Assembly: GCA_037969395.1 (NCBI GenBank)
Contig: JBBKXJ010000018.1
Span: forward strand, 20,108 to 84,107
Direction of reading: 5' to 3'
DNA length: 64,000 nt
Origin: Pseudomonadales bacterium
GTDB taxonomy: Bacteria > Pseudomonadota > Gammaproteobacteria > Pseudomonadales > JAUIET01
In this document: one piece after another, positions 1-64,000 of the stretch
Layout of the letters: the number at the start of each line of letters is the position of its first letter
Numbering within the stretch: position 1 is the first letter of the stretch
Notes under the pieces: model-generated
The model's database searches: none
What the model was told of the DNA's origin: nothing
Seen by the model: only the letters and a program-made list of their open reading frames with translations
Made by a program: the position numbers and the translations under genes

Positions 1-1613
1 TAAGGTGCCGTCACGGACGCTTTTCGATAGCTGCCTTCACCGCGCTGATAATCATTGTTTTCGATGCGCTCACGAATACGCTGAATGTGCTCGCCCGACA
101 GCGGCCGGCCTTCGAGCACCAGTTTCACGCCGTTGTAGTCAGCTGCATTGTGGCTACCGGTGACGATTACGCCCGCTTGGGTTTCCAGGTGATGGGTGGC
201 GAAATACATTAGCGGCGTTGGCGCCTGACCGATATCCAGAATGTTTTGCCCGCTTTGAATCAGCGCCTGCTGCAGACGTTCCTTGATGCGCGGGCTGGAG
301 TTGCGGCCGTCGGCTGCAAGCACCATGGTCTGATGGCCGCGCGCGGCGGCTTCGCTGCCAATGGCCATGCCAATGGCGTACACCACGTCGTCGGTCAGAT
401 CGCGGTCAGCAATACCGCGAATGTCGTAAGCGCGAAAAATTTCAGGCGCTATCGTAACGTCGCTTAGTTCAAGCTCGGCATCGGCAATTTCCAGCGCATC
501 CTCTGGCTTCGAGCGGCTGCCGCTGGCTTTATTACCCTCCGCTTCGTTGGCATCAGTGTGCAGAATTTTTCGTTCTGACGGCGGCTTAATCTGACCTACC
601 ATGACGGTCAGGTGGTTAAAGCGATCATCGTCAAACTGCGGTGGCTTGGGACGACTGCCATCGGCCAGGCTTTGCACGTATTCGGTGATGCGTCGTAATG
701 TATCGACATTTTTGGCGGCAGTCTTGCGAAGATTGTAAAGCAGCCACAAGGTACCGAACAAAAACGGCATGGCCAATGTCATCCACACCGGTAAACGCGG
801 AATCACGGCACTGGCGATCACATCCCGACCCGGCGCGAAGCGCACCAACCAGTTGCTGTGCTCAAGCTTGGCGTCGACGACCGCCGCGCTGTCTTTGTAC
901 GGTCTGCCGCTCTGCGCCAACAGCAGCTCGCGCGCCTGAAACGTTTGTACCAATTGACTGCGGCCGCTGTCGGCTTTGAGATTGCCCAGCACGTCTTGCA
1001 ATAATTCGACGGGTAAGCGCAGTAAAATAACGCCGCTAACGCTGTCCTGCGTGGTGCCTGGTATCGCCTCCAGCAAGCTGACATGGTAGCCGTCTTCGAA
1101 TTTGTAAGCCTCCAATTCAACCGGCTTACCGTCTGCGAGCCTGGTGATCAGATCTGCTTCAATATTATTGCGCAGTTTAATGCCATAACGCCGCAGGCCC
1201 GTTATGCCGAGTTGGTCCAACGGTATTGCCAGCACGCTTTCGGCTTCTGGAAATTTTTCATTCAGGTCTGCGTGCAGCGCTTGCAGGGCCTGTATTTCTG
1301 GTTGCAGCACCGCTTTTTGCACCTTAGGGCTACGCGCATAAGTTTCCAGTCGAGTGTGCAATTGATCGATAGTGAGGCTGACCAAAGCGGCTTGTTGCTC
1401 AGCCAGGCGATAGCTTTGCTGCTGCGCATTGCTGGCTTCCTGCTGTGGCAGTATGAGAAACTTGAAGAAGGAAATACAGGCCAGACCCATCAATAGAATG
1501 ACCAGCGGCGGTACATAGTTGGGGCGCACGCGCCATTGCTCCTGAAAGTCGGAGACCGGCTGCTGCTGTTCCTCCTGCTCGTCTGCGCGTGCGCGTCTTT
1601 TGAATATCGCCAT
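1..1613 (-). CDS. algC: Phosphomannomutase/phosphoglucomutase (AlgC family) with a long N-terminal membrane-anchored extension; 3' end lies beyond the left window edge
   Basis: Minus-strand ORF with ATG at 1613-1611; absent from the ORF track because it has no stop in the window. My translation begins MAIFKRRARADEQEEQQQPVSDFQEQW. It has two hydrophobic segments (PPLVILLMGLACISFFKFLIL, LPVWMTLAMPFLFGTLWLLYNL). These are followed by EIFRAYDIRG...DGRNSSP...TGSHNAADYNGVK, which is phosphohexomutase domain I with the catalytic Ser loop. Confidence 0.8.
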   Translation of the reverse strand, partial: MAIFKRRARADEQEEQQQPVSDFQEQWRVRPNYVPPLVILLMGLACISFFKFLILPQQEASNAQQQSYRLAEQQAALVSLTIDQLHTRLETYARSPKVQKAVLQPEIQALQALHADLNEKFPEAESVLAIPLDQLGITGLRRYGIKLRNNIEADLITRLADGKPVELEAYKFEDGYHVSLLEAIPGTTQDSVSGVILLRLPVELLQDVLGNLKADSGRSQLVQTFQARELLLAQSGRPYKDSAAVVDAKLEHSNWLVRFAPGRDVIASAVIPRLPVWMTLAMPFLFGTLWLLYNLRKTAAKNVDTLRRITEYVQSLADGSRPKPPQFDDDRFNHLTVMVGQIKPPSERKILHTDANEAEGNKASGSRSKPEDALEIADAELELSDVTIAPEIFRAYDIRGIADRDLTDDVVYAIGMAIGSEAAARGHQTMVLAADGRNSSPRIKERLQQALIQSGQNILDIGQAPTPLMYFATHHLETQAGVIVTGSHNAADYNGVKLVLEGRPLSGEHIQRIRERIENNDYQRGEGSYRKASVTAP

Positions 1614-1649
1614 GTCCAGTTAGTCCGATCGGCGTGGCGTGCTTATTGT

Positions 1650-2870
1650 TTAAATAGCCCGTTTAGTGCCGTGTTTTTCACGGTAGTGTTGGCATATGAT
1701 GTCTACTAACATTTTAGCCAAGTTTAGCTTGGATGTTTGGTTAATTGCCACACTGTCGTTAGCCGTGATGACGGTGACGGCGTTCTCGTCGCTTTGAAAA
1801 CCGATGCCGGCCTGAGCCACATCGTTGGCGATGATCATATCCAGGTTCTTTTTCTCTAGCTTTTGCCGCGCGTAATTAAGCACATCGTTGGTTTCGGCGG
1901 CGAAACCAACGCAGAATGGTCGCGCTGGCAGCGCACTGACGCGGGCCAGAATGTCCTCGGTGCGGCGTAGCGAGAGCGTCATTTCCGCCGCCTGTTTTTT
2001 TAACTTGTTAGTGGCGACACTCACCGGCGTGTAGTCCGCAACGGCAGCTGCGCTGAAGAAAATGTCACAGTTTGCGGCAGCTTCCAGTGCCGCTTCGAGC
2101 ATATCTGCCGCGCTGACCACATCGACACGGCGCACAGTGCCTGCACTTTGCTGCGCACACGGTCCAGCGATGATAGTGGTCGCTGCACCCGCCTCAGTGG
2201 CGGCTTGAGCCAGCGCAAAACCCATTTTGCCGGAGCTGTGGTTCGATAAATAACGTACGGGATCAATCGCTTCAAGCGTTGGGCCTGCGGTGATAACGAC
2301 GCGCACGCCGTCGAGTTGGCGACTGCTGAACTGCTGCGCGGCGAGCAGGGCAATAGCATCCGGTTCCAGCATGCGCCCCGGGCCCACATCGCCACAGGCC
2401 TGGTCGCCTTCACCTGGGCCAAACAGGCGAATGCCGTTGGCTTGTAAGGTTTGGCAGTTTGTCTGTGTGGCAGCGTTACGCCACATGGCCTGATTCATGG
2501 CAGGTGCCAGACTAATTGGTGCAGCTGTGGCCAGGCACAGCGTACTGAGTAAATCGTCGGCCTGGCCGCCGGCAATCCGCGCCATAAAATCGGCGCTGGC
2601 GGGGGCGACCAGTACCAGGTCAGCCCAGCGGGCCAGTTCAATATGGCCCATGGCAGCTTCGGCTTCGGTGTCGAGCAGGTCGAGGTGTACGACCTCGCCC
2701 GACAGCGCTTGCAGCGTCAAAGGAGTGATAAATTCAGTGGCTGCCGCTGTCATCACTACACGAACATTGGCCTTATATTCGCGTAGTCTGCGCACCAGTT
2801 CGGCCGCCTTGTAAGCCGCGATACCGCCGGTAACGCCAAGAATGATATTGCGATTGGTAAGTTGCTGCAT
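1650..2870 (-). CDS. coaBC: Bifunctional phosphopantothenoylcysteine decarboxylase / phosphopantothenate-cysteine ligase
   Basis: Track ORF 1650..3101. The conserved flavoprotein N-terminus [22 protein letters not shown] begins at the internal ATG 2870. The CoaB half contains [11 protein letters not shown]. The upstream 231 nt of the track ORF look non-coding. Confidence 0.9.
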
Positions 2871-3006
2871 GGCGGCCTGCTGCGTAAAGCGGCTTAAGAT
2901 AGCATTGTCGCGCGTTATTTCGTACCCTGTACACACACTGGTTAAATTTCCAGCAACTGGAAAGGCAGCCTCAAGGAAAGTTTCACTGTTGTACAAGGAG
3001 GTACAT

Positions 3007-3681
3007 ATGGCTATTAGTGACTGGCCGCTGGCTGAACGACCGCGTGAAAAACTGCTTGCCAAAGGCGCTGCAGCGCTTTCAGACGCCGAGCTACTCGCCA
3101 TTTTCTTACGTACTGGCGTGCCCGGTAAAACCGCAGTGGATCTCGCCCGCGATGTACTGCAAAGTACTGGAGGTCTGCGCGCATTGCTAGCTGCCGAACA
3201 GCGCGAATTTTGCGGGGTAAAGGGTTTGGGCGTGGCAAAATACGTGCAATTGCAGGCGGTACTTGAAATTTCGCGGCGTTATCTGCTTGAAGATCTACAG
3301 CGAGACACTCTGCTAAGTTCTCCCAAAGCGACCCGCGACTATCTGGCGTTGCAGCTTACCGGCATGCAGCACGAAGTCTTTGTGTGTTTATTCGTCGATG
3401 CACAGAATCAGCTGTTGGCGTATGAACAGTTGTTTGAGGGTACGTTAGATGGCGCCAGCGTCTACCCGCGTGAAGTACTTAAACGGGTACTTTTTCACAA
3501 CGCGGCGGCGGTTATTTTTGCGCATAATCACCCGTCAGGCATTGCCGAGCCCAGCCAGGCCGATCATCGTATAACTGAGCGCTTGAAACAGGCGCTGGGA
3601 CTGATCGACGTGCGTGTGCTGGACCATCTGATTGTTGCTAACGGCGCCACGACATCGTTTGCGGAAAGGGGCTGGCTTTGA
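3007..3681 (+). CDS. radC: RadC-family JAB-domain protein
   Basis: Track ORF 2842..3681. ATG 3007 is preceded by AAGGAGG and gives [17 protein letters not shown]. The JAMM-like motif is [14 protein letters not shown]. Confidence 0.9.
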
Positions 3682-3729
3682 TTAACGGCGTGATGGCAGC
3701 GACAGGAAGTGCCTCGACTTCAGTAACGT

Positions 3730-3957
3730 TTAGCGACTTTTATCCTGAGCTGACGATTCGCGCTGCTCACATGCCGGGCACCAGCTGCCGCGCAACACTT
3801 TGCCCAGCGGTGCATGCCATTGATGGCCGTGCTGACAGCTCCAGGCGAGTGTATCGCTAGCGCCATCGCAGTCAGTTGAGAGACACAGGCCGCCTTTAGA
3901 GAAGGCGCATATTTGCGCTTTTACCAGGAAGTAGGGATCGTTAGAGGATGAAGTCAT
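3730..3957 (-). CDS. Small zinc-ribbon (treble-clef, DUF4379-like) protein, hypothetical
   Basis: 75-aa ORF with the pattern KGGLCLS...LAWSCQHGHQWHA...RGSWCPAC, typical of single zinc-ribbon repeats. Expression is unproven. Confidence 0.4.
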   Translation of the reverse strand: MTSSSNDPYFLVKAQICAFSKGGLCLSTDCDGASDTLAWSCQHGHQWHAPLGKVLRGSWCPACEQRESSAQDKSR

Positions 3958-4133
3958 TATCGTCAGGTTCCGCGCCGGTAACAGTTATAGTGTGAACTGC
4001 GTCACACAATAACCAAGCATAGATCACATTGACTAATAATTAACCAATGCACTGACGGACGGTTCGGTGCAGTACCGGCGCCGTACTATTTACACCCCAT
4101 CAGATCAACATAGCGCAGAAGTTGCAGCTTGCA

Positions 4134-4162
4134 TTGCTAATTGCGCCAGTTTTTGATATAAA
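4134..4162 (+). promoter_or_regulatory. Candidate sigma70 promoter for rpmB-rpmG
   Basis: TTGCTA (4134-4139), 17-nt spacer, TATAAA (4157-4162), about 55 nt upstream of the rpmB ATG. Pattern match only. Confidence 0.35.
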
Positions 4163-4216
4163 GCTGCGCTCTTTTTCGCCGTCTTCAGGTCGGCTTCGTG
4201 GAGTTAGGAGAAAGCC

Positions 4217-4453
4217 ATGTCGAGAACATGTCAGGTAACGGGTAAGAAGCCGATGACGGGCAATAACGTGTCGCACGCGAAGAATCGCACCAGACGACGT
4301 TTTTTACCGAATTTGCATACACATCGTTTTTGGATCGAGTCCGAAAAACGCTTTGTGAAATTGCGGGTGTCGAACAAGGGTTTGCGAATTATCGACAAAC
4401 TGGGAATTCAACAGGTGCTGGCCGAAATTCGTGGCCGCGGTGAGCAGGTGTAG
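4217..4453 (+). CDS. rpmB: 50S ribosomal protein L28
   Basis: [33 protein letters not shown] is the canonical L28 N-terminus. RBS is GGAG. Confidence 0.97.
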
Positions 4454-4462
4454 GGGAATATT

Positions 4463-4618
4463 ATGCGCGAGAAGATACGACTGGTGTCATCGGCCGGCAC
4501 AGGCCATTTTTACACAACTGACAAAAATAAACGCACTATGCCCGACAAAATGGAGATCAAAAAATTTGATCCCGTGGTGCGCAAGCATGTGATTTATAAA
4601 GAAGCGAAGATCAAATAA
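4463..4618 (+). CDS. rpmG: 50S ribosomal protein L33
   Basis: 51-aa ORF below the track cutoff. My translation is [51 protein letters not shown]. It lies 9 nt after rpmB. Confidence 0.95.
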
Positions 4619-4640
4619 CGCTTTTTACTGGATTACGATT

Positions 4641-4668
4641 AAACCCGGCAGCCCGCCGGGTTTTTGTT
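4641..4668 (+). terminator. Rho-independent terminator after rpmBG
   Basis: Stem CCCGGC (4644-4649) pairs with GCCGGG (4655-4660), followed by TTTTTGTT. It sits between convergent genes. Confidence 0.7.
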
Positions 4669-4680
4669 AATAGAAAACAA

Positions 4681-6645
4681 CTAAACTCGCGTTAGCAGCA
4701 AATTTCCGCAGCGGTCACGCTGCACATTCCAGCCAGGAGAAACTAGCGTTGTCGCTGTCTGGTCGGTGATAATCAGTGGCCCGGCTCGCAACTCACCCGG
4801 CGCCAGCTGATTGCGTGGCACAATTGCCACTTTAGTTTCTAGCAGTGGCAAATACGATTCGCCAGTCTGTGCGGCTTGATAATCGAGGTCTGGCACGTCA
4901 ATGGCCGCCGCCGCAACGCGCAGGCCGGCGCGCAGCGTTACCAGCTCTACCGGCAGGTCTATGCGATGTCCAAAGCGCTTTTCATGGGCTGTGTGGAATG
5001 CCGCTGCTACTGCCTGCAGCGCTGCGAAATCCACATTCAGCGTATACGATTGGCCCACGTAACGGCAGTCCAGCGTGCGCTGCGATTTAATTGCAGCGAG
5101 GTCGCAGCCCTCTTCCTGTAGCTGCTGGCGCCCGCTAATTTCAAGCCCGGTGAATGCAGCCTCGATAGTCGTCGCATTCAGGTCAGCCAACAATCCGGGT
5201 TTGCTTAGCGATAGCTGTCGCTCGCGCGGCGCGACCAACATACCCAGCGCCGACAGCACGCCGCCATTAAGCGGCACCAGCGCGCTGCGCATCGCCAGAC
5301 TGTCGGCCAGCGCGCAAGTGTGCAAACCTCCGGCACCGCCGAAGCTGCACAGCGTAAACGCGGCAGGATTGTAACCACGTTCCACCGAAATCAGCCGCAG
5401 GGCACGGGTCATGTGTTCGTTAGCGATGCGGATGATGCCCTCTGCTGTAGCCACCACGCTGAGTTGCAGCGCCTTAGCCAGCGGTGCTATCGCGAGTTCT
5501 GCAGCCTTTCGGTCCAGTTGCATATTGCCGGCCAGCGCTAAATCAGCAGGCAGCTGGCCGAGCACCACATGAGCGTCGGTTACGGTAGGCTGGCTGCCGC
5601 CGCGGCCATAGGCTGCAGGTCCTGGGTCAGCGCCGGCTGATTGCGGTCCGACATGAAGCGCGCCGCCGGCGTCAATATAAGCAATCGAACCGCCGCCGGC
5701 GCCGATGGTGTGCATGTCTACCATAGGTACGGCCACTGGCCAATCGCCCAGTTTGCCTTCGGTGGTGAGATCGACGTCGCCGTTAAGCAACGCCACATCG
5801 GTTGATGTGCCGCCCATATCGAAGCTGAGCAGACGGTCAAGGTCGCTGCGTTTACCGCTCCACAGTGCGCCGCGCAGACCACCCGCCGGGCCGGAGAGGA
5901 GAAGATTAACTGCACGGCTGGCCGCGTGCTGCACGGCGATAGTGCCGCCCGAAGACTGCATCATGGTGATTTGGGTTTGCGGCAACGCGTCTGCCAGCCG
6001 ACTTAAGTAACGTTGCACGGTAGGTCCAAGCCAGGCATTAAGCCAGGTCGCCATGCCGCGTTCATATTCCTTGTACTCCGGTAGTATTGCCGACGAGCAG
6101 CTGGCAAACATCGATTCGGGAATAATTGCCGCGATAGCGCGTTCGTGTTGGTCATCGAGAAATGAGAACAACAGATTAATAGCGACCGCCTGAGGTGCGA
6201 GCGCTAATAGTTGCCTGCGTAGTTGTCGTAGGTCAGCTTCTAGCAGGGGCTTAATAATTTTGCCTTGGGCATCCAGGCGGCAGTCAATTTCAAGGCACAA
6301 ATCCTGTTCTACCGGTACTTGCTCTGTATGTGGCGTTAAATCGTATAAATTTTTACGCGTTTGGCGGCCAATACTCAATAGATCACGAAACCCCTTATTG
6401 GTAACAAACGCCGTACGAGCTCCTTTGCGTTCCAGCGCGGCGTTGGTGGCGACTGTGCTGCCGTGAATAATAAGCAGGTCGCTGTCGGTCATGGGTTGAT
6501 TTAGACCGAGTTCTTCAACGCCCTGCAAAATTGCCTGCTCCGGTGCCGCAGGGGTTGACAGCACTTTGTGAATACGCAGCTCACCGGCAGCGTATAGCGC
6601 AAAATCGGTAAAAGTTCCGCCGGTGTCGACGCCAAGTAATTTCAT
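4681..6645 (-). CDS. Hydantoinase/oxoprolinase family protein (HyuA-like, A subunit type)
   Basis: 654 aa. N-terminus is MKLLGVDTGGTFTDF; other motifs are LLSGPAGG and SFDMGGTSTDVAL. These are ASKHA-fold hydantoinase_A signatures. Confidence 0.85.
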   Translation of the reverse strand: MKLLGVDTGGTFTDFALYAAGELRIHKVLSTPAAPEQAILQGVEELGLNQPMTDSDLLIIHGSTVATNAALERKGARTAFVTNKGFRDLLSIGRQTRKNLYDLTPHTEQVPVEQDLCLEIDCRLDAQGKIIKPLLEADLRQLRRQLLALAPQAVAINLLFSFLDDQHERAIAAIIPESMFASCSSAILPEYKEYERGMATWLNAWLGPTVQRYLSRLADALPQTQITMMQSSGGTIAVQHAASRAVNLLLSGPAGGLRGALWSGKRSDLDRLLSFDMGGTSTDVALLNGDVDLTTEGKLGDWPVAVPMVDMHTIGAGGGSIAYIDAGGALHVGPQSAGADPGPAAYGRGGSQPTVTDAHVVLGQLPADLALAGNMQLDRKAAELAIAPLAKALQLSVVATAEGIIRIANEHMTRALRLISVERGYNPAAFTLCSFGGAGGLHTCALADSLAMRSALVPLNGGVLSALGMLVAPRERQLSLSKPGLLADLNATTIEAAFTGLEISGRQQLQEEGCDLAAIKSQRTLDCRYVGQSYTLNVDFAALQAVAAAFHTAHEKRFGHRIDLPVELVTLRAGLRVAAAAIDVPDLDYQAAQTGESYLPLLETKVAIVPRNQLAPGELRAGPLIITDQTATTLVSPGWNVQRDRCGNLLLTRV

Positions 6646-6748
6646 AGGTCAAAGTCAGGTAAGCAGGGTTAGAGATGTCCTTAATTCTATGTGACCTGTT
6701 TGCATATTGATATTACTATGCCCGCCCCGAGATCTAATCGCGTCAGTT

Positions 6749-7564
6749 ATGCCAGAATTACCGGAAGTAGAAACCACGCGCCGCGGCATTGCGCCGCATA
6801 TCGAACGCCAGGTAATTCGTGCTGTGCTGGTGCGTGAGCGGCGCTTGCGCTGGCCAGTGCCCGCAAACCTTGAAGCGACGCTAAGCGGGCAACGCCTGCA
6901 CCGGGTCGAACGCCGCGCAAAGTATCTGGTTATGCAATTTGACAGCGGTTGGCTGCTGCTGCATCTCGGCATGTCGGGCAGCTTGCGAATCGTCGATGCA
7001 GGGCAGGCCATAGGTAAGCACGACCATCTCGACTTCGTATTTAAGAACGGAATAATTCTGCGTTTCTGCGACCCGCGCCGCTTCGGTTCGGTGCATTGGC
7101 AAACGGCAGAACCGCAGCTGCACCCGCTGCTAAAAAATTTGGGACCGGAACCGCTGGAAGACAGCTTCAACGCCACCTATTTGTATGCGCGATCGAGCAA
7201 AAAGGTCGTTGCGGTGAAGAGCTTCATTATGAACAGCAGTGTCGTGGTCGGGGTGGGAAACATTTACGCCAATGAAGCGCTGTATCGCGCCGGCGTGCGG
7301 CCAACTCGGGCGGCCGGGCGTATTGCCTTGCCACGCTATCAACGGTTGGTGGTTGAAATCAAGACGGTGCTACGCGAGGCGATTGCCGAGGGTGGCACGA
7401 CGCTGCGAGATTTCGTCGGTGGTGATGGTCAGGCGGGCTATTTCCGTGTCTCGCTGCAGGCCTATGGTCGCGGTGGTGAAGCTTGTTTGAAGTGTTCGCA
7501 GCCTTTGAAGAGTATTAGGCTTGGCCAGCGAGCCACAGTTTTCTGCGCAAAATGTCAGACATGA
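6749..7564 (+). CDS. mutM: Formamidopyrimidine-DNA glycosylase
   Basis: The internal ATG 6749 gives MPELPEVETTRRGI, with the catalytic Pro2/Glu3. The C-terminal zinc finger is CLKCSQPL...FCAKCQ. Confidence 0.93.
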   Translation: MPELPEVETTRRGIAPHIERQVIRAVLVRERRLRWPVPANLEATLSGQRLHRVERRAKYLVMQFDSGWLLLHLGMSGSLRIVDAGQAIGKHDHLDFVFKNGIILRFCDPRRFGSVHWQTAEPQLHPLLKNLGPEPLEDSFNATYLYARSSKKVVAVKSFIMNSSVVVGVGNIYANEALYRAGVRPTRAAGRIALPRYQRLVVEIKTVLREAIAEGGTTLRDFVGGDGQAGYFRVSLQAYGRGGEACLKCSQPLKSIRLGQRATVFCAKCQT

Positions 7565-7676
7565 CCGCAGCAAAGTGGGCAAATAGCATAAAGTAGGGCT
7601 ATGCTAATTTGTATCAGCAGTTTTACCTGCGTTAGATGACTGCTTTAAGAATACCAGCAATTAATTGGAGATCATT

Positions 7677-8009
7677 ATGAAGCCTGCATCACGGCACCCC
7701 TCGCGCGCGACCCGGTTGGCAACACTGTTATTAAGTATCACTTTGCTGCTGCCAGGTGTGAGTTTCGCTCAGGCGATCGATGAGGATCCGTCGGCCTTTG
7801 CCATGGCGGCCGATCTGGCGATAGCACGCCCCCTATTATTGGTGACAACCGTTGCTGGAGCGGCGGTTTATCTGGTTAGTTTACCTTTTACGCTAGGCGG
7901 CGGTAACGCTAAGCAAGCGGGTAAATCGCTGGTTGTTAAACCGGCTAAAGCTACGTTTGTGCGCTGCCTTGGTTGTGTTACTTCGGGTTACAAGAAAGAA
8001 ATTAAATAA
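7677..8009 (+). CDS. Hypothetical small exported/membrane protein
   Basis: ATG 7677 lies 6 nt after GGAG. The signal-peptide-like N-terminus is MKPASRHPSRATRLATLLLSITLLLPGVSFAQA, followed by one further hydrophobic segment. I recognise no family. Confidence 0.55.
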   Translation: MKPASRHPSRATRLATLLLSITLLLPGVSFAQAIDEDPSAFAMAADLAIARPLLLVTTVAGAAVYLVSLPFTLGGGNAKQAGKSLVVKPAKATFVRCLGCVTSGYKKEIK

Positions 8010-8031
8010 AAACAGCTATTCTGCACGCGGC

Positions 8032-8053
8032 GGTGGCTTGTAAACAAGTCACC
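8032..8053. terminator. Hairpin between convergent genes (possible bidirectional terminator)
   Basis: GGTGGCTTG-TAAA-CAAGTCACC forms a 9-bp stem with one G-T pair. There is no clear T-run, so it is a weak candidate. Confidence 0.3.
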
Positions 8054-8088
8054 TCCCGTTGTCTAAAATACGAACGACGGCAATTATT

Positions 8089-8592
<504 letters not shown>

Positions 8593-8641
8593 CTACATGT
8601 CCTGATGAAAGTTTGCGCAGTTTGGCGCGTTTTTTCGCGCA

Positions 8642-9256
8642 TTATAACGGCGCAGGGCAAGCAGGGATAGCGTGTTCCTGTACGCAAAACAAACAGTAGC
8701 GATTGTTGCCAGCCTGTTTCTCGCGATGTAGCCGCCACTGCTGCGGCACTGCCAGCATAGTCTGGCGCGGCGCCTCGGTATAAATCCAGCTGCCTTGCCT
8801 TACTGCATGGCTGTTCTGCAGCGCCGCGAGCGTTGGCTCCAGTAGCGCTTGCTGATACGGTGGGTCAACAAACACAATGTCGTAGGGGGCGGCGAAATTC
8901 GTTTCGTTTAGCCAGACAAGCGCATCGGCATGCACAAACTGACCTTGTTCGCATGCCAACAGTGTACGATTGCGTAAGATGCTGTGCTCAACCGCTGCCG
9001 CTTTATCGATCATGGTGACGACAGCAGCGCCGCGCGACAGGCATTCGAAACCAAGTGCTCCGCTGCCGCAGTACAGATCCAGACAGCGTGCGCCATGCGT
9101 GTAGGGCGCCAGCCAATTGAACAGCGTTTCGCGTATGCGATCCGGAGTTGGGCGCAGGCCGGGAAGATTTGCAAATTCAAGTTTGCGGCCACGCCATTCA
9201 CCACCGATAATACGCAGTTTTGCCATGCCCCGACTATGTGAACCGGATTTCACCAT
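8642..9256 (-). CDS. rsmD: 16S rRNA (guanine966-N2)-methyltransferase
   Basis: Track ORF 8642..9490. ATG 9256 gives MVKSGSHSRGMAKLRIIGGEWRGRKL...GLRPTPDRIRETLFNWL and the DPPY motif (VFVDPPY). This aligns with the E. coli RsmD N-terminus. Confidence 0.88.
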   Translation of the reverse strand: MVKSGSHSRGMAKLRIIGGEWRGRKLEFANLPGLRPTPDRIRETLFNWLAPYTHGARCLDLYCGSGALGFECLSRGAAVVTMIDKAAAVEHSILRNRTLLACEQGQFVHADALVWLNETNFAAPYDIVFVDPPYQQALLEPTLAALQNSHAVRQGSWIYTEAPRQTMLAVPQQWRLHREKQAGNNRYCLFCVQEHAIPACPAPL

Positions 9257-9293
9257 AGGGGGATTATAAGTTAGCAACAGTAACGGTTGTCGA

Positions 9294-10535
9294 ATGAAGT
9301 TGTTTAGTAAAAAGCAGAAAACCCCGGCGGCCAATGCGGCGGCAGATACGCAGAACAGATCCGACGCGGATATGCAGAACACCGAGCCCGAGCTGACCGA
9401 AGAGGCTGCCGCGGCGCAGCTACCGCCGGAAATCCTGGCGCTATTGGAACCCAAACCCAGCGTGCCCGCGCCGTCACAGCCGCAACCCACTTCGCAGTCA
9501 CGAACTACTACCGCACCGCAGCCGGAGCCACAGCCACAGCCAGCGCGACCTGCCAGCCCACCGCTGCCGACAACGCCAACCCAAACTCAGGCTGAAACCC
9601 GAACAGAGACCAAAGAAGGATTGTTTGGCCGCCTCAAGAAAGGACTGCGCCGCACCGGCAGTGGCCTCAGCGATGGCATGGGCGAGCTGTTTCTGGGTAG
9701 GAAAGAGATAGATGACGAGCTGCTTGAAGAGCTGGAGAGTCTGCTGATCATGGCCGATGTTGGTATAGAAGCGACCGGTGATATTATCAACAGCCTCACA
9801 AAACGGGTGAAGCGCAAAGAACTGAAAGACGCCGAGACGCTGCAACCAGCCCTGCAGGCCGAATTACAGGCCTTACTTGAGCCGCATGCAAAACCGCTGC
9901 TGGTCGATACGCAGAAAAAACCTTTTGTTATTTTAATGGTTGGTGTCAACGGCGCCGGTAAAACTACGACTATCGGCAAGCTAGCGCAGCGCTTTCAGGC
10001 CGAAGGCCGATCGGTGATGCTCGCCGCCGGGGATACCTTTCGCGCCGCAGCGGTGGAGCAACTGCAGGTATGGGGTGAACGCAATAATGTGCCAGTGATT
10101 GCCCAACATACTGGTGCCGACAGCGCCTCGGTGATTTTCGATGCGTTGCAGGCCGCCCAGGCTCGCGCTGTAGATGTGCTGATAGCAGACACCGCTGGCC
10201 GCCTGCACAATAAAGACAATCTAATGGATGAACTAAAAAAAGTCGTGCGCGTGATGGGCAAACTTGACGCGCAGGCGCCGCATGAAGTGATGCTGGTGCT
10301 GGATGCCGGAACCGGCCAAAACGCCCTTAGTCAGGCACAACATTTTAAGGCCGCAGTCGGCGTCAGCGGAATCACGCTGACCAAGCTGGACGGCACCGCC
10401 AAAGGCGGCATTATCTTTGCGATTGCGAAAAACCTGCAGCTACCGATCCGTTATATCGGCATCGGAGAGCAGGCCAGCGACCTACGCGTATTTGAAGCGA
10501 AAGACTTTGTCAGCGCGTTGTTTTCGAGTCAGTAA
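9294..10535 (+). CDS. ftsY: Signal recognition particle receptor FtsY
   Basis: Acidic, Pro/Gln-rich A domain followed by an NG domain with GVNGAGKTTTIGKL, DTAGR and TKLDGTAKGG. Confidence 0.95.
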   Translation: MKLFSKKQKTPAANAAADTQNRSDADMQNTEPELTEEAAAAQLPPEILALLEPKPSVPAPSQPQPTSQSRTTTAPQPEPQPQPARPASPPLPTTPTQTQAETRTETKEGLFGRLKKGLRRTGSGLSDGMGELFLGRKEIDDELLEELESLLIMADVGIEATGDIINSLTKRVKRKELKDAETLQPALQAELQALLEPHAKPLLVDTQKKPFVILMVGVNGAGKTTTIGKLAQRFQAEGRSVMLAAGDTFRAAAVEQLQVWGERNNVPVIAQHTGADSASVIFDALQAAQARAVDVLIADTAGRLHNKDNLMDELKKVVRVMGKLDAQAPHEVMLVLDAGTGQNALSQAQHFKAAVGVSGITLTKLDGTAKGGIIFAIAKNLQLPIRYIGIGEQASDLRVFEAKDFVSALFSSQ

Positions 10536-10538
10536 GCC

Positions 10539-11219
10539 ATGATAGAGTTTGATAGGGTCAGCAAGCGCTATGACAACGGTTATGAGGCGTTACTTGACCT
10601 GTCATTTCGTATCGAACGCAAAGAGATGGTGTTTTTGACCGGCCGTTCGGGCGCCGGCAAAAGCACATTGTTGAAGTTGATTATGTTGATGGAGCGTGCC
10701 ACGCAGGGGGAAGTACGAATTGCCGGGCAGAATCTGAATGCGATGTCCAGACGGCAGATCCCGTATCTGCGTCGCGAAATTGGCGTGGTATTCCAGAATC
10801 ATCAACTTTTGTTCGACCGCAGCGTGTTCGACAACGTCGCCTTGCCGCTGCATATCGCTGGTTATCGGGCCCGCGAGGTCGGCCGCCGCGTGCGCGCTGC
10901 GTTGGCCAAGGTGGGTTTGGAACGCTATGAAAAGCAAAATCCCCTGACATTGTCTGGTGGTGAACAACAGCGCGTCGGTATCGCGCGTGCGGTGGTTAAT
11001 AAGCCCAGCCTCTTGCTGGCGGATGAGCCGACCGGCAATCTGGATCCCGGCTTGTCTGCCGATGTGATGAGTTTATTTGAACAGTTTAACCAGGTGGGAG
11101 TGACCATATTGATCGCCTCGCATGACCTCTCGCTGATAGCGCGCTTGCAGCATCGAATCATTACCTTGCGTGAGGGTCGACTTCTTTCTTCCGCTGTAAA
11201 TCCCGGCAATGTCCGATAA
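10539..11219 (+). CDS. ftsE: Cell division ATP-binding protein FtsE
   Basis: ABC ATPase with Walker A GRSGAGKST, signature LSGGEQQR and Walker B LLLADEP. Confidence 0.95.
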   Translation: MIEFDRVSKRYDNGYEALLDLSFRIERKEMVFLTGRSGAGKSTLLKLIMLMERATQGEVRIAGQNLNAMSRRQIPYLRREIGVVFQNHQLLFDRSVFDNVALPLHIAGYRAREVGRRVRAALAKVGLERYEKQNPLTLSGGEQQRVGIARAVVNKPSLLLADEPTGNLDPGLSADVMSLFEQFNQVGVTILIASHDLSLIARLQHRIITLREGRLLSSAVNPGNVR

Positions 11220-12213
11220 TTACCAGCGCCCTTCAAGGCGCGCAGAGCGGCCGCGAGCGGCAGGCGCCAGTCTGCTGCAGGCGCGCTGGACCACACGGTT
11301 AAAATCGTGGGTGTTACATCATCGTCAAACCGCAAAAGAAAGCGCGCGTCGGTTGATAAAAGCGCCGTGGTCGACGTTTACGACATGTTTGGTCCTTGGT
11401 ATTGCGCTGGCATTGCCAAGCGGGCTGTACGTGCTGTTAAAGAATGTCGAAAACCTGAGTGCTGGCTGGCAGGGCGCGGCGCAGATTACCCTGTATTTAC
11501 GCGACGCTGTCAGTGACGCGCAGGGACAGAAGCTGGCCGCCAGGCTGAGTAGCCGTGACACGATAGCCGCCGCCGACTATGTCGCACGCGAGCAAACGCT
11601 GGCTGAGTTCAAACAACAGTCCGGCTTTGGCGATATTATTGATAGCCTCGATAGCAATCCATTGCCGGCGGTCATTAGCGTAGTGCTGGCCGATGTACCT
11701 GATCTGCCGAAGCTGAGTGAAAAGCTGCTGGCAGAACTCGATCAGCTGGAGGCGGTGGAATCGGCGCAACTCGATCTGGCCTGGCTGCAGCGTCTTTATC
11801 AGATGATGGAACTGGGGCGTCGTTTCGCCTGGGTGCTGGCGACGCTGCTGGCGCTGGGCGTGGTGTTGATTATCGGCAATACCATTCGCCTGAGCATCGA
11901 GAGTCGGCGCGCCGAAATCGTTATAGTCAAACTGGTAGGAGGCACCAACGCCTTCGTGCGTCGCCCGTTTTTGTATTATGGACTTTGGTATGGTTTTGGC
12001 GGCGCGTTGTGTGCGTCGCTGGTGCTGTTGATAGCCTATTACTGGCTACAAACGCCGTTGACTGCGTTAGCCTCACTGTATGCCGATGAGGCTGAATTCA
12101 GCGGGCTCGGTGTGCGCGATACGCTGCTGATGTGGCTGGCGGCGTGCGTACTGGGTGTGTTCGGCGCGTGGCTTGCGGTGGCCCGGCACCTTGGGGCGAT
12201 CGAACCGCGCTGA
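11209..12213 (+). CDS. ftsX: Cell division permease-like protein FtsX
   Basis: Overlaps ftsE by 11 nt. It has 4 predicted TM segments and a periplasmic domain, in the ftsYEX context. Confidence 0.9.
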   Translation: MSDNYQRPSRRAERPRAAGASLLQARWTTRLKSWVLHHRQTAKESARRLIKAPWSTFTTCLVLGIALALPSGLYVLLKNVENLSAGWQGAAQITLYLRDAVSDAQGQKLAARLSSRDTIAAADYVAREQTLAEFKQQSGFGDIIDSLDSNPLPAVISVVLADVPDLPKLSEKLLAELDQLEAVESAQLDLAWLQRLYQMMELGRRFAWVLATLLALGVVLIIGNTIRLSIESRRAEIVIVKLVGGTNAFVRRPFLYYGLWYGFGGALCASLVLLIAYYWLQTPLTALASLYADEAEFSGLGVRDTLLMWLAACVLGVFGAWLAVARHLGAIEPR

Positions 12214-12281
12214 TTCGCTGTACAAATAGTGCACACTATATCGTGGTAACACATCCTGATTGTTACTATTTGACACAAAAA

Positions 12282-12308
12282 GGAACTTCAGCCGCATTAG
12301 CACTCTAA
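12282..12308 (+). promoter_or_regulatory. Candidate sigmaE/AlgU-type promoter upstream of rpoH
   Basis: GGAACTT (12282-12288), 15-nt spacer, TCTAA (12304-12308). It resembles GAACTT-N16-TCTGA but the spacer is one nt short. Confidence 0.3.
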
Positions 12309-12372
12309 GTTAGGGAGTGCTAAAATGCAGTAGCGTTTAAATGCACGCAGTAAATTCGAGGGGGAGAGGCTT

Positions 12373-13224
12373 ATGAACAACGACCTACAGGCTACACAGG
12401 TGCTGGTACCGGGTGCCAGTCTGTCGAGTTATATTCAAAACGTCAGCGCGGTGCCTATTCTTACCCAGGAGCGCGAGAGCGAGCTTGCAAGAGCGCTGCA
12501 CTATGACGGTGATCTCGATGCAGCCCGCGAACTGGTGATGGCACACTTGCGCTTCGTGGTACACATCGCCAAATCTTATACGGGTTATGGTCTGTCGCAG
12601 GCGGACCTTATTCAGGAAGGCAACGTCGGCTTGATGAAAGCGGTCAAACGCTTCGACCCTGAGCGGGGCGTACGGCTGGTGTCATTCGCTGTGCACTGGA
12701 TTAAAGCCGAAATACATGAATATGTGATTCGCAACTGGCGTATCGTTAAGATTGCCACCACCAAAGCGCAGCGTAAATTATTTTTTAACCTGCGCAGTAG
12801 CAAGCAAAGGCTAGCATGGCTTACCCATGATGAAGCGACGGCAGTGGCCGCAGATCTCGGCGTTGAACTCAAGGACGTGCAGCAGATGGAAGGCCGCTTG
12901 ACGTCGCTGGATGTCGCTTTCGACGGCGCGCCGGAAGAAGACGAAGAACGAGCATACGCTCCGATGCATTACCTGGAAGATTTGGAGGCCGACCCGGCTA
13001 CCAGCCTGGAGCAGGCCGACTGGGAAGAGAACAGTAACAATGGCCTGTACGCTGCGCTCGATAATCTCGACGAGCGTAGTCGCGACATCGTTCAGCAGCG
13101 CTGGCTAAGCGAGGCGAAAGCCACCTTGCATGAGCTGGCAAAAAAATATCACGTCTCGGCCGAACGTATACGTCAACTCGAGCAAAATGCCATGAAAAAA
13201 GTTAAGTTGAGCCTGGCAGCCTAA
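12373..13224 (+). CDS. rpoH: RNA polymerase sigma-32 (heat shock sigma factor)
   Basis: The RpoH box is QRKLFFNLR. Region 2 is [36 protein letters not shown]. It follows ftsX as in E. coli and Pseudomonas. Confidence 0.95.
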
Positions 13225-13245
13225 GCTGCGCCCGACAGTTCGATT

Positions 13246-13272
13246 AAAGCCCGCCAGTTGCGGGCTTTTTGC
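13246..13272 (+). terminator. Rho-independent terminator after rpoH
   Basis: Stem AGCCCGC (13248-13254) pairs with GCGGGCT (13260-13266), with a 5-nt loop, followed by TTTTTGCTTTTT. Confidence 0.75.
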
Positions 13273-13310
13273 TTTTTAAATGGTGATGTAACGACGAGTT
13301 GGAGGCAACG

Positions 13311-13685
13311 ATGGCGAAGTTTTATTTACTGTCAGGCGGTGTGCTGGGCTTTCTGGCAGTGGCCTTAGGCGCGTTTGGTGCGCACGGCTTAAAAAGTCGT
13401 CTCACCGAAGATATGCTCGCCGTGTTCCAAACGGGCGTAACTTACCACATGTCGCATGCGCTGGCGTTGCTGTTAACGGCGACGCTGATGCTGCATTGGC
13501 CACAATCGCTGGCACTGAAATGGAGCGCGGCCTGTTTTCTATTGGGGGTGTTGGTTTTTTCCGGTTCGCTGTATGCGCTGAGCGTGACCGGCATCCGCTG
13601 GCTGGGTGCCATTACGCCGCTTGGTGGTTTGACCTTGTTGCTGGGCTGGGCAGCGTTTATATACGCGGTATATAACCAGGCATGA
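13311..13685 (+). CDS. DUF423 (YgdD-like) small membrane protein
   Basis: ATG 13311 follows GGAGG. The protein is MAKFYLLSGGVLGFLAVALGAFGAHGL... with four hydrophobic helices. Confidence 0.8.
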   Translation: MAKFYLLSGGVLGFLAVALGAFGAHGLKSRLTEDMLAVFQTGVTYHMSHALALLLTATLMLHWPQSLALKWSAACFLLGVLVFSGSLYALSVTGIRWLGAITPLGGLTLLLGWAAFIYAVYNQA

Positions 13686-14383
13686 ACGCTGCGTCCACCA
13701 GTCCCCGACAACGCCCCATTCGTAGTTTCGTGCTGCGCGGCGGTCGGATAACAGACGGTCAACGTAAAGCGTTCGAAGCGAACTGGCCGCGCTATGGACT
13801 GAATCTGGAAGACGGCGTGTTGAACTATGCCGACATGTTCCAGCGCAAGGCGAATACCGTGCTCGAAATCGGTTTCGGCATGGGCGACTCGCTGCTGCAA
13901 ATGGCGCAGGCAGCACCTGACAGTAACTTTATCGGGGTCGAGGTACACCCGCCCGGCGTCGGCAGGCTGCTGGCTGATATAGATCGCCAGCATTTAGCCA
14001 ATCTCCGCATTTATCAGGCCGATGCGCTCGACGTACTGCGACAGTGCATTGCGGACGAGAGCCTCTCGTGTGTACAAATCTTTTTCCCCGACCCCTGGCA
14101 CAAAAAGCGCCACCACAAACGCCGGCTAATCCAACCCGAGTTTGTAGAACTGCTATGTGCCAAGCTGGTCGGCAATGGCGTTTTGCATATAGCCACCGAT
14201 TGGCAGCCTTACGCCGAACATTGCATGCAGGTGTTGCAAGCCAGTTCAAATTTGCGCAATTGTGCCGGCGCTGACGACTTTTCGCCACGCCCGCAGCACC
14301 GCCCGTTGACCAAGTTTGAGCAACGCGGCCAGCGTTTGGGGCATGGGGTGTGGGATCTTATTTTTGAGCGCAAGGGCTCATAG
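13682..14383 (+). CDS. trmB: tRNA (guanine46-N7)-methyltransferase
   Basis: Contains LEIGFGMGDSLLQMA, FIGVEVHPPGVG and FFPDPWHKKRHHKRR, which are TrmB signatures. Confidence 0.92.
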   Translation: MNAASTSPRQRPIRSFVLRGGRITDGQRKAFEANWPRYGLNLEDGVLNYADMFQRKANTVLEIGFGMGDSLLQMAQAAPDSNFIGVEVHPPGVGRLLADIDRQHLANLRIYQADALDVLRQCIADESLSCVQIFFPDPWHKKRHHKRRLIQPEFVELLCAKLVGNGVLHIATDWQPYAEHCMQVLQASSNLRNCAGADDFSPRPQHRPLTKFEQRGQRLGHGVWDLIFERKGS

Positions 14384-14575
14384 AGCGGAGCCAGAAAGCA
14401 ACACCTGGTTTGCCATGAACGAAACGGCAACAAACTGTTTGCACTTCGTCTTCACTATTTACTACTGCAGTGTCGCGCGATAATGACCGCGTACAAACGC
14501 TGCATACTCCTCGGCGTGGCTTTATTATTTTGTTACCGACGGTAAGCCTGGTATGGACGCGATCGCGATAAAAAA

Positions 14576-15709
14576 CTAGATAAAAACCTCCAGCAAATCA
14601 TTTAAAAAACGCCGACCAAGCGTTGTGGTTCGAATACGTCCGCCATTGGCAGTCAGCAACTCCTGATCAACCAGGCCTTCAAGTTGCTGCTCAATCATCT
14701 GCACAGATAAGCCCGTTCTTGTTTCGAACAACTCCGTTTGAAAACCCGCATTCAAGCGCAGCGCGTTCATCAGAAACTCAAACGGTAGCTCAGCCTGGCT
14801 GAGTGCCCGCTCGCCTGCTAACAATGTGTCGGGCTGCTGCATATAAGCGTCGGGTTGGCGTACTTTCCAATAGCGTGAAATGGTCTCGGCTGTAGTGATT
14901 TTTCCATGCGCGCCGGCGCCAAGGCCAAGATAGTCCCCGAATTGCCAATAGTTGAGATTGTGTTCGCTTGCCGCGCCGCGCCGGCTCCAGGCAGATACCT
15001 CGTATTGGGTGAAGCCATTGTCGAGCAGCAACTGCCCGCCGCGCTCATCAATCGCGGCGAGGGTCGCCTCGTCAGGTAGTACTGGTGGTTGGCTATAAAA
15101 TCGAGTGTTGGGCTCGATTGTTAGTTGATACCAGGAAATATGCGCAGCTCCGTATTCTATGCCGCGCTGCAGATCGGCGACGGCGTGGTCGCTGCTTTGT
15201 GTCGGCAAGCCGTGCATCAAATCAATATTCCATTTTTCAAACCCCGCCGCAATAACTCCTTCTATGGCCGTGCCGGATTCCGCCGCAGTGTGAATGCGTC
15301 CCAGTGTTTGCAGGTGACAGTCGTTAAAGCTTTGCACACCAAGCGATATGCGATTAATGCCGGCGGCTTTAAAGCCGGCAAATTTGCCACGCTCGATCGT
15401 GCCAGGGTTGGCTTCGAGGGTGATTTCGGCAGTGCTGCTTACGTCTAATTCTGTGTGCAGCATGTCTAACACGCCTGCTATGCCGGCGACCGAGAACAAG
15501 CTGGGGGTGCCGCCGCCAATAAATATAGACGTGATCGCGCGACCTTGCACCTGCGGTAAATCACAGTGCAAGTCACGCTGCAGGGCGGCAAGATAATTGG
15601 CTTCGGGTAACCTGCCTGGCGCGGCATGCGAATTAAAATCGCAGTAAGGACACTTTTTAGCACACCAGGGTAAATGAACGTAAACGCTGAGCGGCGGTAG
15701 TTCGGTCAT
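14576..15709 (-). CDS. hemW: Radical SAM heme chaperone HemW (HemN-like, oxygen-independent coproporphyrinogen oxidase family)
   Basis: YVHLPWCAKKCPYCDFNS carries the CxxxCxxC radical SAM cluster. 377 aa, downstream of rdgB as is typical. Confidence 0.9.
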   Translation of the reverse strand: MTELPPLSVYVHLPWCAKKCPYCDFNSHAAPGRLPEANYLAALQRDLHCDLPQVQGRAITSIFIGGGTPSLFSVAGIAGVLDMLHTELDVSSTAEITLEANPGTIERGKFAGFKAAGINRISLGVQSFNDCHLQTLGRIHTAAESGTAIEGVIAAGFEKWNIDLMHGLPTQSSDHAVADLQRGIEYGAAHISWYQLTIEPNTRFYSQPPVLPDEATLAAIDERGGQLLLDNGFTQYEVSAWSRRGAASEHNLNYWQFGDYLGLGAGAHGKITTAETISRYWKVRQPDAYMQQPDTLLAGERALSQAELPFEFLMNALRLNAGFQTELFETRTGLSVQMIEQQLEGLVDQELLTANGGRIRTTTLGRRFLNDLLEVFI

Positions 15710-16326
15710 TGTTTAGCGCGAAAGTTTTTTTCAATCGCGAGAGCTTTTGTGAGCTGTTGCAAGGCCTGGCCACGGTGGCTGATTTTATTCTTCAGGTCGC
15801 GCGGCAGCTCGGCCGAAGAGCAGCCATGCTCGGTCACAAAGAATAGCGGATCGTAACCGAATCCGTCTGCGCCCTGTTTGGCTGACAATATTTCACCGGG
15901 CCAGCTACCCTCACAAATAATAGGTACCGGATCCTGGGCATCGCGCATAAAAACCAGCGAGCAACGGAAATAGGCAGCGCGCTGCTCTCCCTTCAAGTCT
16001 TGCATAGCCTGCAACAATTTCTCGTTGTTGTCATTGTCACTGGCGTCTTCACCCGCGTAGCGGGCCGAATAAATTCCGGGCGCCCCCTGCAACGCAGCGA
16101 CCACCAGGCCGGAGTCATCGGCAATCGCCGGCATGCCGGACTGCTGACTGGCGTGGCGCGCCTTAATCAGTGCGTTCTCGACGAAAGTCAGCCCGTCTTC
16201 GACGGCATCTGTAATGCCTAGCTCGCTCTGAGGCACTACTTTAATGTCGCTGCCCGCCAACATAGCCTGTAACTCTCGCAGCTTGCCGACGTTGGAGCTT
16301 GCCAGTACTACCTGTAGTCCATCCAT
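15706..16326 (-). CDS. rdgB: dITP/XTP pyrophosphatase
   Basis: VVLASSNVGKLRELQ...FGYDPLF...ISHRGQAL, of the Ham1/RdgB family. Confidence 0.92.
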   Translation of the reverse strand: MDGLQVVLASSNVGKLRELQAMLAGSDIKVVPQSELGITDAVEDGLTFVENALIKARHASQQSGMPAIADDSGLVVAALQGAPGIYSARYAGEDASDNDNNEKLLQAMQDLKGEQRAAYFRCSLVFMRDAQDPVPIICEGSWPGEILSAKQGADGFGYDPLFFVTEHGCSSAELPRDLKNKISHRGQALQQLTKALAIEKNFRAKQ

Positions 16327-16757
16327 CAGTCGACGTACATGGTTTTTTTGAATTCCAGAGTAAAGCTCTCTTGCGCGCTGACTCTTATATCGATTACAAA
16401 GCGGGAAAACTCTTCGTTAATAATCTTGAATTCGCTGATGTAATAGATAGCATCCTGTTCTTTGATCTCGGTAAACTTCAAATCATATGGCCGCATCAAA
16501 TCATGGCGCACACCCTCCAATTCGGCTTGTTGCGCTACCGTTGCCTGCCCGCCAGTGCGTTTTCTAATGGCTATATTCAGCAGCATGCGGTTGTCGGCTC
16601 GCACGATGTCGTACACTTTAGCAACCTGCGCCGGAATGTGGCGCGTGTTGACCAGACTGTAATGCACTTCGTAGTCACCGAACTGCTGCATTTGTTCGGC
16701 CTGCGCCGGGTTGAGCGATGCCAGCCACAGTAGACTGCTGAGGAGGATTTTTTTCAT
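16326..16757 (-). CDS. DUF4426 exported protein
   Basis: Signal peptide [20 protein letters not shown]. Its position between metW and rdgB is the same as in Pseudomonas. Confidence 0.7.
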   Translation of the reverse strand: MKKILLSSLLWLASLNPAQAEQMQQFGDYEVHYSLVNTRHIPAQVAKVYDIVRADNRMLLNIAIRKRTGGQATVAQQAELEGVRHDLMRPYDLKFTEIKEQDAIYYISEFKIINEEFSRFVIDIRVSAQESFTLEFKKTMYVD

Positions 16758-17344
16758 TTACTGATCCGGTAAATTGCGTTTACGGCAAACAGATTAGGCC
16801 AGCGCTGCGCCAGCCACGGGCTGCGGTCTTTCATATTAACGAACGCGCGGTCGAGGATGCGAATAGCCATGTTGGCACACAGCGCTTCGAAGTCGCGCAC
16901 CGTGCAGAAGTGGATATTGGGCGTATCGTACCAGGAGTAAGGCATAAATTTTGACACGGGCATTCTGCCGCGTGTACCCAAATAGTAGCGACAGCGCCAG
17001 TGAGCGAAGTTTGGAAAAATAATAACGCCCTCCTGGCCAATGCGCAGCATCTCCTCGACGGCTACATGCGGGTAATGAACGGCCTGCAGCGCCTGCGACA
17101 TAATGACCGTATCGAAACTGGCGTCTGCGAAATTATCCAAACCCGCGTCAATATTTTGTTCGATTACGTTGATGCCGTTGCCAATTGCCTGGGTGATTTT
17201 AGCGTAGTCTATCTCCAGCCCGTAGCCGGTGACGCTTTTGGTTTGCATCAGCGAGCGAAGCAGACTGCCGTCACCACAGCCAAGATCCAGCACGCTGGCA
17301 TTCGGTTTAATCCAGCGTTCGATTATGTCGGTTGTGGTACTCAC
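16754..17344 (-). CDS. metW: Methionine biosynthesis protein MetW
   Basis: Contains [12 protein letters not shown], the SAM-MTase-like fold motif. It overlaps the metX stop by 4 nt. Confidence 0.9.
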
Positions 17345-18492
17345 GCCAGCGTCGCTCTCACGCGCTGCATATAAGCGGAGAACACTTCGAGATAGCGCGG
17401 TATAGGCATTAAAAACCCGTCGTGGCCCTCTTTAGCAATAATTTCAGCGTAACTTACCGCCTTTTGCGCGCCGATCAGCGCATTGTAGATTTCGCGCGAC
17501 CGCTCGGGAGCGAAACGCCAGTCGCTGGTGAAGGATATCAACATAAAGTCGCACAGTGCGTTACTGAATGCGCGCACCGGATCATCGCCATACTCACGGG
17601 CCAGGTCAAAGTAATCCAGCGCGTGCGTCATTAATAGATAGGTGTTGGCATCGAAGTTGTCGGAGAAGGTATCGCCCTGATGGCGCAAATAACTCTGTAC
17701 CTGAAATTCGATGGCTTCGTCAGCGCCCGCCGCAAAGCTGCCCGAGCGTAAGTTGCGGCCGAACTTATTGCCCATCGCTTCATCTGAGAGATAAGTGATA
17801 TGGCCTATCATGCGGGCGATTGCCAGGCCGCGCTTGGGGTTTGTACCGTGCGTAAGATAATAGCCGTCTTTGAAATCCGGGTCTGAAATAATCGCCTGCC
17901 GCGCCGTTTCGTTGAACGCGATATTCTGTGCCGTGAGCTTCATGGCTGACGCGATGACAACGGCGTGACGTAAGCGCTGCGGGTACTCCAGCGCCCAGCG
18001 CAGTGCCTGCATGCCGCCCAGGCTGCCGCCTACAACCGCCGCCCATTGATCGATGCCCAACAGGTCGGCCAGTCGCGCCTGACAATGAACCCAATCGCGC
18101 GCGCGCAGGTGCGGAAAGTCCGGACCATAGATTTTACCGGTCTGCGGATTAATACTGCGAGGCCCCGTGCTGCCGCCGCAGCCACCAATATTATTCGAAC
18201 TCACCACAAAGAAGTCGTTGGTATCGATGGCCTTGCCCGGGCCGATGCAGCTGTCCCACCAGCCAGGTTTGCGATCATCGGCGTTGTGATAACCGGCGGC
18301 GTGATGGTCGCTGCTTAAGGCGTGGCAAATCAGTACGGCGTTGCTTCTGGCGGCATTCAGTTCGCCGTAAGTTTCATAAACCAGTTCGTACTCAGACAAG
18401 GTGTAGCCGGAGAACAGCGTAAGCGGTTCCGTAAAACGCTGCGTAGTTGGTTTTATCAGGCCAACCGAATCGTTGGGGAAGTGTGCCGACAT
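17341..18492 (-). CDS. metX: Homoserine O-acyltransferase (MetX family)
   Basis: Alpha/beta hydrolase with [12 protein letters not shown] as the nucleophile elbow. 383 aa, paired with metW. Confidence 0.92.
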
Positions 18493-18522
18493 TTATTGCG
18501 CTTTTATTCTGCTGCCACCGGC

Positions 18523-19110
18523 TTACATGCCTAACACGAAGCGTGACGGCAACGACACCGCCTGCGCCGCATGGCCGAGCGCGATCTGCAATACCTGAAT
18601 GGTAATGAATAACAAAATAGGTGACAGATCGATGCCACCGATAGCCGGTATGAGCTTGCGAAATGGGGCCATCACCGGTTCCGTAAACTGGCGTAACAGC
18701 AGTATGCTCGGATGACTGCTGTGGGGCGCGACCCAGCTCACCACGATGCTGGCGATTATGGTGAAAAGGTAGATGTTTAAAATCAAAGCAAGAATGCCGA
18801 TTAATCCCCACACCAGCATATACAGTGGATTGATGGGACTGAAACCTTGTAGCACCAGTAGTATCGTGGTTGCCAGCAGCTGCACCAACAACGCCAGCAC
18901 CACGGCAGCCATATCAATACCGCCCACACCGGGAATAAAGCGCCGTAGCGGTAACAGTAGAGGATTGGTCAGCTTAACAATAAACTGTGAAATAGGATTA
19001 TAAAAGTCCGCACGCGCAACCTGCATCAACAAACGCAGCACCACGACGATCAAGAAAAAAGTTAGCAAGGTCTGCACTAAAAACGTGCCGATGTCTGACA
19101 CAAGGCCCAT
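18523..19110 (-). CDS. yggT: YggT family membrane protein
   Basis: 195 aa with two YGGT-type repeats of hydrophobic helices, in the yggS-proC-yggT context. Confidence 0.85.
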   Translation of the reverse strand: MGLVSDIGTFLVQTLLTFFLIVVVLRLLMQVARADFYNPISQFIVKLTNPLLLPLRRFIPGVGGIDMAAVVLALLVQLLATTILLVLQGFSPINPLYMLVWGLIGILALILNIYLFTIIASIVVSWVAPHSSHPSILLLRQFTEPVMAPFRKLIPAIGGIDLSPILLFITIQVLQIALGHAAQAVSLPSRFVLGM

Positions 19111-19131
19111 GCGTTGGTACTCCGTTTAATT

Positions 19132-19953
19132 TCAGTCTGTTAATTGCGCCAGTTCAACCGAACGCTGTTCGGCGGCGCGTAACGCTATCTTAAATAATTC
19201 GCGCAGTCCACCATCTTCCAGCGCGGCAATCGCACGCTCGGTGGTGCCTCCCGGTGAGGTGACGCGGCGGCGCAGTTCGGCGGCATCCACATCGCTTTGC
19301 TGCGCCATTGTTGCCGCGCCCAATGCCGTTTGTATAATCAGCTGTCTGCTTAGCTCGGGATCAAGGCCCATTGCTTCGGCGCTCTCTTGCATGGCTTCCA
19401 TTACCAGAAAAAAATACGCCGGCCCGCTGCCAGATACGGCAGTTACTGCATCCAACTCGCTTTCATTATTGACCCAGGCGCTGACCCCGACGGCGTTAAG
19501 GATTGTTTCCGCTGCCTGCCGTTGCGCGTCGCTCACGTGGCTATTTGCAAACAGGCCGGTAGCGCCGCATTGCACCAGCGCTGGAATGTTAGGCATGCAG
19601 CGCACAATAGCTACCTCGTCACCCAACCATTGCTGCAGGCTCGCCAGTGGAATGCCTGCCGCAATGGAAACCACCAGACTTTGCTGTTTCTGTACAAGAG
19701 CGCTTATTTCAGCGGCTGCGGTTTGCAGCACCTGCGGTTTTACAGCCAGCACTACCACGTCTGCCGCTTTTACTGCCTCGCTGTTGGAGTTGCTGATAGC
19801 GATCGCGAAATCGCTGCTCAGCTTATCCAGGCTGGGTTGATAGGGGTCGGCTGCACTGATGTTGCTGGCTTTAAAACCTTGTTTTACCAGGCCACCAATT
19901 AAAGCGCCGGCCATATTGCCGGCGCCAATAAATGCGAGTTTTGTATCTTTCAC
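19132..19953 (-). CDS. proC: Pyrroline-5-carboxylate reductase
   Basis: Track ORF runs to 20058. The in-frame GTG 19953 gives (M)KDTKLAFIGAGNMAGALIGGL, a Rossmann motif, and a typical length of 273 aa. Confidence 0.9.
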   Translation of the reverse strand: MKDTKLAFIGAGNMAGALIGGLVKQGFKASNISAADPYQPSLDKLSSDFAIAISNSNSEAVKAADVVVLAVKPQVLQTAAAEISALVQKQQSLVVSIAAGIPLASLQQWLGDEVAIVRCMPNIPALVQCGATGLFANSHVSDAQRQAAETILNAVGVSAWVNNESELDAVTAVSGSGPAYFFLVMEAMQESAEAMGLDPELSRQLIIQTALGAATMAQQSDVDAAELRRRVTSPGGTTERAIAALEDGGLRELFKIALRAAEQRSVELAQLTD

Positions 19954-19984
19954 GACAAACCCTTTATCAATCAAAAAAAAGTAG

Positions 19985-20671
19985 TTAAGCCGGCCGCGGA
20001 CCAAACAGCGCCTGGCCGATGCGCAGCATTGTAGCACCCGCGGCGATAGCCGCTTCAAGATCGTGGGACATGCCCATCGACAAGGTATCGAGCTGCATGC
20101 CGTTGTTATTCAGGCGATCGAAAAGCGCTTTCAGTTGAGCGAATGTCTGTATCTGCTGCTCGAAGTCGCTGCTGGCGCGCGGAACCGCCATCAGGCCACG
20201 TAATTTCAGGCGGGGTAGTTCTGTGATTTGTCGCGCCAGCTGTTCGGCTGCGGCGGGCGCAATGCCGTCTTTGCTCTCTTCCTCACTTATATTGACCTGG
20301 ACGCACACATTTAGCGGTGCGAGTTCCTCCGGGCGCTGATCACTGAGGCGCCTGGCCAGCTTCAGTCGGTCGACGCTGTGTACCCAATCGAAATGCTGCG
20401 CCACCGGCCGGGTTTTATTGGTTTGTATGTGACCAATGAAATGCCACTTTAGATCTAGGTCAGCTAGCCGCTCAAGTTTGGGCAGCGCATCCTGCAGGTA
20501 GTTCTCACCAAATTCGCGCACGCCCAGCGCAGCAAGCTCGCGTATCGCATCGACTGGCTGCTGCTTGCTGACCGCCAGTATTTGTACCTTGTTTGATCGG
20601 TTCGGTGAGTTCTCCAATGCCGCCGCCACCCGCGACTGCACCTTGATCAAATTGTCCGCAATATTGCCCAT
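19985..20671 (-). CDS. yggS: YggS family pyridoxal-phosphate homeostasis protein
   Basis: Contains ILAVSKQQP, with the PLP lysine, and the alanine-racemase N-terminal fold. 228 aa. Confidence 0.9.
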   Translation of the reverse strand: MGNIADNLIKVQSRVAAALENSPNRSNKVQILAVSKQQPVDAIRELAALGVREFGENYLQDALPKLERLADLDLKWHFIGHIQTNKTRPVAQHFDWVHSVDRLKLARRLSDQRPEELAPLNVCVQVNISEEESKDGIAPAAAEQLARQITELPRLKLRGLMAVPRASSDFEQQIQTFAQLKALFDRLNNNGMQLDTLSMGMSHDLEAAIAAGATMLRIGQALFGPRPA

Positions 20672-20772
20672 ACAGTGATTTATCGCTCCGCCAGCAAAGC
20701 GGACAATTATAGCCTAAGCTTTTTGTAGATCTTTCGTTCTTATGCACGAAACAAACATATAACAGGAGCATC

Positions 20773-21807
20773 ATGGACATTACCGAACTGCTTGCCTTCA
20801 GTGCAAAACAAGGCGCATCTGACCTGCATTTATCCGCCGGCTTGCCACCAATGATTCGCGTTGACGGCGATGTGCGACGCATCAATCTGCCCGCCATGGA
20901 GCATAAGGAAGTCCATCAGCTCATTTACGACATCATGAACGACAAGCAGCGTAAGGACTACGAAGAGTTTCTTGAAACCGACTTTTCGTTTGAAGTGCCG
21001 GGCGTGGCGCGCTTCCGGGTTAACTCGTTTAACCAGAACCGTGGCGCCGGCGCCGTATTCCGGACCATTCCTTCCAAGGTATTGAGTATGGAAGACCTGG
21101 GCATGGGCCAGGTGTTTCGCGACGTCAGCATGGTGCCGCGTGGCCTGTGTCTGGTTACCGGTCCTACCGGCTCGGGTAAAAGCACGACCCTGGCGGCGAT
21201 GATCGATTACATCAACGAAAATAAATACGAACATATTCTGACCATCGAAGACCCGATCGAATTCGTTCACGAGAGCAAAAAATGCCTGGTTAACCAGCGC
21301 GAAGTACACCGCGACACGCACGGCTTCAGCGAAGCCTTACGCTCGGCGCTGCGGGAAGATCCTGACATTATTCTGGTCGGCGAGCTACGTGACCTGGAAA
21401 CCATCCGCCTGGCGCTGACCGCGGCGGAAACCGGTCATCTGGTGTTTGGCACTTTGCACACCACCTCGGCGGCTAAAACCATCGACCGTATCGTTGACGT
21501 ATTTCCCGGCGAAGAAAAAGCCATGGTGCGCTCCATGCTATCGGAATCGCTGCAGGCGGTAGTGTCGCAAACGCTGATGAAAAAAGTCGGAGGTGGTCGA
21601 ATTGCCGCCCACGAAATCATGATCGGTACGCCGGCTATTCGTAACCTGATTCGTGAAGATAAGGTCGCGCAGATGTATTCGGCAATTCAAACCGGCGCAT
21701 CGGTTGGCATGCAGACTATTGATCAATGCCTGCAGGAAATGGTCGATAAACGTCTGATTACCCGCGATGCGGCGCGTGAAAAAGCCAAGTCTCCGGAAAG
21801 TTTTTAA
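20773..21807 (+). CDS. pilT: Type IV pilus retraction ATPase PilT
   Basis: Begins MDITELLAFSAKQGASDLHLSAG. Walker A is GPTGSGKST. It also has LVFGTLHT and the AIRNLIRE motif. Confidence 0.95.
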   Translation: MDITELLAFSAKQGASDLHLSAGLPPMIRVDGDVRRINLPAMEHKEVHQLIYDIMNDKQRKDYEEFLETDFSFEVPGVARFRVNSFNQNRGAGAVFRTIPSKVLSMEDLGMGQVFRDVSMVPRGLCLVTGPTGSGKSTTLAAMIDYINENKYEHILTIEDPIEFVHESKKCLVNQREVHRDTHGFSEALRSALREDPDIILVGELRDLETIRLALTAAETGHLVFGTLHTTSAAKTIDRIVDVFPGEEKAMVRSMLSESLQAVVSQTLMKKVGGGRIAAHEIMIGTPAIRNLIREDKVAQMYSAIQTGASVGMQTIDQCLQEMVDKRLITRDAAREKAKSPESF

Positions 21808-21834
21808 TTCAATAACACTGATAGGTTAGCAACT

Positions 21835-22977
21835 GTGGATATACATAAATTATTGTCTTTGATGGTCGAAAAAGGCGCGTCCGATTTGTTCATAACTGCC
21901 GGCGTGGCGCCCAGCATAAAAGTTCATGGCAAGGTGGAGCCGGTCTCGGACACGCCGCTAAGCCCGGAAAAGACCCGCGAGACAGTGCTTGGTGTGATGA
22001 ACGACAAACAGCGCAAGGAATTCCTCGAGCAGCATGAATGCAACTTTGCCATCAGCGCGCGCGGTACCGGCAGGTTTCGAGTCAGCGCGTTTTACCAGCG
22101 TAATCTAATGGGCATGGTGCTGCGTCGTATCGAAACGACTATACCGACCATTGAAGACCTGTCCTTGCCAGAGATCATAAAGGACTTGTCGATGACCAAG
22201 CGCGGACTGATCGTATTCGTGGGCGCCACCGGCGCCGGTAAGTCGACCTCGCTGGCGTCGATGATCGGCCACCGCAATCGCAATTCCACCGGCCACATTA
22301 TCAGCGTGGAAGACCCAATCGAGTATATCCACCAACATGCTTCCTGCATCGTTACCCAGCGTGAAGTCGGCATCGATACCGACTCGTTTGAAATAGCGCT
22401 GAAAAACATGCTGCGCCAGGCACCCGACGTCATCATGATCGGCGAGGTGCGTACCCGCGAAACCATGGAGCACGCCATTACCTTCGCCGAAACCGGTCAC
22501 CTGTGCCTGTGTACGCTGCACGCCAACAATGCTAACCAGGCGCTGGACCGCATCCTCCACTTTTTCCCGCCCGAACGCCACGGCCAGCTGTGGATGGACC
22601 TATCGCTTAACCTCAAGGCCATGGTCGCACAGCAATTGGTGCCAACCGCCGACGGCACTGGCCGCCGCGCTGTCGTAGAAGTGTTATTAAACACGCCGCT
22701 GGCACAGGACCTGATTCGTAAGGGCGAAGTCCACTCTTTGAAAGAGTTGATGAAAAAGTCCAACGAACAAGGCATGCAAACCTTTGACCAGGCGCTGTAC
22801 GAGCTTTTCAAGGACGGTGAGATCACTTATGAGGACGCATTGGTACACGCCGACTCGGCCAACGATTTGCGTCTGATGATCAAACTTGGCGACGAAAATC
22901 TGAACTACGACAGCGCTAATGACAAGTTGAGTATGCAGGCAGAGGAGTCGCCGGCGCAGAACTTTATGCGGCGTTAA
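21835..22977 (+). CDS. pilU: Type IV pilus ATPase PilU
   Basis: PilT paralog with GATGAGKST and CLCTLHANN, immediately downstream of pilT. Confidence 0.9.
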   Translation: MDIHKLLSLMVEKGASDLFITAGVAPSIKVHGKVEPVSDTPLSPEKTRETVLGVMNDKQRKEFLEQHECNFAISARGTGRFRVSAFYQRNLMGMVLRRIETTIPTIEDLSLPEIIKDLSMTKRGLIVFVGATGAGKSTSLASMIGHRNRNSTGHIISVEDPIEYIHQHASCIVTQREVGIDTDSFEIALKNMLRQAPDVIMIGEVRTRETMEHAITFAETGHLCLCTLHANNANQALDRILHFFPPERHGQLWMDLSLNLKAMVAQQLVPTADGTGRRAVVEVLLNTPLAQDLIRKGEVHSLKELMKKSNEQGMQTFDQALYELFKDGEITYEDALVHADSANDLRLMIKLGDENLNYDSANDKLSMQAEESPAQNFMRR

Positions 22978-22995
22978 ATTCACGCTTAACTCTTA

Positions 22996-23025
22996 TTGCA
23001 AAACCCCTCGATAGCTGCGTATACT
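22996..23025 (+). promoter_or_regulatory. Candidate sigma70 promoter of the thi operon
   Basis: TTGCAA (22996-23001), 18-nt spacer, TATACT (23020-23025). This places the TSS just before the riboswitch P1. Confidence 0.4.
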
Positions 23026-23032
23026 CTTCGCA

Positions 23033-23137
23033 GCTTGTCGGGGTGCTGTTGTTTGGTTTAAGTGTAAGCTTGCCAAACAATGCTGAGAAAATACCCGCAC
23101 GACCTGATCAGGATAATGCCTGCGCAGGGAACCAAGT
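23033..23137 (+). promoter_or_regulatory. TPP (THI-box) riboswitch
   Basis: Conserved core is GGGGTGC...GCTGAGAAAATACCC...GACCTGATCAGGATAATGCCTGCGCAGGGA. P1 pairs 23033-23037 with 23133-23137. It lies directly upstream of thiC. Confidence 0.9.
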
Positions 23138-23215
23138 ACAGCAATTCAATTGAGCGCAGTTTTCGATAACGACCTCTCTTCGATTTGCCTGGCAAGCCCG
23201 ATTTTTAATCAATGA

Positions 23216-25177
<1,962 letters not shown>

Positions 25178-25182
25178 CAGGA

Positions 25183-26295
25183 GTGAGCGACAAAATAGCG
25201 ATCGTCGGTGCGGGTCTCATTGGCCGCTTGCTAGCCTGGCAACTGTTAAAACATCGTTGCCAGGTTGATTTATATGACCGGGACCAGGGCGACGCAAGCC
25301 AGTCAGCCGCTGCTATTGCCGCCGCGATGCTGGCACCTGTCAGTGAAGCAGTTGATGCTGAACCGGTTGTCTACCGGCAAGGATTAGCGGCACTGGGTAT
25401 ATGGAAAACCTGGGTCGATGAATTAAATCTGACAACTTCCATTGCTACCGAATTGAACGTCAACGGTAGTATCGTCGTTAGCCACCGCCAGGATCAGGGT
25501 GACTTTCAACGCTTTGTGCAGCGGCTACGGTCGCATGCTGATATACGCAATAACAGTTTTGGCATAATCAATAAATCACAGCTAAGTCAGCTGGAGCCTG
25601 AACTGTGCGAGAACTTTGCCAGCGCCTGTTATCTTGAAGACGAAGGCTGCCTCGATAATAGCGCCCTGTTGGAAGCGTTAGCTGCAGCGATCACGCAGCG
25701 CGGAGGCCGCTGGCACTACTCTCATCAGGTAACACACTTGCGCGCTGACAACTGCATGCAAGTGTTTGCCGGTGTCGATCGCATCATCGATTGCCGGGGT
25801 TTTGGAGCACGGGAGGATACGCAGTCGCTGCGCGGCGTGCGTGGTGAGGTGATTCGTGTGTTTGCGCCGGAGGTTTATTTATCGCGTCCTGTGCGTTTAA
25901 TGCATCCTCGCTATAAGCTTTATATCGCTCCCAAGCCGGGGCACGAATATGTTATTGGCGCGACCCAAATCGAAAGTGAATCCGAACACCCTGTTACCGT
26001 TCGTTCAGGCCTCGAATTGTTATCCGCCTTATACAGCGTGCATACGGGTTTTAGTGAGGCGGAAATTTTATCGCAAAGCGCGCGTTGCCGGCCTGCGTTT
26101 GCAGATAACCTGCCGGCAATTCGCCAGCAAGGCGAGTTTGTCAGTATTAATGGCCTGTACCGTCACGGTTATTTGCTGTCGCCCGTGGTGATACAACAAG
26201 CGCTGGGGGCTATGGGTTACAGCGAGGAGCAACCCTGGCCTGCTATTCTCAGCGCGTCGACTCGCCATTTTAACGAACAACAGGGGGCCGCATGA
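25183..26295 (+). CDS. thiO: Glycine oxidase ThiO (FAD-dependent)
   Basis: GTG start. IAIVGAGLIGRLLAW is the FAD-binding GxGxxG motif. It sits between thiC and thiS. Confidence 0.85.
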   Translation: MSDKIAIVGAGLIGRLLAWQLLKHRCQVDLYDRDQGDASQSAAAIAAAMLAPVSEAVDAEPVVYRQGLAALGIWKTWVDELNLTTSIATELNVNGSIVVSHRQDQGDFQRFVQRLRSHADIRNNSFGIINKSQLSQLEPELCENFASACYLEDEGCLDNSALLEALAAAITQRGGRWHYSHQVTHLRADNCMQVFAGVDRIIDCRGFGAREDTQSLRGVRGEVIRVFAPEVYLSRPVRLMHPRYKLYIAPKPGHEYVIGATQIESESEHPVTVRSGLELLSALYSVHTGFSEAEILSQSARCRPAFADNLPAIRQQGEFVSINGLYRHGYLLSPVVIQQALGAMGYSEEQPWPAILSASTRHFNEQQGAA

Positions 26296-26495
26296 TTGAA
26301 GTGTCAATCAACGATGAAAGTAAAACGTGTTCAGTCGATACGACAATTAAAACGTTACTGGAAAGCTGCGGCTTTGCAAGTGACCAAATCGCCGTTGCAG
26401 TCAACGCCGAATTTGTGCCGCGTAGTAATTATACCAGCCGCCGATTAAACACTGGTGACCAGGTCGAAGTGCTAGTGCCGGTACAGGGCGGTTGA
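26292..26495 (+). CDS. thiS: Sulfur carrier protein ThiS
   Basis: 67 aa ending ...VEVLVPVQGG, a ubiquitin-like protein with a C-terminal GG. Confidence 0.9.
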   Translation: MIEVSINDESKTCSVDTTIKTLLESCGFASDQIAVAVNAEFVPRSNYTSRRLNTGDQVEVLVPVQGG

Positions 26496-26521
26496 AGGGC
26501 GGCTAACAATGGAGAGTCTTC

Positions 26522-27310
26522 GTGGTTGACCTGGTTACCTTTTACGACCAATCCTTCGCCAGCCGGTTCTTGATCGGCTCGGCTTTATACCCCTCACCGC
26601 AAATTATGGCTGCGGCGGTAAAAGCCTCGGGCGCGAACATCATCACTCTGTCGCTGCGTCGTCAGTCACCGGAAAAACAGGGTGGTAAAAGCTATTGGGA
26701 ATTTATTCAGGAGCTTGGCTGCACCTTGCTGCCGAATACTGCAGGCTGCCACAGCGCCAAAGAAGCCGTTACACTGGCAAAAATGTCGCGTGATTTATTC
26801 CACAGCGACTGGATAAAACTGGAAGTGATTGGCGACGCTTACAATCTACAGCCCGACCCCTTCGGCCTGCTGGAAGCTGCAGCCGAGTTAATCCAGGACG
26901 GCTTTAAAGTTTTCCCTTATTGCACTGATGATCTGGTGGTATGCCAAAAATTACTCGACGTCGGCTGTGAAGTATTGATGCCGTGGGGTTCGCCTATTGG
27001 CACCGGTAAAGGCCTGATAAACCCCTATGCGTTGCAAACAATTCGTGAGCGCCTGACCGATGTTACTTTGGTGATAGATGCCGGTATTGGCTTGCCTTCA
27101 CACGCCTGCCAGGCAATGGAGTTGGGCTATGATGCGGTGTTACTTAATACCGCCGTTGCCGAAGCGCGCGACCAGGCTAACATGGCGCAGGCTTTCAAGC
27201 ACGCCATCGCCGCCGGCCGTAGCGCCTATCTTGCCGGTGCGGTCACTGAGCGACAAACCGCTAAGCCGAGCACTCCCACGCTGGGTATGCCTTTTTGGCA
27301 TCAACAATAA
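26522..27310 (+). CDS. thiG: Thiazole synthase
   Basis: 262 aa TIM barrel containing ...TLLPNTAGC...[13 protein letters not shown]...VIDAGIG... Confidence 0.93.
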
Positions 27311-27331
27311 CTCTTCTGCCGCAGTAACGTT

Positions 27332-28795
27332 ATGACAGCAAAAAATCTGAAGCCTATTGTGTGCGCCATTGCCGGTTCCGACTGTAGCGGTGGGGCCGGT
27401 GTGCAGGCCGACAACCAGGTCATTCAGGCGTTCGACTGTTTTGCCACTAATATAATCACGGCGGTGACCGCGCAAAATAGTCAATCTGTTAGTGCTGTTG
27501 AAACTTCTGCGCTGATCGATGCGCAGTGGCAGGCGTTGCAGCAGGAATATCCTGCCGACGTGTTTAAACTTGGTATGTTAGCCGGCCAGGCAACGGTGCA
27601 GCAACTCACCGAGTTGCTCAAAACGAACGTAAAACCGGTGATTTGCGACCCCGTTTTACAGGCTTCCAATGGCGCGGAGCTAATTGACAATAGCGAAGCT
27701 TATCTTACCCTGCTGCAGCACGTCGATGTATTGATACCCAATCAGCAGGAATTTCAGCGCCTGTTTGCGATTAAGCTAACTAGTGCCGAACAGTTACAGA
27801 AACATGCCTTACACGTTAGTCAGCAGTATCAGCTAAATCTGATTATCACCGGCGGCGAGAACCTGTTTAACAGCCAAAAGGCGGCCGATTTGTGCATTAT
27901 TAATGGCCATTGTTTCTGGATGCTGTCGCCAATGCGCAGCGGCAACAATACCCATGGCACCGGCTGTAGTTTCAGTTCTGCCTATGCATCAGCTATAGCT
28001 TGTGGTTATGAAGGCATTGATGCCGCCGTGTTAGCCAAGGCGTATATCAACCAGGCACTTGCCAACAGTGCTGACGTCAATCGCGAGCAAGGGGCTAAAG
28101 GACCACTTGCGCATGCGGGTTTCCCCTGTGCAATAGACTTTCTGCCAACTATTGCAGCCAACAACCCGCTGCCGCTGGCGAATTTCCCTGCTATCAAGCA
28201 GCAACTCGGTGTGTATCCTGTCGTTGACAACATCGACTGGTTGGAGAAATGTTTGGCTGAGGGCGTTAACACTTTACAGCTGAGAGTTAAGGATAAAACC
28301 GAACAGCAATTAGATGAATTAGTCGCCAGGGCCAGCCGCCTGGGAAGAGAATATAAAGCGCGTCTGTTTATTAACGATTACTGGCAGTTAGCAATTAAAC
28401 ACCAGGCCTACGGCGTACACTTGGGGCACGAAGATCTGGACAGCGCCGATACTGCGGCGATTAACGCGGCCGGTTTGCATTTGGGCATCAGCACCCATAG
28501 CTGGTATGAAATAGCCCGCGCCCATAGCTACCAGCCGAGTTACATTGCCATAGGCCCTATCTATGCGACCACCACCAAGCTGATGCGCTTTGCTCCACAG
28601 GGGATAGCGCAACTCAGGCAGTGGGTAACGATGCTTGGCGATCGTTATCCGCTGGTCGCTATGGGTGGCATTGACCTGGCGAATACAGAGGAGGTGTTAA
28701 GCACCGGTGTCGGCAGCGTCGCGATGGTGCGCGCCGTTACCGAAGCGGGTAATTACCGTCAAGCCATTGCCGATTTCCAGCAATTATTGAATTAG
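27332..28795 (+). CDS. thiDE: Fused hydroxymethylpyrimidine/phosphomethylpyrimidine kinase (ThiD) and thiamine-phosphate synthase (ThiE)
   Basis: The N-terminal half has IAGSDCSGGAGVQAD...HGTGCSFSSA (ThiD). The C-terminal half has VYPVVDN...LQLRVKDK...GPIYATTTK...MGGI (ThiE). Confidence 0.9.
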   Translation: MTAKNLKPIVCAIAGSDCSGGAGVQADNQVIQAFDCFATNIITAVTAQNSQSVSAVETSALIDAQWQALQQEYPADVFKLGMLAGQATVQQLTELLKTNVKPVICDPVLQASNGAELIDNSEAYLTLLQHVDVLIPNQQEFQRLFAIKLTSAEQLQKHALHVSQQYQLNLIITGGENLFNSQKAADLCIINGHCFWMLSPMRSGNNTHGTGCSFSSAYASAIACGYEGIDAAVLAKAYINQALANSADVNREQGAKGPLAHAGFPCAIDFLPTIAANNPLPLANFPAIKQQLGVYPVVDNIDWLEKCLAEGVNTLQLRVKDKTEQQLDELVARASRLGREYKARLFINDYWQLAIKHQAYGVHLGHEDLDSADTAAINAAGLHLGISTHSWYEIARAHSYQPSYIAIGPIYATTTKLMRFAPQGIAQLRQWVTMLGDRYPLVAMGGIDLANTEEVLSTGVGSVAMVRAVTEAGNYRQAIADFQQLLN

Positions 28796-28835
28796 CATTG
28801 TCTGGTGGCTGATCACTGGTCTAATGAAGGTCGCG

Positions 28836-29279
28836 TTAGTTTAGCGCCAGCCAGGTCTGCAGAATAAGCTGCGCCGCAATACTGTCAATCGGCCGCTTAC
28901 GGTAGTTTCGCTTTTTGTTGCCTCCAAACTTGTTGCCTTCAAGCTCTGCCAGCTGACTTTTAGCTTCATGGCTGGACAAGCGCTCGTCCACCAGTTCAAC
29001 CGGTAAGTTAAACCGCCCCTCCAGCTGGCGCGCAAAACGCCTTGCCCGCTCGCTCATACTGCTGCTGGAGCCGTCCATATTCAGTGGTTCTCCCACCAGC
29101 AGTAATTGCGGTTGCCATTCTTGCAACAAAGCTTCGACCGCTTTCCAGTCAGGCTTGCCGTCGCTGGCGCGAATAATTGGTAGCGGTGAGATAATGGTTG
29201 TTGCTTGTTGCAGCAGGGCGACACCAATTTGTTTTAAGCCGTAATCGAAACACAGCACAGTTCGCCGTGGTTCAGGCAT
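28836..29279 (-). CDS. ruvX: Putative pre-16S rRNA nuclease / Holliday junction resolvase-like RuvX (YqgF)
   Basis: VLCFDYGLKQIGVAL...LLLVGEPLNMDGS, an RNase H-fold YqgF signature. Confidence 0.9.
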   Translation of the reverse strand: MPEPRRTVLCFDYGLKQIGVALLQQATTIISPLPIIRASDGKPDWKAVEALLQEWQPQLLLVGEPLNMDGSSSSMSERARRFARQLEGRFNLPVELVDERLSSHEAKSQLAELEGNKFGGNKKRNYRKRPIDSIAAQLILQTWLALN

Positions 29280-29838
29280 GGCCGGCGTTGGTGGTCAGCA
29301 AATTAATATCGAAGCCAAGTTTACGCGCGGCAGCAGCGACGCGTTGTTCAAAAGGTGTATCGAAAATAATGCTCGCATCGGCGGGCAACGTCAGCCAGGC
29401 GTTGTCGGCCAGCTCCTGCTCAAGTTGATCCGCGCCCCAGCCGGCATAGCCAATAATAACCAAAGCCCCCGGGGGGCCTTCATCGCGCGCCATGGCGGTT
29501 AGAATGTCGCTCGACATGGTCAGGCTCACGTCGGCACTTACGTCCAGTGTGGACTTCCACGTTGTGCCGACACGATGCAGCACGAAACCGCGTTCCATCT
29601 CGACCGGCCCTCCGATTAACACGGGATGGGTGGTGCAGGCAGATGCGCTTTCGAGTTCGAGCTGGGAGAACACATCGGCCAGGGTTAAATCCAGCGGCCG
29701 GTTAATCACCAGACCCGCCGCGCCGTGTTCGTTATGGTCAAACACATAGGTCAAACTATGCGCAAAAATGGAATCCTGCAGGCAGGGCATAGCCAGTAAA
29801 AAATGGTTTTTCAAACTGGCGAGGGGCTGCGACTTCAT
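29272..29838 (-). CDS. yqgE: YqgE/AlgH family protein
   Basis: 188 aa with LLAMPCLQDSIFAHSLTYVFDHNEHGAAGLVINRP. It overlaps the ruvX start. Confidence 0.88.
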   Translation of the reverse strand: MKSQPLASLKNHFLLAMPCLQDSIFAHSLTYVFDHNEHGAAGLVINRPLDLTLADVFSQLELESASACTTHPVLIGGPVEMERGFVLHRVGTTWKSTLDVSADVSLTMSSDILTAMARDEGPPGALVIIGYAGWGADQLEQELADNAWLTLPADASIIFDTPFEQRVAAAARKLGFDINLLTTNAGHA

Positions 29839-29891
29839 GCAGCCATTATTGGCCGCCGCTATAGCAGGCGCAAGGATTTTCTAGGGACATT

Positions 29892-30788
29892 TCAGGAACG
29901 TCGCGCGCGCACTCTATCCTTGCGAAACTGCCAGGTGCGCACGATTTCGAGCTGGTCAATTTCCTGCTGCATTTCTACGCTGAAGGGTTCGTATGGGGCT
30001 GCCAGCTTGACGATTTTTATCGCAGCAAGATCCAGCACGTCGTGACCGGAAGACTTAAGAATTTCAACCCGCTCGACGGCGCCGTTGGGGCTGAGCACCA
30101 CCAGCAAGCGCAAATCACCATACACTTTTTGCGCCAGCGCTTCTCGTGGATAATTCTGGTTGCCAAGCAGTTCGATTTTACGCTCCCATTTGAGCAGGTA
30201 GCGTGCGTCCATCGCCTTTTTGGTCGACACTGAGGTGATGCGGCGCACGCGTGGCCGCTTGGCGGCGTCTTCTTTCAGGTCGCTGAGTCTGGCTGCCAGT
30301 GAGGCAATTTCGCTGGCCAGCTTCCGGTTAGATTCGCTCTCATTACTGTTTTCGGCCAGTTTCTGTTGCTGCGCATCGCTTTGCAACACCTGCCGTTTGG
30401 CTTTGCCGGTGGTGTAAACCAGGTTGCTCAGCTGTTGTTTCTGAGTAACGCTGCGTTGCTCGGCGTGTTGCTGATTAACGTCGCGCACCCTGGTATCCTG
30501 AAACTCGGCCAGCTCGGGCGCCGACAGCAGTGCTTTTTCCAACGCAGCACCGCTGGCCTGCTGATCGCGGTCGGCTGCATAGTCGGCTTTACCGGGATTT
30601 TTTTCGTGTTTGAACTGCGCCAGCGTCACTTCCAGCTGCGGTGCTTTAGCGGACTGCTTTTCCTGGGAGAAACCAATGCCGAGAATTAACGCCGCATGCA
30701 ATGCCAGTGCAAACGAAAATGCCGTGCCCAGACGGTCCGGGTTAAACGATGCATAGCCGGTGTTGTCGATGACGCTTGCGCTGTTCAT
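29892..30788 (-). CDS. TonB-family protein (C-terminal TonB domain; PA0406/TonB3-like position)
   Basis: N-terminal TM segment AFSFALALHAALILGIGF, a long charged middle region, and the C-terminal domain YPREALAQKVYGDLRLLVVLSPNGAVERVEILKSSGHDVLD. It sits between yqgE and gshB. Confidence 0.75.
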   Translation of the reverse strand: MNSASVIDNTGYASFNPDRLGTAFSFALALHAALILGIGFSQEKQSAKAPQLEVTLAQFKHEKNPGKADYAADRDQQASGAALEKALLSAPELAEFQDTRVRDVNQQHAEQRSVTQKQQLSNLVYTTGKAKRQVLQSDAQQQKLAENSNESESNRKLASEIASLAARLSDLKEDAAKRPRVRRITSVSTKKAMDARYLLKWERKIELLGNQNYPREALAQKVYGDLRLLVVLSPNGAVERVEILKSSGHDVLDLAAIKIVKLAAPYEPFSVEMQQEIDQLEIVRTWQFRKDRVRARRS

Positions 30789-30807
30789 GTTAGTGCTCGG
30801 TTTACTT

Positions 30808-31758
30808 TTACTTTGCCAGTCGAGTGGCGATGCTATCCATCAGCTGCCCGGCGATGTCCAGGTCGTGCGCCGCATCCAGTTCGCGAATGCAGGTTGGGCT
30901 GGTGACGTTTATTTCGGTCAGATAATCGCCGATAACATCCACGCCGACGAACAATAACCCCTTCTCCTTTAAGAATGGCCCAATTTGTTCACAAATCCAG
31001 TAATCGCGGTCACTTAATTCACGCGCTTCGCCAGTCGCACCGGCGGCCAGATTGCCGCGCAGCTCACCCTTGGCAGGCACCCGCGCCAGTGCGTACGGCA
31101 CCGGTACGGAGTCAATCATTAGAATTCGCTTGTCGCCATTGACGATTTCAGGAATGTAACGTTGTGCCATAATGGTATTTTTACCATTGTTGGTTAATGA
31201 TTCGATAATTACACTCTGATTGGGATCACCGTCACGGACACGAAAAATATTAGTGCCGCCCATACCATCAAGTGGCTTGAAGATCACATCGTGGTATTGC
31301 TTCTGAAACTTTTTTAACAACGCCGCGTCGGCGCTAACGAGATGTTCGGGGCAACACTCGGGAAATAGAGTGGCCGCCATTTTTTCGTTGCAGTCGCGCA
31401 GGCTTTGTGGGCGATTAACAATGAGTGTGCCGAGCCGTTCGGCGGCTTCCAGAATATACGTTGTGTAAACGTATTCCATATCGAAAGGGGGATCGATACG
31501 CATCAACACCACATCGAGCATATTTAATGCGTGATCTTCGGGATCGGCCAGTTCAAACCAGTTGGCCGGGTTGCGTGATACCTTGAGCCTGCGCATCGAC
31601 GCGCGCGGCGATCCTCCTGTAAGATGCAGGTCATGTTGTTGAATATAATAAAGTTGCCAGCCCTTGCTCTGGGCGGCCCACAACATTGCCAGGGTACTGT
31701 CTTTTTTGTAATTGATGTTTTCGATGGGATCCATAACGACCCCAAGTGAGACGCTCAT
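30808..31758 (-). CDS. gshB: Glutathione synthetase
   Basis: 316 aa ATP-grasp protein with GVVMDPIENINYKKDST...MRIDPPFD... Confidence 0.95.
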   Translation of the reverse strand: MSVSLGVVMDPIENINYKKDSTLAMLWAAQSKGWQLYYIQQHDLHLTGGSPRASMRRLKVSRNPANWFELADPEDHALNMLDVVLMRIDPPFDMEYVYTTYILEAAERLGTLIVNRPQSLRDCNEKMAATLFPECCPEHLVSADAALLKKFQKQYHDVIFKPLDGMGGTNIFRVRDGDPNQSVIIESLTNNGKNTIMAQRYIPEIVNGDKRILMIDSVPVPYALARVPAKGELRGNLAAGATGEARELSDRDYWICEQIGPFLKEKGLLFVGVDVIGDYLTEINVTSPTCIRELDAAHDLDIAGQLMDSIATRLAK

Positions 31759-31972
31759 GGCGGTTTCCTTGGAAGAAAAAAATAGTGACAGCTTTATTTT
31801 TACACGGTTCTATACTATTAATTTAATGGGATATTAACAAACAATCTAAATCGTCGGTGAGCGGGGCATTTGCACGCAGTGTGAAGGTTCCACGCGCCAA
31901 CTTCCACCCTCTTCAGAGGTTGGGAAAACATTTATCAATAAACAGCGGTTTGCACAACCAACGGGCAGAACA

Positions 31973-32368
31973 ATGGAAGCAAATTTTGAAAGTTTAACAA
32001 TCATGGTCATCGATGACAGCAAGACGATTCGCCGCACGGCGGAAACCTTGCTGAAAAAAGTTGGTTGTACCGTCATTACGGCTATCGATGGTTTCGACGC
32101 GTTGGCGAAAATCGCCGACAGCAAGCCCGATATTATCTTTGTCGACATTATGATGCCGCGTCTGGATGGCTATCAAACCTGTGCGCTGGTGAAGAATAAC
32201 AGCGAATACAAATCCACCCCGGTCATTATGCTTTCCAGCAAAGACGGTTTGTTCGACAAGGCTAAAGGCCGTATCGTCGGGTCGGACCAGTATTTGACCA
32301 AGCCATTTAGCAAGAACGAACTGCTGGGCGCTATTCAAGCCCAGGTTGAGCTCAGGCAAGCAAGCTAA
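31973..32368 (+). CDS. pilG: Twitching motility response regulator PilG (CheY-like)
   Basis: IMVIDDSKTIRRTAETLLKK...IIFVDIMMPRLDGYQTC...LSSKDGLFDKAKGRIVGSDQYLTKPF. Confidence 0.92.
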   Translation: MEANFESLTIMVIDDSKTIRRTAETLLKKVGCTVITAIDGFDALAKIADSKPDIIFVDIMMPRLDGYQTCALVKNNSEYKSTPVIMLSSKDGLFDKAKGRIVGSDQYLTKPFSKNELLGAIQAQVELRQAS

Positions 32369-32407
32369 TTCGCGAATCACGTTCGACTATTGCGTTACGG
32401 AGGTAAC

Positions 32408-32770
32408 ATGGTGCGCGTTCTTGTTGTGGACGATTCTCCAACCGAAACATTTAAGATTTCCAGCATGCTGAGCAAGCATGGCTACGACGTACTAACGGCT
32501 GACAGTGGCGAGCAAGGTGTGAATATTGCTAAAAAAGAACTGCCCGACGTGGTATTGATGGATATCGTCATGCCTGGTCTGAACGGGTTTCAAGCTACTC
32601 GCCAGCTGAGCAAAGGCGACACCACCAGCAAGATACCGGTTGTCATAGTTACCACCAAAGACCAAAAGACCGATAGAGTCTGGGGCGAGCGTCAGGGTGC
32701 CAAAGCTTACCTGACCAAGCCAGTCGACGAAAAGCTGCTGCTGAAAACCATCCAAGAAATGATTGGCTGA
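32408..32770 (+). CDS. pilH: Twitching motility response regulator PilH (CheY-like)
   Basis: ATG 32408 follows GGAGG. MVRVLVVDDSPTE...VVLMDIVMPGLNGFQATRQL...TTKDQKTDRVWGERQGAKAYLTKPV is close to P. aeruginosa PilH as I remember it. Confidence 0.9.
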   Translation: MVRVLVVDDSPTETFKISSMLSKHGYDVLTADSGEQGVNIAKKELPDVVLMDIVMPGLNGFQATRQLSKGDTTSKIPVVIVTTKDQKTDRVWGERQGAKAYLTKPVDEKLLLKTIQEMIG

Positions 32771-32775
32771 GCAGC

Positions 32776-33318
32776 ATGGATATGTCGCATAGCGAACCCT
32801 TTGAATTGCTTCAGCACATTGCCGAATTAAGCACCCGCCATGCGTGTGGTTTGCCCGAGCGGGTGGACGTGCAACCGCTATGGAGCGGAGTGGGCTTTCA
32901 GTTGCGGGGCATGCGTTGTGTCGTACCCATGCAGGAAGTGGCAGAGATGCTGGTGCTTCCGGAATACACACGCATTCCCGGCGTGCAGCCGTGGGTGAAA
33001 GGCGTTGCCAATGTTCGTGGTCGGCTGTTGCCGATGCTTGATCTCGAAGTTTTTTTTGGCGGCCAATTAGATTCGGCGCGCAAGAAGCACCGCGTGCTGG
33101 CATTGGAAATTGGCGATTTTTACTGCGGCGTTATTGTCAACAGCGTGTACGGCATGCAGCATTTTCCGCTGGAAACCTATAGCGAGCAAGCCGGCGGGGA
33201 CGACAGCATTGCGCCTTACAGCAAAGGGTCGTATGAGCACAACGGCAGAAAATGGACTGTGTTCAGTTTGTATGAGTTAGCGCGTGATCCGCAATTTTTC
33301 AACGCGGCCCTGCATTAA
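32776..33318 (+). CDS. pilI: CheW-like coupling protein PilI
   Basis: 180 aa CheW domain (..VPGVQPWVKGVANVRGRLLPMLDLE..), between pilH and pilJ. Confidence 0.85.
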   Translation: MDMSHSEPFELLQHIAELSTRHACGLPERVDVQPLWSGVGFQLRGMRCVVPMQEVAEMLVLPEYTRIPGVQPWVKGVANVRGRLLPMLDLEVFFGGQLDSARKKHRVLALEIGDFYCGVIVNSVYGMQHFPLETYSEQAGGDDSIAPYSKGSYEHNGRKWTVFSLYELARDPQFFNAALH

Positions 33319-33378
33319 TAATTTGCAAGTAACACTATAACTTTTAAGCATCACTATGATTTTCTGGGAGCCCAGAGT

Positions 33379-35439
33379 ATGAACACGAAAAGCGCGAACC
33401 TTGGCAAGTTGCCAATGAGCCCAACCATTATTTTGCTGATCGGGGTATTCCTCGCCGCGACAGCGGCGTTCATCTATACCTTAACGGCGGTGAGTCGTAC
33501 CGCGAGCGAAGACACCAGCTATAAAGAGCTGACATCGGAGCTGCGGGTGTCGGCGCAACAAGTTGCGACCAACTCGCGGCTGGCAATAGCCGGTGACGCC
33601 GAGGCATTTGCCCAGCTTGGCAACGCAAATCAGAACTTTAACCAAGCCGTGCAAACTCTTAAGCAGAGCGATCAGGGTCTGTTGTCTTCCGAGCTGGAAG
33701 ATCTCAGTTCTACCTGGAAGCCAGTCAGCGAAGCGGCCGGCACTATTGTTGCTAACCAGGACCGCGTTCTGTTTTTACACGAAGTCGCCGCAACCTTGAA
33801 CGACTCTATTCCAGAGCTGCAGACTGAGTACAACAACGTCGTTGAAATTCTGCTTGAGCGCCGCGCGCCTTCCGACCAGGTCGCGGTTGCACAGAAGCAA
33901 TCTTGGTTAGCCGAACGGATCGCCAGGAACGTCGACAAAATGTTAGAAGGTGGCAACAGCGCCAACGTGGCGGCCGACCAGTTTAACCTCGACGCCAGCC
34001 TGTTTGGCAGCGTGCTTAACGGCATGTTGAACGGCAACTCGGCGTTGCGCATTAGCCGGGTGACTGATAAAGAGGCACGTTCCAGCCTGGAGGAAATCTC
34101 CAAGCTGTTTGAATTTGTTAGCGGTAGTGTCGACGAGATTTTCCAGGCGTCACCCGACTTGCTGAAAGCCCGTCAGGCGGCCGACACCGTTGTGGTTGGC
34201 GCACCCAAAATCATGACCCAAACCGATACCCTTGCCGACGAAGTCGAGCGGCTTGATGAGCGCCGCTCGATTACGCAAAACACGGTATGGATTTGCGGTG
34301 CCGGCATGCTGCTGACACTGGCTTTGATCGGTTTGCAGATGTTTGTCAACACGCGCAAGCGGCTGGCCGATGCGGCGCGAGACAATGAACAAAATCAGGA
34401 AGCTATTCTGCGCCTGCTGGATGAGATCAGTGACCTGGCCGACGGTGACTTAACCACTACCGCAACGGTAACCGAGGACTTTACCGGCGCGATCGCCGAC
34501 TCGGTGAACTATACCATCGGCCAACTGCGAGTTTTGGTGTCGTCTATTAACGACACGGCCGTATCAGTATCCACATCGGCGGAAGCCAATCAAAAAGCGG
34601 CGCTGAGTCTGGCCGATGCATCAGAAAATCAGGCCCAGGAAATCGCCGGCGCATCAGCGGCGGTTAACGAGATGGCCGTGACCATCGACCAGGTATCTTC
34701 GAACGCGGCCGAGTCGGCTGCAGTAGCGGAGCGCTCGGTGAAAATCGCCAGCTCGGGTGGCCAGGTGGTACGTAATACCATCACCGGCATGGACAATATA
34801 CGCGAGCAAATTCAGGAAACCTCAAAACGTATTAAACGTCTGGGTGAGAGCTCGCAGGAAATTGGCGACATCGTCTCGCTGATTAACGACATTGCCGACC
34901 AGACCAACATTCTGGCACTGAACGCTGCTATTCAGGCGTCGATGGCCGGCGACGCAGGCCGCGGCTTCGCGGTAGTTGCCGATGAGGTACAGCGACTGGC
35001 GGAACGTTCCGGTGCGGCGACCAAGCAGATCGAGGCGCTGGTAAAAACAATTCAAACCGATACCAACGAAGCGGTTATATCGATGGAGCAAACCACGACC
35101 GAAGTGGTGCGCGGTGCGCGCCTTGCGCAAGACGCCGGTGTAGCACTGGAAGAGATCGAAAACGTATCGACCAATCTGGCGGAGTTGATTCAAACCATCT
35201 CCAACGCCTCGCGTCAGCAATCTTCTTCAGCAGGCAACATTTCCAACACCATGAAAGTGATTCAGGAAATCGCCTCGCAGGCATCAACTGGTACTAAAAC
35301 CAGTGCGTCATCTATTGGCGAGCTGGCGGGACTTGCTCACGATATGCGTAACTCGGTCGCCGGCTTCAAATTACCGCAAGACAGCGGCTCAGCGAAATCG
35401 AGCTACAACGCCAAGGACGGCTCCGACTACGGCAGCTAG
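33379..35439 (+). CDS. pilJ: Methyl-accepting chemotaxis protein PilJ
   Basis: 686 aa with an N-terminal TM segment, a periplasmic PilJ-type domain and a second TM. The highly conserved MCP signalling hairpin is [45 protein letters not shown]. Confidence 0.92.
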
Positions 35440-35518
35440 TCGAAGTAGTTGAAGCTGGAATATGGAATTTTGATTAGCACCTTGCACTTGTGGCAGCAAC
35501 TTTCGTTGCCCGAGTGCA

Positions 35519-38500
35519 TTGGTCAGCAGAGTAGCGTGGGCACAAATGGATCAAGCGAGAAACAGCATGGCTGAAAAGCTGAATAACGTCGCGTTCGAGT
35601 GGGTTACCAACGAACTGGAAGAGATACTAAGACAGGCGCGTGGAGCGCTTGAAGCTTACGTCACCGACAGTAACGATTCCACTAAGCTGCGCTCTACACT
35701 GACGCACTGTCACCAGATTCACGGCACCTTAAGTATGGTGCAGCTGCACAACCTGGCCGCTATGGCACAGGAAATGGAAGCCGTCGCGCAGGCGCTGGTG
35801 AATCAGTCCACTCCCAACGAACATGCCGCTCTGGAAGTGTTGATGGCGGCACTGCTGCAAATGTCAGCGCTGCTGGACCGAGTCAATCAGATTAAATCCG
35901 ACATAGTTGATGTTGCGCTGGAGCCGATCAAGGTAGAGCTACAGCGTGTGCGTGGCCCTGTTACTGGCGCTGCGCTTGAAACCACAGCCGCTAACGATGT
36001 TAATGGCGAGGCAGCCTTTGCCAACAGGGTCAGCCGCGATGAGTTCGATCAGCTGCTCACTAAGCTGAGCAAAATGTTTCGTGTCGCTGTATTAAATGTG
36101 GTGCGCGACACTGAGACTGATAAAAATATCACCTTCCTGTCGCAAATCGGGCAACGTATTCACAAAATTAGTGAGCACAGCGCGCGCCAAAATTTCTGGC
36201 AGCAGTGTTCGGCTGTTTTTGAGGCTTTGCTGGAAGGATCGCTAACTGTATCGACCAGGCTGAAGCAGCTGCTGGTAGAAATAGACAAAGAAGTGGTCGC
36301 GCTGGCCGAGACCGGACCGAAAGCGCTGGACAGCCACGCCCCCCCACAGCTGAGCAGCGACATTCGCCAGATTCTGGAGCCATGCGAATCGAAACTGGCC
36401 ATGCTGCTCGAGCTGCAAAAGCAATGGGCTAGCGAACTAAAAACTCCACAACAACTCGCGCAAATGGGCCCGGACCGGGACACCATGCGTTCGGTGGTGG
36501 AAGCGCTGCTGGAAGAATTGGGCAGCATCAAGGATTATCTGGATCTATATTTACGCAGCGCCGACCGTGATGATGTCGAACTGCGCCAGGCCTTGCCGGT
36601 GTTCAAGCGCGTTATCGATACGATTTTGATATTGGGTTTGGGCGATGCCCTGCGCATGTTAAAACGGCAGGCAGATACGGTCGAAAACATCAGTAGCGGT
36701 AATCGTCCTGCTGACAGCGAAACCTTAATGGAAGTTGCTGAAAGCATACTCAGCGTCGAGGCGATGCTTAAGGCAACGGTCAGCCAGGACAGTGTCGAGG
36801 TGGCCAGCCAGTCAACCGAGAAAGACCGACAGCTGGCAGCCGCTTACCAGTCGGTTATTCGCGAAGCTCGCGTTGGTATAGAACAGGTTAGAGAAGCGAT
36901 TATTGAATTTATTGCCAATCAGTGGGACCGGGCGCGCTTGCAAAAAGTGCCGGCCATACTGGCTGAGGTGCGCGGCGCCTTATTAATACTGCCTTTAGAA
37001 GAGGCCGTGGCAGCTTTGTCATCTTGCGAGTGGTTTATCTGCGATGAACTGCTGGCGACCGACAACGTACCCGAATGGAAAATGCTCGATACGCTGGCTG
37101 ATTCACTCACTAGCGTCGACTACTATCTCGAACGGCTGGCGGAAGATTCGATCACCGAAAGCGATGCCATTCTTGATGTAGCAATTGAAAGCGTTGCCGA
37201 GCTGGGCTTTCCCGTAACTAATCTCGATCAATGGCAACGCAATCCCGAGTTCTATCAGGATATAAGCGATACCGAGGACGATCATCTTGATATTAGCGAA
37301 TTCATGGTCGCTGATGAAGACGAAGCAGAAGCAACCCCGGTAGCATTGTCCGTGGTCGATGCGCCAGACGCGCCGACGGTTGACGAAGACACACACGCCG
37401 AGGCCACGCCTACGCCGCAAGAGACTGCACCGGAAGCTGTTGCCGACGCGCCGTTCGAAGCCGTCGCGGCAGAGGTTGAAGAACAGCAAGACGACTTGAT
37501 TGACGATGAAATTATCGAGATTTTTATCGAAGAAGCCACCGAAGTGTTCGAAACTCTGGACGAATATTTACCGAAGCTGGTACAGGACGTAGGCGATAAG
37601 GATTCGTTAGCCGAAGTGCGGCGAGCTTTTCACACTTTAAAGGGCAGCGGTCGCATGGTCGGTGCTCTGGATGCGGGCGAGTTCGCGTGGAGTGTAGAGA
37701 ATATGCTCAACCGCGTTACCGAGGGTAGTCAGACGCTGAACGGCGCCCACATAGAGGTGGCAATCCAGGCGCGCGCGGTAATGCCGAGCTTGATCACGGC
37801 ATTTGAGCAGCGCAGTAAAGTCGAATTACCTGCAGTGGTAGCGCTGTCGTCCATCGCAGAAAGTATTGCCGAAGGCGAACCACTTACCGAAGCCGCTGCT
37901 GTACAGGCGCGACTTGAAACGCAGCAACCTGAAGCGACTGAAGAGCCAGTTGCAGCAGCGGCTGACGAGCAATCCGTAACGGCTGAAGTTGCGGAAGAAC
38001 TGCCCACGGCAGTTGAAGAATCACTGCCCGCGATCGACGAGCCCGATACCGACGAATCCGTGGCAGCCAACGCGGTCGATAGCGTCACTATAGAGGAGCC
38101 GTTGGCAGCAGATGTTGCTGACGACAGCGACGACGCTATGGATTTTGTAGTCGACGCTGCTGATATTGAGCTGGAAGATGTCGATGCCGACCCGGACTAC
38201 GACGCCGCGCTATTGGAAATTTTCACCAACGAAGCACAAATCCATCTTGGTCTTATCGATAACTATGTCGCTGAATATCTCACCTCCGGCAAAAACGATG
38301 TGTCGAACGATTTACAGCGCGCATTGCATACCCTGAAAGGCAGCACACAAACGGCTAATGTTGACAGTATTGCGCGTTTTATTATGCCGCTGGAGTCATG
38401 CCTGAAGGATCTGCGCGAAAGAAATCTGCCCCTCAATGATACGTTCGTTGAAGTGTTGGACGACGCCGCAGCCCTGGCTCGCCAGGGGTTGGAACTGCTA

Positions 38501-41500
38501 CCCGAAACGAAAGCCGATGCGATTCCCGGCGTGCAGGGTTTGCTGCAGCGCATACAGCAGCTGCAAACGCAAATTGAACAGGAAGAGCTTGCCGCTAATG
38601 CTGAGGATGATGATACCGATTTCGGTATGTTCCTCGCCGACGGCATGGAAGGCGTGGCGTATGCGCAGCAACTGCTGGCAGAGGCGCAGCAGGGCAACTC
38701 TGTTAGTGATGCCTGTATACGCTCGGCGACCACACTGCGCGCACTTGAGCAAAGTGCGCAGCAGCTAAATCAGGAGACGGTTGAAAAACTTGCCGCTGCC
38801 AACGCGCAAATTTGTGAGCAGGCCGCAGCTGTCGAACAGCTGCCAGAAAACTTCTTTAGCTTGAATGCGCGCTCGCATGACGCCTTGAACGATATGTTCG
38901 ACCGGCTTGCTGCCGGGCAGACACCGGAGCCGGCTAGCGAACTGATCGACGAGCTGCACAGCTTAGATTTAACGCCGACTCATACAGTTGGGCCAGTCGA
39001 TGAAACAATAGAAGCTGAGCCGGTTGCTGACATCGAAGCGAATAGTTTCGAACTTGACGACGACGATCTGATTGAGGTCAGCCTCGATGTTGATTCAGAT
39101 GACGACATGGCCGACTTCGAAATCGGAAACTGGATGGAGGCGCGCGAGACACCGAGCGTCAAAGACGATACGGCAGATGAGGCTAACGCTGCCGCCGCTG
39201 ACATCGACATTGAAATTGAAAGCGCAGATCTCTCCATAGCCATTGACGACGAAGTCGACCTCGACCTCGACCTCGATGCGGCTATGGAAGCAGAGGCTGA
39301 ATTGCTTGCTGCCGCAACCCCCGGTCGCGATGAAATCAGCGCCTATCTCGGCAGCCAGTCTATGGATAACAGCCATAGCGATGAAGAAGACGAAATCAGC
39401 AGTGAAATCATTGAGATCTTCACCGAAGAAGCGGTCGACATACTACAAGGCATCGACGAAAGCGTGCATGCCTGGATTGACGAACCCGAAGACAAACAAC
39501 AGCTCGACGAGTTGCTACGTTTATTGCATACCTTGAAAGGCGGCGCGCGTCTGGCCGATCTGACAGAGCTCGGCGACATAAGCCATGACTGCGAGACTTT
39601 CTTGATCGATGCGCAGCAAAAAAATCGCGAAATCGACACGAAGTTCTTCAAAGAGCTGCAGGTATATGTCGACCAGATTACCAGCAACGTAGACGTATTG
39701 CGTAGCGGCGGTGCAGCCGCTGAGCAACAGCAAACGACTGACAGCGCGTCGACTGATACTAGTCCGCTGCCGGATCGACCCGATAACGTTGTGCCGTTCA
39801 ATCCACCGCAGTCCACCGTCAGCAATCCTTTCCCAGCCGGGTCAGCCGTGGCGAGTTCGACGATCGCTCCCATGAGCGCTGAAGCGAATGCCGTGTTCTC
39901 TTCCGAGGCGAGCAAGCGGGGCGCGCAGGAAGTGGTGCGCGTACCCAGTCAATTACTGGAGAACCTGGTTAACCTGGCCGGCGAGACCAGTATCTCCCGC
40001 GCCCGCGCCGAAGAGCAGGTTAGTGAGTTCGGCTTCTCGCTGGAAGAAATGCAGTCTACCGTCGAACGCCTGCAGGAAAAGCTGCGGCGGTTGGAAATGG
40101 AAACCGAAGCGCAAATTCTGTTTCGTCAGGAACAGGTGGAGCAAGAGGGTTTGCAGGGCTTTGATCCGCTGGAAATGGATCGCTACTCGCACCTACAGAC
40201 GCTGTCGCGCTCATTGATGGAGAGCGCCTCCGATTTGATGGATCTCAAGGGTACGTTAAACGAACGCGCGCGCGATATGGAAACGCTGCTATTGCAGCAG
40301 TCGCGTATCAATACCGATTTGCAGGAAGGGTTGATGCAGTCGCGTATGGTGCCATTTGCGCGTGTCGCGCCGCGGCTGCGCCGCATCGTGCGCCAGGTTA
40401 GCACCGAAGTGAACAAGCAGGTCAATTTTGACATGCTCAACACCGAAGGCGAAATGGATCGCAGCGTGCTGGAGCGCATGCTGCCGCCGCTTGAGCATAT
40501 GCTGCGTAACTCGGTCGACCACGGCATTGAGTCCGAACAACAGCGGCTGGACGCGGGCAAACCGGCGGCTGGTCAAATCACCCTTGGTCTGGTGCGCGAA
40601 GGCAATGAAATCGTGTTGGTGCTGGAAGACGACGGCGCCGGTATCAATTTGGAAAAGGTCCGCAGCAAGGCTATCGACGCTGGCCTGATGGATGCCGAAG
40701 CCGAACTTACGCCGCACGAAGTGCTGCAGTTTATTCTGGAGTCAGGTTTTAGTACGGCCACCGAAGTCACGCAGATTTCCGGTCGTGGTGTGGGACTTGA
40801 CGTCGTTAACAGCGAAATCAAGCAGCTTGGCGGCAGCATGGATATACAGTCGCTGCAGGGGCATGGCACCAAGTTTATTATTCGATTGCCGTTTACCGTG
40901 TCAGTAAACCGTGCGTTGATGGTAACGGTTGCCGGCGACACTTACGCCATACCGCTGAATACCATTGAAGGTATTGTGCGCGTCAGCCCGTTCGAACTGG
41001 AAGCCTACTATCAGCCGGACGCACCGATGTTTGAGTACGCCGGCCAACCGTATTTGCTGCGCTATATCGGCTCGCTGTTGAGAGTGGATGCGCAGCCAAA
41101 TATTCAGTCGCAGGGCTCACCGTTACCAGTCATCCTGGTGCGCGGCAACGATCACTCCATGGCGATTCAGGTAGATGAGCTGCACGGCAGCCGTGAAATC
41201 GTCGTGAAATCGCTAGGTGCTCAGTTTGGCATGGTGCAAGGCGTGTCTGGCGCTACGGTGTTAGGTGACGGCCGCGTTGTGGTTATTCTGGATATGCTTG
41301 CTTTGATTCGCAACGACGCACTGCATATGCATCGTGACGACTTTGTTATAGATCATGTCGAAGACGACATTGATCAGGCGCTGAAGGTCATGGTAGTGGA
41401 TGATTCGGTGACAGTCCGTAAGGTTACCTCACGTTTTCTCGAGCGGCAGGGTATGGATGTTGTCGTCGCTCGCGACGGTGTCGAAGCCATGGCCATGGTA

Positions 41501-41764
41501 CACGACGAACGCCCCGACCTTATGCTGCTGGATATTGAAATGCCGCGCATGGACGGCTTCGAAGTGGCCAATCAAATTCGCCATGATAGTGAGTTGGGCG
41601 ACCTGCCTATCATCATGATAACCTCTCGCACTGGCGATAAGCATCGCGAGCGGGCGATATCCATCGGTGTTAATAATTACTTGGGTAAACCGTACCAGGA
41701 ATTGGAATTGCTTGATGCGATCGCCGATTTGCTCGGCCGCGAACGCCTTGAGCAGCAAGGGTAG
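35519..41764 (+). CDS. chpA: Chemosensory hybrid histidine kinase ChpA/PilL (multi-Hpt, CheA core, CheW-like, C-terminal receiver)
   Basis: 2081-aa ORF from a TTG; ATG 35546 or 35567 are more likely starts. There are three canonical Hpt sites: FHTLKGSGRM, LHTLKGSTQT and LHTLKGGARL. The HATPase has an N box NSVDHGIE, G1 DDGAGI and G2 GRGVGLD. The REC domain is VMVVDDS...LLDIEMPRMDG...GKPY. Confidence 0.92.
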   Translation: MVSRVAWAQMDQARNSMAEKLNNVAFEWVTNELEEILRQARGALEAYVTDSNDSTKLRSTLTHCHQIHGTLSMVQLHNLAAMAQEMEAVAQALVNQSTPNEHAALEVLMAALLQMSALLDRVNQIKSDIVDVALEPIKVELQRVRGPVTGAALETTAANDVNGEAAFANRVSRDEFDQLLTKLSKMFRVAVLNVVRDTETDKNITFLSQIGQRIHKISEHSARQNFWQQCSAVFEALLEGSLTVSTRLKQLLVEIDKEVVALAETGPKALDSHAPPQLSSDIRQILEPCESKLAMLLELQKQWASELKTPQQLAQMGPDRDTMRSVVEALLEELGSIKDYLDLYLRSADRDDVELRQALPVFKRVIDTILILGLGDALRMLKRQADTVENISSGNRPADSETLMEVAESILSVEAMLKATVSQDSVEVASQSTEKDRQLAAAYQSVIREARVGIEQVREAIIEFIANQWDRARLQKVPAILAEVRGALLILPLEEAVAALSSCEWFICDELLATDNVPEWKMLDTLADSLTSVDYYLERLAEDSITESDAILDVAIESVAELGFPVTNLDQWQRNPEFYQDISDTEDDHLDISEFMVADEDEAEATPVALSVVDAPDAPTVDEDTHAEATPTPQETAPEAVADAPFEAVAAEVEEQQDDLIDDEIIEIFIEEATEVFETLDEYLPKLVQDVGDKDSLAEVRRAFHTLKGSGRMVGALDAGEFAWSVENMLNRVTEGSQTLNGAHIEVAIQARAVMPSLITAFEQRSKVELPAVVALSSIAESIAEGEPLTEAAAVQARLETQQPEATEEPVAAAADEQSVTAEVAEELPTAVEESLPAIDEPDTDESVAANAVDSVTIEEPLAADVADDSDDAMDFVVDAADIELEDVDADPDYDAALLEIFTNEAQIHLGLIDNYVAEYLTSGKNDVSNDLQRALHTLKGSTQTANVDSIARFIMPLESCLKDLRERNLPLNDTFVEVLDDAAALARQGLELLPETKADAIPGVQGLLQRIQQLQTQIEQEELAANAEDDDTDFGMFLADGMEGVAYAQQLLAEAQQGNSVSDACIRSATTLRALEQSAQQLNQETVEKLAAANAQICEQAAAVEQLPENFFSLNARSHDALNDMFDRLAAGQTPEPASELIDELHSLDLTPTHTVGPVDETIEAEPVADIEANSFELDDDDLIEVSLDVDSDDDMADFEIGNWMEARETPSVKDDTADEANAAAADIDIEIESADLSIAIDDEVDLDLDLDAAMEAEAELLAAATPGRDEISAYLGSQSMDNSHSDEEDEISSEIIEIFTEEAVDILQGIDESVHAWIDEPEDKQQLDELLRLLHTLKGGARLADLTELGDISHDCETFLIDAQQKNREIDTKFFKELQVYVDQITSNVDVLRSGGAAAEQQQTTDSASTDTSPLPDRPDNVVPFNPPQSTVSNPFPAGSAVASSTIAPMSAEANAVFSSEASKRGAQEVVRVPSQLLENLVNLAGETSISRARAEEQVSEFGFSLEEMQSTVERLQEKLRRLEMETEAQILFRQEQVEQEGLQGFDPLEMDRYSHLQTLSRSLMESASDLMDLKGTLNERARDMETLLLQQSRINTDLQEGLMQSRMVPFARVAPRLRRIVRQVSTEVNKQVNFDMLNTEGEMDRSVLERMLPPLEHMLRNSVDHGIESEQQRLDAGKPAAGQITLGLVREGNEIVLVLEDDGAGINLEKVRSKAIDAGLMDAEAELTPHEVLQFILESGFSTATEVTQISGRGVGLDVVNSEIKQLGGSMDIQSLQGHGTKFIIRLPFTVSVNRALMVTVAGDTYAIPLNTIEGIVRVSPFELEAYYQPDAPMFEYAGQPYLLRYIGSLLRVDAQPNIQSQGSPLPVILVRGNDHSMAIQVDELHGSREIVVKSLGAQFGMVQGVSGATVLGDGRVVVILDMLALIRNDALHMHRDDFVIDHVEDDIDQALKVMVVDDSVTVRKVTSRFLERQGMDVVVARDGVEAMAMVHDERPDLMLLDIEMPRMDGFEVANQIRHDSELGDLPIIMITSRTGDKHRERAISIGVNNYLGKPYQELELLDAIADLLGRERLEQQG

Positions 41765-41790
41765 GCAGCCGGAAAGGCAGGTAAAAAAAT

Positions 41791-42270
41791 ATGGCGAGTA
41801 GCGCGAACTTAAAGCAGACCGTAACGGAACTATCGACGTTTTTAATTCCCGTGACGCGCAAATATTTGCTGTTGCCCAACGTGTCCGTCGCAGAGATTAT
41901 CAGCCATCGACTGCCTCAGCCGATGGACGATGTACCCACCTGGTTCCTTGGTCATCTCGACTGGCGCACCCGGCAGATACCGTTGGTGTCATTTGAAGGG
42001 CTTAATGACGAGCCGTTCCAGTCGAGTAGCGGTCAGCACAGCATCGCCGTATTAAATGGCATCGGCACCTCGGACAAACTGCCCTTTCTGGCGATATTGA
42101 CCCAAAGCGCGCCGCGTATGATGCGCGTTAGCGCGGAAGAGTTAGCAGTTGATAACGAAGCTGAGCTGGGTCCTGCAGAGCTAATGGCGGTGTCGAGCAA
42201 CGGCGAATTGGCAAGTATTCCGAATCTTGAGTTTATTGAGAAGACGATTTTGCAGTTTAGCGAAGGCTAA
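41791..42270 (+). CDS. chpC: CheW-like domain protein (ChpC-like)
   Basis: 159 aa. LIPVTRKYLLLPNVSVAEII...LGHLDWRTRQIPLVSFE is a CheW-type fold, immediately after chpA. Confidence 0.72.
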   Translation: MASSANLKQTVTELSTFLIPVTRKYLLLPNVSVAEIISHRLPQPMDDVPTWFLGHLDWRTRQIPLVSFEGLNDEPFQSSSGQHSIAVLNGIGTSDKLPFLAILTQSAPRMMRVSAEELAVDNEAELGPAELMAVSSNGELASIPNLEFIEKTILQFSEG

Positions 42271-42998
42271 AAACGCAGATCTCCCCATCGATACTGCAAA
42301 ATACTCAGCGCCGCCAATGGTGCAGTCTCGGTACGCAGCACTCTTTCTCCCAGGCACAACGCGGTGAACTCTGCCGCGCCTAGCTGCTGCACTTCCTGAT
42401 CGCTAAATCCCCCTTCCGGCCCTATTGCAAGTAACGCTGACTGTGGTGCAGCGTTGGGGTTCAAACGTTGTCCAGCTTCGGGGTGCAACACCAGCTTCAT
42501 ATCAGCACTGTTTCGCGATGCCCATGCAGCGCTGCTAACGGGTTCATGTAGCTGCGGTATTATATTCAACCCGCTTTGCTCGCAGGCGCTAATACTAACA
42601 CCTCGCCAATGCTGCATACGTTTCACCAGCCTCTCGGCCTGCAACTTCACTGCGCAGCGCTCGGTTAACAGTGGCGTAATAGCGTGCACTCCAAGCTCGG
42701 TTGCCTTTTGCACTATCCAATCCATCCGCTCGCCGCGCGAAAGACCAATGCCGAGATGAATGTTGAGAGGGCTGCTACGATTGATAGGGGAGAACTTCTG
42801 CAATTCCAGCTGCAGCGATTTTTTAGCTAACTGCGTGATCACAGCCTGCCACTCGCCGCCACGACCGTCGAAGACCACTACCTGATTGTTGGCTTGCAGA
42901 CGCAGTACGTGCGCCAGATAGCGCGCCGCCCGCTGGTCGAGTGTGAGCGGTCCGGCGGCGCTGATCGGCGCGGTATGGTAGATACGCGGCACGCGCAT
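42267..42998 (-). CDS. rsmE: 16S rRNA (uracil1498-N3)-methyltransferase
   Basis: Begins MRVPRIYH and contains ...HVLRLQANNQVVVFDGRGGEW...GPEGGFSDQE, a SPOUT/RsmE signature. Confidence 0.9.
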   Translation of the reverse strand: MRVPRIYHTAPISAAGPLTLDQRAARYLAHVLRLQANNQVVVFDGRGGEWQAVITQLAKKSLQLELQKFSPINRSSPLNIHLGIGLSRGERMDWIVQKATELGVHAITPLLTERCAVKLQAERLVKRMQHWRGVSISACEQSGLNIIPQLHEPVSSAAWASRNSADMKLVLHPEAGQRLNPNAAPQSALLAIGPEGGFSDQEVQQLGAAEFTALCLGERVLRTETAPLAALSILQYRWGDLRF

Positions 42999-43021
42999 AG
43001 CGTTATCGTTAGTGAATAGGG

Positions 43022-43864
43022 TTAATCGAAGCCGAGGTTGCGACAGATCGTCGCCGTGGGATCGACACTGTTCATCGTATAAAAGTGCAGACCGGGAGCG
43101 CCGCCGCGCAGCAGTTGTTCACACAGGCGGCTGACTGCCTCCACGCCGAACTCGCGCAAGCCTTGTTCGTCGTGCTGCAAGCACTCCAGTCGCTGTGTTA
43201 TCCAGCGTGGAATCTCTGCACCGCAGGCAGCTGAAAAGCGCGCCAGATTTTTATAGTTGGTAATTGGCATAATGCCGGCATAGATCGGTGCTTCGATGCC
43301 TGCTCGCCTGCATTGTTCAAGAAAATAAAAATACGCATCGGGGTTATAAAAATACTGAGTAATAGCGCCGTTGGCACCTGCCTCAATTTTGTTACGAAAG
43401 AAGTTCAAATCGCTGCCGAATGATTCCGCCTGTGGGTGTATCTCCGGGTAGGCCGCGACTTCAAGCTGTAGCTCAGCGCCGCAGTGTTGGCGAATAAAGC
43501 TGACCAGTTCGTTGGCGTGCACGGTTTGCGTGTTGCCCATGCCTGAAGGAATATCGCCTCGCAGCGCGACGATGCGATCGACGCCCTGATTTTGATAGTC
43601 ACGCAGCAGCTTCAGCATCGACTGCTCGTCATCACCGCCGAAAGAAAGATGCGGTGCCACCGAAATATTGGCAGCGCGCATCGCACTGACGGTGCCACGC
43701 GTGAATTCACGCGTGGAACCGCCGGCACCATAAGTCACCGAAAAGAATTCCGGATTAAACTCGTTTAGCGTTTCCCAAACCTGCTGCAGTTTGTCCCGCC
43801 CGGCATCGGTCTTGGGCGGGAAAAACTCGAAGCTGAGCCGCTTATTATTGGTCAAAGTGCTCAT
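43022..43864 (-). CDS. metF: 5,10-methylenetetrahydrofolate reductase
   Basis: 280 aa with SFEFFPPKT...FSVTYGAGGSTR...RIVALRGD. Confidence 0.93.
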   Translation of the reverse strand: MSTLTNNKRLSFEFFPPKTDAGRDKLQQVWETLNEFNPEFFSVTYGAGGSTREFTRGTVSAMRAANISVAPHLSFGGDDEQSMLKLLRDYQNQGVDRIVALRGDIPSGMGNTQTVHANELVSFIRQHCGAELQLEVAAYPEIHPQAESFGSDLNFFRNKIEAGANGAITQYFYNPDAYFYFLEQCRRAGIEAPIYAGIMPITNYKNLARFSAACGAEIPRWITQRLECLQHDEQGLREFGVEAVSRLCEQLLRGGAPGLHFYTMNSVDPTATICRNLGFD

Positions 43865-45282
43865 TAGTACTTGTAGTGCTCCGGTTTGTAAGGGCCTTCG
43901 ACTGGCGTGTTTACGTACTTGGCCTGCTCGGTGGTCATTTGCGTCAACACGCCACCAAAACCCTCTACCATGTACGCTGCCACTTCTTCGTCGAGTTTCT
44001 TGGGCAATACGTCAACGCTCATACTTGCTTTTTGCGTCGCGGCGTCTTGCTCTGCGAACTTGAGTTCGAACAAATGCATTTGCGCTAACACCTGGTTGGC
44101 AAATGAGCCGTCCATGATGCGCGAGGGGTGTCCGGTTGCATTGCCCAGATTCACCAGTCGACCTTCGGACAACAGCAGCAGATAGTCGTCGCTGCCGATA
44201 TCGAAATCGGCGCCGGGTTTCGCATCACGATAGATTTTGTGCACCTGCGGTTTAACTTCCTGCCAACCCCAGTTGTCGCGCATATATTGCGTGTCGATTT
44301 CATTATCGAAGTGGCCGATATTACAAATCACCGCGCCTTTTTTCACTGCTTGTAGCATATAGCGATCACACACTGTGGTGTTGCCGGTGGTGGTGACGAT
44401 AAGATCAATATTCGCCAACAGCGTATCGTTAATGCCTTCGCGCGTGCCGGTGTTAACACCATCTTTGTACGGCGACACGATTTCATAGCCGTCCATGCAG
44501 GCCTGCATGGCGCAGATAGGGTCGATTTCGGATACTTTAACGATCATGCCTTCCTGGCGCAGGCTTTGCGCCGAACCTTTGCCGACATCGCCGTAGCCAA
44601 CGACCAGCGCTTTTTTGCCAGACAACAAATGGTCCGTGCCGCGTTTGATAGCATCGTTAAGGCTGTGGCGGCAGCCGTACTTGTTGTCGTTCTTGGACTT
44701 GGTCACCGAATCATTGACGTTGATTGCCGGCACTTTCAGCGAACCGTCGTCGAGCATTTCCAGCAAACGGTGTACTCCGGTGGTGGTTTCTTCAGTGATG
44801 CCGTGGATGTGCTCCAGCATTTGCGGGTATTTGGTATGCACCATCGCGGTCAAATCGCCGCCATCGTCAAGCAGCATGTTGGCGTTCCACGCCTTGCCGT
44901 CCTGCAGAATGGTTTGTTCAATACACCACTCGCCTTCCTCCTCGGTTTGCCCTTTCCAGGCGTATACGGCGACGCCGGCCGCTGCAATGGCGGCTGCGGC
45001 GTGATCCTGGGTGGAGAATATATTGCACGATGACCAACGCACTTCGGCACCGAGTTCAATCAAGGTTTCAATCAGCACCGCGGTTTGAATGGTCATGTGA
45101 ATACAGCCGATGATACGCGCGCCGGCCAGCGGTTGGCTGTCTGCATATTTGCGGCGAAGAGCGATCAGTGCCGGCATTTCGTGCTCAGCGATAGCGATTT
45201 CGCGGCGGCCATAGTCCGCCAGGCTTATGTCGGCCACCTTGTAATCCTGTTGAATCGTATCTATTTTCTCGTTGGCATTCAT
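43864..45282 (-). CDS. ahcY: Adenosylhomocysteinase
   Basis: 472 aa with [27 protein letters not shown]...GYGDVGKG...[10 protein letters not shown]. Confidence 0.96.
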
Positions 45283-45308
45283 ATTCGTGTCCTCTATGTG
45301 TTCGATGA

Positions 45309-46466
45309 TTAAAGAGCTGCTTTTAGCGTGTCGGCTTTGTCGGTTCTTTCCCAGGTGAAATCGGCTTCGCTGCGGCCAAAATGACCATAAGCAGCGGTGG
45401 CTTGGTAGATTGGCCGTTTCAGGTCCAGCATTTCGATCAGGCCTTGCGGACGCAGGTCAAAGTGTTCGCGCACCAATTCAACGATCTTATTATCGTCGAG
45501 ATTGCCGGTGCCGAAGGTGTTAACGCTGATCGACGTGGGTTCGGTGACGCCAATCGCATACGAGATTTGAATCTCTGCACGCTCGGCCAGGCCGGCAGCG
45601 ACAATATTCTTCGCCACGTAACGGCCTGCATAAGCGGCGGAGCGGTCGACTTTGGAGGGGTCTTTACCCGAGAAGCAACCGCCACCGTGGCGTGCCATGC
45701 CGCCGTAGGTGTCGACAATAATCTTGCGACCAGTCAGGCCGCAGTCGCCTACCGGGCCGCCGATGACGAAATTGCCTGTGGGATTGATAAAGTATTTGGT
45801 ATCAGCAGTAAGCCATTCCGCCGGTAATACCGGCTGGATGATGTGCTCTTTCACTGCGCTGCGCAGTTCTTCCAGCGTGATGTCGGCGCTATGCTGAGTG
45901 GAAAGCACAATGGCATCAATTGCCGCCGGCTTGCCGTCTTCGCCGTAGCGAAAGGTGACCTGACTTTTTGCGTCCGGACGCAGCCAGGGTAAGCTGCCAT
46001 CTTTACGCACTTTGGCTTGCTGGTGTACCAAACGATGCGCATAGGTGATAGGTGCCGGCATCAGGACTTCGGTTTCATTGCTAGCGTAACCAAACATCAA
46101 ACCCTGGTCGCCGGCGCCGAGCTCTTTGTTGTCGCCTTCATCCACGCCCATGGCGATGTCGGCTGACTGTTTGCCAATGGCGTTCAATACCGCGCAAGAT
46201 TCCCAGTCGAAACCCATATCGGAACTGTTGTAGCCGATGTCCTTGATCACGCCACGGGCGATTTCTTCGATATCGACCCAGGCATCGGTGCGCACTTCGC
46301 CGGCGACCAGCACCATGCCGGTTTTCACCAGCGTTTCGACCGCTACGCGGGCATCCGGGTCTTTGGCTATGATGGCGTCGAGAATTGCGTCAGAGACCTG
46401 GTCGGCTATCTTATCCGGATGGCCTTCGGACACAGATTCTGATGTAAACAGGGAGTATTCACTCAT
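45309..46466 (-). CDS. metK: S-adenosylmethionine synthetase
   Basis: [24 protein letters not shown]...[12 protein letters not shown]...DTYGG, a canonical MetK. Confidence 0.97.
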
Positions 46467-46494
46467 TACGTTATACCTTTGCTAATTTAAACGG

Positions 46495-47490
46495 TTAGTT
46501 GGTGGATTTTTGAAAGTGGCGTACCTGCAGGCGAAAGCCATTGCGCAGACTGAAATATTGCCCTTCACGGGCCTCGCTAAGCCCGGCTTTTCGCGCCCAG
46601 TCACTGAGCTCTTCCGGCGCAAAGCCCAGCCACAGGTCGCCGCAGGCCTGGCGCACCCAGTTCTGGCTGTGTTCGCACAGGTCGGCCACAAACAGCTGGC
46701 CGCCGGCTTTTAACAGCGCTGCCGCATCGGCAAACAATTCGGCCGGGGAGGCAACATGGTGTAGCACCATGTGCATGACAATTACCTGCACGCTGATGCC
46801 TTGTTGCAGGGCAAGTTTGCTATCGCCGAGTAGAAAACGGGTGTTTTCAAGGCGCTTTTCGGCAGCGAATAGTTTCGCCTGGTTGAGCATCTCCTCGGAG
46901 ATATCGAGAGCGGTGACTTCGCCAAACAGCAGCGCAAGTTCTTGCAGAAATTCGCCCGAGCCCGGGCCTACTTCCAATACGCTGTGGCGTTGCTGCGCGT
47001 CAAGCTGCTGAAGCAACTCCGCTACCGGTGTTGTATACACTGGATAGTCGGCAATCAACTCCTGCTGAGTGGTAAATTTGTCGGCGTTATCATTGAAAAA
47101 CTGTCGCGACAATTGGGCACGATTGGCCTGTATAGCTTTTAAACGATTCGCCACCGGCGCTGGCAGCGGCAACTGATCCGTAGTCTCGAACAGGCAGTCA
47201 TGCAGCGATTGCAGCCAGGTGTGTACCGCCGTCGCCGCGCGTCGATAGAAAATGTGATTGCCTTCGCGCCGGGTGGCGACGAGCTGTGCCTGCGCCAGCA
47301 CTTTGAGATGATGGCTCATTGCCGATTGCTGCATTGCGAAAATTTCACACAGCTCGCCGACGCCGAACGAGTCGCGTCGTAAGGTACGTAAAATATGCAG
47401 GCGCAGCTCATCGGCTGCGGCCTTATTAAGCTGGGTGAGGGCATTTACCTGGACACTTTCTGTCAGGTTGGCGCTGGCGGGAATATTCAT
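46495..47490 (-). CDS. sahR: ArsR-family HTH fused to SAM-dependent methyltransferase-like domain (SahR-type methyl-cycle regulator)
   Basis: The N-terminus has ELRLHILRTLRRDSFGVGELCEIFAMQQSAMSHHLKVL (ArsR wHTH). The C-terminus has VLEVGPGSGEF (MTase motif I). It lies directly upstream of metK-ahcY-metF on the same strand. Confidence 0.78.
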   Translation of the reverse strand: MNIPASANLTESVQVNALTQLNKAAADELRLHILRTLRRDSFGVGELCEIFAMQQSAMSHHLKVLAQAQLVATRREGNHIFYRRAATAVHTWLQSLHDCLFETTDQLPLPAPVANRLKAIQANRAQLSRQFFNDNADKFTTQQELIADYPVYTTPVAELLQQLDAQQRHSVLEVGPGSGEFLQELALLFGEVTALDISEEMLNQAKLFAAEKRLENTRFLLGDSKLALQQGISVQVIVMHMVLHHVASPAELFADAAALLKAGGQLFVADLCEHSQNWVRQACGDLWLGFAPEELSDWARKAGLSEAREGQYFSLRNGFRLQVRHFQKSTN

Positions 47491-47519
47491 TGGCGCGAAC
47501 TATAGCAAGCGTGCTTAAG

Positions 47520-47541
47520 TATATCAATTTATTTTGATATA
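47520..47541. promoter_or_regulatory. Palindromic candidate operator (SahR box) in the sahR / tktA divergent region
   Basis: Perfect inverted repeat TATATCAA-N6-TTGATATA, 30-51 nt upstream of the sahR start codon. Confidence 0.5.
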
Positions 47542-47676
47542 GATTCACTGGTCAGCCGGTAGATGCTGTGCCTATCTCTTTAAGGCTTGCTGCGTTTGCT
47601 CTGCCAGCATGGCTGAGCGACAATAGCGCCCCCGATTTATTGCCCGCCGTTAATAAGCCATCAAAGGACACCAAGC

Positions 47677-49668
47677 ATGCCAAGCCGCACTGAACTAGCC
47701 AACGCCATTCGCGCGTTGAGCATGGACGCCGTACAACAAGCCAACAGCGGCCATCCAGGAATGCCCATGGGTATGGCCGATATTGCCGAAGTGTTGTGGA
47801 ATGATTTCCTGCGTCACAATCCCGCCAACCCGCATTGGTGCGGTCGTGATCGTTTTGTGGTGTCTAACGGTCACGGTTCCATGCTGCTGTACTCACTGTT
47901 GCACCTGTCGGGCTACGAGCTGCCTATTGAAGAACTGAAAAACTTCCGTCAGCTGCACTCGAAAACGCCTGGTCACCCCGAATACGGTTACGCGCCTGGT
48001 ATTGAGACCACCACCGGCCCGCTGGGCCAGGGGTTGGCGAATGCTGTTGGCATGGCGCTGGCCGAAAAAGTGCTGGCCGCGCACTTCAACCGCGACGGGT
48101 TTGCTATTGTCGATCACAATACCTACGTATTTGTAGGCGATGGTTGCCTGATGGAAGGCATCTCGCACGAAGTGGCATCGCTGGCCGGGACCTTAGGTTT
48201 GGGTAAACTGATCGCCTGCTATGACGATAATAATATTTCCATCGACGGCGATGTCAGCGGCTGGTTTACCGATAACACGCCGCAGCGTTTTGAAGCCTAT
48301 GGCTGGCATGTGTTGCCCAATGTAGATGGGCACGACGCCGATGCTGTGCATGCTGCTTTGGAAGCAGCGCGACAGGTTAGCGACAAGCCTACTTTAATTT
48401 GCTGCCAAACTATCATCGGCAAGGGCGCGCTCAATAAACAAGGCACCGGCGGCGTGCACGGTGCCCCGCTGGGCGCCGACGAAATTGCCGTAGCGCGGCA
48501 AGAGTTAGGTTGGCAATATCCACCTTTTGAAGTGCCGGAATCTGTTTATGCGGGTTGGGATGCACGCCAGCGTGGCGCTGGGCAAGAGCAGCAATGGCAG
48601 GATAAGTTTCAATCTTACCAGCAGCAGCACCCTGATTTAGCCGCCGAATTTGAGCGCCGCATGAGCGGCGAATTACCGGCCGATTTCAGTGAACAGGCGC
48701 AGCATTATATTGCAGCGACGCAGGAGCGCGGCGAAAGCATCGCCAGCCGCAAGGCGTCGCAAAACGCCTTGAATGCGCTTGGCCCTATGTTACCCGAACT
48801 GTTGGGCGGCTCGGCCGATCTGGCGGGTTCTAATCTAACGTTGTGGAGCGGGTCGAAAGCTGTGACTGCTGAAGCTGCCGACGGCAACTACATCTATTAT
48901 GGCGTGCGTGAGTTTGGCATGACTGCAATCGGCAACGGCATTGCCTTACACGGCGGCTTTATCAACTACGGCGCCACTTTCCTGATGTTTATGGAGTATG
49001 CGCGCAACGCGGTGCGTATGGCGGCCTTGATGCGTCAGCGAAATATTTTCGTGTTTACCCACGACTCTATTGGCTTGGGCGAAGATGGCCCCACTCATCA
49101 GCCGGTCGAACAACTTACCAATTTGCGCACCACTCCTGGCCTGGTTACCTGGCGGCCAGCTGATGCGGTGGAGTCAGCAGTGGCGTGGCAAGCGGCTATC
49201 GAGCGCAATGACGGACCAACCGCGCTGGTATTCTCGCGTCAGAGCCTTGCCCATCAAGCGCGCAATAATGACCAGCTTGCGGCCATCGCACGTGGCGCGT
49301 ATGTGTTGCATGATAGCGACGCGACGCCGGAGCTTATTCTGATCGCGACCGGCTCGGAGCTTGAGCTTGCCATGCAGGCGGCGCAGCAGCTTGATGCATC
49401 GGTACGCGTGGTGTCCATGCCATCGGCAGAAGTGTTTGAGCAGCAGGACGAAAGTTACCGGCAGCAGGTGCTGCCAGCCGCGGTGCGCAAGCGCATTGCC
49501 ATCGAAGCCGGTCACGGTGACTACTGGCGCAAATATGTTGGCCTGGATGGTACCGTGATCGGAATTAACCGCTTTGGCGAGTCCGCTCCGATTGCCGATT
49601 TGATGCAGGAATTTGGCTTCACCGTCGATAACGTTTTAGCTAAGGCGAGAGCATTGTTGAGTTCATGA
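47677..49668 (+). CDS. tktA: Transketolase
   Basis: 663 aa with [30 protein letters not shown]...[12 protein letters not shown]. Confidence 0.96.
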
Positions 49669-50675
49669 TACGCGTCGCCATCAATGGTTACGGCCGTATT
49701 GGCCGCTGCGTTCTGCGAGCATTGCACGAGCGCGCCGATATGCAGCAAATGCAGGTCATTGCTATTAATGAACCGGCCGACCTGGCAACCATGTGTTATC
49801 TCACTCGCTACGATACTACGCACGGTCGGTTTCCAGGCAGCGTCGAGCAGACTGAAGAGTCATTAGTGATCAACGGCGAAACTATTCAAGTTTCGCATAA
49901 GCAGCGCATTGAAGACTTACCGTGGCGTGACCTGCAGATTGACCTGGTACTCGAATGCAGCGGCGCCTATGATTCAAGGCCGGACGCAGAAAAACTTTTG
50001 GCCAATGGCGCAAAAAAATTGCTGTTTTCTCACCCTGCGGTAGACGCTGCCGACGCCACCATTGTGTATGGGATTAATCATCACCAGCTTGGCATTGAAG
50101 ATCGTATCGTTTCCAACGCATCCTGCACCACTAACTGCATCGTGCCCGTGATTGCGGTGCTTGATGAAACCTTCGGTATTGAAGCCGGGCAAATCACAAC
50201 AATCCATTCGGTGATGAACGATCAGCCGGTGATCGATGCTTATCACAATACAGATTTGCGCAAAACCCGCAGCGCCAGTCAGTCGGTGATTCCCATTGAA
50301 ACTCAGCTAGCCAAAGGTATTGAACGCATTCTGCCACACACGCAGGGGCGCTTCTCCGCCGGTGCGATTCGCGTGCCGACAACCAACGTGTCGATTATGG
50401 ACTTATCGGTGTGGTTAGCTAAAGAAGTTACCTCCGCCGCAATCAACGCGGCCTTGCGCGAGGCCAGCGAGCAGCACTTAAATGGCGTGTTAGGTTACAC
50501 GGAAGAGCCGCTGGCTTCGTGTGATTTTAATCACGATCCGCGCTCAGGTGTGGTTGACGCCGGCCAAACTCGCGTCAGCGGTGGGCGGCTTGCCAAGGTA
50601 TTTACCTGGTTCGACAACGAATGGGGATTCGCCAATCGCATGCTCGATGTAGCAGCGTTGATGACTCGCCAGTGA
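49665..50675 (+). CDS. epd: D-erythrose-4-phosphate dehydrogenase (GAPDH family)
   Basis: [20 protein letters not shown]...[13 protein letters not shown]...[13 protein letters not shown]. It is closer to Epd than to GapA as I remember them, and sits in the tkt-epd-pgk-fba context. Confidence 0.85.
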
Positions 50676-50703
50676 TTTATAATTAAACCGAGGGAGAGTT
50701 AAA

Positions 50704-51876
50704 ATGCCTATCACAAAAATGGCTGATTTGAATTTACACGACAAGCGCGTACTCATACGGCAGGACTTGAATGTGCCGATTAAAGACGGCGCAGTTAGCA
50801 GCGATGCGCGCATTCGTGCATCTATTCCAACCATCCAGCAAGCGTTGCAGCAAGGTGCGCGCGTTATGGTCATGTCGCACCTGGGTCGCCCCGAAGAGGG
50901 TGCTGGTGAGGCCGCCAACGCCGATTATTCACTTGCACCGGTGGCTAGCCGTCTGGGTGAACTGCTGAGCCGCGATGTTGAGCTAAAAACTGACTGGTTG
51001 AACGGAGTTGACGTTGCCAGCGGCGACATCGTGCTGCTGGAGAACGTGCGTTTTAATGCGGGTGAGAAGAAAAATGATGACGCACTGGCAAAAAAAATGG
51101 CCAGCCTTTGCGATGTATTTGTTATGGATGCTTTCGGCACGGCGCATCGCGCGCAGGCATCTACGCACGGGGTCGCCAGGTTCGCGGCTGAGGTATGTGC
51201 CGGACCGCTGCTAAGTGCCGAACTCGATGCCCTGGAGCGCGCATTGCGGAGTCCAGCCCATCCGCTATTGGCCATTGTGGGTGGCAGCAAGGTGTCAAGC
51301 AAGCTAACCGTGCTAGACCAACTCGCCGACAAGGTTGACCAGCTAATCGTCGGCGGCGGCATAGCCAATACGTTTTTGGCAGCGGCAGGGCTGCCGATCG
51401 GTAAATCGCTGTGTGAAAAGGACCTGTTAGCGCAGGCGACAGCACTAATGCAAAAAACCCATATTCCGTTACCGGTTGATGTTGTCGTCGGCGACAGATT
51501 CGACGCTGGCGCGCAAGCCACCATCAAACCGGTTGAAGAGGTGAGTGAGCACGATATGATTTTCGACATTGGCCCGCAAACTGCGCAACTTTTTAGCGAA
51601 ATCATCGCTGAGGCGAATACGATTATCTGGAACGGACCGGTCGGCGTTTTTGAGTTTGACCAATTTGGCGAAGGCACCCGGGTAATTTCGCAAGCGATTG
51701 CCAGTTCGGCTGCTTTCTCCATTGCCGGAGGGGGTGATACCCTGGCCGCCATTGATAAATATGGCATAAGCGAGCAGATATCCTACATTTCTACTGGTGG
51801 AGGGGCGTTTTTGGAGTTCGTCGAGGGCAAAACCCTGCCTGCCGTTGAGATACTTGAAAGCCGCTATAAGGAGTAG
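50704..51876 (+). CDS. pgk: Phosphoglycerate kinase
   Basis: 390 aa with [15 protein letters not shown]...MSHLGRP...[10 protein letters not shown]. Confidence 0.96.
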
Positions 51877-51992
51877 ACTGTGTTGTGCGCACGCCAACCC
51901 TGCGACAGTCCAGAGGGAATAGCGCAACATAAGTGCGCGCGGCGCACGCTGCGTCATCCATATTTTTTATTTCGCCACAGCAGGAAACTATA

Positions 51993-53057
51993 ATGCCATT
52001 AATAAGCATGCGCCAACTACTCGATCACGCCGCCGAACATGGCTACGGCGTGCCAGCCTACAACGTTAATAATCTCGAGCAGACCCGCGCTATTATGGAG
52101 GCGGCTAAACAGACAAATAGCCCGGTTATTATGCAGGCGTCGGCCGGCGCGCGTAAGTATGCCGGTGCGCCGTTTCTGCGCCATATGATTGCTGCTGCGA
52201 TCGAGGAGTTTCCGAATATACCGGTAGTGATGCATCAGGACCATGGCGTGTCGCCAGCGGTCTGCCAGCGCTCTATTCAGCTCGGTTTTTCGTCGGTAAT
52301 GATGGATGGTTCGCTGCGCGAAGACGGCAAAACGCCGGCAGATTACCAGTATAACGTCGAGGTTACGCGGCGAACAGTTGATATGGCGCACGCCTGTGGC
52401 GTCTCGGTTGAGGGTGAACTTGGCTGTCTCGGATCGCTGGAAACATGTGAGGCCGGCGAAGAGGACGGCGTTGGCGCGGAGGGGGTTTTGACCATGGAGC
52501 AGATGCTCACCGACCCCGAGGAGGCCGCCGATTTCGTTAAAAAAACGCAGGTTGACGCGCTTGCCATTGCGATTGGCACCAGCCACGGCGCGTACAAGTT
52601 TTCGCGCAAACCGACTGGCGATATTCTGGCTATTGACCGTATCAAAGCCATCAACGCGCGCATTCCTAACACTCATTTAGTCATGCACGGTTCCTCTTCG
52701 GTGCCGCAGGAGTGGTTGCAGATCATCAACGAATTTGGCGGTGATATTGGTGAAACCTACGGTGTGCCGGTGGAGGAAATTCAGGAGGGTATCAAACACG
52801 GTGTGCGCAAGGTCAATATTGATACTGATTTGCGGTTGGCGTCGACCGGCGCGATTCGCCGCTTTTTGGCACAAAACCCTGCTGAATTTGATCCACGTAA
52901 ATACCTTAAGGAAACGATTACCGCAATGAAGGATATTTGCGTCGCACGCTACGAAGCGTTTGGCACCGCTGGAAACGCCGATAAAATAAAGGTGATCGGT
53001 CTTGAAGCCATGTATGAACGTTACGCCAGTGGAGAACTCACGCCAAAAGTTAATTAA
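51993..53057 (+). CDS. fba: Fructose-bisphosphate aldolase, class II
   Basis: The internal ATG 51993 gives [27 protein letters not shown]. It also has ...HQDHG...LVMHGSS. 354 aa. Confidence 0.95.
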
Positions 53058-53100
53058 ACCCTGACAGGCTTTGCGGCATATTTAAAGAGCTAACACGGTT

Positions 53101-54048
53101 ATGGATATACAAGCTCTCCTTAACAGCCTTGAGCCGCTGGACTTCGCAAACCCGCAGCCCAGCAGCGCGGTGCAAAAATCATATTTCCGCTTCTATGGCA
53201 TCGATATAGAAAATCGCATGCCGGAGGTGGAGCATTTTTTTGGTAGCTTTGCCAGCCCCGATTTTAACATCGCCTGCCATTTCTTTCGGCGACAACAGGC
53301 CAAAGGCACTTGCTATGTGGTGCACGGCTATTACGACCACGTCGGGCTGTATGGCAACGTATTCGAATATTGGCTAGGCAAGGGCTTTTCGGTGATCGCT
53401 TTTGATTTGCCGGGCCATGGTCTGTCCACTGGTCCGCAGGCGACTATTAGCAGTTTTACCCAATACAGCGCCGCACTGGAGCGGTGCATTAACTTAAGCC
53501 GCCAGCATACGACGGCCCCTTTGCATCTGGTGGGTCAAAGCACCGGTGCCACGATTGTTATGCAGCATGTGTTACACCATCAATACACGAAGACGACTTC
53601 GCCGTTCGAACACATTGTCTTGCTTGCGCCGCTGGTGCGTCCTTCATTGTGGCACCTGTCGAGGGTGCTGCATCGCATATTGCGACCTTTTATCAAGAGT
53701 ATTCCGCGCCGCTTCGCCGCCAACTCGAATGACCTGGCCTATCTCGAATTTATACGCGGCACTGATCCGCTGCAGTCGCAGTTACTGCCCGTGCAATGGG
53801 TGTCGGCAATGCGCGATTGGATAGACATATTCGCAAACTTCGCCGCAACCGATATTGAGCCTTTTATCGTACAGGGCAAGCAGGATGGCACCGTCGACTG
53901 GCGTTTTAACGTGAAGGCGATCACCGAAAAATTTCCCGCCTGCGAAGTTTTTTACATAGAAGAGGGGCGCCACCATCTGGCGAACGAATCGGAAGAGATT
54001 CGTCGCCTTCTATTCGGAATGCTTGATCACCTATTCGAAAAAAGTTGA
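53101..54048 (+). CDS. Alpha/beta hydrolase (lysophospholipase / monoglyceride lipase-like)
   Basis: Has an HG oxyanion motif (VVHGYYDH), the nucleophile elbow GQSTG, and a late Asp (QDGTVD) and His (GRHHL). Confidence 0.72.
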   Translation: MDIQALLNSLEPLDFANPQPSSAVQKSYFRFYGIDIENRMPEVEHFFGSFASPDFNIACHFFRRQQAKGTCYVVHGYYDHVGLYGNVFEYWLGKGFSVIAFDLPGHGLSTGPQATISSFTQYSAALERCINLSRQHTTAPLHLVGQSTGATIVMQHVLHHQYTKTTSPFEHIVLLAPLVRPSLWHLSRVLHRILRPFIKSIPRRFAANSNDLAYLEFIRGTDPLQSQLLPVQWVSAMRDWIDIFANFAATDIEPFIVQGKQDGTVDWRFNVKAITEKFPACEVFYIEEGRHHLANESEEIRRLLFGMLDHLFEKS

Positions 54049-54060
54049 GTTTCCGGGTTG

Positions 54061-54735
54061 TTAGTCGCGCACCAGGGTTCTGCTACCGCTGGCTGTGCCA
54101 AGTATCAACAAGTCAGCACCACGGCGTGCGAACAAGCCATTGGTGACGACACCACTGATATTATTTAGTGTTTGTTCCATCTCCAATGGTGCCATAATCT
54201 TAAAGTTGTAAACATCAATGATGATGTTGCCGTTGTCGGTAACGATATCCTCACGTAGCACCGGGTCGCCGCCGAGTTTGGCGATTTCGCGAGCGACATG
54301 GCCGCGAGCCATTGGAATTACCTCAACAGGTAGAGGAAACTCGCCGAGTATATCGACCAGCTTCGACTCATCTGCGATGCACACGAATTCTTTAGCGACG
54401 GCCGCAACGATTTTTTCGCGAGTCAAGGCAGCGCCACCGCCCTTTATCAGCTGCAGTTGGTGGTTGGACTCGTCAGCACCGTCGACGTACACATCGACCT
54501 TATCGACACTGTTTAAATCAAACACTTGCATGCCGTGCTGCTTCAAGCGCTCGGTCGACGCCCTGGAGCTTGAAACGGTGGCGTTAAACAAGCCTTTGTG
54601 CGCGGCTAGTGCATCAATGAAATAGTTGGCTGTCGAGCCCGTACCCACGCCGACGATGACATCAGGCAAGAGTTTGGGTTTGATGTAATCAAGAGCGGCC
54701 TGCGCGGCCTGCTGTTTCATGCTGTTTTGGTCCAT
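54061..54735 (-). CDS. rpiA: Ribose-5-phosphate isomerase A
   Basis: 224 aa with [16 protein letters not shown]...VDGADE...[11 protein letters not shown]. Confidence 0.95.
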
Positions 54736-54859
54736 TGCTTTATTCCTCTCACCACTGTCGTTTGACGGGCAGCATAATTTCTTGTGATCGCTGGCGCAAT
54801 GTCGGCTTACTCATTACTATGCCCGACTTGGCCATAATACACCGACGCTAAACACCTCC

Positions 54860-56374
54860 ATGCCCAACTCCTATATCAAAAGAATCCTGCAGGCGCGCGT
54901 TTACGACGTAGCCAATGAATCGCCAATTGATGAGGCGACCTGCATGTCCAGACGTTTACAAAACACGGTGTTGCTTAAGCGTGAAGATCTACAGCCGATT
55001 TTCTCGTTCAAACTGCGCGGCAGCTACAATAAAATTGCCAATCTTGATGTTGCCGAACAACGCCGCGGTGTGATTGCGGCGTCAGCGGGTAACCATGCGC
55101 AAGGTGTGGCGCTGGCTGCGCAGAAGCTGGGCATCGACGCCACTATTGTCATGCCGGAAACGACACCACAGATCAAAATTGACGCGGTCAATGCACGCGG
55201 CGCAAAAATCGTATTGCACGGCGACAATTATAATGCTGCTTCCGAGCATGCGCAGGAATTGGTGCAGCAGCGCAAGTTGGCTTACATCCATCCGTTTGAC
55301 GACCCCGACGTAATCGCCGGCCAGGGTACTATCGGCATGGAAATTTTGCGCCAGGTTACCGGGCCGCTTGACGCGGTTTTCGTGCCGGTTGGCGGCGGTG
55401 GGCTGATGGCCGGCGTCGCGGCCTACATAAAGCACGTGCGCCCCGACGTGAAAATGATAGCCGTGGAACCGCAAGACGCAGCCTGCCTGGCAGCGGCGCT
55501 GCAGAAAGGCCGACGGGTGACATTGCAGGAGGTGGGCCTGTTTGCTGACGGGGTGGCTGTGGCGCAAATCGGCAAGGAAACGTTTCGCGTGTTGCGCAAG
55601 ACCGTCGATGATGTGATTACCATTAGCACCGACGAAATGTGCGCCGCCATCAAGGATATTTTCGACGACACCCGCTCTATTGCCGAACCCGCCGGCGCGC
55701 TGGCGCTGGCAGGATTAAAGAAATACGTGGAGCGCAGTAAGTGCAAAAATAAAACGCTGCTGGCTATTCATAGCGGCGCTAATACCAATTTTGATCGGTT
55801 GCGATATATTTCCGAGCGTACCGAAATTGGCGAAGGCCGCGAAGCGATACTGGCGGTTACCATCCCCGAGCGCGCCGGCAGTTTTAAAACGTTTTGCCGG
55901 GCGCTGGGTAAACGCAACATTACCGAGTTTAACTACCGTTACGCTGACGCCTCGCAGGCGCACATCTTTGTTGGTGTACAGATAAAACCCAATGCGACTG
56001 ACCGTGCGCAGCTTATCAGCAGCTTGCAACGTAAAGGCTACCCGGTGCTGGATCTTACTGATAACGAAATAGCCAAGCTGCATATTCGCTATATGGTAGG
56101 AGGGCGTGCGAACGGTGTCGGCGCTGAAGCTTTATACCGCTTCACCTTTCCGGAACGGCCCGCCGCCTTGCTGGATTTTCTGGTTCAATTAGGCGAGCGC
56201 TGGAATATTTCAATGTTTCATTATCGCAATCACGGCGCGGCTTACGGTCGAGTGTTATTAGGGTTGCAGGCGAATCGCTCAGAGCACAAGGCCATCGCCA
56301 GGTTTATGGACAGTCTGAACTATAAATATATCGATGAAACAGGCAATCAGGCGTACGAGATGTTCTTGCAGTAG
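54860..56374 (+). CDS. ilvA: Biosynthetic threonine dehydratase
   Basis: 504 aa. The PLP site is FSFKLRGSYN, followed by ...ASAGNHAQGVA. Two C-terminal ACT-like regulatory domains. Confidence 0.95.
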   Translation: MPNSYIKRILQARVYDVANESPIDEATCMSRRLQNTVLLKREDLQPIFSFKLRGSYNKIANLDVAEQRRGVIAASAGNHAQGVALAAQKLGIDATIVMPETTPQIKIDAVNARGAKIVLHGDNYNAASEHAQELVQQRKLAYIHPFDDPDVIAGQGTIGMEILRQVTGPLDAVFVPVGGGGLMAGVAAYIKHVRPDVKMIAVEPQDAACLAAALQKGRRVTLQEVGLFADGVAVAQIGKETFRVLRKTVDDVITISTDEMCAAIKDIFDDTRSIAEPAGALALAGLKKYVERSKCKNKTLLAIHSGANTNFDRLRYISERTEIGEGREAILAVTIPERAGSFKTFCRALGKRNITEFNYRYADASQAHIFVGVQIKPNATDRAQLISSLQRKGYPVLDLTDNEIAKLHIRYMVGGRANGVGAEALYRFTFPERPAALLDFLVQLGERWNISMFHYRNHGAAYGRVLLGLQANRSEHKAIARFMDSLNYKYIDETGNQAYEMFLQ

Positions 56375-56379
56375 GTACT

Positions 56380-56646
56380 AGTGCCCCTTCCAGGTGATAT
56401 TGCCTAATGCAGTCAATTCAGAAGCGGTACAATGCGAGGCGTTTTCCCGATAGCATAGTGGGCCTATGCTGAGGGGAAACAACGAAGCAATGTGCCGCTT
56501 CTGGACTGACCCGAAGGGCGCTAAGCAAGCCGCCCTCAGCTGTGTTGCACTGGTTCGACGTAGGCCCACTTTGCCTTCACCAGTGCGCCTTGCAGAGAAC
56601 GGCCTGCTTAACGCTGAATTAGGCAATATCACCTGGAAGGGGTACT
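56380..56646 (+). ncRNA. Unclassified candidate structured RNA (alternative: MITE-like inverted-repeat element) closed by a 25-bp perfect stem
   Basis: 56384-56408 is perfectly complementary to 56618-56642. The interior forms several independent helices. All 7 non-WC pairs are G-T on the + strand. I recognise no coding signal and no known RNA family. See the first finding. Confidence 0.4.
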
Positions 56647-56712
56647 CGGTCGAATCTTGACCGGCGCGCCGCGTGGGCAAGCTGTTATGACAACGTTGCT
56701 GAAGACACCAGG

Positions 56713-56900
56713 AAAAAAAGAGTACCCCAATGTACCGCTTTTACAGCGTAGCCCTTGAACCCGATGGTTCAAGGTGGTGGTCTATGTGAAAGTTCGGGCT
56801 TCCCGTCTAGCGGACATGCACTCCCCTTTCAGCTAAGGACCCCCGGATGGTGATATCGGCTCGAGGACAAACTGTATGGCAAATACACCAGGGTACGTCC
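56713..56900 (-). ncRNA. ssrS: 6S RNA
   Basis: The minus-strand sequence contains GAGCCGAUAU (complement of 56853-56862) and CACCUUGAACCAUCGGGUUCAAGGGCUAC (complement of 56750-56778). These match conserved blocks of E. coli 6S as I remember it. The closing stem is GUACCC/GGGUAC followed by a U7 run. It lies immediately downstream of zapA, as in enterobacteria and pseudomonads. The ends are approximate. Confidence 0.8.
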
Positions 56901-56966
56901 TTATAGTATAGCGAATCCAGCAGCGGGGGCTAGTACTGCTACGATATTAACTTATGGGAGTGATAG

Positions 56967-57281
56967 TTAAGCCTTTTGTTGCCGGCAGGTGTTTAATGCA
57001 TCATCAATCTTGTCAGTTAGCACCGACAATTTTTCGTTAGCGCCCTCAGAAGAGACGCCGTTTTGCGTGGCCTGCATTAATTCGTAAGACATGTTCAGCG
57101 CCGTCATCACGGCAATTCGCTCCAGACCAATGACCTTGCCACCGTCGCGAATTTCGCGCATTTTTTTGTCGAGATAGGCAGCAGACTGCAGCAACGCCTG
57201 CTTCTCTTCGGGTGGGCAGCTAACCTGGTAGTCCTTGCTGAGAATATTGACGCTGACAGTTTCCATTTCGGTTTGACTCAC
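56967..57281 (-). CDS. zapA: Cell division protein ZapA
   Basis: 104 aa. VNILSKDYQVSCPPEEKQALLQSAAYLDKKMREIR...RIAVMTALNMSYEL. Confidence 0.9.
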   Translation of the reverse strand: MSQTEMETVSVNILSKDYQVSCPPEEKQALLQSAAYLDKKMREIRDGGKVIGLERIAVMTALNMSYELMQATQNGVSSEGANEKLSVLTDKIDDALNTCRQQKA

Positions 57282-57487
57282 GAATCATCCTCCAGCGCTC
57301 GAAGCCGCGTAATCATGCTTTCAACCTTGCTGCGCGCCAGCTCGTTTTTCTTCATCAACTCGGCGCGCTCGTTGCGCCACACAGTGTGCTTGGCTTTGAG
57401 AGATTTATTTTCATGATCCAGGTCGGCGCAAAGGTCGATCATCTCGTGAACCTTTTGCTCCAGCGCTATGACTTGATTGTTTTCCAT
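57278..57487 (-). CDS. Small coiled-coil protein (TIGR02449 / ZapB-like), upstream of zapA
   Basis: Track ORF runs to 57601. ATG 57487 gives a 69-aa heptad-rich protein, MENNQVIALEQKVHEMIDLCADLDHENKSLKAK... Its stop overlaps the zapA start (ATGA). Confidence 0.7.
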   Translation of the reverse strand: MENNQVIALEQKVHEMIDLCADLDHENKSLKAKHTVWRNERAELMKKNELARSKVESMITRLRALEDDS

Positions 57488-57603
57488 CGTGTTGTTTATC
57501 ACCATTGATTCTGCAGGTACTATAGTGGCCTGCCGCAGGCGGGTCAATCCGCGCAACGTACTGACGGCAGGAGTTTTTACACTTTTCCGGGAGAAAATCA
57601 CGT

Positions 57604-58203
57604 ATGACCGGTTCGGAGCCTCACGCAGGCCCGCTGTACTACGAGGAGCTTGCCGACTTGATCGTCGAGCTGGGCGGTTTGAGCAGTGCGGCGGAGATTC
57701 ACGGCGTAGCCTGCGGCAGCCTGGCAGCGGGCGCTGATTGGGACGCTGCTGTTTGGATCAGCAATAGCCTGACCTATATGGATGCCAGCGAAAAACAGCC
57801 GTCCAGCGTCGCTCGGTCTGAACTGGTTGTGGTTAAAGAGCAGGCGCAGGCGGCGCTAATCGATGCTAATCTGAGTTTCACCATGCTGCTACCGGCCGAA
57901 GATACGGCTTTACCGCAGCGCGCCGAGGCGCTTGGCCAATGGTGTGTAGGCTTTCTAAGCGGCTTCGCGTTAGCAGGTAGAAACGTCGACGATGATGTGC
58001 CGGGTGCCACAGAGGTGGCCGAAATATTCCGTGATTTTGCTGCCATTGCCAACGTGGCGCTGGACGATGGGTCCATCGACGCCGATGCCAGCGAGCAGGA
58101 TTTCATGCAGCTGACAGAATACGTTAGAGTCGCCGCGTTAACAGTGTTTGCCCAGTGCGCGCAGGCCGTGCCGGCAGTCGATAACGACCCCACCATACAC
58201 TGA
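57604..58203 (+). CDS. ygfB: UPF0149 family protein YgfB
   Basis: 199 aa. ...AAEIHGVACG...LGQWCVGFLSGF...LTEYVRVAALTVF matches YgfB blocks. It precedes pepP. Confidence 0.88.
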   Translation: MTGSEPHAGPLYYEELADLIVELGGLSSAAEIHGVACGSLAAGADWDAAVWISNSLTYMDASEKQPSSVARSELVVVKEQAQAALIDANLSFTMLLPAEDTALPQRAEALGQWCVGFLSGFALAGRNVDDDVPGATEVAEIFRDFAAIANVALDDGSIDADASEQDFMQLTEYVRVAALTVFAQCAQAVPAVDNDPTIH

Positions 58204-58212
58204 GCAATTACA

Positions 58213-59556
58213 ATGGCCATACTAAAACGCGAGTTCGGTCGCCGGCGGCATAACTTAATAGCGCAGCTGGAACCCAACAGCATTGCCATCGTTGCCTCAG
58301 CATCGCCTGCTATTCGTAATCGTGATGTGGAATTTCCTTTTCGTCAGGACAGCGACTTTTATTACCTGTCCGGATTTGTCGAGCCTAACTCTGTACTGGT
58401 GTTGGCGCCCGAGCGAGAGCACGGCGAGTTCATTTTGTTTTGTGATGAGCGCGACCCAGCGATGGAACTTTGGAACGGCTACCGCGCTGGCCAGGAGGGT
58501 GCCTGCGAGCGCTACGGCGCCGATGACGCATTTCCGATCGCCGACATCGATGATATTCTGCCGGGCCTGATTGAAGGTCGGGAGCGTGTTTACTACGCGA
58601 TGGGCCGCAATTCCGAATTTGACCAACGCCTGATGGGCTGGATCAATGCGATTCGCAAACAGGCGGGCAGCGGCGCACAGCCGCCAGGAGAATTTGTTGA
58701 CCTCGATCATATTCTGCACGACATGCGCTTGTTGAAAAGCGCTGCCGAATTGAAGGTCATGAAAGAGGCCGCCGATATTTCGGTCAAGGCGCACCGGCGC
58801 GCGATGCGAGCGTGCAAGCCGGGCATGTACGAATATCAACTACAGGCCGAGCTGGAACACGAATTTATGCACAGTGGCAGCCCTCGGCCGGCCTATAGTT
58901 CCATTGTTGGCGGTGGTGTTAACGGCTGCATTTTGCACTACACCGAGAATTCGGCAAAGCTCAAGGCAGGCGACCTGGTATTGATTGATGCCGGTTGCGA
59001 ACTCGATTTTTATGCGTCGGATATTACCCGCACATTTCCGGTCAACGGCAAATTCAGTGCTGAGCAGAAGGCAATATACGAAGTAGTTCTGGAGGCTCAG
59101 ATAGAGGCCATCAAAGCGGTACGCCCGGGTGCTCACTGGAATACTCCGCACGATGTAACCGTGCGTGTGATTACTGAGGGGCTCCGAGACTTGAAGCTAC
59201 TGCGCGGTGAAGTTGACGACCTCATCAGGCAAGAAGCGTACAGGCCATTCTATATGCATCGCGCCGGCCATTGGTTAGGCATGGACGTGCACGATGTCGG
59301 CGACTACAAAGTGGGCGACCAATGGCGCCTGTTGGAGCCGGGCATGGTACTGACGATCGAGCCCGGCATTTACATCGCTGCCGACAATGCCAACGTCGCA
59401 AAAAAATGGCGCGGCATCGGCGTACGAATTGAAGACGATGTAGTGGTCACCAAAACAAAAGCCAAAGTACTAACCGGCGCATTACCAAAAAAAGTCGGCG
59501 ATATCGAAAAGCTGATGCGCAGTAAACGCACACGTGCCAGGAAGCGAGTGCAATGA
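58213..59556 (+). CDS. pepP: Xaa-Pro aminopeptidase
   Basis: 447 aa M24B peptidase with DLVLIDAGCELDFYASDITRTFPV...HWLGMDVHD...TIEPG...GVRIEDDV. Confidence 0.93.
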   Translation: MAILKREFGRRRHNLIAQLEPNSIAIVASASPAIRNRDVEFPFRQDSDFYYLSGFVEPNSVLVLAPEREHGEFILFCDERDPAMELWNGYRAGQEGACERYGADDAFPIADIDDILPGLIEGRERVYYAMGRNSEFDQRLMGWINAIRKQAGSGAQPPGEFVDLDHILHDMRLLKSAAELKVMKEAADISVKAHRRAMRACKPGMYEYQLQAELEHEFMHSGSPRPAYSSIVGGGVNGCILHYTENSAKLKAGDLVLIDAGCELDFYASDITRTFPVNGKFSAEQKAIYEVVLEAQIEAIKAVRPGAHWNTPHDVTVRVITEGLRDLKLLRGEVDDLIRQEAYRPFYMHRAGHWLGMDVHDVGDYKVGDQWRLLEPGMVLTIEPGIYIAADNANVAKKWRGIGVRIEDDVVVTKTKAKVLTGALPKKVGDIEKLMRSKRTRARKRVQ

Positions 59557-60785
59557 AACGCTACGACGCTGTTATTGTCGGCGGCGGCATGGTGGGTGCC
59601 AGTCTGGCCACCTGTTTGCAAGCGCGCTTCGAAGCGGTACCGCTTAACATTCTGATTATCGAGAGCTTTGCGTTAGGCGACAGCGCGCCGGCAATAAACT
59701 ACCAGCCCAGTTTCGACGCGCGCGCAACGGCGCTGTCGTACGGTAGTCGGCAAATCTATGAAACCATGGGTTTGTGGCAGCACATTGCCGAGCATGTCAC
59801 AGCGATTAACACTATTCACGTATCCGACCGTGGCCGCTTTGGTTCAGTCTGTATGGACAGCACCACTGAAGGGCTGCCCGCGCTGGGCTACGTAGCCGAC
59901 AATAAATGGCTGGGCAGCGTACTCCTCAACGCGCTACATGCCGACACGGCTATCACGTTTGCCTGCCCGGCCACGGTGGTAGATGCCAGCGTTGATGCGA
60001 CTGGCGCGCAGGTTCGTTATCGCTGTGGCGATGCAACGATGACCGTCGCCGCCGAGCTACTGGTAATAGCCGACGGTGCGCAGTCCGCTATGCGCACCCG
60101 GCTAGGCATAGCCACGCAACAAACCGACTATCGCCATGCCGCAATTGTCTGCAACGTGCAAACTCAGAAACCGCATCAGCATGCTGCTTTTGAGCGCTTT
60201 ACTGACCACGGTCCGTTGGCCTTTCTGCCACTGGGAGAGAGCACCGACAGCGCACTGAGTTCGCTGGTGTGGACCCGCTCTCCGGAAGATGCCGAACGAC
60301 TGCTGCAGGCAAGCGAAGCGGAGTTTAACTTTGAGCTGCAGCGAGCGTTCGGCTATCGGTTGGGGCGCATCGAGCGTTGTGGCGAACGGTTTAGCTATCC
60401 ATTAAGCCTGATCGAGGCGCAGGAACAGGCGCGGCCACATCTTATAGTTATGGGCAACGCGGCGCATTCCCTGCACCCGGTTGCCGGTCAGGGCTACAAC
60501 CTGGCGCTGCGCGCTGTATTAAAACTGGTGGAGCATCTACAGGCGGCACGGCTAGCCGGGAAGAGTTTAGGGGATAGCGAAGTGTTGAACGCTTATCTTA
60601 GCGCGCAGCGTAGCGACCAGCGTAACACGGTTGCCTTTAGCCATTTGGCAGCCACGCTGTTCGTCAATGACGGTTTTGCGATTGGCCTGGGACGTGATCT
60701 CGGTTTGTTAGGACTGGATTTACTGCCGCCGCTTAAGTCGAAGCTGGTGCAGCAGGCGGCGGGACTGGCGGCGAGCGCAGCATGA
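59553..60785 (+). CDS. ubiH: FAD-dependent ubiquinone biosynthesis hydroxylase (UbiH type)
   Basis: YDAVIVGGGMVGASLA is the GxGxxG motif, with ...GNAAHSLHPVAGQGYNLALRA. It lies after pepP. Confidence 0.87.
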   Translation: MKRYDAVIVGGGMVGASLATCLQARFEAVPLNILIIESFALGDSAPAINYQPSFDARATALSYGSRQIYETMGLWQHIAEHVTAINTIHVSDRGRFGSVCMDSTTEGLPALGYVADNKWLGSVLLNALHADTAITFACPATVVDASVDATGAQVRYRCGDATMTVAAELLVIADGAQSAMRTRLGIATQQTDYRHAAIVCNVQTQKPHQHAAFERFTDHGPLAFLPLGESTDSALSSLVWTRSPEDAERLLQASEAEFNFELQRAFGYRLGRIERCGERFSYPLSLIEAQEQARPHLIVMGNAAHSLHPVAGQGYNLALRAVLKLVEHLQAARLAGKSLGDSEVLNAYLSAQRSDQRNTVAFSHLAATLFVNDGFAIGLGRDLGLLGLDLLPPLKSKLVQQAAGLAASAA

Positions 60786-62014
60786 CTGCGCCGCGCCATT
60801 ACGATATCGTTATAGCCGGCGGTGGCATGGTCGGGTTGGCGCTGGCGTGTGCTTTGCGCGATAGCAGCTATAAAGTCGCCTTGATCGAAGCACGTGAATT
60901 TCCCGCTGCAACGCAGGTCAGCGGCGAAGCACCAAAGGATTTTGAGCCGCGGGTCAGCGCGTTGACTGTTGCATCGCAGCAGTATTTCACGCAGCTTGGT
61001 GTCTGGCAGGGCATTGTCGATCAACGCGCCTGCGGCTTCGATAGCATGCACGTATGGGACGCGGCGGGTAGCGCCGAGATTGATTTCAAAGCGCGTGAGC
61101 TGCGGCAACCCTTGCTCGGCCATATCGTCGAAAACCGGGTCACCACACAGGCCTTATGGGCCGCAGTTCAGGCCAGCCAAAATATTACGCTTTACTGTCC
61201 GCAGAGCGTGCAAGGCGTAGACTTTAGTGGTTTTGTTTTAACTGGTTCTGACCGCAAGCCGGTGACGCTGCAGCTGCAAAACGCTGAAGCGCTAACCGCG
61301 CAACTGCTGGTTGCGGCGGATGGCGGGCAATCCGGCATCCGCCAGTTGGCAGGGTTTGCCACGCGTGAGTGGTCGTATGGGCAGCAAGCGATAGTGACCA
61401 CGGTACGTACCGAGCTGGCGCATTGCCACACGGCGTGGCAACGCTTTTTGCCGACCGGCCCGTTGGCGTTTTTGCCGCTACCGGGCAGTGATCAAAACTG
61501 TTGCTCAATTGTGTGGTCGGTGACCAATGAGCATGCCGATACTTTAATCGCGCTGGATGACAGTGCCTTCGCTACGGCACTTGCCAACGCCTTTGAGCAT
61601 CGCCTGGGTGGCGTGCAGGATGTTGCGCCACGCTACAGTTTTCCGCTGCAGCAGCGACACAGCACGCGTTATGTAAAACCAGGAGTAGCGCTGCTTGGCG
61701 ACGCCGCGCATGTGATTCATCCGCTGGCGGGGCAGGGCGCAAACCTCGGTATTCAGGATGTGCAAGTGCTGGCGCAGGAGCTGCAGCGCGCGGCGGTTCG
61801 TGGGCTTAGTCCCGGTAGCATAGCCGTACTGGAACGCTACCAGCGGCGGCGCATGGGCTCAAATCTGCTGATGATGGGGGCGGTTGAGGGGTTTAAGCGG
61901 CTGTTCGAAGAGTCGTCGTTGCCGGTGCGCTGGCTGCGCAACGCCGGCATGCGGCGGCTAAACACGCTGGCGCCGGTCAAAAATCATATCATGCGCCAGG
62001 CGATGGGTTTATAG
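60782..62014 (+). CDS. ubiI: FAD-dependent ubiquinone biosynthesis hydroxylase (UbiI/VisC type)
   Basis: YDIVIAGGGMVGLALA...GDAAHVIHPLAGQGANLGIQD. It is a paralog of the preceding gene with a 4-nt overlap. Confidence 0.84.
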   Translation: MTAPRHYDIVIAGGGMVGLALACALRDSSYKVALIEAREFPAATQVSGEAPKDFEPRVSALTVASQQYFTQLGVWQGIVDQRACGFDSMHVWDAAGSAEIDFKARELRQPLLGHIVENRVTTQALWAAVQASQNITLYCPQSVQGVDFSGFVLTGSDRKPVTLQLQNAEALTAQLLVAADGGQSGIRQLAGFATREWSYGQQAIVTTVRTELAHCHTAWQRFLPTGPLAFLPLPGSDQNCCSIVWSVTNEHADTLIALDDSAFATALANAFEHRLGGVQDVAPRYSFPLQQRHSTRYVKPGVALLGDAAHVIHPLAGQGANLGIQDVQVLAQELQRAAVRGLSPGSIAVLERYQRRRMGSNLLMMGAVEGFKRLFEESSLPVRWLRNAGMRRLNTLAPVKNHIMRQAMGL

Positions 62015-62152
62015 CTCCACGGGCTATTGGGCGGTAGCAAGAAGTTGGGTGACTCAGAGAGTCGGCAACTGCGTTTGCTTGTTTTTGATTCATTGCGCGG
62101 TAGAATGCAGCGTTACGTCACAAAATCCAAGTTGTTGAAATATGAGGCGAGC

Positions 62153-62539
62153 ATGTCGATAACCCCTGAAGAACTGCGTTATGCCGCGACCCATGAGTGG
62201 GCGCGCGTGGAAGACGACGGCAGTATTGCCGTCGGTATCAGCGACCATGCGCAAGAGGCGCTGGGCGACGTGGTTTATGTTGAACTACCCGAACCGGGCA
62301 CTACTGTAAGCGCTGGCGATCAAGCTGGCGTGGTCGAATCAGTTAAGGCAGCGTCAGATATTTACAGCCCGGTCAGCGGTGAAGTCATTGCGGTCAACAC
62401 CGCGCTGGAAGATGCACCGGAAACAGTTAACGCCGGGCCGTATGGAGATGGCTGGCTGTTTCGCGTCAAGCCGGCTGACGATGATTTAAGCCATTTGCTG
62501 GACGCAGCTGCATACACCGCGCACTGCGAAGAAGCGTAA
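62153..62539 (+). CDS. gcvH: Glycine cleavage system / lipoyl carrier protein H
   Basis: ATG 62153 follows [27 protein letters not shown]...[18 protein letters not shown] carries the lipoyl-lysine motif. 128 aa. Confidence 0.93.
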
Positions 62540-62581
62540 GCTAACGGCGACCTTTTATGTATACACCGCAAGGTATGAACT

Positions 62582-63067
62582 TTGGTAGATAAAGACGGCT
62601 TTCGCCCCAACGTCGGCATTATGCTAAGCAATGGTCACGGTCAACTGCTATGGGCGCGACGTCTGGGGCAGGATGCCTGGCAGTTCCCACAGGGTGGTAT
62701 CAACGTCGACGAATCGCCGCGTGACGCGTTGTTCCGCGAGCTGCGCGAAGAGGTTGGGCTCGACAAGCAAGATGTAGAAATTATCGCCTGCACTGGCGGC
62801 TGGCTGCACTATCGGCTGCCAAAACGACTGGTGCGGCATGCTATGAGCCCGGTGTGCGTTGGTCAGAAACAAAAATGGTTTCTACTCAAATTAGTTGCAC
62901 CGGAATCACGAATTCGGGTTGACCGTGACGGCAAGCCCGAGTTCGACGGCTGGCGTTGGGTTAGTTACTGGTATCCGCTGGGCAGGGTCGTGCAGTTTAA
63001 GCGTGAAGTTTATCGGCGCGCGCTCAATGAATTAGCGCCACCGCACAGTAAATTGAGTAAGATTTAG
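62582..63067 (+). CDS. rppH: RNA pyrophosphohydrolase
   Basis: TTG start. (M)[16 protein letters not shown]...[28 protein letters not shown] is the Nudix box. Confidence 0.92.
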
Positions 63068-63081
63068 ACGATAATGCTTAT

Positions 63082-64000
63082 ATGCTGAACTCCTTACGCA
63101 AAATTGTCCAGGAAGTTAACGCGGCACCAAGCCTGCAAGCGGCGCTGGATATTATCGTGGTGCGCGTGCGTGAGGCGATGGGCACTGAGGCGTGCTCGGT
63201 CTATATGCTTGATGCCGCGACCGAACGCTATGTCTTTACCGCGACCGAAGGCTTGAACAAGCAACAGCGCGGGCGATTAAGCCTGGCACCCAAAGAGGGG
63301 CTGGTCGGCCAGGTTGCGGCGCGCGAAGAAACGCTAAATCTGGAGGATGCGTCGGCGCACGCAGGGTTTCATTTCTTTCCTGAAATTGGGGAAGAGAAGT
63401 ACGCGGCCTTCCTCGGCGCGCCCATTATCCATCAACGTAAGGTGCTCGGTGTACTGGTAGTGCAGCAATCCACCAAACGCCGTTTCGACGAAAGCGAAGA
63501 AGCGTTTTTGGTGACTTTGTCAGCGCAGCTTGCTGGCGTTATTGCGCATGCCAAGGCAACCGGTGCGCTGGGCGATTTGACCGCTACCACGGATCGAGTG
63601 AGCGCCAGTTTCAACGGGGTACCGGGCGCGCCCGGCATCGCTATCGGGCGTGCCGTGGTGGTGTCGCCGCCGGCCGACCTGAATTCGGTACCGCGCCGAA
63701 CCTGCAGCGACCCGGACGCCGAGCTTGCTTTCTTTCAACAATGCCTGGTGCGGGTGCGTAAGGATATTGAAGCGCTTGGTAACAGTCTAGCGGCCCAGTT
63801 ACGCTCTGAAGAGCGCGCCCTGTTCGACGTTTATTTGCACATGCTGGCCGACAATGCGCTTGGCGCGGAAATTTCTGCGCGCATTCGCGCTGGCTCATGG
63901 GCGCAGGGCGCGCTCAGTGAAGTCATTCTGGAGCACGCCGGCACCTTCGAACGCATGGAAGACAGCTATCTGCGCGAGCGGGCAGCCGACGTGCGCGATC
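63082..64000 (+). CDS. ptsP: Phosphoenolpyruvate-protein phosphotransferase PtsP (EI-Ntr), 5' part; continues past the right edge
   Basis: ATG 63082. My translation is MLNSLRKIVQEVNAAPSLQAALDIIVVRVREAMGTEACSVYMLD..., a GAF domain. The ORF is open to position 64000. It follows rppH as in E. coli and Pseudomonas. Confidence 0.9.
   Translation, partial: MLNSLRKIVQEVNAAPSLQAALDIIVVRVREAMGTEACSVYMLDAATERYVFTATEGLNKQQRGRLSLAPKEGLVGQVAAREETLNLEDASAHAGFHFFPEIGEEKYAAFLGAPIIHQRKVLGVLVVQQSTKRRFDESEEAFLVTLSAQLAGVIAHAKATGALGDLTATTDRVSASFNGVPGAPGIAIGRAVVVSPPADLNSVPRRTCSDPDAELAFFQQCLVRVRKDIEALGNSLAAQLRSEERALFDVYLHMLADNALGAEISARIRAGSWAQGALSEVILEHAGTFERMEDSYLRERAADVRD

Follow-up and report, generated by a model that had tools for sequence, protein, structure and literature searches.

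The Stowaway elements of plants, which are derived from Tc1/mariner, are about 250 bp long, have conserved termini and are flanked by a TA duplication, and it is their potential to form secondary structure, not the sequence of the interior, that is conserved; we know of no description of a strand-specific module in this group. REPINs are inverted doublets of REP sequences that are moved by RAYT; they are extragenic and multi-copy, and each imperfect palindrome has a preferred strand. The pneumococcal RUP is a 107-bp MITE, intergenic and multi-copy; TA is its insertion site and IS630-Spn1 its presumed mobilizer (PMC2229807). The Correia/NEMIS elements of Neisseria are TA-flanked MITEs of 100–155 bp with terminal repeats of about 26 bp, and their transcripts, which form long hairpins, alter the expression of neighbouring genes (PMC2229807). 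Duplication of TA together with a preference for CTAG has been documented for IS630 and ISY100 (PMC2170065, citing Tenzen & Ohtsubo 1991). Neisseria REP2, Borrelia IR and mycobacterial MIRU are intergenic repeats that supply ribosome-binding sites (RBS) or start signals to downstream genes (PMC3184786).

The element investigated here lies between ilvA and ssrS in a 64-kb window (the whole stretch of DNA that was analysed). Positions 56381–56645 very probably hold a MITE copy, a selfish non-autonomous DNA transposon, and not an RNA gene. The sequence is non-coding and shorter than approximately 500 bp, it is bounded by terminal inverted repeats, and target duplication, dispersed copies and presence/absence polymorphism were all observed. 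A candidate 'new structured RNA' is in this way removed from the window. The element is ordinary in kind; what is unusual is its conserved double-hairpin core. The features of the locus are listed in Table 1.

Table 1. Features of the ilvA–ssrS interval and of the element copy within it, in window coordinates (a slash marks an element boundary)
Feature	Position	Strand	Basis or remark
ilvA (biosynthetic threonine dehydratase)	54860–56374	+	504-aa ORF with PALP and Thr_dehydrat_C domains
Left target half C-TA, whose TA (56379–56380) forms the left-hand target-site duplication	56378–56380		Family flank consensus; window reads CTA/GTGCC
Probable MITE body, 265 nt, non-coding	56381–56645		Bounded by terminal-repeat matches
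Left terminal inverted repeat, GTGCCCCTTCCAGGTGATATTGCCTAATGCA	56381–56411	+	Single mismatch (position 3) to the family consensus
Hairpin module 1 (arm 1), sense on +	56411–56511	+	Internal-loop motifs GCRAGGCR and AAC; model R1 gives 80.1 bits on +, 23.9 bits on −
Central mini-hairpin, CCCGAAGGG, 9 nt, on the element's dyad axis	56510–56518		CC/GG pairs kept in 22–23 of 23 copies
Hairpin module 2 (arm 2), inverted copy of the module, sense on −	56516–56616	−	Model R1 gives 76.8 bits, on the − strand only
Right terminal inverted repeat	56615–56645	−	Repeat search and family alignment
Right target-site duplication position	56646–56647		Reads TC, not TA: lost or decayed
Orphan spacer, 73 nt	56647–56719		No homology to relatives; 3' end is A7 (56713–56719)
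ssrS (6S RNA)	56720–56897	−	Rfam RF00013, 92.9 bits, E = 2.5e-18

Gene order across this part of the window is rpiA(−), ilvA(+), the element, 6S RNA/ssrS(−), zapA(−), zapB-like(−), ygfB(+) and pepP(+). The DNA comes from a marine gammaproteobacterium close to Spongiibacteraceae and Halieaceae. The ilvA gene, whose TAG stop lies 6 nt upstream of the element start, is 88–90 % identical to P0001 and P0002 (two uncultured genomes), with next-best matches at 73 %, and ssrS is convergent with it. The linkage of ssrS with ygfA (5-formyltetrahydrofolate cyclo-ligase, 5-FTHF cyclo-ligase) has been described as highly conserved in gammaproteobacteria (PMC4064990), and ygfA was found between ilvA and ssrS in 4/4 relatives examined. 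These comprised the two closest genomes (L001 and L002), in both of which the order is 6S RNA then ygfA, and HTCC2143-like and Spongiibacter contigs (L158 and L160). The window copy is absent from the locus in all four, where ygfA lies instead, and the relatives offer no clean empty site for this insertion as the gene occupies it. Homology of L001 and L002 to the window ends at 56375, one base past the ilvA stop, and restarts at 56722, at the 3' end of 6S RNA. The ygfA slot of the window is filled by the element and 73 orphan bases, and no ygfA remnant was detected there by tblastn with the L001 and L002 ygfA proteins (E > 1); a first-pass annotation of this DNA was thus correct in remarking that the element occupies the position of ygfA beside ssrS. 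The A7 run that ends the orphan spacer is, on the − strand, a U7 run directly 3' of 6S RNA, which is absent in the relatives. The broken ssrS–ygfA linkage adjoins a transposon copy that has lost one target duplication, which would account for the local rearrangement.

The window copy reads CTA/GTGCC...GGGGTAC/TC, with the left TA intact, the right TA absent and two mismatches in the repeats, and is probably an old copy. The 25-bp perfect stem reported by the first-pass annotation is exact: CCCCTTCCAGGTGATATTGCCTAAT (56384–56408) has its reverse complement at 56618–56642, and no such match occurred in 100 shuffles. The outward extension of the stem to 56380/56646 was also reproduced, the inverted repeat reaching 56380–56412 and 56614–56646 (33-nt arms, 94 % complementary, with 201 nt between them). 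On the + strand the region folds at −158.6 kcal/mol, compared with −92.8 ± 5.1 kcal/mol for shuffled sequences (z = −13), and the − strand value of −156.8 kcal/mol is close to it; the multi-helix element described earlier is real and non-random. For the element alone the values are −155.3 kcal/mol with 7 G-U pairs on the + strand and −154.2 kcal/mol with 6 on the − strand. The overall fold is Y-shaped and consists of the closing inverted repeat, two long arms and the 9-nt central mini-hairpin, in place of the three separate interior helices proposed previously. The second of these helices (56515–20/56531–36) is absent from both the minimum-free-energy fold and the family consensus; 56518–56540 pairs with 56592–56614.

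Two ORFs run across the element, neither with a Pfam match, and variation among copies tracks base-pairing, not codons. No Rfam match to the element was obtained even at E ≤ 10, and none to five other family members (Rfam version 15), with just a spurious mir-3150 signal in the window (21 bits; gathering score, 100). ARAGORN detected no tRNA or tmRNA in the element despite a GGTTCGA motif in arm 2; the first-pass annotation had not recognized a known RNA in it either. The absence of a T-run 3' of the element was likewise confirmed, and extends to both strands after the closing stem, which does not have the form of an intrinsic terminator; the terminator scan called only a minor internal site and nothing for the whole element. 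An inward promoter in the terminal repeat was unsupported, with only a weak GATATT −10-like hexamer and no −35. A likeness between the element and 6S RNA is marginal, comprising a 13-nt match with one mismatch (56422–34 v 56728–40) and a 9-nt inverted repeat (56639–47/56720–28), with P at about 0.06 by the analyst's estimate. Derivation from 6S RNA was rejected as chance, the motif belonging to a MITE subfamily at unrelated loci.

The element is a member of a family spread among marine Cellvibrionales/Pseudomonadales-type gammaproteobacteria. The terminal repeat (consensus GTACTCCTTCAAGGTGATATTGCC) is present in several Cellvibrionales/Pseudomonadales genomes and, by a degenerate pattern, in 118 metagenome stretches, and the repeat sites lie at unrelated intergenic loci. 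A genome scan with a 19-mer from the repeat identified a full-length copy in UBA5109 (L030), 82 % identical and located between rnhB and dnaE; a Halieaceae genome gave a mini-hairpin version of 38 nt, and a further genome a copy at a contig end. The body of the window copy is 82–93 % identical to copies at the unrelated loci L079, L126, L146, L078 and L030. Inverted terminal-repeat pairs numbered 40 in the 118 metagenome stretches, of which 35 were unique, and 24 spanned 263–268 nt. Full-length copies are mostly 263–265 nt, with longer size classes of 288, 311–335 and 363 nt and deletion forms of 106 and 181 nt, and many single repeats represent truncated copies or lie at contig ends. Two copies are present within 13 kb in L088. 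All paired copies are intergenic, with divergent (7), tandem (10) or convergent (5) neighbours; judged from neighbouring genes and orientations, copies are placed sense and antisense about equally, and no orientation bias relative to neighbouring genes was seen. Plasmid and phage BLAST searches and two viral-contig scans gave no match to the element. By the reasoning of the first-pass annotation itself, many copies with target-site duplications would make the element an ordinary MITE, and such dispersed copies are present in other genomes and metagenomes. The family appears to be undescribed so far: it has no Rfam entry, and neither a paper with its terminal repeat nor a MITE paper on these taxa was found in the library searched.

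Several size variants were observed within the family. The longer classes (L112:2268–2555, L121:745–1032, L154:919–1206, L114:717–1051 and L136:3654–4016) correspond to the 265-nt form plus inserts. The first of these is about 23 nt, CGCCTAAGAGCGCCTACTTTTGG-like, and sits at an identical position in the arm across different subfamilies; the second is about 47 nt and contains small hairpins. Mini versions of 31–38 nt (L026:1243–1278, L138:859–894, L139 from 2388 and L087 to 2903) comprise one full terminal repeat and the last ~12 nt of the other and keep their TA...TA flanks, and an identical 36-nt mini form was present at two different loci. In L088:5850–6113, the second copy on its contig, both repeats deviate alike, with CAACGTGAT instead of CAAGGTGAT, and the two ends have therefore changed together; the TA flanks of this copy are lost.

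The flanks of 139 unique ends follow the pattern C-TA/element/TA-G, with C in 70 %, T in 78 % and A in 81 %. TA was present on both sides in 17/35 copies and CTA...TAG in 11/35. The G and C that terminate the element, which lie outside the search pattern, are almost invariant, whilst positions −3/+3 vary, and the duplication is therefore a 2-bp TA within a preferred CTAG and not a 4-bp CTAG. An IS5-like 4-bp CTAG duplication was ruled out on the same evidence. TA duplication within a CTAG target is the hallmark of IS630/Tc1-mariner. Deletion forms that lack most of one arm, or both arms, retain TA...TA flanks. The tetranucleotide CTAG is strongly depleted in the window, with 38 sites compared with 246 expected from base composition or 86 from a Markov model, so that preferred landing sites for the family are scarce; one of the 38 is the left junction at 56378.

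A related element was found in the closest genome with an arm covariance model (R1). This copy, L001:5148–5410 (263 nt), has the same two modules (72–77 bits) and a different terminal repeat (GTGACCTGTAATGGATAAACTGTGC...); its flanks are TA...TA, the left side lying within C-TA-G. It sits between the GGAG Shine–Dalgarno sequence and the ATG of ygfB, a site that is uninterrupted in the window and in L002, and comparison with these empty sites provides direct evidence of mobility in the lineage. As a separate observation, the zapB-like ORF of the window (57278–57601, − strand; 107 aa) probably has an over-extended start, its relatives being 69 aa, and a shorter start would give a zapB–ygfB intergenic region of about 116 nt, the empty site of the L001 insertion.

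No autonomous partner IS with matching terminal repeats was found among 160 loci. A search for inverted TAGTACTCCTT pairs 0.4–4 kb apart gave a sole match, in L091, where a remnant of 12 nt lies at the end of a gene, and tblastn with the Shigella IS630 transposase detected no IS630-like transposase in the window or the fetched loci (best E = 0.017). The expected end of a candidate partner IS is GTACYCCTTCMAGGTGATATTGCC.

For the interior, 23 full-length copies were aligned over 270 columns; the terminal inverted repeats are conserved throughout these copies. RNAalifold gave the same Y-shape in all 23, with compensatory double changes in 52/95 pairs. Reverse-complemented, arm 2 can be aligned with arm 1 as a single module of ~100 nt, so that the interior consists of two inverted copies of one hairpin module. 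In each module an outer stem of about 18 bp, which is variable, leads to a conserved internal loop (5' side GCRAGGCR, 3' side AAC), followed by an inner stem of 7 bp and a tip that is conserved in part. The complementarity of GGGC (56460–63) to GCCC (56564–67), which had been taken as a possible kissing contact, is real; it is a by-product of arm 2 being the inverted arm-1 module. When 46 arms were compared, covariation was strong, with compensatory changes in 26 of the 29 module pairs. Paired cells made up 96.7 %, compared with 66.3 % in column shuffles and 37–42 % with slid partners (46 arms), and the covariation score was 0.878 versus 0.275.

The arms also differ in what each strand tolerates. 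In module-sense orientation, G-T pairs outnumbered A-C pairs by 78 to 8 in arm 1 and by 49 to 5 in arm 2, and on the consensuses of 18 arm clusters the counts were 54 and 6. As the outer helix is contiguous, the G-T excess is no artefact of column choice. The closing stem was without asymmetry (9 G-T and 8 A-C). With model R1 each arm scored approximately 77–80 bits on one strand and at most 24 bits on the other, and modules occurred as convergent +/− pairs in all loci. The tolerance of G-T but not of A-C places each arm under a single-strand constraint, on the strand that runs 5' to 3' inward from the nearer end. The first-pass annotation had counted seven G-T pairs among seven non-Watson–Crick pairs and had argued from these for selection on an RNA fold co-oriented with ilvA. 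Of that argument, the constraint of family-level helices on single strands stood; the co-orientation with ilvA did not, given that the preference is for the + strand in arm 1 and for the − strand in arm 2 and that the window copy alone is without bias. On the family consensus structure the window copy has 5 G-T, 2 A-C (56416/56506 and 56528/56604) and 1 G-A (56409/56617), and 'seven of seven' arose because only pairs legal on the + strand were counted.

The constrained strand could be RNA read inward from the flank or, for a DDE transposon, the DNA strand that is not transferred. The module is not tied to one kind of end. A third terminal-repeat type (GTGGTCTAACAACTTAGTATTGA), with perfect 23-nt repeats in the context C-TA/.../TA-G, bounds a single module in L118:5605–5771 (167 nt), so that the module was found with three different, unrelated terminal-repeat types, those of L001 and L118 being TA-flanked in a CTAG context. 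The strand-specific module common to the three types could be the part that is new. The family offers a test case for why some MITEs conserve internal structure, for which the candidate causes are harmlessness at the RNA level inside operons and a folded DNA strand that is needed for movement.

Several observations concern the junctions with neighbouring genes. AAGGAG faces outward at both tips (GAAGGAGTAC/TA) in L114:717–1051, L136:3654–4016, L042:21–283, L144:1431–1695 and L001:5148–5410. Copies often lie between a gene's own Shine–Dalgarno sequence and its ATG, for example GGAGGC-TA-(MITE)-TA-GCCATG, and also often on a TAG stop. A long ATG-ORF starts within 20 nt of 24/131 ends, most often at 5 nt, compared with 10.6 % at random positions. 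Solo repeats of the form AAGGTGAT, with ATG at position 25, precede long ORFs at L054:2541–2564, L109:1162–1185, L135:3725–3748, L080:3203–3226 and others, and among 43 unique solo repeats there are nine in which repeat positions 25–42 contain the start of an ORF of at least 60 codons. Their placement suggests that truncated copies may be used as ribosome-binding regions. The sequence TAGTACTCCTTACTGGCA, found next to copies in L044, L136, L156 and L067, was considered as a further terminal repeat and rejected; it represents a native gene end, ...CAGTAAGGAG-TA, together with a Shine–Dalgarno sequence, into which the MITE inserted.

That the ~100-nt module is a functional single-stranded unit, making the family a 'stealth' MITE for operons in either orientation or providing a folded DNA strand needed for transposition, is a tentative and rather unlikely proposal. 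If the stealth reading were true, polarity would be avoided and the flanks drawn together by the tight RNA fold, a Shine–Dalgarno sequence masked in the closing stem could be freed by an upstream terminating ribosome, and the element would restore the stop codon in which it lands.

For the window copy, the history most consistent with these findings would be movement in trans, with a cut-and-paste enzyme of the IS630/Tc1-mariner type (a DDE transposase) binding the terminal repeats and inserting the element into the short ilvA–ygfA spacer or the end of ygfA. A deletion from the right end of the element may then have taken out ygfA, which would explain why the right TA is missing and is suggested as well by the exact replacement of that gene. 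The outcome would be a MITE in the 3' region common to the convergent ilvA and ssrS transcripts, where it is most likely just a passive, very stable hairpin. Against this account stand the missing partner IS, the presence of only one family copy in the 64-kb window and the absence of the right TA from that copy, and a cut-and-paste mechanism acting on double-stranded DNA does not by itself explain the strand-specific hairpin conservation of the interior. Mobilization of the family via single-stranded DNA hairpins, in a REPIN/RAYT-like or other HUH-type manner with the modules recognized and the terminal repeats secondary, would fit the two inverted modules, each constrained on one strand, which are arranged like the two inverted REPs of a REPIN, and the occurrence of the module with three different terminal repeats. 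To our knowledge, REPINs and IS200/IS605 elements make no target duplications. The clear TA duplications and CTAG target, the long, near-perfect terminal repeats that are highly conserved within each type, and the retention of TA...TA flanks in deletion forms that have lost most of an arm or both arms make such mobilization very unlikely.

The two remaining explanations assign the sequence a role at the RNA level. Co-option of the element as a bidirectional RNA barrier (terminator, insulator or 3'-end stabilizer) between ilvA and ssrS, taking over from the lost ygfA region, would fit its position exactly between two convergent transcription units and the folding of both strands at about −157 kcal/mol, and MITE and REP hairpins are known to influence mRNA stability and processing (PMC2229807, PMC10969869). 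A U-run is absent on both strands, however, and the whole element is without a called terminator-like site; 6S RNA has a U7 run of its own 73 nt before the element, and family copies occur in every gene arrangement, which gives no pointer to a site-specific role, so that co-option appears unlikely. The original interpretation as a structured ncRNA, or an sRNA derived from the ilvA 3' UTR, expressed from the + strand under selection on its RNA fold, can draw on the very stable fold and on the family-wide covariation and G-T tolerance, which show that a single-stranded form matters. It is nevertheless extremely unlikely, given the lack of strand bias in the window copy, a family asymmetry that is two-fold symmetric and leaves the whole element favouring neither strand, dispersed and TA-duplicated copies in every gene arrangement, absence from the locus in close relatives and the absence of an Rfam match.

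With transposition of a MITE as the preferred explanation, the described systems can be compared with the element directly. Those closest to it in kind are RUP (IS630-Spn1), Correia and plant Stowaway (PMC2229807, PMC10969869). RUP and the element are both small, non-coding, intergenic and multi-copy, with terminal inverted repeats and insertion at TA, but the repeats of RUP match a known IS630-family IS, whereas the element, at 265 bp, has no partner found and contains two conserved hairpin modules. The TA target duplication is common to the element and to IS630/ISY100, and the preference for CTAG to IS630 also (PMC2170065); those IS are about 1 kb and encode a DDE transposase, whereas the element is non-coding, and the IS630 ends, as read from pSS_046, are unrelated in sequence to its terminal repeat. 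Correia elements have an IHF site, promoters and a single hairpin, with no two-module Y-shape and no sequence similarity to the element, and Stowaway elements are eukaryotic and form one hairpin over their whole length in contrast to the two modules found here. The outward AAGGAG at both ends of the element family recalls REP2, IR and MIRU, which unlike it have neither terminal inverted repeats nor a TA duplication. REPs measure 20–40 nt and are without long terminal repeats or a duplication, whilst the element has ~100-nt modules, and it is the presence of target duplications that separates it from REPINs.
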